A DNA stretch of 64,000 bases, taken from NCBI GenBank assembly GCA_026770705.1, contig JANJGN010000031.1:1116001-1180000 (forward strand). Direction: 5' to 3'. Below the pieces are notes generated by a model. It was not told where the DNA came from, did not search any database, and saw nothing but the letters and a program-made list of their open reading frames with translations. The translations under genes were made by a program, and so were the position numbers. The stretch is from Isurus oxyrinchus (taxonomy: Eukaryota). This document shows, piece by piece, positions 1 to 64,000 of the stretch. How positions within the stretch are numbered: position 1 is the stretch's first letter; every line of letters starts with the position of its first letter.

Positions 1-1790
1 AAACTACTATCGAAACTGCTTCCACCACCTCTGCTGGCAGAGAATTCCAGACACTCACTCGCCTTTACGTAAAAAGCTTGACCCGCACATCTCCTCTATA
101 GTTTTCTCCTCTCACCTTAAATCTATGTCCCTACTAATTGACTCCTCCACCCTGGGAAAAATGCTTCTGACTATCTACTCTGTCCATGCCACTCATAATT
201 TAGTAAACTTCCATCAAGTCGCCCCTCAATCTCCTTTGCTCGAGAGAGAACAATCCAAGTTTCTCCAACTTCTCCTCATAGCTAATACCCAGGCAGCATC
301 CTGGTAAACCTCCTGTGCACCCTCTCTAACACTTCCATGTCCTTCTGGTAAGGTGGCGACCAGAATTTCACACAATATTCCAAGTATGGCCTAACCAAGG
401 TTCCATATAGCTGCAGCATGACTTCCCAGCTTTTATACTCAATACCCCTGCGGATGAAGGGAAGCATGTCATATGCATTCCTGACAACTTATCCACCTGC
501 CTGGACATGTTCACCCAGATCCCTCTGCCCGTCGATGTACTTAAGGGTTCTGCCATTTAATGTATAATTCCTGCTTTTATTAGACCTTCCAAAATGCATT
601 ACCTCGCATTTGTCCGGATTAAACTGCATCTGTCATTTCTCTGCCCAAGTCTCCCACCGTCTATATCCCGTTGTACCCTTTGACAATCCTCTTCACTATC
701 TGCAACTCCTCCAACATTAGTGTTGTCTGCAAACTTACAAATTAGCCCAGTTACATTTTCCTCCAAATCATTGACATAAACTACAAACAGCAAAGGTCCC
801 AGCATTGATCCCTGCAGAATACCACTAGTCACAGCTCTCCATTCAGAAAAGCACCCTCCCAAAGCTACCCTCTGTCTTCTATGACCAAGCAAATTCTGTA
901 TCCATCTTGCCAGCTCACCACTGATTCCGTGCGACCTCTGTACCAGTCTGCCATGAGGGACCTTGTCAAAGGCCTTACTGAAATCCATATAGATCACATT
1001 CAATGCCCTTCCATCTTCGATCATCTTTGTCACCTCCTCGAAAAACTCCAGCGAGTTAGTGAGACACGACCGCCACTTCACGAAACCATGCTGCCTCTCA
1101 CTAATACACCCATTTGCTTCCAAATGGTGGTAAATTCTGTCACGAAGAATCTTCTCCAAAAATTTCCCTACCACTGACTTAAGGCTTACCAGCCTGTAAT
1201 TTCCTGGATTATCCCTGCTACACCTCTTAAACAATCGAAAAACATTGGCCAATCTCCAGTCCTCTGGGACCTCACCCATAGCCAGTGAGGATACAAAGAT
1301 TTCTGTTAAGGCCCCAGCAATCTCCTTCCTTGCCTCCCTCAGTACTCTGGGGTAGATTCCATCTGGCCCTGAGGACTTATGCACCTTAGTATTCTTCAAG
1401 ACGCCTAACAACTCCTCCTTTTTGATCTCAACATAATCCAGGCTATCTACACACTCTTCCCTAGACAAATCGACAGCTAAGTCCTTCTCTTTGGTGAATA
1501 CTGATGAGAAGTACTCATTTAGTATCTCCCCCATTTCTTCTGTCTTCACACACAGATTCCACCTCTGTCCCTGAGTGGGCCTACCCTTACCCTGTCTACC
1601 CTCTTGCTTCTTACATATGTATAAAACGCCTTGGGATTTTCCTTAATCCTCACTTCCAATGACTTTTCATGACGCCTTTTAGCCATCCTGACTCCTTGAT
1701 TAAGTTTCTTCCTACTTTCTTTATATTCTCTACGGGCTTCATCTGTTCCCAGCCTTCTAGCCCTTACGAATGCTTCCCTTTTCTTTTACA
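1..1790 (-). mobile_element. 5'-truncated CR1-type LINE (ORF2 reverse transcriptase region) inserted into a V exon
   Basis: ORF 599..1549 has SSGPDGIYPRVL, QHGF, YMDFSKAFDKVPH, QGSMLGPLLF and KFADNT; ORF 282..467 has LVRPYLEYCVKFWSP. The element starts exactly where the V exon breaks off (~1790). Confidence 0.95.
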
Positions 1791-2470
1791 GCTTCTGTGT
1801 AAAAGCACTCTATGTTTACTGGAGTGCCAGGGGGGCTGGATATGTAAGTGGGAGACTGCTGCAGCTGTACAGCCGCCACATCTGTAAAAAAGAGAGTGAA
1901 AAGACAAACGTTAATACTAACACCCCTTGAGGGAGCACACGAACAGAGAGTGAAATAGAGTAGGCGATAATGAGAGCAGGGGGAGTGAGGCAGTGATGTA
2001 GATATAGAGAAAGAGCGAAATCCGGATAAAGAGAGGGCAGAATCAGAGAGACAAAGACAAATAGAGAGAGAGAGAAAAAAAAACAAAGAGAAATGTAAAC
2101 CAAGGGCAATCTATAGGGCTTGAAAGGAATAGAGTGAGATAGATTGATAGAGAGAGGAAACAGACAGAGGTGCAGGGAGACAAGCAGAGAAAGCAAGGCC
2201 AGGCTATAGAAAGAAATAAGAAAATAGATTGAAAGAGAGAGAAGCAGAGTGACAGGGAGAGAAACTCAGATGGAGAGACAATTACAGCGGTGTACAAACA
2301 GATGCAAAGGGAATCCACACCTTCAAGATACGTGAATAAGCTCATAAAGGGGGTTAAACCCTAATCAGGGCACACAGGGCAATAACAATGAGCATCATTG
2401 CCACCTCAGAGGCCAGTTCCACCTTACACGGTAAGATCAGCAACACAGCCCAGAGCTGAGACACAGACAT
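1791..2470 (-). pseudogene. TRBV: Inverted TCR beta V segment (TRBV30-like CAWS family), interrupted in CDR1 by a CR1 LINE
   Basis: Leader exon 2470-2428 (MSVSQLWAVLLILP, donor GTAAGG), CT-rich intron, acceptor ttttttacag, V exon from 1881 (VAAVQLQQSPTYISSPPGTPVNIECFYTEA), then LINE sequence. Closely similar to the intact V genes at 36-46 kb. Confidence 0.9.
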
Positions 2471-2859
2471 CTTGTAAGTGTGAACAGCCGATGTTTTCAC
2501 TGCAGAATATCTCAAATTCTGGGCGCAAAGCGAATTTACTGCCTCCTCCTCCAAACTGTACAATGTATGGTTGCAAGAGGCCACCTTCTTTTTCTTTGTT
2601 GACTCCGACACAGGAGATGTCATTGCCGGGGTGGAGTGAATGCGGACACTGGATTTGTACTTTACGCCCTTTGATAGCAGAGCGTGACGTTAGTTTAATC
2701 CTGCAACATTTACACTCAGTCTGAATTATTCCTTACCTTCTCAGTGAGTGACGGATTTTAGTCTGAAGCCAGCCAATGAATTTTACGCTTTGCTTTGTCC
2801 CTATCTCTGCTTTCACTGCCTGTAGCCAGTGCTATGTCTGAGTCCAACTGATAATACAC

Positions 2860-3220
2860 TGGGTTTGTTGCTGGTGGGGTAGAATTGAAGACTAGTTTAA
2901 TGATCCATGGACATGAGTTTTCACTCCCAATACTGACAGCAGATTGACTAAGATCTGCTATAAAAAGCTGATATCAGTTTCGTGTTCATGAAACTGCCGG
3001 ATTGTCGTAAAAAAAAATGTCTGGTTCACGAATGTCTAGGAGAGATGAAAATGTGCGAGTCTTAGCCGATCTGACCTGTACCTGACTCCAGATATAGCCC
3101 AATGTAGTTGACTAACTGCTTTCTGTGAAGGTGGCTCGCTACTAATTTCTCAAGGACTAAATAAAGGGCAATAATTGTTCAAGTCGTTATTGACACCAGC
3201 ATCCCTTGAATGAATTTAAC
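2860..3220 (+). mobile_element. Degraded SINE sharing its 3' tail with the second LINE family
   Basis: Similar to 13590-13955 and 59630-60090; ends in a ttctcaagg...gggcaataa...catccc tail like the LINE 3' ends. Confidence 0.55.
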
Positions 3221-3317
3221 AAAAGTTCTTTCCCTTCACACGTCCTCAGAACGTTTGTTTCTGCCCTGAGCCACATTACCTTCTGCATCGCCCTTTCTTT
3301 TCCTTTTCGTTACTATG

Positions 3318-3733
3318 CCAGGCGCAGTAATACACCCTCCAGTGCCGCCCTTGCAGGCTGGACGCTTGCAGGTCGAGTCATCGGATCTCGAGGCGGTGAA
3401 ACCATACACTTTTCCAAAGGTTCGATGTTGCCGGAGTTGGGAGAGTAGAAAACGAGAAAGAACTCTTGATTTTGGAGCTGGTGATACCAAACGAACTCTG
3501 AGCCGTCGGCTCCCGACGCAGAACAGCGAATCTGCAGCGTTGAGTACAGGAAATTGGAGATTACAGGCCTTGTCTGCTGAATTTTGCCGCTTGCTGCAGT
3601 TGGGTATAGGAGGAGCACAATAGGGGTAAAATCCAGGAACATGAGATTTGCAGCCAAACTGTTCCAATGTACTGAAGGGGGGAGATTCGCTGTGTAACAG
3701 CAGCGCAGACACCAGACATAGAGTGAAATGCAT
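3318..3733 (-). pseudogene. TRBV: Inverted TCR V pseudogene (CAW-ending family)
   Basis: Leader 3733-3691 (MHFTLCLVSALLLH) with a non-canonical GC donor and a short intron. V exon from 3593: SGKIQQT...IRCSASGADGSEFVWYHQ...FYSPNSGNIEP, frameshift to GKVYGFTASRS, ending VYYCAW at 3318. Heptamer degraded (CATAGTA), no nonamer. Confidence 0.85.
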
Positions 3734-3840
3734 TTAAAAAGTTTAGGAAAAATGCAGGGTTTGCAAACAAGTCCACTTTAAATCCGGGTCATTTTCGTCG
3801 GTATTGTCTCAGATCTCTTTCTGTATTTTCTTTCTTTCAT

Positions 3841-4860
3841 ACAACCAAAGAAACATAGAAACTAGGAGCAGGAGTAGGTCATTCTGCTCTTCGAGACTCC
3901 TCCGCCATTTATGCTGTTCATGGCTGATCATCCAACTCAATAGCCAACTCCCACATTGCCCCCCATACCGTTTAATCCCCTTCACCCGAAGAACTATATC
4001 TAACTCATTCTTGAAAATATAGAATGCTTTGGTGGCAAATACTTTCAGTGCTAACGAATTCCATAGCGTCACCACTCTCCTCATCTCAGTCCTGAATGGT
4101 CTACCCCGTATTCTCAGACTGTGACCCCTGGTTCTGGACACCCCCACCATCGTGAACGACCTTCCAGAATCAATCCTGTCTAATTCTGTTAGAATGTTAG
4201 GGGTTTCTATGAGAGCCCCCCTCATTCTTCTGAACTCCAGCGAATATAATCCTAATCTACTCAATCTCTCCTCATAAATCAGTACCGCCATGCGAGGAAT
4301 CGGACAGGTAAATCTTCACTGCACTCCCTCTTTAGTAAGTACATCCTTCCTTAGATAATGAGACCAAAACTGCACACAATATTCCAGGTGTGGTCTCACC
4401 AAGGCCTTGTACAATTGCAGCAGCACATCCCTGTTCGTGTACTCGAACCCCCTGGCCATGAAGGCCAACATACCATTTGCCTTCTTTACCGCCTGCTGCA
4501 CCTGCATGATTCCCTTCAGCAACTTGTGTACAAGGACACCCAGGACTCGTTGCACAGTCCCCTCTCTCAATTTACAGTAGTTCAGATAATAATCTGTCTT
4601 CCTGTTTTTGATACCAGAATGGATAACCACACATTTATCCACATTGTACTGCATCTGTCATGCATTTGCACACTAATTCAGCTTGTCCAAATCACAATTA
4701 AGCATCTCTACATTCTCCTCACAGCTCACCCTCCCACCCAGCTTTGTGTCATCTGCAGATTTGGAGATATTACATTTGATTCCCAAATCTAAATCATTAA
4801 TATATATTGCGAATAACTGGGGTCCCAGCACAAATTCCTGCATTACCCCAATTGTCACTG
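3841..4860 (-). mobile_element. CR1-type LINE 3' part
   Basis: ORFs 4673..4870 (YINDL...ADDTKLGG), 4316..4654 ([14 protein letters not shown]) and 3809..4291 (TRGHSLRI), plus the CR1 3' tail. Confidence 0.9.
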
Positions 4861-5549
4861 TATCTTGCATCCTTTTCTCTCTCTGTCTCTTCCACTTTCT
4901 ACCTCTCTTATTCCCTCTCTCTATATATCTCCTTCTCTGCCAGTCTGTCTTCCTCTCTTCTTTTCACTTTCCAAAGAATTTCTTAACTATTTTCGGAACA
5001 TCGAGAAGCTGAGTTCTGTGGAAGAGCAGACATTTTTTAAGAATGGCAGAACATAAATTATTACATTCTGTTGGACAGTCATAACAAACATTTTTAAAGT
5101 AATATGTACTGGGAACCTTTAACTCAAGGCGCTGGGAGTACAAATGGGAGGAGTTTAGGAAAGTCTTTATAACATACTGGGTAGATCCTGTGTGGAGTGC
5201 TGTGTTAAGTTCTGGCTCTCTGTCTATACTTCCCCTTCTTCCGACTGCTAACCCCACTCTCCTTCCTTCCTTTCATATCCCTCTCCTGTTAACACCCCCT
5301 CCCACTCACCGACACCACATCTTCATCCTTCCCTCCTTTGCTGTTACAACATTGCTTTACTATTTCCTTCCAATCAGCCCTCTATCCTCCCACCCCTTCC
5401 ACAATCCTCCATTTTATATTCCTTTTTCAATCCTCTTCCACCCCTGATCATTTTCTCCTTCCAGTTCATGCCCCCACCCTTTCTCTGTTCCTCTACTCCC
5501 TCCTCCTCACTCCGTCCTCTCAATCTCATTTTTACTCGCACTCTCACTA

Positions 5550-6545
5550 GAGATCCCAGCTGGTGGTGTTCCTATGCATTTGTTGCCTTTATTCTACTAT
5601 GTGGTAGAGGTCGTGCATTTGGAAGTTGCTGTCAAAGGAGTGAGTTTCTGCAGTGCATTCTGCATATGGCAGACACTGCTGCCACTGGGCCACGGTCGTG
5701 GAGGAACTGGATATTCAAGATGGTGAATGGGGTGCCAATTAAGCGGGCCGATTAGTACTGGGTGGTATCGAGCTTCTTGAGGGTTGTTGGATCAGCCCTC
5801 ATCCAGGCAAGTGGGGGGCATTTCATCACACACCTTATGCCTTGTACATGTAGGAGAGGCTTTCGGGAGTCAGGAGCTAAGTTGCCTTCTGCAGAATTCC
5901 AGTCTCTGACCTGCCCTGGTGGCCACAATATTTATATGGCTAGTAGAGTTTAGTTTCTGCTGGATGGTAATCCGCAAGGTGTTGACAATGGGGGATTCAG
6001 CGAAGATAATGTCATTGAATGTCAATTCGTGATTGTAAGGTTCTCCCTTCTTGGAGATGGTCGTTGCCTTGCACTTGTGTGGCGTGAATGATACTTGCCA
6101 ATCATCATCTCAAGCCTGAATATTGCCCAGGCCTTGCTGGACATGGGCACTGACTACTTCAATATCTAAGCAGTCATGAATGTTGTTGAACATTGTGTAA
6201 TGATCAGTGAACATACCTACTTCTGAACTGATGATGGAGGGAAGGTCGTTGATCAAGCAGCTGAAAAGCCTGGGTAACCCTGAGGAACTCCTGCAGGGTT
6301 GCCTTGAGACTACGGAATGACCAACAAAAGTAATAGCCATCTTCCTTTGTCCTCGGTATATCTCCAACCAGTGGAGAGTTTTCCCCATGATTCCCATTCG
6401 GTCCAGTTTTGCTAGGGTTCTTTGATGCCACACTCTGTCAAATGCTACTTTGATGTCAAGGGCAGGCACTCTCACATCATCTCCTGACTTCAGTTCTTTA
6501 ATCTTTTTTGGACTAAGCTTGTAATGAGATCAGTAGCTGAGTGCT
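5550..6545 (-). mobile_element. Second non-LTR retrotransposon family (RT motif ALDIKxAFDRVWH), fragment
   Basis: ORF 6110..6475 MRVPALDIKVAFDRVWH...INDLPSII.SEVGMFTDH; same family as many other copies in the window. Confidence 0.85.
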
Positions 6546-6844
6546 TTAACGTGCACATAATCGAAAAAGGGAGTGTGTGAAAAAGAGAAACAATGTGACC
6601 CAAGGGTAGACAGGGCGAGACTGAGAAAAAAGGAAAGAGAGAAACTGTGAACGAGGAGAAAGACAGAGAGGGAGAGAGAATTGGAGTGAGGGAGACTGAA
6701 AGACATGCACAGAGAGAGAGAACAAGACAGAGAGGAGAGGAAATATAGCTGATAAATGGGAAGTGGCAAAAAGACAGTGTGCTACAGAATGACAGAAAGA
6801 GACAGATAAGCACACACAGACATCCACAAGCATTCTCTCTCTCT

Positions 6845-6846
<2 letters not shown>

Positions 6847-6913
<67 letters not shown>

Positions 6914-6920
6914 ACACAAA
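6847..6920. repeat. (CA)n microsatellite
   Basis: Long, nearly pure CA run. Confidence 0.98.
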
Positions 6921-7699
6921 CAGAAACTCCCTCTCTCCTTCCTCTCAAACACTCTCTCTCTCACACACGCACAGACTGGCAAGCAAGCTGATTCCCACTT
7001 GATCAACACAAAAGGAGCAGAGACCATTTCTACACAATCTCCTTATGCCGTTTATGTTTTCCTCCCTGATTTGAAATGAAAGGGTTGGCTCCTCAAAAGA
7101 CTTCAAACTTCTATACCCGCTCCATTGATTACTAATTGCAAATTAACACGGCCATTCTGGTGAACCTGAGACGCTACCCCTCTAAAAGAGATGTAAACTT
7201 CCCGAGTTTCGATGCTGTGAACTGAAGCAGTTACTCCAGGTGGAGAATGATCAGTGTGATAGGCAACAGGTTCACAATTTCTAACCCCCTGTACTCCAGC
7301 CGCCTTTGGAATATTCTATTGGTCTTACCAACTCGGATACGTACCTGCCTGCAGGCTTTCAGCAATGTGTTTGGCCGAATAGATAACTCCTTTCCTACTT
7401 CCATTGTTTCTAGCATTTCTCCATTCAGAAAATATTCTCCTTCATCTATCTAAGGTGCACCCAAGTACCAAATTTAATATTCATTCCCTCCACCACTGAC
7501 ACCAGGCCGCTCGGGTGACTAGTTGGCTCAGTTGGCTGAACGTTTGTTCTGGATCAAATTGGTGCAAACAGCAGGGGTGGATTCCAAGGCTCCACATTGC
7601 CCTACCCACAGGGAAGATTAGGATACTGTGGGTCGGTTCTGTCTTCAGGAAAAGCACTGAATAAGTCACCATTGAACAGTTTGGGTTGCGTAAGGGTCA

Positions 7700-9040
7700 C
7701 ACAGATCCTGATTTCATTACAGCCTTGGTTCAAACATGGACAAAACAAGCTGACCTCAAGAGGTGAAGGGACTGACTGCCTTTGACACTAAGGCAGTAGT
7801 TGTCCAAGTGTGGCATGAAGGAACCCCAAGCAAAACTGTGGTAAATGGGAATCAGGGAGAGAACTTGCTGCTGCCTGCTGTCATACCTGGCACAAAGGGA
7901 GATGGCTGTGGCTATTGGAAGTCAATCCTCTTCGTTCCAGGAGATCATTGCAGGAATTCCTCAGAGTAGTGTCCCAGGCCCAATCATCTTCAACTGCTTC
8001 ATGAATGGCCTTCCTTCCGTCAGGATGTGGGGCTGACTCTTAAATGCCCTCTGAACAAGCGCAATTATGGATGGGCAATAAATGCTGGCCTAGCCAGCAA
8101 CGCCCACATCCCATGAAAGAATAAATAAATGTTAAAATATGGTCAGAAATCGGAATGTTCACTGATGATGGCATGACTTTCAGCACCTTTCATAATTCGT
8201 CTGATACTGAAGCAGTCCATCACCAAATGCAGCAAGACCTGGATAATATCAAGGTATGGGCTGAAAAGTGGCAAGTAACATTTGCACCACACAAGTGCCA
8301 TGCAATTAAATTATTCAACAAGAGAGAATCTAACCATCGCCCCTTGACATTCAATGGTAGTCTCCTTCCGAGTACCCCACTATCAACATCCGGGAGGTTA
8401 TCATTTACCAGAAAATGAATTGGACTAGCCATATAAATATTGTGGCTACCAGAGCTGGTCACAGGCTAATAACCTTGCTACGAGTAACTCACCTCCTGGC
8501 TCCCCAAAGCCTGCCCAAAATCTACAAAGCATAAGTCAAGAGTGTGATGGGATACTCTCCACTTGCCAGAATGAGTGCAGCTCCAACAACACTAATGAGC
8601 TTGACACCATCCAGGGCATATCAGCCTTGATTGGCACAATATCCACATTCACTCCCTCCACCACCGATGCACAGTAGCAGCAGTGTGCACCATCTACAAA
8701 ATGCTCTGCAGGAATTCACCAAGGCTTCTTAGACAGCACCTTCCAAACCCAGGTCCATTGCCATCTAGGAGGAGAAGAGCAGCAGATAGATGAGGACGCC
8801 ACAACCCGAACCTTTCCCTCCAAGCCACGCACCAACTTGACGTAGACATCCATTGCAGTTTCTTCCCTGTCACCAGGTCAAAATCCTGGAACTCCCTCAC
8901 TAACGACATTGTGATTATACCTGCACCACGTAGATGGCAGCGGTTCAAGATGGAAGCTCACCACCACCTTGGCAAGGGCAACGAGGGATGCGCAATAAAT
9001 GTTGGCCTAGCTAGCGATGCCCACATCTATGAATAAATCC
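7700..9040 (+). mobile_element. Second LINE family, two adjacent fragments (about 7700-8130 and 8140-9040)
   Basis: TAFDTKAVVVQVWH, MFTDD...QQDLDNI.VWAEKWQVTFAPHKC; two ataaatgYtggcctag...gcccacatc tails. Confidence 0.85.
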
Positions 9041-9444
9041 AAAAATTAATTTAATTTTTAATGGGAGTCTGGGTTATAAATAGCAAGTGATCAGCAGGTC
9101 ACGCGACACCTGAGAAGAGAGAAACAGTGCTAAACTTTCATGTTTGTGACTTTCTTCAGAACTGTAACATCTTCGAAGCATAACGGCTTCTAAGTATGTA
9201 GAGATCCAATAAAACGGTGTGGAGAGAAAAGAACCAAACAGAAGATCAGTAGTAGTCTGGAAGGTAGCAGAGATTCAATGATATTTGTGGTGATGGTGCA
9301 AGGAAAAAAGTGGTGTTAATGGTTGAAGTAAATGGAATAAAGGCGAATCTAGAGGCGGTGTGAATGACAGCGACAAAATCATTGCCAAGAGCTTTGATCC
9401 AAAACGAATGGGAGTGGTGATTATTACCTCTGTTTTGTTTTGAG

Positions 9445-9736
9445 GAATTGGTGATTCTGAAGAGCTTGTGCAGCCTCGGCAATATATATCAGTGGCAAAG
9501 GGCGAGACAGTGACTATCCCTTGCATCCAACGGGAGACTAATGCTTACTTGTACTGGTACCGTGAGTTCCCGGGCCACGGGTTAAAGGACCTCTTGTACG
9601 CTCTGCAGAAAAATGATCCAACAACGTCGGATGGGATCACCGAGAGGTTCACGGCCAAGAAGACGGCAGGCGGCTCCTTCGATCTGAATATATGTACAGT
9701 GCAGCCGAGGTTCGTATTTCTATGCTTCCAGTGATG
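9445..9736 (+). pseudogene. TRBV: TCR beta V pseudogene (CASS-type), V exon only
   Basis: Acceptor ttttgag/G at 9445. EELVQPRQYISVAKGETVTIPCIQRETNAYLYWYREFPGHGLKDLLY...ERFTAKKTAGGSFDLNICTVQP, then a frameshift to SYFYASSD (second Cys is Tyr). No leader found. Confidence 0.9.
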
Positions 9737-9775
9737 CACAGTGAAACGCTCTGCTTGGGCCGTGTTACAAAAAAA
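9737..9775 (+). promoter_or_regulatory. 23-RSS
   Basis: CACAGTG + 23 bp + ACAAAAAAA(CC). Confidence 0.9.
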
Positions 9776-10250
9776 CCGCCCCGTCTCAGACACTGCCGCC
9801 TAACAAGGTCTAGTTATAGATTAATGGCAGCTGGACAGACAGTGAGGGACAGACAGGGAGGAAGAGGCAGAGAGAGAGAGAGCGATAGGTACATTGTTAG
9901 ATAGAGACGTCAATGGGAAGATAGATAGACAGACCGTACCACTTTTCGCTCTGTGTTTCTCCTTTTCTATTCCCTATCTCTCTCGCCCTGTCTTTTCCAT
10001 CACTCTCTCGCTATCCCCCACGCGTTGCCCCTACGTTGTTCCCTTTCCGCGCTCCCTCATTCGCTCACCTGCCCTTTCCGCCTCCCTCCCCATCTCCTCA
10101 CTCACTTATTTCTTTGCTCAATCTCACACCCTCTCTCCAACTGTCCAAATCTCACTTACTCTATCTCTCTTTCTCTCTCTATACCCCTGACCCTCTATCA
10201 AGCCAATATCAAATCAGAAAATTTCCATTAACATTGTCTGTCTTTTACAG

Positions 10251-10599
10251 AAGAACTACCGAAAGCAGTTATTAAAAGGCACATGTTTCTTGCCAGTAGC
10301 ATCACGAGGTTGGTGACTGCGATTGTATGGCACCCAAAGCTCATTGACAAATCCAAAACTGGACTTGAGTCTTCATCCTCTCTTAGAGGAGACGCCGGAA
10401 ATCGCCGAGAGGTCCGCAGGCCGGATGTCTGCCGCCATGGGAATGGACGATTCCGACCGTAACCTGTCCCAAGTGCAGCCCAGTGGCTTGGCTGTGTATT
10501 ACTGCGCTTAACCTACCCCGGCAGCAGCCCAGTGGCTCGGCTGTGTATTACTGCGCTAGACAGTTTGCCATAGCGTCAAGAAGGCTTGCTGCTAAAACT
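10251..10599 (+). pseudogene. Highly degraded V relic with duplicated FR3 end and degenerate 23-RSS
   Basis: CT-rich intron ending ttttacag at 10250. LSQVQPSGLAVYYCA* is followed by QPSGSAVYYCAR. CAGTTTG(10561) + 23 bp + GCTAAAACT. Confidence 0.7.
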
Positions 10600-11059
10600 T
10601 CGCAGGTCAGGTTGGAGGGCAAGGGCTGAACAGTAAACGGTGTTCTAATTCAGCAGACCTCCACCATTAGAAATCGGTGAGCTTGAGGCACGAACTCTGG
10701 TGAGGTAGCTGGCATAATGCGGGCAGAATACAGCGACAGGAAATACACAGCACAATCAAATGGGTATTATTTGAAGGGGTAAAATCCGTCTGGCCCCAGA
10801 AGTGGAGAGATCGAGACGTGGAGAGTGGTAAGGTAAGGAGAGAAACCTAACCATCGACCCGAGCATTGTAGTTATATATCTCAATTTATTTATCTACCTC
10901 TCTATCGATCTTTCCACCGAATGGTCTATCCATACATCTGTCGGCCTACCGTCTATCCACTCTATCTCTATCTATCTGCCTGCCGTAATTTTTATTCCGC
11001 CCTCGTCCTTTCATTGTCTATCTATCTCTCTGTTTACCTATCTGCCTTTCTTCATCTAA

Positions 11060-11430
11060 TTGAGAAATCGGAGGCAATGAAAATGAACAGCTTCGAAATG
11101 TGGTGCTTAAGAAGGATGGCAAGGGTAAGCTAGGTGAACAGCTAAGGTAGAAATGCTGAATGTCTGGAAGAACATGAGAACTCTTAAATAACATCAAAAA
11201 TACATACTGAGTTCTTCAGGCGAGTTATCCTGTTGGTCTGTTGGAGTGTCTTATCACCACAAGAAGGGTTAAAGGAATAAGATCAACATGCCGACAGAGA
11301 AGAAAGCAGCTTAACAATATTAAAGCCTGTCTTATCCACCATTCCAACTACACGGTCACCCACTTTGCTCTGATAGAAAAGATCGAACTCCATGGTCGCC
11401 TACCCCACTCAGCATGGCACATAAACCAAG
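11060..11430 (+). mobile_element. RTE-like LINE 3' fragment within TCTA-rich low-complexity DNA
   Basis: SFEMWCLRRMARVS resembles the RTE C-terminal FEMWCxRRML motif. Confidence 0.6.
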
Positions 11431-12189
11431 ACCTCTTGAGTGAGGTCCTTATTTGTCTATTGGTCTTAAGTTATATCCATCTCTATCCACCTGTCCATCT
11501 GTCTATTTTACATCTATTACCTCCCTATCTGATTATCTATCCATTTCTCTCCGCCTGCCTAATTAACCCTATCTAGCTATTCATCTATGATTAGGTGATT
11601 ACAATTTTTTAATGAATTAATTAGAACCTACTGTGGCAAGGGATTGAATTTCCATCTTTTGAACATGTTCTCTATATTTTAACCAAACTATATTGGGAGG
11701 TAAATAGGTTTACGTCAGTGGTGCACAGAATAATATGGGCACCAGATACTTAAAATTCCAAAGGACACCAGTGAATTATTAGTTTTAGTCTCAATATCGC
11801 AAGAGTGCTGAGAATGGTAGAGTACAAGAGGAAACAATTGGGCCCATGGTGCAAGGCCAGCCCTGAGAAACAGCTATCCAGTAAGACCTATTCCCTTGTC
11901 CCATGGACAGGCAATCTTTTCCCGTTGCTAATATAGATTCTAATTCCAAAATTGCTATCGAACCTGCATCCACTGCCATTTGAGGAAGGATTTTTTTTTG
12001 AGTTGTCCAGATATTGCCTTTTGTTCTTTTACAGAATATCCTATATACGTGTTCCTTGGTTACCAACCCTATGCTGTTGGGAACATTTTCCCATTAAATT
12101 CTCTATCAATACGCATTATGATCTTGAACATCTTTATTACACCTTCCATCAACCTTCGCTACCCTAATAATCAGTTTGATAATCTCAGT

Positions 12190-13230
12190 CCAAGGACATC
12201 ATTACTGGAGTTCCTCAGGGCAGTGTCCTAGGCCCAACCATCTTCAACTGCTTCATTAATGACCTTTCCATCATAAGGTCAGAAGTGAGGATGTTCGCTG
12301 ATGACTGCACAACGTTCAGCACCTTTCAAAACTCCTCAGATGCTGAAGCAGCCCATGTCCATATGCAGCAAGACGTGGACAACATTGAGATTCGGGCTGA
12401 TCAGTGGTTAGCAACATTCGCACCCACACAAGTCCCAGGCAATGACCATCTGTGACAAAAATAATCAAATCATCTCCCCTTGACACCTAATTGCACTGCA
12501 ATCGCTGAATTCCCCTTGCTCAGCATTCGAGGGTTGGAGGGGGGAGGTGGGGGGGTGGTGGTGGGGGGGTGGTAGAGGGCGTCCTCGGTCGCGGGGAGTG
12601 GGGATGTGTCGGGTTCCCATTGATCAGAAACCGGACCGGGCCAGCCATATTCATATTTTGTCTACAAGAGCAGGTCAGAGGCTGGGAGTTCTGCAGCGAG
12701 TAACTCACCTCCTGACTTCCCAAATGTTGTCCACAAGCTACAAGGCCCAAGGCTCAAGTGTGATGGAATACTCTCCACTTGCCTGGATGAGTGCAGTTTC
12801 CACAATACTTTAGGAGCTTACCACCATTCAGGGCAAAGCAGCTTCTTGATTGTCACCCCTCCCACAAACATTCACTCCCTCCAACACCGATGCACAGTTG
12901 CAGCAGTGTGTATTACTAAAAACAATTCGCCAAGGCTCCTGGATAGCAGCTTCCAATTCCACGATATCTACCACTGAGAATGCAAAGGGCAGCAGACCCA
13001 TGTTATCAGCACGACCTGCACGTTCCCCTCCAAATCACATCCCAGCCTGACTTGGAAATATATCCACGTTCCTTCATTGGCCAATCCTGGAATCCCCTAA
13101 CAGCACTGTGGATGTACCTGCAGCACGGCTGCAGTGGTTCAAGAAGGCAGTTCACCGCCACCTTCTCAAAGGCAACAAGGGATGAAAAATAAATGCTGGC
13201 CCAGCCAGCGAAGCCCACATCCCTTAATGT
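12190..13230 (+). mobile_element. Second LINE family 3' fragment with G-rich insert (about 12535-12605)
   Basis: PQGSVLGPTIFNCFINDL, SVMEYSPLAWMSA and the family 3' tail. Confidence 0.85.
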
Positions 13231-13589
13231 AAAACGGCAGCATGAGAAAAACGGCAGCTTCTCCAGATCCTTTGCATAAGTGAATCCCCTCAACCCCGGT
13301 ACCATTCCCGTAAATCTCCCTCTAACTTACCCAGTGGCAAGGCGCCGAAAGCAGATACATGGGAAATATTTCATCTTAGAAGGTTTAAATGTCTTAGTGA
13401 TATTTCACACTACAAAGTCAAGCGGCCTCTGTGCATAGTTAATCTCCGAGACACCTGCCTCCTTATGGCGGTTTCAAAACTATTGTAAACCGTTAACCCG
13501 CTACTGAAGATGTGTTTTTTAACATGGTTTAAAACAAAATAAGAGTTCAGGCCAGTGAATAAGTAACCCTTTCAGTCTCGTTTAGCAAC

Positions 13590-13955
13590 TCGATAGCATC
13601 GTAGTTATCTTACTGAGCAAGGAATCCAGAGGCTTCGACCAATGATCCAGAGACATGAGCTCAGATCCCACCGGGGCAGCAATGGGATTTAAATATAATT
13701 AAATACTTAAAAAAATTGAAATGCAAAGCTGCTATCATAAGTCATTGTCATTAATCTACCAGGCTGCCTTAAAAACATCCCATTGATCTCACTGACGGAA
13801 GGAAATATGCAGCCCTCAGTCGGACTGACCCATATGTGAGTCCAGACTCATAGTAATGCCGTTAATTATTAACAGCCCCTTGAAATGGCCTGGAAGACCA
13901 CTCAACTGTAGTCCAGGTGGCACCTCACCACTTTCTCAAGGACAACTAAGGATGC
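13590..13955 (+). mobile_element. SINE with LINE-derived tail
   Basis: Similar to 2860-3220 and 59630-60090. Confidence 0.55.
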
Positions 13956-14795
13956 GAAAAGGCAGACAAATAGGGCGGTGGGATCATTTCCGTACAGCTG
14001 AGAGAAAAGTCGCTTTAACAAAACAACAAAATTGGGACACGCCTGAGATGGAAGCGCTCGCTCAGCACTGCCCCCTCAGTCCACATGCCTTGGGTGATTT
14101 AATAAAACCGGAATTGTAAATTTCCCTGTCTGAAACAAGAGAGCACTTTAATCCAACAATTTTACATGCTCTATGGAAACATTGAATCGTACGTCGGCCC
14201 TTCTGTCCTGTGCTAGCATTTTGAAAGAGACGTCAAAGAGAGTTCTGACACACTACTTCATTTCACCCTCTCAGCACATGCTTCTATTCCTCCCTCCCTT
14301 ACGCCCTCATCTTGCTTCCTTTTAAATGTTATTTACTTCAGTAATTTTGTGTCCATAGCTTTCCAGCAACAGGTGATTTTCCTGGATTTATTAGCGACTG
14401 CATATTATTTATGGCTCCTAGCTTTTGTCTCCCCAGTAAAATCTCTCTCTCTCTCTCTCTTACTTGTTCCGTCTCCATAGGCCTCTGTTTAATTTTTCAA
14501 GCATTTACCCAATTTTGTTTTGAATGTCACTGTTGACTCTGCACACTTCCAGCCACGAGCTTTACAGGCAGTACACCTCGTCGCATAAAGCGCCTCGTTG
14601 CTTACCACATAGAATTTGTGTCAACTATTTTATGCTGATGACCTCTTTTCACCAATTACCCGTTAGAAGACTGAACTCTTATTAATAACTCCATCAATCC
14701 CCTTTCTAAACTTGAATGGCTGTATTAAATTCCTCCCTAGCCGTCTGTTTTGTGAAGTAATTGGATGATGATGGTTTCACGTGATACGTACACAA

Positions 14796-14805
14796 AGTGA
14801 TGACA
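14796..14805 (+). promoter_or_regulatory. Vbeta promoter decamer (CRE-like) candidate
   Basis: AGTGATGACA, one mismatch from the mammalian Vbeta decamer AGTGAYRTCA. It lies about 105 bp upstream of the leader ATG, next to a CACGTG and a CAGGATG. Confidence 0.5.
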
Positions 14806-14910
14806 ACAGGATGTTCCGCATTGAATTAGATAGAACAGAAAAACCGCCCCCAAAGGTGATATTGAACTATTCTCCGTTCCCACATCGAGCTTGTGTCGAA
14901 TGAATAAAAC

Positions 14911-15859
14911 ATGTTGCATAAAGTTCACTTTGCATTTCTTATGGTTACACTGTTCCCAAGTAAGTCAAATTATTAACATTTGTAGAATATTGCATGTTAA
15001 TGTCAGCTTTCGTTCAGTTGGTAATAGCCTTCCATCTGAAGAGAAAGTCATAGGTTCGAGACGTACTCCAGATAACTGAGCTCAAAACCAATGCTGATAC
15101 TCCAGTTGTCACCACTGAGGAAGTGTTTAACAGTCGGAGAGGCAGTACTAAAGAATCGCTCTTCAATTTCTGAAGTAGTCCTGAGAGAGCGCTGCCCTGT
15201 TGCAGACGCCCTATTTTTGGGTGTAAATAGAATTGCCCCTTCAGGTGGATTTAAGTAATCCCACAGAAGATCAGCACGGAGTTCTTCCCCGTGTCCTGTG
15301 CGAACCTTTAAACATGTATCTCTTCAAAAGTCCTTATGAGCTTCTCATTATTACATTGCTGTTTGTTGGACTCTTGCAGTGCACAAATTGGCCGCAGTGT
15401 TTGCCCCATTTCAGCAGGAGTGCACTTTAAAAGTATTATATCGTATACATTTGTGATGTTATGCTGTTTTAACAGGCACTGTAAGCTCTTTCTTTCTTGC
15501 AATGTAACACTGCTTTAATCGATTATTGTCAGATATAAAAATCTAATCGAATTTCCATTCAACAGGAATATTCGCCTCTTACGTGGAACAGTCGCCTTCT
15601 GTTTTATCGCTTGCAGCAGCAGAATCGACAACACTGAGATGTAAGCTGACGAATACTAACTATCGCAATATGCTTTGGTACAGACAACGACCAGATCGGA
15701 CATTAGAAGCTCTTTTCAGTTCTGCTGGAGCAGGGAATGTTATGAATTACACACTTGAGTCGTTTAAGGCCGAGAGAATCAATAATACGCTGTTTACAAT
15801 GAAACTGAGTAACGCCTCTCCATCTCACACCGCTGTCTACTTCTGTGTCTGTAGTATCG
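14911..15859 (+). CDS. TRBV: Apparently functional TCR beta V gene segment (leader 14911-14959, V exon 15566-15859)
   Basis: Leader MLHKVHFAFLMVTLFP + GTAAGT, phase-1 splice to aacag/GA. Open frame RIFASYVEQSPSVLSLAAAESTTLRCKLTNTNYRNMLWYRQRPDRTLEALFSSAGAG...SHTAVYFCVCS with both canonical Cys and WYRQ; good 23-RSS. Confidence 0.92.
15005..15440 (+). mobile_element. tRNA-derived Deu-domain SINE (SacSINE1-like) in the leader intron
   Basis: A-box-like gttcagttggt, B-box ggttcgaga, Deu-like core (ctgaggaagtg, caggtggat, gttcttccccgtgtcctg, cacaaattggc). Confidence 0.7.
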
Positions 15860-15898
15860 CACAGCGTTTGGGAAAGATGGATTGCAGCTACAAAAACC
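15860..15898 (+). promoter_or_regulatory. 23-RSS
   Basis: CACAGCG + 23 bp + ACAAAAACC. Confidence 0.95.
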
Positions 15899-17404
15899 TG
15901 CATGGGGTGAACGGGCGCCCATGGGTGCTCCTTTACCACTGCCAGGCGTCTGTAATAAGTGACGATTTAGTGCATCTTCTCTAGCCAACAGGTCGTGAAA
16001 TCACAAAATGACACCGCACAGAAGGAGTCCCAATATCATGTCCAGTGTTTTGCGATCACTATCCAATTAATCATTCCCTCCCCCTCCAAAGCCTTGCTAA
16101 TTGTTTCTTTTTACATGGACTCCATTTCCTTTGGAACTTGTTTTTTAACCAGCTCCCTACACCCGTTCAGATAATGATTTGAAGATCATAAAAATTGACT
16201 GCATAATTAACACATTACCTCTTCTCTCTCATTCATTTCATTCCCAATCACTTTACATCGACCTCCTTTGGTTATCCATTCATTGCCACAGGGAGGAATT
16301 TCTCCGCATCGAAGCTCCAAAAACCTTTCGTTATTTGAAAATATTCAATCAACAGCAAAAAAGTGCAAATGTGCAAGACATGGTGCAACAGACTGTCAGC
16401 CACCTAACAACAAAATGCAAAATCTTTATTGAGATTGCAGTAATATATAAAACTTTCTTTGTTTCTTGAAGGTAAGATTTTGCTGAATTCGAGGATCAGA
16501 TGCATAAAAATCGCATCGTATTTCATCAACCTTTAAAAATAGACTAACATTTCAGCGTGCAGGGGCCATAATTTGCACCTGCAGAGTTAACAAATAAAAA
16601 AAAATTACGCATTTGTCGAAAAATATTAAATCAGATCCTACCTTGAGATTGCATTTAATCTCCAATTAAGCGCCCCTGCATTTTGCAGAACCGCAACTGC
16701 TCCAGTCTGTTCTACTGAAACCTGATGAATGCATCTGTTTTGGATACCTTCTAAATCCTTGTTGTTAATATTGCACCACATACCGGCGAAAGCACAGACT
16801 GGAACTGCAGCTCTATACTCACGCCAGGGGAATAGCTGCATTCATTTCTACCACAAGTTGGGAGCAGTAACGTCATGTGAACGTTGACCAAGGTTTTTTA
16901 CACGACAAATTCTTCACAGAATCACAGAATTGACAGGGCACAGAAGGAGATCATTCGTGACGGTGCTCGCAGCGTTTTTAAATCAGCACTGCTAGCTGGA
17001 ATCTAGTTGGTGGGGGGGCGAGAACAGGGAACTGAAGCATATTAGGGTTAAATGAGGAGTGCGACGCAACCTACTTTGTGCATTTTCAGTATTAGTTCAA
17101 TGGTTCGAACCTACAGCTTTCTGAATCTGACGTAGAATTGATACAATCATCCAGGCTGATGCTTAGCTGCCAATGCTGAGACGGTGCCGCACTGACGGTG
17201 GGTAGCACTGACGGAGAGCTACATTATCACAGGTGTCACCCTAAATCTGAAGAAGAGTCATATTGGACTTGAAACGTTAACCGTGTTTCTCTCTTCACAG
17301 ATGCTGCCAGACCTATTGAGTTCTCCCAATATTTTCGTTTTTTCTTGCTGTAATTCGGTATGCCTTCTCCGATGAATGTAACAGAACAATGAATGAAAGG
17401 AAGA

Positions 17405-17810
17405 AGACAGTTTATTTTGCAAAGTTAAAGGCCCGGGCCAACCCAGAAACTTAAATATTGTTAAATCGTGTTCACTGTTGCAATGTAGAAAGCCTTGCAG
17501 CAGTCAATTTTCGCACAGAAAGCTCTCACAAACAGAAATATGATGTATGGTTACTAGACCTGTTTCAGCAATTAGTATTGGCTCAGGAAACTAGGGGGAA
17601 ATGTTGGGAACTCTTTCCAATAGTGCCCTTAAAATGATATGAATCGATCTGAGAGGTCCTTGTTTCCGTTCCGTCCGAAACAAGGGATCATCGACTGGAG
17701 CATTCCCCGAGTGCTGACACGAGCAGCCATGTCCTGCGTAATTTGCTCAAGTCTCTGTCGTCGGGCTCGAAACTTCTGAATGAGAGTTCTATCAGCTGAG
17801 TTACGACTGA
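17405..17810 (-). mobile_element. Deu-domain SINE, degraded
   Basis: Reverse-strand match to the SINE at 15005-15440. Confidence 0.6.
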
Positions 17811-18591
17811 CACATGTTGAGGCAGCAAAACTATTCAAAAATAGGAACACTGCGATGGAGAAAGAAACACTTTTCCATGAACACTGTCATGTGGACTGTC
17901 ATATCAATCATGTCATTGGCTTTGGAAAATCAAATAACCCATCGATTGTGGTTAGACAGGATTAATCCCCGGAATGTTCCAGAGTACCAAAGCAATGAAG
18001 TTACGCAAAATCTCCATCAAACCCTGCTTTTGCCTCAGATGGTGTAGTCCTTCCACCTCTCTGCATCAGATTTTAGATAGGATGAATAGGACCTGGGAGA
18101 AATCTAAAAAAATGCGCTGGGTCTTGAGGACTCTACTTTTATGGAGATGCGAGAGAAGTTCCTTTTCACTTTGGAACTGGGCAGATTAAGGGATACTTAA
18201 ATACAATATTACGTGGAGTTTCCATCCAGTAAATGAGGAGAACCTGTTCCCACTGGGAGGACTGCGGGTACCAGGAGACACAGATTAGAGAGAACTAGTA
18301 AAGGAACAGAGTGAGGGGTGAAGGCAATTTACCTTAACACAGCGAGATGTCATTCCCGGGACTGTACCTCCTAAAAGGATGATGGAAGTAAATTCAATTA
18401 TAACTTTCAAAAGGGAATTCGTCATTGAGCATGATAATGTTTAAGAAAGATGAGGAACAACTATAGGGGAATTGGGAATAATTGAATAATTTCATTTTCC
18501 AACGAGCCTTCCAGGCATTATTGACCAAATGTTTTCTTCCACACTGTTTAATTCTATGATAACCAATTTTATTGCTTCCTTGTTTAGACAG

Positions 18592-18893
18592 AATTGTCCG
18601 CTTCTGTTCACACCGGGTATTAGGCTATGATGAGATGTGGACTGAGGAACTAACGATCCAGAACTGTTCTTTCACCAATAAAGGGGAAACGGGGAACTCG
18701 TCTCTCTATTCTATTCTACCATGACCGCCCACATTTCCAGTTACACGGCGGAATCACTTTAAAGTCCAGAGATTCAGCAATGCCCAATTTAGCTTGGAGC
18801 TCTCCAGGACCCACCCCTAGCACTCCATCGTCCACTTCTGGGCATGCAATGGCGCACGGCGCGTGAAAACACCAGCTGCCTGACACAAAATGA
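18592..18893 (+). pseudogene. TRBV: Degraded V pseudogene related to the 15566 V, with 23-RSS
   Basis: GELVSLFYSTMTAHISSYTAES / FKVQRFSNAQFSLELSRTHP*HSIVHFWACN; CACGGCG(18855) + 23 bp + ACAAAATGA. Confidence 0.8.
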
Positions 18894-19444
18894 TGGACAA
18901 CCTAAAAATAATCCACAATAATGCGGTGGTGTCAACGTCCAGAATTTGACCCGTTGTATTCAACACCGCAAGCAACTCAGATCTCCTCCACTGCTCATTC
19001 AGTCCACAGAGATTTGGATGGTTCTAATTTTATCCACGATCATCTCCTTTCACTGAATCAATCACAGAATTGTTGCAGCAAAGATGGAAAGCATTCGGAC
19101 CATCGTATCTGCAACGGCTCTCCAAATGAACATCATGACTTACTGCCATTGCGCTGTTTTTTTTTTATTTTCCCTATAATGCGAATCATAGGATTGCATA
19201 CGATCTAAGACACAGAAACATTCAGTCCATGCTTGCGATTATGCTGCAATCGAGCCTCCTCCAAAATTCCCACATCTAAATCTACCATCCTAACCCCCAT
19301 TCACATCTTCCTTATAGGTGTGTCTCTCCAGCCCTGCGATTCATTTCTACTGCTCACTTTATCCACTCCCGATATCCAAGTGTGCCTGATTCTTGTCAAT
19401 CTCAAGGTACAGAACGTTTTATTTCTGAATTCACGACTGGGTTT

Positions 19445-21850
19445 CTTGTTTATTTCATTCATGGGATGCGGAGGTCGGTGACTAGGCCAGCATTTATTGT
19501 TTATCGCTAATTGCGCTTGAGAAAGTGGTGTTGAGCTGCCTTATTAAACATATGCAATCCATGAGGTGTAGATATACCCACAGTGCTGTTAGGGAGGGAG
19601 TTCACGATTTTGACCCAGCGACAGTGAACGAACAGCGATATCAGGATGGTGAGTGGTTTGGAGGGGAACCAACAGGTGGTAGTGTTCCCATGTGTCTGCT
19701 GCCGTTGTCCTTCTAGGTGATAGCGGTCATGGGGCCTTGGTGAGTTCCTATGGTGCATCTTGCAGATGGTGCACATTGCTGCCACTGTGTATCAGTGGTG
19801 GAGGGAGTGATGGATCTGTTTCTTGATATCACGAGGAATGAATCGAAATGGCTAAAGATTGGCATCTGTGATGCCAGGGACCTCCGGAGGAGGCCGGGAT
19901 CTATAACTTACTCGGCACTTCTGGGTGAAGTTTCTTGCGAATACTTCAGCCTCATCTTTTGCAATGATGTGCGAGACACTTCCATCAGTGAGGATGGGAA
20001 CAATTGTGGAAACTTTTCCTCCAGTGAGTTGTTTAATTGCCCATCACCATTCACGACTGGATGTTCCGCTATTTAGGAAGGGTTGTAGAGATAAGCCAGG
20101 GACCTACAGACCAGCGAATCTCACATCAGTGGTAGGGAAACTTTTGGAGAACATTCTGAAGGAGAGAATCTATCTCCATCCTAAGAGGTAAGGTTTGATC
20201 AGGGAGAGTCAGCATGGCTTTGTCAGAGGGAAGTCATGCCTAACAAATTTCAATGAAATTTTTAAAGGAGGTAGTCATTTGTGTAGATCAGGGTAATGCA
20301 GCTGATGTAGTTTACAAGGATTTCAGCAAAGCTTTTGACAAGGTCCCACATGGGAGTCTTATAAAGGAGGCAAATGCACATGAGATACAGTGTAATTTGA
20401 TAAGGTGGACTCAAAATAAACTGAGTTGTAGGAGACAGAGGGCGATGCTAGAAGGATGCTTTAGTGACTGGAAGACATTGTGCAGTGGCGTATCACAGGG
20501 ATTTTTGCTTGGTCCCCAATTATTTGTTATTTATGTAAACAACATATATGACTGTGCTCGGAGTAGGATTAGTAAGTTTGCGGATAATACAAAGATTGGC
20601 TGGGCAGTTAACAGTGATGTTGAGTGTATTGGTCTACAGGAATATATAGACCGGATGGTCAAATGAGCAGATAAGTGGCAGATGCAATATGGCCCTGAAA
20701 TACGTGAGTTGATACAATTTGGAAAGAGTAAGTTGATAAGGCAGTATTCAATGAACGGCATGACACTAGGAAGTTTCGAGGAACAAAGGGACCTTGGCGC
20801 CTGTGTTCATAGATCTTTGAAGGCGGAGGGGCATGTCAATGGGGTGGTGAAAAAGGTTTATTGCACGCTTGACTTTATCAATCGAGGCATAGTTTACAAA
20901 AGTAGAGAGGTCATGTTGGAGTTGTATAGAACCTTGGTGAGGCCACAGCTGGAGTACTGTGTGCAGTTCTGGTCGTTACATTATAGGAAAGATGTGATTG
21001 CCTGGAATGAAACATTTAAGTTATGAAAAGGGATTGGATAGACTTGGGATGCTTTTGTTGGACCAGAGAAGACTGATGGGTGACCTCAGCGAGGTGTACA
21101 AGATTATGAGGGGCATGCACAGGTTGGATAGGGAGCAGCTGTTACACTTAGCTGAAAGAACATAAGTTCAAGATGAGGAGCAGAAGGTTTATGGGGATGT
21201 GAGGAAAATAATTTTTACCCAGAGGGTGGTGAAGTTCTGGAATGCACTGCCTGGGAGGGTGGTGGAGGCAGGTTGCCTCACATCCTTTAGAAAGTAGCTG
21301 GATGGCCAATTGACATACCATAACATTCAAGGCTATGGGCCAAGTGCTGGTAAATGGGATTATGTAGTTAGGTCAGGTGTTTCTCAAGTGTCACCGCAGG
21401 CTCGATGTGCCAAATGGCCTCTTCTGCACTGTGTGATTCTGTGATTATGTGTTTCTGGGCCTGCACAGATTGGTTCGTTGATTGTGGAATCCCTTACCCC
21501 TGTCTATCACTTTCTGCTTATGCTGTTTGGCAATGGAGTAGTCCTGTATTGCAGCATTACCAAGTTGACAACTTATTTTCAGATATGCCGTGTGCTGCCC
21601 CTAGCTTTTCCTCTTGCACTCTTTTTTGAGCCAGTGTTGATCCACTGGCTTGATGGTAATCGTAGAGTGGGGGGTATGCTGGGCCATCTGGTTACAGATA
21701 TTGTTGAGTACAATTCTCCAGCTGCTTACGGCCCACACCGCCTCATAGGTGCCCAGTTTTGAGTTACTAGATCTGCTCTAAATCCAGCCTATTGAGCACG
21801 GTGTTAGTGCCACACAACACGATGGAGAGTATCATCAATGTGAACTTCGA
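19445..21850 (-). mobile_element. Second LINE family fragment split by a nested CR1 (host parts about 19445-20064 and 21450-21850)
   Basis: Family tail at 19445-19540; the sequence resumes after the CR1 in register with the copy at 55.7-56.0 kb. Confidence 0.75.
20065..21448 (+). mobile_element. CR1-type LINE (RT to 3' tail), nested
   Basis: VPLFRKGCRDKPGTYRP, YKDFSKAFDKVPH, KFADNTK, LVRPQLEYCVQFWS; ends ctgtgtgattctgtgatt. Confidence 0.93.
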
Positions 21851-21984
21851 CTCTAGAAGAAGTCTGGGTGGGGTAAACTAATCGAATTCTTTAACATTCT
21901 GGAAGGTTTTGAGCAGTGGATACGCTGAAAATGTTTCCTCTTGATGTAAAGTGCATAGCTCGACGCCACCAGTCGAAGATAGTC

Positions 21985-22615
21985 ACCAGAAACTGAACTG
22001 GACTGGCCATGTATGTACTGTGACCAGAAGAGCAGGCCAGCGGCTAGGAAACCTGTGGCGAATAACTCACCTCCTGACTCCCTAAAGCCTGTCCACCATC
22101 TACAAGGCACAAGTCAGGAGTGTGATAGAATACTCTCCACTTGTCTGGACGAGTGCGGCTCCAATGGTCAGGAAGCTTGGCACCATCCAGGACAAAGCAG
22201 CCCACATGATTGGCACCACATCCACAAACATTCACTCCCTCCACCACTGACGCACAGCATTGCATATAATCTAAAAGATGCCTTGCAGAAACTCGCCAAG
22301 GCTCCTTCAGCAGCACCTTCCAAACCCACGTCCGCTACAATCTCAAAGGACGAGAACAGCAGATACATTGGAAGGCCTCCACCTGGAAGTGCCCCTTCAA
22401 TTTACACATCATCCTGACATGGAAATATATCATGTTCCATCACTGTCGTGGGTTCAAAATCCTGGAACTCCCTCCCTAACAGCACTGTGGGTGTACATAG
22501 TCAATATAGACTGCAGCGGTTCAAGAAGGCAGTTCATCACCACCTTCTCAAGCGCAACGAAGGATGAGCTATAAATGCTGGCATAGCCAGTGACGCCTAC
22601 ACCCCTAAATTAATG
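21985..22615 (+). mobile_element. Second LINE family 3' fragment
   Basis: Matches 8410-9040 and 12630-13230, including the tail. Confidence 0.85.
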
Positions 22616-23509
22616 AAAGATATCCATGCATTTCTGGTATCACCCTTTCAAGTACTCTCAAGTGCCTATGTTCTTTTCACTTAACACCACGACCATGTAT
22701 GGTCTATGCTACTTTTGTTGCAGGTTTGGCATACCTCCGCTACTTTCTCAAAGGGGTATTTCAGATGTGCGCTGTGTTCCTGGCCTAAATGCTAATATTC
22801 ACATTGCAACTGAGACTTGATAGCATTTTTAGAAAGTTAATATTATTTCCTTTTGTAATATTTTAACTGCTGCATAAAATGGCCCAATGAGCAATGTGTG
22901 CATCCCGTGACTGAGCTAGTGGAGCAGTAGCTGGAAGGGAGTAAACTTCAGATGATGGTGAGGTGGGCGTGTCTTGCTAGTTATTAAACTGCTGAGGGCA
23001 AAGATGTTAATTCTGAAGGCGATCGGAATGGCGATTATAAATATTTGCCTAAGACAGTGAAGATGGGTCTGTTTATGAGTATGAATGCTGTAATGATTAG
23101 AGTGGCAATGAAGGCCACTGAACGGTTCTGGTGTTGGGGTTCCACATCTCCACTAATTTTTCTGCGAATAATTGCTTCATTACATCATCACCAGTTCCAA
23201 TTTAAGTTTATGCCCCCGTTGCTCTGGATTCCAGACTCTCCGCAGGAGAGGAAATAGCTTCAACTTTCAAATCACACCTCACCTCGCCAGATGATCCATT
23301 CAGTATTAGCGATGACAACAGGGGAACGGGACGTTTTCCATGAACCACTAGTAAGACCTGGATATGCAAAGCCACTAGTGACTTTTCCACACACATTTTG
23401 ATGAGGAGAAGTGATTATTTTTGTGATACTGGAAGTGACATGTCAGAAGGAAACCCAGCTTCGCCTGGTGTCAAGTCCTGAAATCAATTTTGCACCAGAG
23501 CAATGACCT

Positions 23510-26500
23510 CGCGGCTCAGAGTAGCTGAAGCCAAAACTGAAAAAGTGACATCACGGGGAAGCTGTGACCTGAGTGGTTGGTAGCAAATTTGCACCAAATT
23601 TGAAAAAAAACCACAAAGCTAATTAATGAATTAATTATATAAGTCGAGATACTGGGTAGGTGATGTGCTGTAGCTGTATGAGATGGGAGCTGGCAGATCC
23701 CATTGTGAGCCGCAGTGACCACATCTGCAGCAAGTGTTGGTTGCAAGAGGAACTCTGCTTCAGAATTGATAAGATGGATTCCGAACTCTTGACGCTGTGG
23801 TACATCCGGTAGGGGCAGAGTTACCTGGACTCTTTGTTTCAGGAGGCGCTCACACCCAGTAGATTAAGTACGTCAAGTTAAGTCGGTGGTCAAAGTCTGC
23901 AGGTTGTGACTGCAAGTGAGGCAGGTAGAGGCATCCTGTGGTCAGGAACAGCGGAGGCTCAGCTCTTGACCCGTCGAACAGGTAGGAGGTACTTGCTCCC
24001 TGTATGGATGAGGAACAGTGCTGTAGGGAGAATGAGCCAGTTGACCATGACACCGTGGCACAGGAGGCCATTCCAGAGGGGGTGAGCAAAAAGACAATTG
24101 GTAGTTGTAAGGGATTCTATAATTTAGGGAATTGATAGCATTCTTTGTAAGCAAGATTGAATGTCCCGCATGGTATGTTGTCTGCCCAGTGCCAGGATGA
24201 GGGACATCTCTGAGCGGCTTGAAAGGATATTGGAGAGGGAGGTAGTGGATCCAGTTGTTGTGGTCCATGTCAGGACAAATAACGTACGTAAAACTAGGAA
24301 AGAGGACCCATTTAAGGATTATCAGGAACTACGAACTAAATTAAAGAACATGTCCTCAAGCGGTATAATCTCTGGATTACTATCCGAGCCACGTGCAAAT
24401 TGGTGTAGGGACGTGAGAATAAGGGAAGTAAATACCTGGCTGAAAGAGTGGTGCAGGAAAAAGGGGTTCAATTTGGTGGGACACTGACATAAGTATTGGA
24501 ACCGCAGGGATCTGTACCATTGGAACATTCTCCACCTGAACCGATCTGGGATCAATGTTATAGTGAAAAGTCTAAGTAGGGTGGCCAACAGGACTTTAAA
24601 CTAGAAAGTGGGGTGAATGGAAGGATAATTCTCCAAGAGGTATGACTAATGGGAAACAAAGCAGCAGGATAGCGTATGAGTGGGGGAGGGGGTGTGGATT
24701 CAACTTCATGGAAAATTATGAAAAAAGTGAAAAGGAAGGAGAGCCCAGGAGAGGCTATTAATGTCTGCAGAACACAAAAGAGGACAGAGTGTTTGGAAAG
24801 GGCTAGGAATCTAACTTCAAGCCCATCAGATAAAGGGACGATAATGAGAAAGGGGACGGGAAATGCAGGACTGAATGTGTTGCATCTGAATGCACGCAGT
24901 ATATGAAATCAGGTAAATGAGCTTGTAGCGCAGTTTGAAATTGGCACGTATGATGTAGTGCGCATCACGGAGACATGGCTGCAAGGGGATTAGGACTTGG
25001 AGCTAAATATCCAAGGATATAAATCCTATCGAAAAGATAGGCAGGTTGGCAGAGGGGGGCGGTGTTGCTTTGTTAGTAAGAAATTAAATTAAATCGATAG
25101 CAAGAAATGACATTGGGTCAGATGATGTAGAATCTGTGTGGGTAGAGTTGAGGAACCGCAGAGGGCAAAAGAAAACATAATGGGAGTTATGTACAGGCCT
25201 CCGAACAGTAGTCAGGATGTGGGGCACAAGATACACCAGGAGATAGAAAAGGTGTGTAAGAAAGGCAAGGTTACAGTGATCATGGGGGATTTCAATATGC
25301 AGGTAGACTGGGAAATTCAGGTTCGATGTGGATCCCAAGAAAAGGAATTTGTGGAATATCTACGAGATGGCTTTTTCGAGCAGCTTCTGATGGAGCCCAC
25401 TAGGGAACAGGTAATTCCAGATTTAGTGGTGTGTAACGAGGCAGATTTGATAAGGAAGCTTAAGGTGAAGGAACCCGTAGGAGGAAGTGAACATAATATG
25501 ATAGAATTTACCCTGCAATTTGAGAGGAAAAAGCTAAATCAGATGTAACGGTATTATTATTAAATGAAGGCAACTATAGAGGCACGAGGGAGGAGCTGGC
25601 CAGAATTGACTGGGAGATAAGCCTAGTGAGAAAGACAGTGGAACTGCAGCAGGAGATTCTGGGAGTAATTTGGGAGACACAACAAAAATTCATCCCTTGG
25701 AAGAAGAAGCATACTAAAGGGAGGACGAGGCAACCGTGGCTGACAAGGGAAGTCAGGGAGAGCATAAAAGGTAACGAGAAAGCATACAATGTGGCGAACA
25801 GCATTGGGAAACCATGGGATTGGGAGGCATACAAAGGTCAACAGAGGACAACTAAAAAAGAAATAAGGAGGGAGAAGATTAAATTTGAGGGTAAACTAGT
25901 GAGTAACATAAAAGAAGACTGCATGATTTTTTTTAGATATATAAAGGGTAAAGGAGAGGCAACAGTGGGCATTAGGCCACTGGAAAATGACACTGCAGGA
26001 ATAGTAGTGGGGATGAAAGAAATGGTGGAGGAACTGAATAGGTACTTTGCGTCAGTCTTCATGGTGGAAAACACAAGTAACTTCCCCAAAGTTCAAGCGC
26101 CCCGGGGTGGGGTGGGGGGTGGGGGGGGGGGCAGCTGAGTATGGTGCCATTACCAAGGAGAAGGTGCTAGGAAAACTGAAAGGTCTGAAGGTGGATATAT
26201 CACCTGGACCAGATGGATTACACCTCAGATTTCTGGATGAGACAGCTGACGAAATAGGGGTGATCCTTCGGGAATTTATAGAGTCAGGGAGGATCCCAGA
26301 GGAATGGAAAATCGCTAATGTAACCTCCCTGTTTTAAGAATGGAGTGAGGGAAAAGACGGAAAATTACAGGCCAATTAGCCTGACATTGGTCGTTGGTAA
26401 GATTTTAGAGTCCATTATTAAGGACGAGATTTCAGAATACTTGGAAGTGCATGGTAAAATCAGGCAAAGTCACCATGGTTTCATCAAGGGGAGGTGATGC

Positions 26501-27745
26501 CTGACAAATCTGTTAGAATTCTTTGGGGCGGTAACGAGTAGGTTAGACAAAGGAGAACCAATGGATGTTATCTACTTGGACTTCCAGAAGACCTTTGACA
26601 AGGTGCCACACAGGAGGCTACTCAGTAAGATAAGAGCCCATTGTGTTAGAGGCAAGGTACTAGCATGGATAAAAGATTGGCTGTCTGGCAGGAGGCAGAG
26701 AGTGGGGGTAAGGGGACCCTTCTCAGAATGGCGGCCGGTGACCGGTGGAGTTCTGCAGGGGTCAGTGTTGGAACCACAACTTTTCATTTTATATATTAAT
26801 GATCTAGCTGAAGGAACGGAGGGCATCCTGGCTAGTTTTCCAAAGATGACACAAAGATAGGTGGAGGGACAAGTAGTATTGAGGAGGCGGGGAGGCTGCA
26901 GAAGGATTTGGACAGAGTAGCAGAATAGGCAAAGAAGTGGCAGTTGGAATACAACAGGGGAAAGTGTCAGGTCATGCACTTTGGTAGGAAGAATAGAGGC
27001 ATCGACTATTTTCTAAATGGGGCGAGAATTCAGAAATCTGGAGTGCAAAGGGACTTGGGAGTCCTAGTCCAGGATTCTCTTAAGGTTAACTTGCAGGTTG
27101 AGTCCCTAGTTAGGGAAGCAAATGCAATGTTGTAATCTATTTCGAGATGGCTAGAACATAAAAACAAGGAGGTGCTGCTGAGGCTTTATAAGGCTCTGGT
27201 CAGACCACATTTAGAATATTGTGAGCAATTTTGGGCCCCGTATCTCAGGAAGGATTTGCTGGCCCTGGAGAGGATCTAGACGGTTCAGGAGAACGATCCC
27301 AAGAATGAAAGGCTTAACATATGAGGAACATTTGAGGATTCTATGGTGTTTAGAAGGATGAGGCGGAATCTGATTAAAACTTACAGAACACTGAAGTGCC
27401 TGGATAGAGTGGACGTGGGGAAGATGTTTCCATTAGTAGGAGAGACTAGGACCCGAGGGCACAGCCTCAGAGTAAAGGGAAGCCCTTTTAGAACAGAGAT
27501 GAGGAGAAACTTCTTTAGCCAGAGAGTGATGGATCTGTGGAATTCACTGCCACAGGAGACTGTGGAGGCGAGGCCATTGAGTGTATTTGAGATCGAGATA
27601 GATAGGTTGTTGATTGGTAAGGGGATCAAAGTTTATGGGCAGACAGCGGGAGAATGAGGTTCGGAAACTTATCAGCCATGATTGAATGGCGGAGCAGACT
27701 CGATGGGCCAAATGGCCTAATTTGTGCCCCTATGTCTTATGGTCC
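23510..27745 (+). mobile_element. Near full-length but mutated CR1 LINE (5'UTR, ORF1 zinc finger + SGNH esterase, ORF2 APE endonuclease + RT)
   Basis: DHICSKC region near 23720; MVCCLPSARM..PVVVVHVRTN (esterase); LHLNARSI, ITETW, YRPP, MGDFN (endonuclease); SPGPDGLH, YLDFQKTFDKVPH, QGSVL (RT); tail cctatgtcttatggtc. Many stops and frameshifts. Confidence 0.95.
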
Positions 27746-28064
27746 TTCTTTGTTGTCCCCTGGTCTTTATTTCCGTGTACGTTGCATAGTTCATAATGAG
27801 ACCGCACTATAACCTTGTCTATATGTTCATTCCCTAAAAACATCAATCGAGTTGGGTTCAAAAACAAAAAAAATCACAGCAGCTGCTACTTTATTATTCC
27901 TTAAGATTTAGAGGTAACATGGTATGGACGGAATATCATGGTGAATGACATCGGTTTAGTGAATCTGCTGAGGGAAGGAGAATTAGTTACATTTTCATAA
28001 CGCAACTAAAGCAGTATTTAGCGGCACATATGAACGTATTGAAGACAATTTGGCGGTCTTATAT

Positions 28065-28640
28065 TATTCGACCTATCTAGCTATCAATTGTCTGTCTATC
28101 TGTCTATCTATCTATCTATCTATCTATACTCCTCTTTCTTTCGTTCTTTCCATCTATCTATCAGTTCACCTGTCTGCCTATCTGTCTGTCTATCTATCTA
28201 TCTATCTATCTATCTATTTATCCTTCTGTCTGTCTGTCTGCCTATCCGTCTGTCTGTCAATCCAACTGTCTGTCTATCTATTTATCCTTCTGTCTGTCCG
28301 TTTGCCTATCTGTTTGTTTGTCTATCTATCTGACCACCTGTTTGTCTGTCTGTCTACTTATATATATAAATCTATTTACATATCTATCACTCTATATATC
28401 TGTCTGTCTATCTATCTCTTTATCCGCCTGTGAGTCTGCCTGTCTATCTGCCTGTGTGTGTTTGTGTCTGTCCATCTACCTATCTATCGACCACCCTATA
28501 CATCCATGCATCCATCTACCTATCTATCTATCTGCCCATATATTCCCTATCTACCTGCAAGTCATCTATTTATATATGGTCTATCAATAGAGCTATCTAG
28601 TATCTGTCTGTCTACCTATTTATCTACATATCTAGTTTTC
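28065..28640. repeat. Compound (TCTA/TCTG)n microsatellite
   Basis: Tetranucleotide repeats; a shorter paralogous tract at 37020-37210. Confidence 0.95.
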
Positions 28641-28691
28641 CTCTCACACAAGAGGTTCTAAACATTACAAATATTCTCCTTATTTCTCCAG

Positions 28692-29019
28692 GCGAAACAT
28701 TGACAGAAGTGATCCACCAGTGTCCAACTCTCCTGTCGATGAATAGAGGCAAGACCAGCAGGATGAATCTATTAAGAGATTGACGGCAGCAATAGCCTCA
28801 TGCTCTGGTATCGTCGTTCGGTCGGCAGGGTTTCAGCCTAATGGGTTATTCTATGAACGGAATTGCAGCCACTTATGAAGAAGACTTTGAGAAGGAAGCC
28901 AAGATTATAAGGTCCATGAGAGAATTGCATCTTAACGGCCTTCCAAGCGAATTCGGCGTTGTATCACTGCAAACAATGAGCAAAGAGCTGAACACTGCCT
29001 TGGTGCCAGTACAAAAACC
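28692..29019 (+). pseudogene. TRBV: V pseudogene (TRBV20/29-like ATYEE.FEK motif) with defective 23-RSS
   Basis: EVIHQCPTLLSMNRG.., NSLMLWYRR, FSLMGYSMNGIAATYEEDFEK, NSALYHC; frameshifts; CAAAGAG(28981) + 23 bp + ACAAAAACC. Confidence 0.88.
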
Positions 29020-30019
29020 AACCGGGTGAACGTCATAACTGATTGCAGGATAAGAGCCATGACAGCGGCAAATGTCTTCCAGCCACGCCGATTCCAATTA
29101 CTCTTTCTCACCTTCATCAAGACTGAATGAGAGGAATTAAGAGAATGTTCTAGGTTTGAGATTCCTCACTGATTCTGTCACGTGTGATGAATTCATTCAC
29201 ATTCACTGTCTCATGAGAATTAAACCGGTTTACAACTGAGCTACATAAGTAAATTAGTTGGTAACACGGCAGTGAATTGATTTAATCTGGAACGTACAAA
29301 TCTGGAGGATGATGGAATATTCTCCACTTGCCTGGTTAAGATCGGCACCCATAACACTAATGAAATGTCAACATTATCCAGAACCAAACAGCCCATTTGA
29401 TTGGCACCGCATCCACCTACCTAAAAATTTACACCCTCCACTACCAGCGCAGAGTGGCAGGAGTGCATACTAAATACAAGAAGCGCTGTAGCAAGTCAAC
29501 AAGCCTCCTAATACATTGCCATCCAAACCTTCGACTGCTAACGCCTAAACGGGCAAGGGCAGCGGGCACATGGGAGCACCACAATCTGCAAGTTCCCCTC
29601 CAAGTGACTCGCTATCCTGACATGGAATTGTGCGCCGTCCCTTCACTGATGCTGTGTGTAAAATCGGGAACTCCCTTCCGAATAGCTGTGGCGTACCAAC
29701 ATCACATGGACTGCAGCCGCTCAACAAAGTGGCTCAAAGCCGCCATTTTTCAAAGATAATGAGCGATTGGAAACAAATGCTGGACTTGCTATCGACGGTT
29801 TAATCTGAGAAAGGGATCAGGAAAATCAATGATTCGATATGAAAAAAAATTCTACATTATTTTCCTTATGGGCCAATAAGTGTCACTAATCTTGTTCGAA
29901 CATTTTGCATTTGCACCCAAGTGGAATTTTGCAGATTTTCCAATGTTGTTCGATGGTTGCTGCACGTCCTGGTAGGAAATGAACACAGCACCTTTACTTC
30001 CATTGTGAATCAAGCACAA

Positions 30020-30888
30020 TTTCTCCAAATTTATAGAGGGCACAAAGCTGGGTGGGAGGGTGAGCGGTGAGGAGGATGCAGAGATGCATCAGTGTGATTT
30101 GGACAAGCTGAGTGAGCGGGCAAATGATTGGCTGATGCAGTATAATGTGGATAAATGTGAGGTTATCCACCTTGGTGGCAAAAACAGGAAGGCAGATTAT
30201 TATCTGAATGGCTATAAATTGAGAGAGGAGAATGTGCAACGAGACCTGGGTGTCCTCATACACCAGTCGATGAAGGTATGGATGTGCAACAGGTGGTAAA
30301 GAGGGCAAATGGTATGTTGGCCTGCATAGCCAGAGGATTCGAGTACAGGAACAGCGATGCCTTGCTGCACTTGTACAGGTTCTTGTTGAGACCACACCTG
30401 GAATATTGTGTGCCGGTTTGGTCTCCTTATCTGAGGAAGGATGTATTTGCAAAAGAGGAAAGTTTTACCCGATTGAGTCCTGGGATGGCGGGACTGACAT
30501 ATGATGAGAGATTGAGTCCGTTAGGGTCGCTGGAGTTCAGAAGATTAAGTGAGGACCTCATAGAAGCCTATGAAATTCTAACAGGACTAGACAGGGTAGA
30601 TGCAGGAATTATGTTTCCGATGATGGGGAATCTAGAACCAGTGGTCACAGTTTGAGGTTATAGGGTAGACCATTTAGGACTGAGATGAGGAGAAATTTCG
30701 TCACCCAGAGAGTGGTGGGGCTGTGGAATTCGTTACCACGGAAGGTAGTTGAGGCCCAAACATTGTATATTTTCAAGATGAAGTTAGATTTTGCTTTGAG
30801 GTGAAATGGAACAAAATATATGAGGAGAAAGCGGGGGCAGTCTATTGAGTCGGATGATCAACCAAGATCATAATGAATGGGGGAGCAT
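30020..30888 (+). mobile_element. CR1 3' fragment present only in duplication unit A
   Basis: WLMQYNVDKCEVIH and LLRPHLEYCV; the flanks are contiguous in unit B near 38670. Confidence 0.9.
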
Positions 30889-31319
30889 GTAACATTCACA
30901 TTTATCATCGCATGTGTAACTCATAATTGTCTTAACTCCTCCCTATTTCTCTTTTCGGAATCAAGGGGCAATGTGCAGTCCGCAGTGTGTTATGAGGCGA
31001 ATGACTTTTCAGGAGAGAAATCTTCAAAATAACATGAGGTGTCCACGGTTCCTCAGTGGAGGTGAAGGACAGGACGTAGTGTTCTAAGAGCTGCTTTGCT
31101 ATTGGAATTTATTTTTTGAAAACTCAGTGCAGGAAGGGAATTGAGCTCATAGTCTTGCGATTGTATAGCTGAGCAGCTGCCGATGGGATATGAACATACA
31201 CAAGCTGCCGACAGAATCACCTACTTTTAACCAGGTGTCAAAAACGGGCGCCTCATGTCTAGTCCTGTCATTACATACCTTTGTATGATACTTGGACTGA
31301 TCATAGCCTGCTATCAAAC

Positions 31320-31525
31320 TTCCTTGGTTAAAACACATTTGCAAGGTTGTGTACGATTCAGGTCTCCACATACATTGGTTAGACCACACTGGTGGTGATG
31401 CACATAATTCAGGTCTCCATGTGCCTTGGTTAGATTCCAGTCGGAGTGGTGCACACAATTCATGTCTCCATCTGCCATGGCTAGATCCCATCTGGAGAAT
31501 CGTGCACAATTCCGGTCTCAATGTA
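31320..31525 (+). repeat. ~51-bp minisatellite derived from a CR1 segment
   Basis: About four units of ttggttagaccacactgg...cacaattcaggtctccatgtg; paralog at 39050-39390. Confidence 0.8.
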
Positions 31526-32503
31526 CCTATACTTAGAGCAATTTGCACAAGTGTCGGATTTTTTCTTCCCATGTTAGGCTAGATTTAGCGTAAGTTATGG
31601 TCATAACTCTCAGTAAAGACTTATAAGCTGGGTCGTTTTTCACGACCCAAGGAAAGGCCGGAGTGTGAGTAGATAAAAGTCGTTAACATTATTAGCCATT
31701 TCAGGGGATATACTTAGGGAAGGTGCTTGAACTTGTGGGACGAGGCCAGAACCTGGAGCCATAAATATAAGATCGTCAATAATAAATGCAGCAAGGAATT
31801 AAGGGATGCACCTTTACACAAACGGTGATGAAAGTGTGGAATCCGCTACCACAGGAAGTTGGTTGAGGAGAGCAGCATAGATGCAGTCAATGGGAAGGAG
31901 TGGAAAGGAAATAAAAGGAGATGCTGATAAGTGAGATAAAGAGGGTCATAGATAGCTGAATAGATCTGCCCGGCCAAATGGTCCAATTTATGTGCTCCGA
32001 TTTCTATGAGAATCCATGCAACAAACGTCAGTATCCGAAGAAATGCAACAAATTGGAAAGCGGAAATATCCTCTGGAAGGTCTTGAAAGTAAACCTCTAA
32101 TCAATTAAACTGCGGATACCCGAGGGCCTTGTGGATGGATATCATGGCCACCGGAGGGCGATGTGGAGCCATGTCAGGCTGCGTCACTCGGATTTTGATG
32201 CCAAACGTTTAAAAATTGAGGAATGGTTGTCTCTAGCTCCAGCCATCAGCTTAAGGAAGCATGGCAAGGCCTCTAGCAGGATGTAAAGGATATTCTCCAG
32301 AACAGCCCGCCTCCGAAATGACCACTGCTGACATTTGGGCCAACGAAGAAGGAAAGAAAGAGTTGCCACACCCGTCTGCAGGTTCAAGGTGTTGGAGGAG
32401 GCAACTATAAATTCCATTTCGCGCCCAGAACATGAAGGTATTAAAAAAAACACACTGCGCAGTGAATTCCCACTATAAAAAGGGGGTATTTATCTCTCCG
32501 GTA

Positions 32504-33166
32504 ATGGCTGGGGCTCAGGTCTGGGTTGTGATGCTGATGCTAACGGGTAAGCTGGAGCTGGACGCTGAGGATATAGAGAATGTCTGTGTGAATATTTAAG
32601 TGTATGTGTGTGTGCAAGTGCTTTTCGTTTTCTGCCGTTCTCAGTCACTCCCTTTCGCTCTTTCACTATTTTTTCTCCTTCCAATTCTGTTTCCCCCCTC
32701 CCCCGTCTTAATCGCTGCTTTGCCCGCTCACTCTTCTTTCTTATTTTCTCTATTATCACGCGCACCAGTGTCCTTTCATAGTGGGTATTGAGGTAGAATG
32801 TATTCCCTGGTTTCTATGCCTCTCTCACTCTCACTCTCTGATTTACAGATGTGGCGGCCGTGCTGATCCAACAGACTCCCGCTTCCAAATCCAGTTCCCC
32901 GGGCACTCCAGTCAGCATCTAGTGCCGTTACATTGACGCTGATGCGAGCACCTATTTCTACTGGTACCGATGGCATCGTGACCGTGAGCCTCAGAATTTT
33001 TTTTATTCCAACGTCGCTGGCATGGTGAGGAGGATCGGTTTCACGGCGAGGACACTCAACAACACTCGATTTTATCCGGAGTCCTCCAGCTTGCGGGAGG
33101 GTCAATCGGCCATGCATTATTGTGTCCAGAGTTTTCACTGTGAATCAGAAGAGTTCAAGAAAAACC
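32504..33166 (+). pseudogene. TRBV: TRBV30-like V pseudogene with 15-bp-spacer RSS
   Basis: TATAAAA at 32474, leader 32504-32546 (MAGAQVWVVMLMLT), V exon from 32849 with in-frame TAG before Cys23 and a CDR2 deletion, ending HYCVQSF. CACTGTG(33136) + 15 bp + AGAAAAACC. Confidence 0.92.
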
Positions 33167-34536
33167 CTAAAGTGGTCAAAATGAACTTTTAGGCGATAGA
33201 ACTCTCTTTCTGTCTGTTAGTGTTTGTGTGTCTCTCTTTGTCTCTTTATAAATTCATCTTTGTGTGTATGCATGCATGTCTGCATGTATGGATCTATCTT
33301 TTGATCTGTCTATGCATTCTGCCCCTGTAGTTTTCAGCGGGTGGTACATTATCGTTTGTTATTTTATTGACACCGATTAGTTTTGCTGTCATTACATTTT
33401 GAGTATCAAAATGTCACATGGATGTCCTTATGTTTTCTCGTTAAGTAAGCCACGATCATTTAAGAACGTATGAAGTGAAAGGTTACATACGTACCATCAT
33501 CACACTACCGGCTTTTCCAAAGATTTCTCCCCCATTTCCTTTTGAATGTTTCCATTGAAGCTGCTTCCACCCACCACCACCCGGTCAGGATCTATTCCAA
33601 AGTTAAAACATGCGCTTTGGAGGATTCTATACATCGGTCACTCTGATTCTTTTGCCAATTCCATTCAATTAGTGTCTCCTGGTAACCGACCCTTTACTAA
33701 TGGATACTGTTTCTTCATATTTCATCATCAAAACACGTCAGGGTTTTGAACACGGCTTTCAAATCTCCTCACTGCTCTAAGGGAAATAATTCTACACATA
33801 TAGGAAATAGTTCATCTTTAAACTCTTACATATATCACCCATCATTCATACTGTGCAAAGGCGGGGCATCTCTCTAGAAAACACTCCCTCTGGGACACCT
33901 GCCCGGACGGCGGTTTGAGCTCATGTTGAAGACTGTTAAAGCACCTGCCTAACAGATTCTTGCTGCCTTTTGAAGAGTTTTAAAAGCGAAGTGAAGAATT
34001 TTACCCTCAATTGTTCGCTTAGCAGACGAGAAACGAAACTGCATCGGCCTCAAACAAGGGACCATTTTGACGCTTTTGCGAGAATCATGGAGTCATACAA
34101 AACAGAGCAAGGCCATTTAGCCAATAGAATATGTTGTTTGAAAGGGGCATCCAATTAATCCCACATCATCGTCCTCTCACATCACATTTCTTCATGTTAA
34201 TCCTATTGGCACGTTCTTCTATTATTTTTCTTTCTCATGTTTTTGTCCAGCTTTCCTTTAAATGCATCTATGCTGTTCGCCTTAATCGGCTCCCCTGGTA
34301 GCAACTTCTACACTGTCCCCATAATCTGGGTAAAAGACTGATTGTGAATTCCCAACAACTTTTCTTAGTGATTACCTTATATTGATGATGGCGTGTTTAC
34401 AGCTTCCCTATTCAATTGCGCCCATTCCCTGCTCATTGCCAAATTCCCTCCTTTTAGGTTCCTCTTCAAGATTTTATCCAGTGCCCTTTTGAAACTTATG
34501 ACTGAATCTGCTTTCATCGCACTGTCAGGCAACTCA

Positions 34537-35620
34537 GGCTGCGTGGCATCAAGCATTGGGTGATGTTCAAATGGTCTTTTCGGACAGGATGCTTGTGTCC
34601 AGTGTGGTTCCACAGGGATCTGTGTTGGGTCCCTTGCTGTTTCTGGTATATACATAAACGATTTAGACTTGAATGTAGGTTGGTGGATCAGTCAGTTCAC
34701 CAATGACACGAAAATTGGTGGAGTGGGAAATACTGAGCAGGATAGCCTTAGGTTAGAACGGGATATAGACGGGCTGGTCAGATGGGCTGATCAGTGGAAA
34801 ATGGAATTTAATCCGGATAAATTTGAGGTGGTGCACTTGGGCAGGACAAACAAGGCACGGGAATATCCGATGAATGGTAGGACTCTGGAAAGTACGGAGA
34901 ATCAGAGGGACATTGGTCTGCATATCCACCTGCCCTTTAAAGTGGCGGGACAGGTAGATAAGATGGTTAAGGAGGCATATGGGAGACTTGCCTTTATTAG
35001 TCGAGGCATAGAATATAAGAGCAGGAAGGTTATGCTCCAACCGAACAAAATGCTGGTTAGGCCACAGCTAGAGTATTGCATGCAGTTCTGGAATCCGCAT
35101 TACAGGGAGGATGTAATTGCACTGGAGAGAGTGCAGAGGAGATTTACCAGGATGTTGCATGGGCTGGAGAATTTTAGTTATGGGGAGAAATTGGATAGAC
35201 TTGGGTTATTTTCTCTGGAACAGAAGAGATTGAGGGGGGACATGATTGAGGTGTAAAAAATTATGAGGGACATTGATAGGGTAGACAAGGAGGAACGTTT
35301 CCCCTTGGTGGAGGGATCAATAGCTAGGGTGCATAGGGTTAAGGTAAGGGGCAGGAGGTTAAAGGGGATGAGAGGAAGAATGTTTTCACTCAGAGTCTGG
35401 TGGGAATCTGGTACTCACTAGCTGAAAGGGTGGTAGAGGCAGAAACACTCCTAAAATTAAAGAAATATATGGATGTGCATCTCGATGCCATGGCATACAA
35501 AGCTATGGGCCTAGTACTGGATAATGGGAATAGATTAGCTAGGTACCTGTTTGAGCGGCGCACATTCGATGGGCCGAAGGGCCTTTTTTCTGCGCTATCG
35601 ATCTCCATGACCCTATGACA
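34537..35620 (+). mobile_element. CR1 3' fragment present only in duplication unit A
   Basis: ORF 34669..35256 (195 aa, RT C-terminal part); absent at the equivalent sites near 42400 and 45190. Confidence 0.92.
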
Positions 35621-36093
35621 CTTTGGCAATAATTTAAACAGATTCTCCTGATCTAACCCTTCGGTAACTTTGCCAATGCACTTCAATCTGCGATCTCTGC
35701 AAAAACTTATGTGCCTGATTAGCCGCGCCTGGAAACAATCAGTACAAAAAAAAACAAATACTAGTATGCTGGAAATCTGAAATCAAAACAGAAACCATTG
35801 CAAATACTCAACAGGCCGGGCAACATCTGTGAAGAGAAACAAATGAACGTGTCAGGTCAGACGATGCCAGAACTATGCAGTATTTCTTGCATATTCTCAC
35901 ACTCAGGAAATGACAAGTCTCGTTTTGGGAGCCAATGAAACAGAAGAGCAAATTTGCCCCTCCCATCCGGCTATTGAACATCTGGGACATGGAGACAACG
36001 AATCCCACCCAGTGCTCAGAACTTCAGATATTCTACAATAAACCGGCGCACTGATTTCACACAGTAAATATACGGACCTTTCACCATCCGGAG

Positions 36094-36944
36094 ATGGTGT
36101 CTCAGCTCTTGTTCCTGTTTTTAGTCTTACCGGGTAAGGTGACGATGAACGGCGAGGTATCAATGACCTTCACTGTCATTGTCGTATGTATCCCTTTGAA
36201 GATAAAGTCCCCCTCATTGCCCCACCCGAGCCCCACACCCACCCGGGGTTCATTCATAAAGATGCAGAATCTCTGCATATCCTTAGATGCCAATGTCTGT
36301 CTGTCACTGTCCGTCACTGTCTCTTTTTCTCCCCTTCTTTCTATTTCTCTCAACGAGTTCTCGCTCTGTGCTCATATCGGTTTACGTTGCTCTCTTTCTC
36401 CCTCTCTCTCCATTTCTTTTTGTTCTTGGTTTTTCAACTCTTTGTGTTTCTCCCTTTGCCTGTCTCTGTCCCTCTCATTATCTCTCTCTGCCTTCGTTTC
36501 TCGCACTTTATCTTTCTATAAATTGTTTCATCTCTCTCTCTCTCTCTCTCTCATTCATGCCACCCCATCATTCACGCTAACCTCTTGTGCCATTTCAAGA
36601 AGTGACAAAATTAACATCTCTGTCTTTTCACAGTCGGTTTTACAGATATGGCGTCCGTGCTGATCCAACAGACTCCAGCTTACATTACCGGTTCCCCGGG
36701 CACTCCAGTCAGCATCGAGTGCATTTACACAAAAGCCAGTGTTAGCAGCTATTTCTACTGGTACCGATGGTACCCTGACCGTGAGCCTCGAAATCTTTTC
36801 TATTCCACCATCGCTGGCACGGTCATTCCCTCCGGTGAGGTGGACGGTTTCAACGCGACAAGACCCGACAACACCCGTTTCTATCTGGAATCCTCCGGCT
36901 TGCGGGTGAATCACTCGGCTATGTATTATTGTGCCTGGAGTAAA
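36094..36944 (+). CDS. TRBV: Apparently functional TCR beta V gene segment, TRBV30-like (leader 36094-36133, V exon 36634 or 36646 to 36944)
   Basis: Leader MVSQLLFLFLVLP + GTAAGG. Open frame VLIQQTPAYITGSPGTPVSIECIYTKASVSSYFYWYRWYPDREPRNLFYSTIAG...NHSAMYYCAWS; 23-RSS follows. Confidence 0.93.
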
Positions 36945-36983
36945 CACATCGACTCAAAGAGACGGAAGAGTTCAACAAAAACC
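36945..36983 (+). promoter_or_regulatory. 23-RSS with weak heptamer
   Basis: CACATCG + 23 bp + ACAAAAACC. Confidence 0.88.
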
Positions 36984-37272
36984 CCAACGGGACTAAACTA
37001 TAACTGTAGGAGAGAGAAATCTCTTTCCATCTCTTTTTATCTTTCCATTTGTCCGTCTGTCTTATCAACCTATCTTCCTATCTATCTATCTATCTGTCTA
37101 TCTATCTATCTTTATATCTATCTCCCTATATAATTCCTATATATCATCTATTTATTTATCGCCCATCAATTGGGATCTCTATTATCTCTCTATCTATCTA
37201 CTTACTTAACGATATAGTTTCCCAATCACACAGGCAGTTTCAAACATACGTGTTTTCTCCACATTTCCTCAG

Positions 37273-37596
37273 GCAAAATGTTGGCAGAGGCGATGCACGA
37301 ATGGCCAATTCTGGTGTCGATGAATAGAGGCGAGCCAGCAGCATGAAACTGTTACCAAAATGGGGGCAGCAATAGCCTCATGCTCTGGTATAGTCCTTCG
37401 GTCGCCAGGGCCTCAGCCTAATGGGATATTCCTCGAATGGAATTGCAGCCAAATACCAAGAAGGCTTTGAGAAGGACGTCAAGATTATAAGGCCGTTGAA
37501 CTTTGCAGCTTGAGGATTTAGCAGGTTTCGATGGCGGATTCGGCCGAAAGCAGTGAGCAAAGAGCTGAAGACTGCTTTGGTGCCAATTCCAAAACC
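37273..37596 (+). pseudogene. TRBV: V pseudogene, duplicate of 28692-29019
   Basis: EAMHEWPILVSMNRG, NSLMLWY, LSLMGYSSNGIAAKYQEGFEK; YYC deleted; CAAAGAG(37558) + 23 bp + TCCAAAACC. Confidence 0.88.
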
Positions 37597-39049
37597 AACC
37601 GGTTGATGGCTAAGAGCTGTGACAGCGGCAAGTGTCTTCCCGCTACACGGAATCCACCAATTCCACCAATTCTTTCGCACCTTCACCAAGACAGAATGAG
37701 AGGGAAATAACAGAAGTTCCAGAATATGAGGGGGAGCGAGGGAAAGAAAGAAAGGCATGTGTCTCAGATGCCACTCGGAATTCAGACTCCTTGCCTTCGC
37801 TGATTCAATTTTGTTGTGTGTGATACATTCATTCACAGTCGCTGTCCCATGAGAATTAAACCGGATGAGAACTGAGGCAAATTTTAAAAATGTTAACACC
37901 ACGGCAGGGAACTGATATAAGGAGAATTAATCATCTGAAAGGCACAAAACTGGAGAATGATGGAATACTCTCCACTTAGTTGGGTAAGTGCAGTACATTA
38001 ATACTCGTGAATTTCGACATCATCCAGGAAAAAAAAAACAGCTTGTTTGATAGGCACCCCATCCACAACCTTAAATATTTACTACTTTCGCAACGGCGGA
38101 CAATGGCAACAGTGTTTGTACCATCTACAAGAAAGACTGCAGCAACTAACTCAACAACGTTCATTACACAGCCCCTTTCAAACCTTCGACCTCTAACACC
38201 GAAAAGGTCAAGGGCAGCATATAGAGGGGAACACCGCCACCTGGAAATTCCCCTCCAAGTCATTCGCCATCCTGACTTGGAATTTTACGCCTTCCCTTCA
38301 CTGATGCTGGATCAAAAATCGGGAACTCCCTTCCCAATAGCTGTGGGGCGTAGCTACAACACATGGGCTGCAGCGGTTCAACAAAGCGGCTTACCACCAC
38401 ATTTTTTTCAAAGGCAATGAGCGATTGGAAATAATTGCTGGGCTTTTGAGCGACGGTTTAATTTGAAAAGAGTAAAGAAAATCAATGATTCAATAAAAGA
38501 AAATCGACTCTTTAGTCTGTTCTATTTGGGGCAATACGTGTCACTGATCCTGATCCAAGATTTTAGTGTTTGCACCCAGTTGGAATTTTGCAAGATTTCC
38601 ACTGTTGGCCGATGGTTGTCCCACGTGCTGGTAAGAAGTGAGCACAGCACCTTTATTGTGAATCAAGCACAACTTTCACATTTATCGCCACAAGTGTAAC
38701 TCGTAATTGTCCTAACTCTTTCTCACCATCCATGTTTCCAAAATTAAGGGTCAATGTGCTGGTGGTGTGTTATGAGGTGAAGAACTTTTTTCAGGCGAGA
38801 AATCTCCACAATAGCATGTTATGTCCACAGTTCCCCGACGGAGGCGAAGATCAGTATGTTGGTTTCCAATAGCTGCTTTGTTATTGGAAAATATTTCGTT
38901 TTAAAAGCTCAGAACATGGAGAGAATTGAGCTCAAAGTCTTTGCAGCTGCTGACGGAGTATAAACTGACATAACTTGGCTGCAGACTCATCTACCTTTAC
39001 CCAGGAGTCAAAATGCAGGTCCTAATGCCCATACCAATCTTTCTACACC

Positions 39050-39390
39050 TTGGTTAGGTACTTGTGCTGATCATAGCTTGATACCATACATTGCGTGCGG
39101 ATAAGATCTCCAGATATCTTGGTTAGACTACTCTTGGAGTGATGCACATAATTCAGGTCTCCATGTACATTGCTTAAAGTACACTCAGAGTGATGCACTC
39201 AATTCAGGTCTCCATGTGTAATGGCTACATCAAACTCGAAAGACTGTACAAAATTCAGGCCTCCATGTGTCATGGTTTGACCACGGCTGCAGGGGTGTAC
39301 ACAAATCAGGCTTCCATGTGCAATGGTTAAATCCCAACTAGAGAAAGGTGCAAGATCTTAATCTCAATATAACAAGGTTAGATTATACTT
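39050..39390 (+). repeat. ~51-bp CR1-derived minisatellite (unit B copy, more units than in A)
   Basis: Repeated ttggttagac...aattcaggtctccatgt units. Confidence 0.8.
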
Positions 39391-40354
39391 GAAGCAATTT
39401 GCACAAGTGCCGACTTTTTTCTTCCTTGGTTAGACCACATTTAGAGTATGTCCTTGTCAAACCTCTCAGTAAAGTCTTAATAAGCTGGGTCTCTTATCAC
39501 TGCTAAATAAATAACCGAAGGGTAAGTAGATAAAATTCGTGAATGGTATTAACACGTTCGATGGAATATGGATTGGGAAGATGCTTGCATTTGTGGGACA
39601 AGACCAGAGCTAGGAGGCATAAATATAAGATAACCATTAATAAATATAAAAAGGAATTAAGGGATACGATTTGATACAGACAGCGATGAAAGTGTGGAAC
39701 TCGCAACCACAGGGAGTTGGTTGAGGTGAATAGCATAGATGCAGTCAAAGGGAAGCCGGATACGCATAAGAGGGGAAAGGAAATCAAAGGAGATGCTGAT
39801 AAGTGAGATAAAAAGAGCCATAATAGATCTGTTCGGCCAAATGGTCTCATTTATGTGTTCTGCTTTATATGCGAATCCATGCAACAAACGTCAGCATCCG
39901 CTAATTGGAAAGCGGATGTACCTCCTGGCAGGACCTGCAAGTTACCCTCCAATCAGTTAAGCTGCGGATACCGCAGGACCTTGTGCATATATATCATAGC
40001 CACCAGAGGGCGATGCAGAGCCATGTCAACCTGTGTCGCTCGGTTTTTGATGCCAAATGTTTAAAAATTGAGAAATGACTTTCTCCACCTTTAGTCAATA
40101 TCTTTAGGAAGCATGGCAAGCCCTCAGGCAGGATGCGAAGGATATTCTCCAGAGAAGCCCGCCTCTGAAATGACTACTGCTGACATGGGAACCAAGGAAG
40201 CAGGAAAGAAGGATTTGTCCCACGCGTCCGAAAATGCAAGATGTTGGAGGAAGCAACAATAAATTCCACCGCCCGCACAGAACATGGAGAAATTCAAATG
40301 AACACTGCTTCTTGAATTCACACAATAAGCAATGCGGTATTCCTCTCTCCCGCG

Positions 40355-40993
40355 ATGCCTGGTGCTTAGCTCTGGGTTGTGATGGTGATGATAACGGGTA
40401 ATGTGGAGCTGGACGGTGAGGAAAAGGCGATTTTTGTGTGGATGTTTGTGTGTGTGCTTCTCACTCTTTGCCGTTCTCTGTCTCTCTCTGTCTCTCGTTC
40501 TCTGTTTCTTTCTCTTTCAATCTTTTTCCCCCACTTCCTTAGTCTATAACGGTCAGTTTCACGCTCCCTCCTCTTTCTCATCCACTCTCTGTGTGGGCAC
40601 TTCATAACGGGTTTCGATGTGGAGTTTATTCCCGGGTTTCTATGTTTCTCCCAGTCTCCCTCTCCATTTTACAGATATGGCGGAAGTCCTGATCCAACAA
40701 ACTCACTTTTCCATATCCAGTCCCTGGGCACTCCAGTTAGCATCGAGTGCCTTTACACAGAAGTAGATGCTAGAAGCAATTTCTAATGGTACCGATGGCA
40801 CCTTGACCGTGAGCCTCAGAACCTTTCCTATTCCAACGTCGCTGGCATGTTGAGGAGGAAGGTTTCACCGCGAGGACACTCAACAACAGCCTTTTTTTTT
40901 ATCAGGAGTCCTTCGGCCTCCAGGAGGATAAATAGACCGTGTATTATTGTGCCCGAAGTGTTCACTGTGACTCAGAAGAGTTCAACAAAAATC
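40355..40993 (+). pseudogene. TRBV: TRBV30-like V pseudogene with 15-bp-spacer RSS, duplicate of 32504-33166
   Basis: Leader 40355-40397 contains a TAG. V exon from 40675 has frameshifts and a TAA, ending VYYCARSV. CACTGTG(40963) + 15 bp + ACAAAAATC. Confidence 0.92.
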
Positions 40994-42891
40994 CAAAAGG
41001 GATCAAAATGAAACTGTAAGTGATATATCTCTCTTTCTGTCTGTTAGCGTTTGTGTGTCTCTCTCTCACTCTGTGTCGTTTTATCCATGTACCTCTCTGT
41101 GCACGCATGCATGGAAGTATGTATGCATCCATATATCTATTGATCTGCCTTCCTATAACTGCCCCTGTAGTTTTCAGCGCGTGGTACATCATTGTTTGTT
41201 ATTTTATTCATATCGACCAATCCTGTTCTCTTTTCCTTCAGATTATGTCCTTACATTCTGACTATTAAAATGTTACAGGAGTGTTCTGATGTTCTTCTCG
41301 TTAAGGAAGCCGCGATCATTTAGGAACATATGACGTGAATACATGGGCCTACTCGCACCATCATGCCTGTACCCGCTCTTCCAAAGAACTTTCCCCCGTT
41401 CCTTTTTGAACGTTTCCATTGAAGCCACTTCCACGCGCCATGCTCCGGTCAGAGTATATTCCAGAGTGATAAACATGCGCTGAGGAAGATTCCACACACT
41501 GGTCGCTTTGATTATTTTGGCGATTCCCTGAACTCCATGTCCCCTTGTTACTGATTACTCACCAATGGAGAGTGTTTCTCCACATTTCATAATCAAAACA
41601 CTTCAGGATTTTGAACATGCCTTTTAAACCTTCTCACTGCTCTAAAGGAAACAATTCTACAAAAATTGCATATAATTCATCTTTAAAACCTTAAGTATAT
41701 CACCGTTCATTCATACAGGGCAAAGGCGGGACATCTCTCTAGCCAACTCTCTCGCTGGGACACCTGAACCGACGGCGGTTTCAGCTAATGTTGAAGACTG
41801 TTAAAGCACCTGCCTAACACATTCTTGCTGCCTTTTGAAGATTTTACAAAACTAAGTGGAGAATTTAACCCTGAATTGTTCGTTTAGCAGACCAGAAAAG
41901 TAACTCCGCCTGCATCAAACAAGGGAGCATTTTGACGCTTTTACAAGGATCATGGAATCATACAAAACCGAACAAGACCTTTCAGCTCATGGAATTTATC
42001 CCGGTTGTTGGAAAGAGGCATCCAGTTAAAGCCACATTATCCTCCTCCCACATTACACTTTCCATGTTACCCTATCGGTACATCCTCCTATTCATTTTCT
42101 TTCTCATGCTTTTGTCCAGCTTTCCTTTAAATATATTTATGCTTTTCGCCTTAATCGGCTCCCGTGCTCCCAACTTCTACATTGTCCCCATACTCTGGCT
42201 AAAGTGACTGTTTCTGAATTCCCTACAAGATTTTTTTAGTGATTATCTTATACTGATGACGGAGAGTTTACATCTCCCTTATTCAATTGCGCCCATCCCC
42301 TGTACATTTCCAAATTCCCTCCATTTAATTCCTGTTCAACGTTTTATCCAGTGTTCTTTTGAAACTAAAATTGAATATGCTTTCATCGCACTGTCAGGCA
42401 GTTCATTCTCCACGATAAAACTCACTGAGTTAAACAGATCCTGCTGGTCTAACACTTTTGTACTTTTGTCAATGCCTCTGAACCCGAGTGCCCTGCAAAA
42501 ACATCCGTGCCTGATTAGCCACGCCCGGAAACTTCCAGTAATTAAAAAAAAACAAGATACTAGGATGCTGGAAATCTGAAATCAAAACAGAAAAGTTCCA
42601 AATCCTCAGCAGATCAGGTAACATCTGTGAAGAGAAACAAATTAACGTGTCAGGTCAGGCGATGCATGAACTGCAGAATATTCCTGGCAATTTCTCTCAC
42701 TCAGGAAATGACAAGTCCCGTTCTGGGAGCCAATGAAAACGAAAAGCAAATTGGCTTCTCCCATCAGACGATTTAACATTCGGCAAATGGGGACAGCGAA
42801 TCTCACTAGGAGCTCAGAATCTCAGATATTCTACAATATAACGGTGTAGTCATTTCACGCAGTAAACACCCGGATCTTTCACCATCCGGAG

Positions 42892-43765
42892 ATGTCTGTG
42901 TCTCATCTCTGGTTCCTGTTTCTGATGTTGCTGGGTAAGGTAGAGTTGAAAGGCGAGGTGTCAATAGTTCTCACAGTTATTGCTTTTCACATATATCCAT
43001 TTGGAGTAAAGGCATCCTTTCCCATCCCACCCGAACCTCACCCCACTCGGGGGTTCATTCATACGCCTTGAAGATGTGGAATTTCACATCTGAGTAGATG
43101 CCAAAATCTGTCTGTCACTCTCCGCCACTGTCCCTTTTTCTCTCTGTCTCTTCCTTCCTCTCGTCGCTTCCCCGTTCTCTGCCCGCCTTTGCTTCCCTCG
43201 CTCTCTATCTCACTCTCTCCATTTCGTTTTGTTCTAGGTTTTTCAAATTTTTGTGTCTCTGTCTCTGTCCACATAATGTTTTTCCCTCTCTCTTTGTCGG
43301 TCTATCTCTCTCTCTGCCTACGTGTCTCGCACTTATCTTTCTCTGTACAGTTTCACGACTCTCTCTCTCTCTCATTCACCCCGACCTACCGTTCACGCTC
43401 ACTTCTTGTGCCATTTCAAGCAGCGGCAAAATTAACATCTCTGTTTTTTCACAGTCGGTTTTACAGATGTGGAGGCCGTGCTGATCCAACAGACTCCGGC
43501 TTACATATCCGGTTCCCCGGGCACTCCAGTCAGCATCGAGTGCTTCTACACACAAGGAAGTGTTACAGCCTATTTCTACTGGTTCCGATGGTACCCTGAC
43601 CGTGAGCCTGAGATTCTTTTCTATGCTGCCGCCGCTGGCACGGTCACTCCCTCACGTGAGGTGGACGGTTTCACCGCGAGAAGGCCTGACAACATGTACT
43701 TTTACCTGGCGTCCGCCGGCCTTCGGGCGAATCACTCGGCTGTGTATTATTGCGCCTGGAGTTTA
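42892..43765 (+). CDS. TRBV: Apparently functional TCR beta V gene segment, TRBV30-like (leader 42892-42934, V exon 43455 or 43467 to 43765)
   Basis: Leader MSVSHLWFLFLMLL + GTAAGG. Open frame VLIQQTPAYISGSPGTPVSIECFYTQGSVTAYFYWFRWYPDREPEILFYAAAAG...NHSAVYYCAWS. Confidence 0.94.
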
Positions 43766-43804
43766 CACAGCGACTTACAGAGATGCAGGATCTCAACAAA
43801 AACC
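43766..43804 (+). promoter_or_regulatory. 23-RSS
   Basis: CACAGCG + 23 bp + ACAAAAACC. Confidence 0.95.
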
Positions 43805-45673
43805 CAAACAGAGCCAAAATATAGTTGTAGGAGAGAGAACTATCTTTGCCACTGTTGGTGCTTGTGTGTGTCCCTCTCTCTTTCTGCGTGTCGCTTTATC
43901 TATCTATCTAACTCTGTACACGCATACATGTAAGGATGCATGAATGTATCTATCTAATGATCTGCTAACTATTACTGCCCCTGCTGTTTTCAGCGTTTGG
44001 GACATAATTCTGTGTTACTTTATTGACATGGACTAATCTTCTCTTTTCCGTTAGATCATGTCATTACATTCTGAGTATTAAAATGTTACATGCATGTTCT
44101 GATGTTCTTCTCGTTAACGAAGCCGTAATTCTTTAACAACATATGAAGTGAAGGGGGACATGAGACTATTCGCACCATTATGCCTATACCCGCTCATCCA
44201 GAGAACTTTCCCCAGTTCCCTTTTGAACGTTTCCATTGAAGCTGCTTCCCCAGTCATAATCTATTTCAGAGCGATAACCATCTGTTGAGGAGGATTCTAC
44301 ACATCGAACACTGATTCTTTTGCCAATTCCATTCAATCGGTGTCCCCTGGTAAATGGATACTTTTTTTTCCATATTTAATCATCAAAACACCTTAGGGCT
44401 TTGTACACGTCTTTCAAATCTCCTCACTGCTCTAAGGAAACAATTCTACAGTATTAGGAAATAGTTAACCTTTAAATTCTTTAATATGTCACCGATGATT
44501 CACACAGGGCAAAGGCGGGAGATCACTTCAGATAACTCTGTCACTTGGACACCTCAATAGACGGCGGTTTGAGTTCATGTTGAAGACTGTTAAAGCATCT
44601 GCGTAACATATTCGTGCCGGCTAATGAAGAGTTTTCAATATGAAGTGAAGAATATAACCCTGAATTGTTCCTTTAGAATGTGAGAAATGAAACTGGGCCT
44701 GCCTCAAACAAGGGAGCATTTTCAGGCTTTTGGAACAATCATGGAATCATGCAAAATCGAACAAGAGCATTCAGCTCATGGAGTTTAGCCCGGTTGTTGG
44801 AAAAGAAGCATCCAGTTAATCCAACATCATCCTCCTCCCACATTACATTTCTTCATGTTACCCTATCGACACATCCTCCTATTCCTTTTCTCTCTCATGC
44901 TTTTGTCCAGCTTTCCTTTAAATGCATCTATGCTGTTCGCCTTAATCGGCTCCCGTGGTAGCAACTTCGACACTGTGCCCATAATCTGGGTAAAGTGATT
45001 GCTTCCGAATTCCCTGCTAGAATTCTTAGTGATTATCTTATATTGATTACGGCGAGTTTACATTTCCCCTATTCAATTGTGCTCATCTCCTGCACATGTC
45101 CAAGTTCCCTCCATTTAGTTCTTCTTCAAGGTTTTATCCAGTGCCCTTTTGAAACTTTTTAATGACTGTGCTTTCATCACACTGTCAGGCAGCTCATTCT
45201 TTACGATATAACGCGCTGATGTAAACGAATTCTCCTGATCTGACACTTTGGTGCATTTGCCAATGCCCCTGAATCTGAGTTTTCTCCCAAAACTTCTGTG
45301 CCTGATTAGCCACTCCCGGAAGCGACCAGTAATAAAAGGGCAAAATGCTGGGTTGCTGGAAATCCAAAATGAAAACAGAAGAAGTTATAAATACTCAGCA
45401 GGCAAAGCAACATTTGTGAACAGAAACGAAGTTAACGTGTCAGGTCAGGCAATGCCTGAATTGTTGAATATGTCTACCATTTTCTGACACTCAGCAAATG
45501 ACAGGTGCCGTTCTGGGAGCCAATGACACAGAAAAGCAATCTGGCCCCTCCCATCCAACTATTTTACATTCAGGACATGGAGACAACCAATCCTACTCAG
45601 CGCTCAGATATTCTATAACGAAACAGCGCAGTGATTTCACACAGTAACTACACGGATCTTTCACCATCCAGAG

Positions 45674-46551
45674 ATGTCTGTGCCTCGTCTCTGGTTCCTG
45701 TTTCTGGTGCTAAGGGGTAAGGCGGAGTTGAACGGCCAGGTGTCAATGATCCTCATTGCTATTTTTCGTATGTATCCCTTTGGAGTTAAGGCCGCCCTCA
45801 CTACCCGGGAGTTCATTCATACGCCTTGAAGATGTAGAATCTGTGCATCTGTTTAAATGCCAATGCCTGTCTGTCACTCTCCGTCACTGTCCCTTTCTCT
45901 GTCTCTCTCTCTCTATTCTTCTCAGCGCTTTCTCGTCCTGTGCCAATATCTGTTTCCCTTGCTCTCTTTATCTCACTCTCTCCGTCTCTTCTCGTTTATG
46001 GTTTTTCATCTTTTTGTGTTTCTCCCTCTACCTGTCTCTGTCCGTTTCACTATCTCTCCCTCTCTCTCTCTCTCTCCTTCTATCTCTATCTGTCTATCTC
46101 TCACCCTTCTCGCACTATATCTGGCTTTCTCTATACGGTTTCACCACTCCCTCGCTCTGATTCTCCCCGTCCTATCGTTCACGCTAACTTCTTGTGCCAT
46201 TTCAAGCAGTGGCAAAATTAACATCTCTGTTTTTTCACAGTCGATTTTACCGTTGTGGCGGCCGTGCTGATCCAACAGACTCCCGCTTACATATCCGGTT
46301 CCCTGGGCACACCAATCAGCATCGTATGCTTTTACACAAAAGCAAGTGCTGGCAGCGAATTCTACTGGTACCGATGGCGCCCTGCCCGTGAGCCTCAGAA
46401 CCTTTTCTATTCCAACACTGCTGGCACGGCCACTGCCTCCGGTAAGGTAGATGGTTTCACCGCGAGAAGACCCAACAACACCCACTTTTACCTGGATTCT
46501 TCCGGTCTGCGGGCGAATCACTCGGCTGTGTATTATTGCGCCTGGAGTAAA
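45674..46551 (+). CDS. TRBV: Apparently functional TCR beta V gene segment, TRBV30-like (leader 45674-45716, V exon 46241-46551)
   Basis: Leader MSVPRLWFLFLVLR + GTAAGG, acceptor tttttcacag at 46240. Open frame VLIQQTPAYISGSLGTPISIVCFYTKASAGSEFYWYRWRPAREPQNLFYSNTAG...NHSAVYYCAWS. Confidence 0.93.
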
Positions 46552-46590
46552 CACAGCGACTCACAAAGACGGAAGAGCTCAACAAAAACC
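46552..46590 (+). promoter_or_regulatory. 23-RSS
   Basis: CACAGCG + 23 bp + ACAAAAACC. Confidence 0.95.
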
Positions 46591-46984
46591 CCAACGGCAC
46601 CAAAATATAACTGTAGGACTATTAATGTTCTGCTGGACAGTCGATCCGGGCATATTGCGGGTGTCAGTGAGCCGAACAAATGATTCTCGCTACAGGGTGC
46701 AAGGAATTTCAATCGAGGCAGGGTGACCGCAGTGGAATTTCAGGAGCCGGCAAACCTTTGTCGTTCCCCATGCAAAAGGCACTGAGCCCAAAGTACAGCA
46801 ATTAAGCGCCACTGCTGTTGTGCTCAGCGGATACACAGTGTTCAGAGATGGCCGTTATGTGTATTGGCTCAGCGAACAGATCGACAGCGTTGTGCATTGC
46901 GTGTTTCCAAAAAGAAAGTTCTCTATCTTTACAGTGGCAATTAATATTTCATTCTTTGTGTTTCTCATGTTCCTCCGTTGCCGG

Positions 46985-47290
46985 CTTCATGAATCGTCTC
47001 GTTTCCCTGTGGTGGAACAGGTTGTCAGCTGTGGAGGGAAATATACTTTCCAGAAGGAAATCGGGGTTAACTATCTGTATTGGTGTCACCAGCACAACAG
47101 AGCAGGTTTGCAACTCGTAGTGATCCCGACTGGCACGTCTGAGGCAACGTCCGCAGAGGGCTTCAATGACTGGTTTAAAGGCACCTGACCCAATTTCAAG
47201 CCCGGCGTGGAGCCGACGGATACAGCACTGTATTGCTGGGCTGCCACTGATCTCAGAGACACAAAGAGGTGCAAGGCTTGTTCAAAACAA
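46985..47290 (+). pseudogene. TRBV: Degraded V pseudogene with degenerate 23-RSS
   Basis: VNYLYWCHQHNRAGLQLVVIPTGTSEATSAEGFNDWFKGT*PN..VEPTDTALYCWAAT; CTCAGAG(47252) + 23 bp + TCAAAACAA. Confidence 0.8.
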
Positions 47291-48071
47291 TATCACTCCG
47301 GAATAGTGAATGGAAAAATCGGAAATCTCAAGTAATCCACGTTCGGAAAGACACCTGTTCATTGATAAAACTTTGCCCCGTTTTCCAACAGCCCATAGAG
47401 CCTTTTAATTGATCCAATAAATCCTCCGCTCCTCCCGACAGATCGTTCAAATTCCAAGTCTCCACTTCAGCATTTTCCAAAGCAGAGGAAATAGATCCCA
47501 GCGATTCAGAAAGGGAAAAAGGAGGCAGTTTGGACTACCGTGCCTATGCCATTACTTCAAAAGAACTGCTTATTTCATTTCGCTCTAAAAGTCCTCCCTC
47601 AAGAGGCGGCCAGAATATCCCGTTCAAAATTTTTTCTAAGCCGCTTTTGTAACCTTTGCCTTGTTTCCACCATTTCCGGTACTGCATTACAGATTGTAAT
47701 AACAGAGCGAGTAAAAAACACTACTCTTCAAGCCATAACATTTTCTTTTCTGAATCACTTATAATCATCTCTTTACCATTCTGTCTGTCTCTGCAAACAG
47801 TTTCCCCTTATGTATCCAATAAAAACACTTAATTGCTTTGATGGTCTCCATCTCATGTCCTCTTAATCTAATCCATTTTTAAAATTCATTCACGGGATAT
47901 GGGTTTCACTGGCTGGGCCAACAAGTACTGCCCATCCCTAATTGTCATTGGGGAGGTAGTGGTGATCTGCCGTTTTGAAGTGCTACAGTCCATGTGGTCA
48001 CAGTCCTGTCAGGGAGGAATTTCCAGGATTTTTACCCAGTGACACTGAAGATACGACGATATACTTAAAAC

Positions 48072-49451
48072 TGACATGAAGATATTAATGTATATAATGT
48101 TATTATAAATTATTTTTAAATTAGGCTTGTAGTGGAGTCTGTAGATGTGAGTGTGTGTGTGTCTTATTTGAATTAAAGCCAGCTAGTCTGGGTGCTTTGA
48201 TGTATTGTAATTTTGAGATGTTAAACAGTAAGGTCGGGGGGACATATGCATTTTGTTGAATAAACCATTCAAAGACTGGGGGTGAAATCTTGCTAGGAGA
48301 CACAGAGCAATATGTTTTTATTACTAATAATATTCTTTCTTTGAAAGAGGTTTTATTGTTAGAAGAAGTGGAGTTCAAAGCGCCTGGTGATACAATGAGA
48401 ATTTAATTTGAAAAGGGAGGCTAGGTGTATACAAAAGAGTTTTGTGTGTGTTTCAGACGCATGTGAGATCTTAGTCGCCTGTAATCCAACAACTGTCTGC
48501 TGGGCAACAAATTGAATGGAACATCATTTGGAATTCGTAAGATAAAATGTGCTTTGCCTGGTGTCTGATTACGTCTATGGGTTATTGTTGCCTTGGAAGA
48601 GATAGCCTGGGAGTGATTAATTTGAAGATTTGTTTAATATTTATTCTGGTAGTAATTTGAAGACGTGTCTATATTTAATACGTTGTTAAATTAATAAATA
48701 TTGTATTTAATTTCTGTAAAAACCTCTTCGTAGAATCGCAGAATCATAAAGTGCAGAAAAGTACATTCGGCCCATCGAATCTGCACTGACACGTGAGAAA
48801 CACCTGACCTGCCTACCTAATCCCATTTACCAGCACTTGGCGCATAGCCTTGAATGTTATGACGTGCCAAGTTCTCAACTAGGTACTTTTTAAAGGATGT
48901 GAGGCAAACCACCTCCACCACCCTCCCAGGCAGCGCATTCCGGACCATCACCAACCTCTGGGTAAAACAGCTTTTCCTCACATCCACCATAAACCTCCTG
49001 CCCCTCACCCGCTGATGGTCCCTTTGATTCCCACGAACCACCGACCCAATGATTGGCTGGTGGTTCCATTGTGTCCCGCAATGATTGGGTAATTACTCCA
49101 TTTTTCCCCCTCCAATGATTGGCTGATGATCCTATTGTTGCAAAATGATTGGTTGATGACTCTTTTGTTCCCCCTAAAGATTGGCTCATGGTCCCATTGA
49201 CCCCACAATGATAGGCTAATGAATCCGTTATCCCTTCATCCTATGATTGGCTGATGGTCCCATTGTTCCACACCCACTGGTTGGCTGCTGGTCACATTGC
49301 TCCACTCCTCTTGAGGCTTGATGGTTTTTATTCCTGAATCCAGAGCTGAATCTCAAACATACTAATTGAAAATATAGGTTATGGCAGTTGCTTAACGTTT
49401 CCTTCTGGAGTTTTAAATAACTCAGCCTTTACCAACTGCTGTGTCATAACA
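48072..49451. mobile_element. Probable solo LTR inserted in a LINE fragment, itself carrying a CR1 tail (about 48730-49005, minus) and a minisatellite
   Basis: TG...CA ends with an imperfect inverted repeat (tgacatga / tcataaca). The host LINE sequence stops at 48071 and resumes at 49452. Confidence 0.55.
49010..49310. repeat. ~30-33-bp minisatellite with ATTGG core
   Basis: About eight units like aatgattggctgatggtcccattg. Confidence 0.85.
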
Positions 49452-49799
49452 TAATTCAGGATGGTGAGTGACTTGGAGGGGGACTTCCAGGTGGTCATAT
49501 TCCCATCTATCTGCTGCACTTGTCCATCTAGATGGCAATGGTCCTGGGTCTGGAAGGTGGTCTCGAAGGAGAGTTGGTGAATTCTTGCAGTGCATCTTGT
49601 AGATGGTACACACTGCTGCTACTGTCCATCGGTTGAGGGGGGAGTGAATGTTTGTGAATGTGGTGCCAATCAAGCAGGCTGCTTTGTCTAAAGCAGTTAT
49701 ACTTAGCACAGAGGAAGAATCTTGAAGTTGTTGGAAGTCAATCATGCCAATCTCCGGACATTGCATGTAGAGCACCATAGCGTGGTGTCCTGGGCACAA

Positions 49800-51250
49800 G
49801 CGCCTTCATCTGCTTCAACAATGGCCTTCACTCAGCATAAATTCAGAAGTGGGAATGTTCGCTGATGGTTGCACAATGTTCTATACCATTTGCAATTGTT
49901 CAGAGACTGAAGCTGTCCCTGCCCACATAAATCAATACTTGGACAATATTCAGGTTCGGGCTGATCAGTAGCAAATAACATCCACGCCACGCAAATGCCA
50001 CAGAATCAGCATCTCCAACAAGAGATATTCCAACCATTTACCCAGGGCATTCGATGACACTTCTACTGCTGATTCTCCATCATCAACATTCTGCGTGCTA
50101 GCATTGGATAGAAACTCAACAACACTCAAGAAGTTCGAGACCGTACAGGACAAAGAAACACTTAATTGCTACCCTATCCATCATTTCAAAAATTCACCCT
50201 GTCATCTGCGAATGCACAGTGGCACTAGTGTGTATCATCTACATAATGTAGTGCAGCAACTAATCAAAGCTCCTTCAGCAGCACCTTCCTGTGGTTCCCT
50301 CGGCACACCATCTTCAGATACTTCATCAGTAACCTTCCGTCCATCATAAGGTCAGAAGTGGGGATGTGCCCAGATGATTGCACAATGTTCAGCAAAATTT
50401 GCGACTCCCCGGATAATGAAGCAGCTCATGTCCAAACCCAGAAAGGACTGTACAATATCAGGTCTTCAGCTGACAAGTGGTTAGTGAGATTCACGCCACA
50501 CAAGTGCCAGGGAATGACCATGCCCAACGAGAGATGATCTAAACATCACCCTTTTACATTCGATGCAATAACCATCGCTGAATCCCCAACTCTCAACAAC
50601 CTGTGGTTGCCTTTGTCCAAAAACCGAACTGGACTAGCCATTTAAATACTGTTGCTACAAGAGCAGGCCACAGGCTCGGAATATCGCGGCCAGTAACTTA
50701 CCTCCAGAATCTGCAAAGCCTGTCCACCATCTACAAGTCAGAAGTCAGGAGTGTGATCAAATACTCTTCACTTGCCTGGATGAATGCAGTTGCCACAACA
50801 CTCAAGAAGCTAGACAACATCCAGGTCAAAGCATCCCGCATAATTGGCACCTAATCCACAAACATTAACTCCCTCCACCACTGAAGCACAGTAGCAGCAG
50901 TGTGTACCATCCAGAAGATTCACACCAGGAATTCAGTAAGGCTCCTTAGACAGCACCTTCCAATCCCACGACTATTACCATCTAGAAGGACAACAGCAGC
51001 AGAACCATGGGAATACCCCTACCTGGAAGTACTCCTCCAAGCCACCTTCCATCCTGACTTGGAAGAATATCACCATTCCTTCACTTTCGCTGGGTCAAAA
51101 TCGTGCAAGTCCCTTGCTAATCGCACTGTGGGTGTACCTACAGCAGAGTTGTTCAAGAAGACGGCTCACGACCACATTCTCAAGGGCAATTAGGGATAGG
51201 CAATAAAAGTGGACGTCCAGCAACGATCACAATCAGTTGAAGAATAAATA
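49800..51250 (+). mobile_element. Second LINE family, tandem fragments
   Basis: Two SEVGMF-region starts, LSTIYKSEVRSVIKYSSLAWMNA, and the family tail near 51180-51210. Confidence 0.85.
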
Positions 51251-52599
51251 TGAAATAACATGTGAGGAGGCCTCATTTGAAAGCTCCTTCAAAGAGACAG
51301 CAGGAGCAGGATTAGCCCAAGGGCCACCCTCTGAGCTGTGTGATTCTGTGGCCCTGTAAAAGCTTCGGGAGTTTGGGTTGAAAATGTTTCTCTTTCCTTA
51401 CTGTGGAAGATCATTTTTGATCTTATCTCTTCCCTATATTCACCTGTCATCCGTTATATGAGGCAATTGGGTCCACCGTGCCCGAGCACTGAAAAGTTAT
51501 TCTCCTTAATTACTCTTTCAATATATTTCATTATTCTGTACAACTCATACACACCTTTTGTACATCCCCTCCTACCCCTTTCTACTGTATGGCCTACGCT
51601 GTCCCAGTTCCTACATTACTACTCCAACTCCCCTACGGTGGGAAAAGCTTATTAACGGGCTGCTAGTTTGGTTATTCACACGATGACATCCTCAGATGTC
51701 GGGTGGAGAAATGAGGTGTCTTCTGTCCGTTGTTGCAGATACCTCTCCAACAAGAACACATTTGCGAATGGCCCTATCTTTATGATCATCCCCACCTCCC
51801 GCAATGGGTTGCACGTTACGACTTAACATTGTGCGTTCACTATTCTTATATTGACACAAAGCATCGAATCATCTGCTTTGACTGGTCTAAACAAGGGGAA
51901 AAGCCTTTCGTTGCTCTTGCAATTACGTCATTTTCATCCTGGATGAGAAAGGAAAGCGCAGGGGCAATAAGGCTGCAGTGTGTGCAACAAAGAGAAGCTG
52001 GATGGTTGAAAGAACGGCCAAATTCCAGCCTCATGCTCACTATCCTTTACTTGCATCGACTGTTGTTGTTGCTCCCAGGTTACTGTACTCACTTGTAGCG
52101 AAATTTGGGAGCCGCCTAATCTGTCTTTGGCAACAATTTTTGTTGCTCCAGAAACGGTTCAATTTGTTGGATTATTTAGAGGATTGGTTATTGTTGCAAG
52201 AAATTAGATGTTTTGTCTGGAATGTGCACTTTTTGAAAACTTGGTGGAAGCTAATGCAACAACAACTGTAATTAATTTTCAGATCAAATATTAAATTGGG
52301 GATAATTGTGAAGAATAGATAAAGGGTAAGGATGTGGCATTGCTGGAGAACCCCTTCAAACCGATGGTACAGGCACCATTGGCCAAAGAACCTGATTTAT
52401 AAGCTCCATCATACTATATGGTTCCGTAAATATACTCCTTTTATGGGAACATTGAGTCGAAACAGAGTTAATACTTCAATTCTGCGGCATTTCATCAGAG
52501 CTGGGCAAAGTTAGAAAAGTAAAACTTTTTGTCCAAGGGGTGAGCTGGACAAGGACAAATGGAGGTACAGTGGTAGGATTAAAGATGGGAGAGACTGAA

Positions 52600-53870
52600 T
52601 GACCGAATAATTAGTCTTCCAGGGTCAAGGGGAACGCAAGTTTGGCAACAAAAGAAACAAAGACAAAAAGATGTACCTGTAGCAGTTGTGCTGCTGTCTG
52701 AAAGTGAAAAAATAAGAGAAAAACCTGAACATGCAAAGAGAAGGAAGCAAATTGGAGAAGCGATTGTGGTCTGAAATTGGTTAATTCAGTGTTGGGTTTG
52801 GAAACCTGTAAAGTGCTTAATTGAAAGATGGGGTGTTGTAGGTCGATGACAGAGATGTCAGAGTGAAAGCAGAGTGGAGAATTAAAAAGGGTCGTCACCG
52901 GAAACTTGGAATCATGCTTGAGTTCTGAACGGACATATGCTACAAGCAGTGACTCAATTGGCGTTTGATCACCCCAATGTAGAGGAGATCCATTTGTGAG
53001 CAGCGAATATAGTGGACTAGCTTGAAATGATTACGTGTGTAAATCGTTGATTCACCAGGAAGAAATATTTGGGGCCATGAATTCTGAGGGAAGAAGAGAT
53101 AAAACGCAGGTGTTACTTCTCTTGAATTTGCGTGGAAAGGTTGTGTGGGAGGAGGGTGGGGTGCTGGGAATAAACTTGTTGCTTCATTGAACAATTTTTC
53201 CTTTAACCCATCTCACTTCTTCCAAATAAATGCGTTGTTCCCGGTTCCCACATAGGTCCTTACCATGTCTGCTTTTTTTGGAGAATGCGCCCAACATGTC
53301 TTGTTTCAGTCCCACACTGGACCGCCCCCTTCAAATTTTTGTCCCATACATTGATGACTGTAATTGTGCCATTCCATTCCCTTGCTGTCAGTTTGAAAAC
53401 ATCTTCACCTTTGTGTTCAATTTACACCCTTCCCTCAGTTTCACATAGTCCATCTCTGACTCTTCCCATCCCTTCACTGACTTCCTCTCTCCACTTCTAG
53501 AAACAGGCTGCAATGCATATTCAATATAAGTTCACTGGCTTCCACAGCTACCTCGACTCAATCACTCAAACCTGAAAGGATTTTATTCCATTCTCCCGGT
53601 TCCTCCATTTCTGTTGAATCTTTTATGATGACGTAACCTTCAGCAACAGTGCTTCTGAGATGTTTTCTTTTATCGTCAGCTGAGGATACCGTCATTGTTG
53701 AAAGGCCCTCCATCAGATTTGCCACAATTCCCACACTTCTGCACTCACTCCTTCCCCTCTCCCCTAGAACCACGAGACAATTCCTCTTGTCCTCATCTTT
53801 TACTTTCTAGCCACTGTATTCAATGCATCATTTTCCACCATTTTCGCCACCTCCTGTGTGATGCACACAC
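52600..53870. mobile_element. Penelope-like retroelement remnant: GIY-YIG part on minus (about 52750-53110), RT part on plus (about 53165-53870)
   Basis: Minus: LVHYIRCSQMDLLYIGVIKRQL (GIY-YIG). Plus: LNNFSFN.SHFFQ, IGPYHVCFF, PYIDDC, YKFTGFHSYLD. Confidence 0.75.
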
Positions 53871-53879
53871 TCGTATTTT

Positions 53880-56080
53880 TAAAATACATTCTTTAACGAC
53901 ATGTTGTCTTCGATGGCCAGGCCACCATTTATTGCCCCTCCCTAATTGCCCTTGCGAAAGTGGTGATGAGCTGCCTTCTTGAACCGTTGCAGCCCATGTG
54001 CTTCTAGGGAGGGATTTCAGGATGTTGATCCAGTGACAGTGGAAGAATAGTCATATAGTTCCAAGGCAGGATGATGAGTGGCTTGGAGAGGAATTTGCAG
54101 ATGGTGGTTTCCCGTCTATCTGCTGCCCTTGCACTTCTATGTGGCAGAGGATGCGGGATTGGAAGTTGCCGATGAAGGAGCCTTGGTCAGTTGCTGCAGT
54201 GCATATTGTGGAAGGTACACATTATTGCCATTGTGCATCGGTGGTAGAGGCAGTGAATGCTGAAGGTGGCCAATCAAGTGGATTGCTTTGTTTTGGATAT
54301 TATCAAGCTTCTAGAGTGTTGTTGGAGCTGCAGCCACCCAGGAAAGTGAACATTATTCCATCAAACCCCTGATTTATGCCTTATAGATGCTAGCAGACTT
54401 TGAGGAGCTGGAGGTGACTTACCCGTCGCAGCATTTCCAGCCTGTGACCTGCCCATGTTGTCATAGTATTTATATGGCTGATCCAGTTCAGTTGCTGTTC
54501 AGTGGTAATCCCAGAATGTTGACAGTTCGGGATTCTGGAATGCAGATGCCATTAAGTGCTGAGAGGAGACGGTTATATTCTCTCTTGTTAGAGATGGCCA
54601 TTTCTTGGCACTTGTGTGGCTCGAATGTTAATTGTCACTTGTGAGCCCAAGCCTAGGTATTGACAGGTCTCGCTGCATATGCTTATCTATATGAGGACTT
54701 GTAATGATATTGAACACTAATCATCAATGAACACCCCACGTATGACCTTATGATGGAAGGAAGATCATTGATGAAGCAATTGAAGATGGTTGAGTCAAGG
54801 ACACTACCCAGAGGAACTCCTGCAGTGATGTCTTACAATTTTTGCGATTGATCCCCAATAGCCACGACCATTTTCCTTTGTGCTAGGTATGACTCCAAAC
54901 AATGGAAAGCTTTCCTTCAATTCATGGTGACTTCAATTTTCTCAGGACCTTTTGATGCCATCCTTCTCCTTCAGTTACCATGCCCTCACGGGGCGCTAGC
55001 ACCCATGGAATTCCATTCGATTGGTCAATGTTTATGCTTGGCAATGTATTGCAGTAGTTTGCCATTGCCTCCTGCAGAATTAAAGATCAAGGAATACGCC
55101 AGCCCTTGCCACTTACCATGAAGGGTGTTGGCAGGTTTTACAGGCTGAGAATCGACCTATTCAGCTATTCTTTGAACCTACCTACTATAGCCAACTTGAT
55201 GCCATACTCGATCGAAGTCTGCCTTGATGACAAGGGCAGTGACTCTCATTTCACCTCTTGAGTTCAGCTCTTTTTTCCATGTTTGGACAAAGGCTCTAAT
55301 AAAGTCACGAGCTGATTGGCCTTCGTGGATCCCAAAATGAACACCAGTGAGCAGGTCATTACTGTGTAACTGCAATTTGATAGCATTGTCGACAAACTCT
55401 TCCATGAATTTGTTGCTTATTGAGAGTAGACTGATGGTAAGATAAATTGTCAGGTTGGATTTGTGCTGCTGTCTGTGGACATGGCATGCACAGGCAATTT
55501 TCCACATTGCCAGTATATGTCTGGACAGTGGCGTACTGGAAAAGCTTGGCTCTGGTTGCAGTTACTTAAGGGGCACTAGTTTCACCACTCCTGCCAGGAT
55601 GTTGTCAGGGCCCATAGACTTCACAGCATATGATGCCTTATTCCTTTCTTTATATCATGTGGACTGAATCGAATTGGCTGAAGGTTAGCATGCGTAATGC
55701 TTGGGATTTCAGGAATAGGTCGAGATGCATCATCCACTCGGCACTTCCGCATGAATAAGGTTGCAAATGCTTCAACATTGTCCTTTGCACTGATTTGCTG
55801 GGCTCCCCATCATTGATGATGGGGATATTTGTGGGGCCTCCTCCACCAATTAGTTGTTGAATTGTGCGCTATCATTCACAACCAGTTGTGACAGGATTTC
55901 AGAGTTTAGACCTGACCTGCAGGTCACGAGGTAAGTTTCATTTTTGGCATTCAAGTAGTCTGTATTGTAACTTCACCAGGTTGACACCTCATTTTGAGTT
56001 ATGCTTGCGCTGCTCCTAGCATGTTCTTGTTCAGTCTGCATTGAAGCTGGTTTGATCCCTTGGCTTGATGGTCCTGCAAA
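53880..56080 (-). mobile_element. Second LINE family, longer degraded fragment
   Basis: ORF 55178..55507 ends GEMRVTALVIKADFDRVWH; family tail near 53900-53990. Confidence 0.85.
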
Positions 56081-56229
56081 AGTGAGAGATACCTCTTTGA
56101 AAGAGCTGACATAGTCACGGATGTCTGAATAGCCTCCTTGTGCTGTCTTGTTCTTGAGCTCATATCCATTGTAAAATACGCAGAAATATGCTGGAATCCA
56201 AGTTCTCTAGACTTTTAATGATATTGCTG

Positions 56230-58694
56230 CTTTAACTAAATCCTGTATCGACACAGGATTTGATCCGTTGATGAAGGGAATATCTTATGTAGAAATGAGC
56301 AGGTTTGATGTATGCACTTTAGAGGGCAGAGGATTCAGATATTATTAAATCATATAATATTCTGAGAGAGCTCCAGAGGATAGATGCTGAAAGGATATTT
56401 TCCTTTGTGCGTTAATCTTGAACAGGGTGGCACAGTTTCAAGATATGGGGTCTCTTATTGAAACTGCAATCAAGTGGAATTTCACCTTTAGAGGGCCGTT
56501 GATCTTTGGACTGATCGAGCCCAGCCAGCAGTGGGGGTTGGGTCATTTGATGTATTTAAGGCTGAGTAACACTAATTTTTGATCTACACGGAAGTTAAGT
56601 GTTATGAGGTACCTGCAGGAAACTGGACTTAAGGCCACCATCGGGTGAGCCATGATTCTGTTGAATCCCTGAGCAGCCCCGTGGTGCTAAATGCACCTAA
56701 ATCTTATGATATTATGATTTTTTGAGAATTGAGGTGGTTGTAGATGTAATAGCTGCATTGGTGAACAGCCTTCAAATTTCTATAGATGCTGGAATGGCTC
56801 ATGCAAATTGGAAGATGACAAATGTAACCCTGCTTTTTAAGAAAGGAAGGAGAGAGAAAACGGCATGTTAGTCGGGCATCAGTCGAGAAAATTCTAGAAT
56901 CTATAATCAAGAATGTGGTAACAAGACACTTAGAAATTAATGGTGGCATTGGGCAGAGTCAACATGGATTAAAGATGGGAAATCATGTTCAACAAACCTG
57001 TTGGAGCTTTTTGAAGATATAACTGGCAGAATAGATGAGGAAGAACAGGTGGATGGTTTTTTTTTTAGGTTTTCAGAAAACCTTTGATATAACCCTACGC
57101 AAGAGGCTAGTAAACAGCAATATACCACATGGAATTGGAGGGACCATGCTGACATAGATTGAGAACTAGTTAATGGACCGAAAGCAGAGAGCTGGAGTGA
57201 ATGGGTCATTTTCAGATTGGCAGGCTGTGACTGGCTGAGTATGAGGAGACCCTAAGATCTAGCAGCAGAAGTAGGACAGTCGGCCCATCGAGTCTACTCC
57301 GTCATTCAGTGAGATCATGGCTGCTATGTTCATCCTCAACGCCACGTTCGTGCCTTTTCCCCATAGGCTTTGATTCACTTGTTCACTAAAAATCCTGCCT
57401 ATTTCAACCTTGAATATAATTAACGACCTTGCCCCTACAGGCCTCCATGGTAAATAATTCCACAGATTGACTACCCTCTGAGAGAAGTAGTTCTTCCTCA
57501 CTTCTGTTTTATGTAGGCACCCTCTTACTTTGAGATTATGGCCCCTGGTTCCAGACTCTCCCACAAAGGGAAATAATCTTTCAGCATCTACCTTGAAAAG
57601 CCCCCTAAGAATTTTATATGTTTCAATAAGAACACTCCGTTGGCTACAGGCCCAACCTACTCAACCTCTCCTCATTAGAATGTCAGAGAAAATATGATCC
57701 ACCAAGATCAGTGCTTGACCCCAGCTATTAGCAATCTATATCAATGATTTAGATCTGGGGATTAAAGTTAACTTTTCCAAGTTCCCAGAGAACAGAAAAC
57801 TAGGTAGAAGTGTGAGTTGTGGGGAAGATGCAAAGTCACTTCAGGAGGATTTGGAGAGGCTAAGCGAGTGGGTAAACCTTCGGCAGATGGAATACAATAT
57901 GGAGAAATGTGAAAATGTCCAACTTAATAGGAAAGATTGAAACATGCACTGTTTCTTAAATAGTGTGAGACTGGGAAGTGTTGAACGTCAAAGGGGCTTG
58001 GCTGTCCTTGTTCATGAGTAACTGAAAGCTAATATGCAAGTGCAGCAATACATTTTACAAGGCAAATGGAATATTGGCCTTCATTACAAGAGGAGTAAAG
58101 ATTTATTATTGTAAGCATGTAGAGCCCCTTAATGAGACTGCACCTAGAATATTTTCAGCGGTTTTGATCTCCTTCCCTAAGGAAATACGTACTTGCCATA
58201 GGAGGAGAAGAACATGTTTCACTAAATTAGTTATTGAGATTGCCCTAAGCAGAATGATTAAATAGTTTGAACCTTTCTTCTCTGGAGTTTTGAAGCATGA
58301 GAGGTTATCTCGTTCAAACATGCAACATTCTTACAGGACCTCGACAGGGTAGATTCAGGAAGGATGTTTCCCCTATTTAGGGCAGGGCTCGAGAACCAGG
58401 TCACAAAGTCTCAGAATAAGGAGCAGGTCATTTAGGACAGAGATGAGGAGGAATTTCTTCACTGAGAGAACCTTTGATGAATCTTTTGAATTGTCTGCCC
58501 CAGAGGGCTAGGGAGGTTCTGTCGTTGAGCATGCTCAAGGCGGAGTTCGATAGATTTCTACATATTTAAAATATCAAGAGATATGGGGATAGTGCAGGAA
58601 AATAGTTTTGAAGTCGAAGAAGTGTCATTGAATGGTGGAGTGGGGTCGAAGGACTGAACGGCCTACTCCTGCTCCTGTTTCTTATGTTCTTATG
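56230..58694 (+). mobile_element. Cluster of CR1 pieces: degraded tail (56230-56690) and an RT-to-3' element (56745-57240 + 57700-58694) split by a minus-strand CR1 tail (57255-57675)
   Basis: NVTLLFKKGRR, QHG, WQAVT, then SVLDPQL..YINDL after the insert; ends tcttatgttcttatg. Confidence 0.85.
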
Positions 58695-58772
58695 AGATCC
58701 CACCACCATACCTTCATTCTGAAAATTCAGGCTGTAGACCCCAGCAATGTGGCAATTTATCACTGGACTACA
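58695..58772 (+). pseudogene. Possible V FR3 relic immediately after a CR1 3' end
   Basis: TFILKIQAVDPSNVAIYHW resembles F.LKI..V.P.D.A.YYC; no recognisable RSS. Confidence 0.45.
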
Positions 58773-59629
58773 ATTGGTGGAATGCGGTTCTTCAAATCAC
58801 TTCTGCACCTTGACAATAACCACCTAGTGCTTCTGCAGCTACCATGTCCTGTTCGTAGCTTTGCTCTTTCCGTACCCATATTTAACTTATTGTCTTGTAT
58901 GTATACCCGTGCATCTTTTAACTTCAAACCAATGCTTAAATAGATAAATACTCTAAACACAAAGTGATAAATGGATCCCCTCATCACAGAAGGTGTTTTT
59001 ATTAATGTTTGACCACAAGACACTTTTGTAATTATCACAAATCTTTGCTCAATTTTCGTTATTTGGTTCACTATTGAAAACAGTCTAGTGCAAGCTAATT
59101 TATTATTGCTCTTTGAAATCATGGAGACTTCTGGCTGATCTCGGGAATTTTCTCTTTTCTATTGATAATGCTCCAATTGTCCATTATATTTTCAGAATTT
59201 ATATTCTGCATTTTCTCCATTAGCATCGTTGCTTCCTTTCTTGCATTGCCTCTTAACTATGGTCTGGTCACGTACTTTGCCTAACTAAAGCAGTGTAGGA
59301 ACGCCGAGGCACTGGAAGTTTGATTTCAATTTTAATGCTGCACTAATATCGAAGGGTCCAATGAGTGAACCAAGATAGTCACTGGTGTCATGATGAACCT
59401 TAAGGGTAAAATGTTGCCAATTTATCTCAGCTTTCGAGCCTCATAATTAAATTGTCAATTGTTCAAACACCCAGCTATGCCTTCACTCAGTTCAGCATAG
59501 TAGTGTGGCTTCCTTCATTCTGCGAGCCCCTCTCCCCACTTAGGAACACATAAATTGTTAAACCAAGAAAAATGACGATGCATTTCCTTCACCTTCTACT
59601 ACATTAGTAGTCAAATTATACAGCAGTAA

Positions 59630-60090
59630 TGGTGTTGCTAACTGACCACTTAGGGGTTATCTTCCTGGACTAGTATTCTAGAAGTCTGCAATAATGATCT
59701 GGGATTGGATTTCAAATCCCACCACAGCATCTTGTGAATTTAAATTCAGTTCATTCAGTAAAACTGTTAATAATTCAATCAGCAATGGTGTTCATCAAAT
59801 GACAGGATTGTCACAAAGAGCATCACCTGGCTCACTAATACCTCTGTGGAGAGGAACGTTATCGCTGTTATCCTGTTTGGCTTTCACTTGACTCCATATT
59901 GATCAGGCATGTGAGAGACACGTGATTCTTAACTGTCCTGAGTAAGGTGCTTGCATAACACTCAATTGTATTCATGAAAGCCGCTTCCCACCTCCTTCTC
60001 AAAAGTGATTAGGGATAACCAATAGATGTCACGATGAACTCGATGTACAAAATGCTGTCAATCTCAAGCCCACACCCCATAAATGAATAA
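59630..60090 (+). mobile_element. SINE with LINE-derived tail
   Basis: ttcaaatcccacc B-box-like motif; ccttctcaaaagtgattagggat tail. Confidence 0.55.
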
Positions 60091-60529
60091 AAGCGAAAGG
60101 AGCTTTCTCTATCAGTTGGGGCTGCAACATCTCGAGGCATGAGGTGATGAAAATTTCAAAAGGCAAAAAATCTTTTCAAACCAGAGGCCCAACGTCACTC
60201 AAACATGCTGCACATGTTACATGCCATGACGTAGCTTAAAAATGTACCGCAGTACGAAATGTTCCTTTCTGAAAGAGGTCTTACAAATTTGTACCAATGT
60301 TATCTGCACCCATCATCTATCCCGAGAGCCTGTTGTAAAACATTATTGGTATCTCCGGGAAGAATATGAATTGTAGGCAATACCAACCTTTTCAGATGAT
60401 CACCATCCTATCATTGGCACAAGAGGAAAGAATTCTTTGGCGTTCTGGCATGATTGATTTTATGTGCAGTGTACTCAATCTTTCTTCTAAGACAACCCAT
60501 TCATCCCAGAAACCAACATGGATCATATG

Positions 60530-60790
60530 ACCAAAAGACATAGGAGCAGAAATTATGCCATTTGGCCCATCGAGTCTGCTCCACCATTCAATCATGGCTG
60601 ACAAGTTTCTCAACCTCTTTCTCCTGCCTGCTCCCCATAATCTTTGATCCCCTTATCAATCAAGAACCTATCTATCTCAATCTTAAATGCACTCAATTAG
60701 CTCGCCTCCGCAGCCCTCTGTGGCAATGAATTCCATAGATTCACCACTCTCTGGCTAAAGAAGTTTCTCCTTGGTGAACCTTCCTTGAAC
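60530..60790 (-). mobile_element. CR1 3' tail
   Basis: Reverse complement of the tails at 27500-27745 and 62140-62345. Confidence 0.9.
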
Positions 60791-61299
60791 AGCTTCTAAC
60801 GCAAGTATATCCCTCCTTAATCAAGCAGACCAAAACAGTAAGAAGTGTTGTCGGTTCAGTCTCAGCAATGCCATGCAGAGTTGGTGCAAGTCATCCTGCT
60901 TTCACTGAAAACAAGTTGTTGTTGTCAAACTATGAATGTGACTGTATTCCGTCATATAGAGTTGAATAATCCACAGAGAACAAATGTAATGGGGATTTAA
61001 TTATGCAGCTTCCATTCTACTCCCTCCAACTCCAGCAGAGGGCGCACGTCACAATCTGGTTCTACTGGCAAAAAATAACTTCTTTCTATCTGACAGCATT
61101 CCAGCTGCAGCTATGGGCGCTAACGAGAATTACGTCATCACCTGCTGGTAAAGTAACAATACTAAAATGCTATCATCGTCAACTTTATATTAAATCTCTT
61201 TATTTTAAGGCACAACTGTGAGTTACTTCAGTAATTTCTTCACCAATTTTACTCATTCTGTACGTACCATTGCTCCACAGACAAGGAAATACTTTTTGA

Positions 61300-61660
61300 A
61301 GTGCATTCGCTGTTGTAATTTAGGAAACATAGAAGCCAATTGCTGATCGACAAACTCCCACAAAAGACAACGTGATACTGACAAGACGACTTTTTACAGT
61401 GAACGTTTAGTAAATATTGCCCCAGGATCCCGGGTTGAATGCCCTGAATCTTCGAAATAGCGGCCTTGATATATTTTCAATCTGCAGATGGGAATTCGGT
61501 TAACATCTTTGACACAGGAAAGCACCTCAGCCTTACGCCTTTCCAATGATCAGCGCTTTCCTCTGTACCGTGCTTGGATGCTCAGGTCTCTGTGGTGTTC
61601 CTTGAACCCACAAACCTTTGAGTCAAACATGAAGTATTAGCCACTGAACCATGGCTGCCA
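61300..61660 (-). mobile_element. Deu-domain SINE, degraded
   Basis: Reverse-strand match to the SINE at 15005, with head ccactgaaccatggctg near 61640-61657. Confidence 0.6.
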
Positions 61661-62139
61661 TAGAAAGACACATCTGAGGAAGTTATCAGCCATACAGGGT
61701 AGTTTGAGATGCTCTCATATTCACATTGTAAATGCTATAATTTATTTTGACGCCCTCAGCTTGTTATAGGCAAACCAAGAAACCGGGTCGGGAACCAATT
61801 TTTTGATGAAGTATCAGAGGATAATGGGGTTAATGTAGTGTACATAGACTTCTAAACGTAATGGTAGTGATCTACCTAAGGACGGACCCATTGCTTTTTT
61901 CTCCATGCGTTGCGGTTTCATCTATTCAGTTCCTCATTGATTCAATTTCAATTTCAAATAGCCTAAATCCGTCTTGGTATGAGGCCATATAGTCTTAATT
62001 TGCTAACATATTTCAGCAAGTTCTCGTACCTTATAACATGGCCTGTCCAACATTGTTACCTTTTTCTGATGATATTCACTAACCATCTTCACGCTTTATC
62101 ATGCTGAGAAATTCTTCATTGTCCTTATGTTCTCTCCAT

Positions 62140-62345
62140 GGAATTCATTACCATAGAAGGCTGTGGAGGCCAGGTCATTGAGTGCATTTAAGACCGAGAT
62201 AGATAGGTTCTGGATTCGTAAGGGGATCAAAGGTTACGGGGAGAAGGCGGGAGAATGGGAACTTATCAGCCATGATTGAATGGCGGAGCAGACTCGATGG
62301 GCCGAATGGCCTAATTTCTGATCCTATGTCTTATGGTCATATGGT
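62140..62345 (+). mobile_element. CR1 3' tail
   Basis: Near-identical to 27540-27745. Confidence 0.9.
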
Positions 62346-62439
62346 CTAACTGACACTCTCCATCCTGCTCTAGGACCACATTTCACAGCTTATAGCCCTT
62401 AGAAGCTCGCTTTTCTCAAGGTCCAATTTCAGCCCCATT

Positions 62440-62790
62440 TAGCAAAACAAATAAAAACATAATAATGATGATTCACTACTTAACACCTCTACCCATTGAT
62501 ATGCTGAGCAAATGTTTGGAGAACACATTCTTTTTCATCGCTGTTCCAGCTCCAATTTATTTATGAAAAGGTGCTTCCCAGGTACTTACTTTGTGATACC
62601 ACTGATCTTGACCTCTACTTTCACATAATTATTTCTTCAAAATCTCATAACGTTCTTATTTATGTTGAGTTTCATTCCTTCATCTTTCACCACTTTATTC
62701 ATTCTATCCATTACTAACTGCAGATCATTTGCTGAGCTAGCCACGGCGGCCTTATGGGCTGCAAAACTCACCACCTTAACAATTGACCTC
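62440..62790 (-). mobile_element. RTE-like LINE RT fragment
   Basis: AVASSANDLQLVMDRMNKVVKDEGMKLNINK followed by KYLG. Confidence 0.6.
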
Positions 62791-62949
62791 CTATTTCGAA
62801 TACACTCTGTACTTCCAAAAGGTGTTAGATGAAATGTCACATACAAACCTTGTCATCAAAGTTCAATACCACGGATTAAAAGGGACAGTGGTAGCAGGTC
62901 AACGACGTTGGCAGCGTGACGGGAAATAGGGAGAGTGTAGCGAACGGAA

Positions 62950-63135
62950 TCAAAGCCGAAAATGCTGGAAACGCTCAGCAGGCCCGGGATCTTCTTTGGA
63001 GAGAGGAAATAGTTAACATTTTCGAAGCCTTTCATCTGAACCTTTCATTTGACCTCAAACTTTGTCTCTGTTCCTCTCTACATGGATGCTGTCTGATTTG
63101 TTCAATATTCCCAGCATTTTCTACTTTTATTTCAG
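62950..63135. mobile_element. Short inverted-repeat (hairpin) element
   Basis: gaaaatgctggaaa...ttcccagcattttc arms; single arms also near 17280-17345, 35765, 42565 and 45345. Confidence 0.65.
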
Positions 63136-63834
63136 TATCCGCGGTGCTTTACTTTTGTATCGCTGGGGCAAAAAGTTGTCGGATACCGGCATTTCATCGC
63201 ACATTTCTATACCGTCTTATGTTGCTGTGCCATTTGCGAATAAATAACCGCAAGCGTCACTGGCATCGTTTTTATATCATTCCCTTGTTGAAATACGTTT
63301 CGACCCTCCTTGTCGCAAGCCTGATTTCTGAGGAAGAATACGGCATCTCCCTGTGTCCATCTTAAAACCCCATTAAACGCGAAAAAGAGATTGAACATAA
63401 CATTCTGCTGCCAGCAATCTCACAGAGATAAACACAGGTGGTCATGTTCACATGTCTACCAGGGCTCGTAGTCACAGACCCACAGACGACCCAAATAACA
63501 ACTTACATTTGAAATGGCGTTGTGAACGTGTATAGTCAAAACTTCACAAATTCAGCCAACAATTGACACCGCGTTACACGAGGAAATATTTGTCATCCGA
63601 AACTTGCTCGGCTTTCAGAAGGATCCTAACGGAAGATAGGGAGGTGGAGTCTTTTCAGGAGGAGATTGGAGGACTCATGTTGCAGGTAGAGGAAACAAAG
63701 GGAGGAAATGAAGAAACAATAAATATTATTGAAGCAATAGCGCCACCTACGGCCCGTGTTCCGCAAATGCACTTAACTTCTTTACATGGCTGCGGCCCGG
63801 TTAAATGTCAGTAAACTAAAAGCAAACAACTTAG

Positions 63835-64000
63835 TCGTTTTAGATTCATTCCCTCATGGAATGCGGACCCAGTTGGCGAGACCAGCATTCATTGCCCATC
63901 CCAAATTGCCCTTGAGAGGGTGGTGGTGAGCTGCCTTCTTGAATCGCTGCAGTCCATGTGGTGGAGGTACACTCACAGTGCTATTAAGGAGGGAAGTACA
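63835..64000 (-). mobile_element. Second LINE family 3' end, running off the window
   Basis: ccagcattcattgcccatccc...gcccttgag.gggtggtggtgagctgcc tail. Confidence 0.85.

What the first reader, a model, noticed from the sequence alone, without database searches (positions are those of the whole stretch)
36094..46590. Expanded TRBV30-like V family in a probable shark
Seen: three intact genes (and three or more pseudogenes elsewhere in the window) share G.P.SI.C, YW(Y/F)R, R.P..LFY, A.RP.N..FYL.S.GL and CAWS. Known (from memory): human TRBV30 reads ..GSPLSLEC..LYWYRQAAGRGLQLLFYSVGIG..SASRPQDRQFILSSKKL..YLCAWS and is the single inverted V 3' of TRBC in mammals. Inference: this lineage dates to the base of jawed vertebrates and is multi-copy here rather than a singleton.
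Basis: partly seen in the sequence, partly recalled or inferred. Interest (0 to 1): 0.7.

Follow-up and report, generated by a model that had tools for sequence, protein, structure and literature searches.

The report
Shark TRBV30-lineage T-cell receptor genes
These are three intact shark T-cell receptor beta variable genes lying just upstream of a beta joining-and-constant cluster; they likely belong to an old gene lineage that mammals keep as one backwards-facing gene, although a sister group of genes elsewhere in the same locus resembles the mammalian gene much more closely.

Summary
Three leader+V genes have open frames, GT/AG introns and 23-spacer RSS, and three same-family pseudogenes lie in the window. 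They are TRBV: a beta D, 9 J and a C-beta follow 20 kb downstream on the same strand, so they are ordinary D-proximal V genes, not inverted 3' ones. Nearest proteins come from horn shark and catshark. The TRBV30 link is real but indirect. These genes (subfamily A) are only 36-37% identical to a mammalian TRBV30-cluster protein; a sister subfamily B outside the window reaches 51% and ranks it first. Among TRBV rows alone, A+B+bony-vertebrate TRBV30-like genes separate at 100/99; adding TRAV rows removes that support. A and B supply 26 of 37 intact V in the 1.06 Mb examined. Multi-copy, non-inverted members of this clade are published for tuatara and axolotl; 9 paper searches found no shark placement, but older shark papers were not held. 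This scan noted a similar expansion in another genome. Extras: the locus is an old tail-to-tail duplication with two D-J-C clusters, a third cluster lies on another contig, and subfamily A has Trp at the usual interface Gln.

The parts
36094..36133 (+). Leader exon, TRBV gene 1 (subfamily A)
   Evidence: ATG to GT donor, hydrophobic peptide
36634..36944 (+). V exon, gene 1 (open frame, both Cys, Trp41, ends CAWSK)
36945..36983 (+). 23-spacer RSS of gene 1 (heptamer 2 mismatches, nonamer perfect)
42892..42934 (+). Leader exon, gene 2
   Evidence: spliced contig in run X1
43455..43765 (+). V exon, gene 2
   Evidence: X1 contig joins leader to this exon across a GT..AG gap of 520 bases, 0 mismatches over 233 exon bases
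43766..43804 (+). 23-spacer RSS of gene 2
45674..45716 (+). Leader exon, gene 3
46241..46551 (+). V exon, gene 3; last intact V found before D1 (20 kb downstream, beyond the window end)
46552..46590 (+). 23-spacer RSS of gene 3
32831..33170 (+). Subfamily A pseudogene (in-frame stop, short deletion, degenerate RSS)
40663..41000 (+). Subfamily A pseudogene between genes 1 and 2 (frameshift, stops)
1791..1906 (-). Subfamily A 5' fragment, inverted
3318..3591 (-). Divergent CAW-type V remnant, frameshifted, inverted
15568..15898 (+). Intact TRBV of another family (begins YVEQSP like nurse shark beta-V2/V3) with 23-spacer RSS
   Evidence: primer table in PMC5931798
9450..9775 (+). Frameshifted TRBV pseudogene of another family, with RSS

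Best explanation
These are three intact T-cell receptor beta V genes of a shark, lying on the same strand as and 20-30 kb upstream of a beta D-J-C cluster, and they likely form an elasmobranch offshoot (subfamily A) of the lineage that includes mammalian TRBV30. Shown: gene structure, RSS, position, the D-J-C clusters, and leader-to-V splicing of gene 2 in one sample. Inferred from established V(D)J rules: RAG would join each 23-spacer V to the 12-spacer side of a D-J, by deletion to cluster 1 or by inversion to the oppositely facing cluster 2. Inferred history: the lineage predates the shark/bony-vertebrate split; in elasmobranchs it expanded by tandem birth-and-death into subfamilies A and B, was copied again with the inverted duplication of the locus, and now supplies most intact V genes here, whereas mammals keep one copy 3' of C.
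For: D with the conserved beta core flanked by 12/23 RSS at G000:C31:1182558, 9 J, C1-set exon at 1200283 and a TM exon with the Tyr/Lys/Tyr pattern. The same D core is reported for squamate TRBD (PMC11754216). The top 8 of 100 non-chondrichthyan domains for each of the three genes are all TRBV30-lineage rows. Shark-free profiles score the three genes 79-86 bits for the two TRBV30-lineage groups against 44-59 for other TRBV, TRAV and Ig-kappa, while other shark V families prefer other profiles. Tree of 44 TRBV rows: A+B+bony TRBV30-like rows form one side at 100/99; quick tree of 139 rows SH-aLRT 90. Fold search of the gene-1 model ranks TRBV30-type chains 1, 2 and 8 of at least 500, with the highest identities and top TM-score among the rows listed. 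Subfamily B hits the same chains at 88-89 bits against 58 for the next plain beta chain. Database names TRBV30 on related donkey, bichir and lizard proteins. Changed codons in the CDRs are 25 nonsynonymous to 1 synonymous, against 51 to 32 in frameworks, summed over three non-independent pairs.
Against: Gene 1 alone and the A-only profile did not bring a TRBV30 chain into the 60 PDB rows shown (lists crowded by multi-domain constructs). The mammalian TRBV30-cluster protein ranks only 15-18 of 100 for these genes, 36-37% identity. With TRAV and the YVEQSP family included, A+B+bony TRBV30 was a clade in 0 of 200 bootstrap trees under the mixture model and had 55/86 support under LG+G4. AU tests rejected none of the alternatives: A outside B+bony p 0.23; A with other TRBV p 0.11 and 0.21; A with the fish group p 0.26. 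Only 96-97 columns. Reference rows came from a search with the shark profile, so the comparison set is partly circular; 24 of 153 proteins carry source names, and the outgroup labels are my assignment from recalled motifs. No rearranged V-D-J transcript was seen.
Confidence: 0.8

Rival explanations
1. Subfamily A is a separate ancient V-beta lineage, sister to or merely near the TRBV30 group; only subfamily B is the TRBV30 orthologue.
For: A is monophyletic at 99-100 in every tree and sits in an unresolved polytomy; B+bony without A is not rejected, p 0.23; the YVEQSP family also leans to the TRBV30 profile, 68-76 bits against 60-64, so the profile signal is not exclusive.
Against: A and B are about 50% identical, well above the identity of either to other families; A groups with a ray gene at 95/77 and 95/92; A+B is barely worse than the best tree (p 0.45).
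Confidence: 0.12
2. The TRBV30 lineage had already split in the jawed ancestor, and A is orthologous to a sturgeon/teleost branch with which it shares framework motifs and, in teleosts, Trp at position 44.
For: The best non-shark pairwise hit for 3 of 3 genes is in that fish group; its profile scores slightly above the TRBV30-proper profile, 83-86 against 79-82; AU p 0.26.
Against: The best trees keep all bony-vertebrate rows together (79/93, 88/92, 91/97); the sturgeon-type members keep Gln44, so the Trp is more simply convergent.
Confidence: 0.07
3. The genes serve another chain (alpha/delta/gamma), or the expansion is an assembly artefact.
For: TRAV rows fall on the same side of the 98/100 split as this lineage in one tree; the subfamily B array is made of 22.6-kb units 98.5-99.3% identical, so its copy number is uncertain.
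Against: The only D-J-C found in the 1.06 Mb are beta-type; the three genes differ by 15-18% in DNA; the two locus arms differ by 13-26%; DNA contigs of run X2 cover all 30 bins of the finding.
Confidence: 0.01

Closest known systems
Human TRBV30 / mouse TRBV31 / opossum TRBV28 (single inverted 3' TRBV; PMC2275272)
   Same: Beta-chain V with CAWS end, shared framework motifs, 23-spacer RSS; best structural and profile match group.
   Different: Multi-copy, 5' of D and in the same orientation as C; only 36-37% identical; one residue longer in CDR1 than subfamily B; Trp where most V domains have the interface Gln.
3'-inverted TRBV clade and squamate TREV (PMC11754216)
   Same: Same lineage; that paper reports five inverted copies in tuatara, non-inverted axolotl members, low bootstrap support, and proposes an origin inside the main array, which fits the shark arrangement.
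   Different: Its tree used 3 nurse shark V genes (supplement Table 2) and the text names no shark member of the clade; here the lineage makes up 26 of 37 intact V in the region examined.
Salmonid and pike double TRB loci in opposite orientation (PMC10464911)
   Same: Two V-D-J-C units facing opposite ways on one chromosome.
   Different: Those are head-to-head with V genes in the middle; the shark locus is tail-to-tail, with the C genes facing inward and V arrays outside.

Membership tests
TRBV gene | Leader exon, intron and V exon with both Cys and Trp41, open frame | tested here: met
TRBV gene | 3' RSS with 23-base spacer | tested here: met
   3 of 3
TRBV gene | Linked to a 12/23-flanked beta D, 12-spacer J and C-beta | tested here: met
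   the PDB search with the C exon listed Ig chains, not TRBC, in its top 60, so C identity rests on the D core, the TM pattern and context
TRBV gene | Rearranged V-D-J-C-beta transcript | tested here: inconclusive
   Only leader-V splicing seen, one contig of depth 2 in one sample whose RNA status is a guess; it ends before the V end
TRBV30 lineage (broad clade) | Closer to TRBV30-like genes than to other TRBV | tested here: met
TRBV30 lineage (broad clade) | Supported monophyly with TRBV30 against all other V classes | tested here: inconclusive
   0 of 200 bootstrap trees; 55/86; TRGV and TRDV not deliberately sampled
One-to-one orthologue of mammalian TRBV30 | Reciprocal best match | tested here: not met
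   TRBV30-cluster protein prefers subfamily B (250 against 123-131) and ranks 15-18 of 100 for these genes
One-to-one orthologue of mammalian TRBV30 | Single copy, inverted, 3' of TRBC | tested here: not met
   Genes are 5' of D1, same strand; 6 intact and 13 broken A copies

The most novel reading that the evidence does not exclude
The lineage that mammals keep as one inverted relic was the dominant V-beta group of early jawed vertebrates and had already split in two; the branch seen here swapped the conserved V-alpha/V-beta interface glutamine for tryptophan and pairs with a restricted set of alpha chains, marking a distinct alpha-beta T-cell subset in sharks and possibly teleosts.
Probability: 0.1. 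Interest if true: 0.72.

Novelty: new member of a known kind. Interest (0 to 1): 0.4.

Why it matters
It probably extends a named V-beta lineage from amphibians back to cartilaginous fish (about 450 million years, recalled date), and shows it in the main 5' array, as the published model of the inverted V's origin predicts. It gives a first map of this shark's TRB region (two facing D-J-C clusters and a third elsewhere), which makes questions of locus exclusion and inversional joining testable. The result is expected rather than surprising, since ancient V-beta lineages and multi-copy members outside mammals are already in print.

Tried and rejected
PDB sequence searches with gene 1 and with the A-only profile were crowded by multi-domain antibody constructs and showed no TRBV30 chain in the 60 rows listed. 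PDB search with the C exon likewise listed Ig chains only. A Pfam C1-set search of the genome was saturated by other loci, 150 of 973 candidates scored, none on C31. The first intact/broken count had a spacer bug that mislabelled two intact genes; one search replaces it. No RNA holder was listed as such by the run search; lack of cover over genes 1 and 3 in the RNA-guess runs is not evidence. I fetched 19 stretches of C163/C1134 hoping for alpha V genes to look for a change matching Trp44; the 22 intact V found were beta-type, so that test was not done. I considered claiming that the mammalian 3'-inverted position is conserved in sharks: TRBV30-lineage genes do lie inverted 3' of both C genes, but all 9 CAW-type copies between C1 and C2 are broken (8 A or B, 1 divergent), inverted V blocks recur in the 5' array, and an inverted copy of the locus's 5' flank sits beside them, so ancestry against local duplication cannot be told. 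No trypsinogen, EPHB6, KEL or TRPV motif was hit in the 1.06 Mb by a crude motif scan, which is weak. Five paper look-ups by id, aimed at Rast and Litman 1994, Criscitiello 2010 and Ott 2021, were not held; Hawke 1996 was not tried. From recall, unverified, these older papers may already note horned shark V-beta families resembling human V-beta20 (TRBV30).

Full report
Observation. The window is G000:C31:1116001-1180000 of a 4.98 Gb genome. All quoted motifs are present. Three same-family pseudogenes and a divergent CAW-type remnant lie in the window, along with one intact V and several broken V of other families (13 V-like spots in all). The nearest proteins are from catshark and horn shark, 65-71% identical.

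Which chain. I fetched C31:716001-1780000 (plus the window). Twenty kb past gene 3 lies a D with the conserved beta core between 12- and 23-spacer signals, then 9 J, a C1-set exon and a transmembrane exon of beta type. The genes are therefore D-proximal TRBV in the same orientation as C. A neighbour at window 15568 begins with the peptide used for nurse shark beta-V2/V3 primers (PMC5931798, passages) and its single-domain PDB hits are TCR beta chains. One contig from a run guessed to be RNA joins the gene 2 leader to its V exon at the predicted GT..AG sites with no mismatch over 233 exon bases; a second contig of the same sample splices a paralogue. This is one sample at depth 2-4 and shows no V-D-J joint.

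Locus. A second D-J-C (8 J found) faces the first from C31:1347542, C exons 92% identical in protein. About 128 kb on the left, including this window from base 9886 on, mirrors 1286779-1436218 at roughly 74-87% identity, so the duplication is old and not a haplotype copy. A third D-J-C with 7 J and a C 56% identical lies on contig C2826, and C163/C1134 carry more beta-type V genes (22 intact in 19 sampled stretches, none CAWS). In the 1.06 Mb, 104 V-like spots were found: subfamily A 6 open frames with RSS and 13 broken; subfamily B 20 and 31; a divergent CAW type 0 and 4; other families 11 and 19. Leaders were found for 13 of the 20 B genes, and B copy number rests on 22.6-kb units 98.5-99.3% alike. 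The counts are for this region only, not the genome.

Relation to TRBV30. Subfamily B, outside the window, hits human TCR beta chains of the TRBV30 type (3hg1_E, 5xov_J; that Mel5 uses TRBV30 is recalled) at 88-89 bits against 58 for the next plain beta chain. A profile of 15 A and B genes retrieved 150 listed proteins of 2853; 20 were looked up and include bamboo shark, rays, bichir, sturgeon, gar, teleosts, newt, caecilian, turtle, lizard and a cluster whose donkey member is named TRBV30. Against 100 non-chondrichthyan domains, that mammalian protein ranks 1st for a B gene (51%) but 15th-18th for the three window genes (36-37%), though their top 8 hits are all TRBV30-lineage rows. Shark-free profiles give the three genes 79-86 bits for TRBV30-lineage groups and 44-59 for others. 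An AlphaFold model of gene 1 (pLDDT 82.9, one good model of five) ranks TRBV30-type chains 1, 2 and 8, by a thin margin. Trees: 139 rows, SH-aLRT 90; 44 of those rows, TRBV only, 100/99. Against this, in 74 rows under the mixture model four TRAV rows and three rows of the YVEQSP family fell inside the same 98/100 group and the strict clade appeared in 0 of 200 bootstrap trees; in 52 rows it had 55/86. No AU test rejected an alternative. Rows were thinned by identity (130 to 115 external, 44 to 24 shark) and then chosen by hand for the smaller trees. I conclude that A likely belongs to the broad lineage as a derived elasmobranch branch, and that B is the closer counterpart of TRBV30.

Mechanism. 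By established V(D)J rules these V genes would join D-J of cluster 1 by deletion; those on one arm could join the other cluster by inversion, as mammalian TRBV30 does (inferred, not observed). Expansion is by tandem duplication with frequent decay; amino-acid change is concentrated in the CDRs (25 nonsynonymous to 1 synonymous codon against 51 to 32 in frameworks, three non-independent pairs, approximate CDR limits). Subfamily A has Trp three residues after the conserved Trp in 8 of 8 aligned members, where most V domains have the Gln described as the centre of the V-alpha/V-beta hydrogen-bond link (PMC5289058, passages; the mapping to position 44 is from recall). A teleost group shows the same change while sturgeon relatives keep Gln. 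An effect on alpha-chain pairing is a hypothesis only.

What is known. Orthology of the inverted V among mammals: PMC2275272 (passages). A weakly supported 3'-inverted clade with five copies in tuatara and non-inverted axolotl members, and a model in which it came from the main array: PMC11754216 (passages, supplement Table 2, and part 1 of 2 of a tree PDF whose text is scrambled, so shark placement in it could not be read with certainty). Multiple inverted V genes are called common outside mammals in PMC12698447 (passages). Opposed double TRB loci in salmonids and pike: PMC10464911 (passages). Passages of PMC12529555, PMC10322711, PMC6795676 and PMC5278385 added no shark TRB map; the supplements of PMC10322711, which list TRB elements for some species, were not opened and may bear on this. 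Nine searches found no paper placing shark V genes with TRBV30 or describing a tail-to-tail shark TRB, but the library lacks the classic shark TCR papers.

Verdict. A real, correctly read set of shark TRBV genes; the lineage claim is likely right in the broad sense and needs the corrections above. New member of a known kind; interest 0.4.

Noticed in passing
G000:C31:1125886-1436218 (includes window 9886-64000): The TRB locus is an old tail-to-tail inverted duplication with two facing D-J-C clusters; arms roughly 74-87% identical.
   Followed up: partly
G000:C2826:19082-35492 (L102-L104); C163 and C1134 (L107-L125): A third beta D-J-C cluster with a variant D and a C 56% identical to C1, and a second large array of beta-type V genes on other contigs; probably a second TRB region.
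   Followed up: partly
G000:C31:1439241-1601414 (L026-L083): Subfamily B array, 20 open V frames with RSS, up to 51% identical to a mammalian TRBV30-cluster protein; built of 22.6-kb units 98.5-99.3% alike; several copies end in PRSL or PWSL instead of AWSL.
   Followed up: yes
G000:C31:1225597-1307064 (L005-L013): Nine broken CAW-type V genes lie inverted 3' of C1 or C2; the only intact inverted V there (1235475, - strand) is of another family.
   Followed up: partly
G000:C31:734295-816213 and 1258040-1279412: [quoted passage not shown]
   Followed up: partly
window 36768-36770, 43589-43591, 46375-46377: Subfamily A has Trp where most V domains carry the interface Gln; shared with a teleost group but not with sturgeon relatives.
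   Followed up: partly
window 15568-15898: Intact V of the nurse shark beta-V2/V3 type; it pairs at 99/91-99/94 with an unnamed protein P0153 and leans toward the TRBV30 side of the trees, perhaps another ancient lineage.
   Followed up: partly
G000:C31:844680-1119591: The left V array is made of large tandem units, several ending in a block of inverted V genes.
   Followed up: no
window 28706-29005, 37284-37495, 46985-47251, 18758-18850: Further broken V genes of other families interleaved with subfamily A.
   Followed up: no
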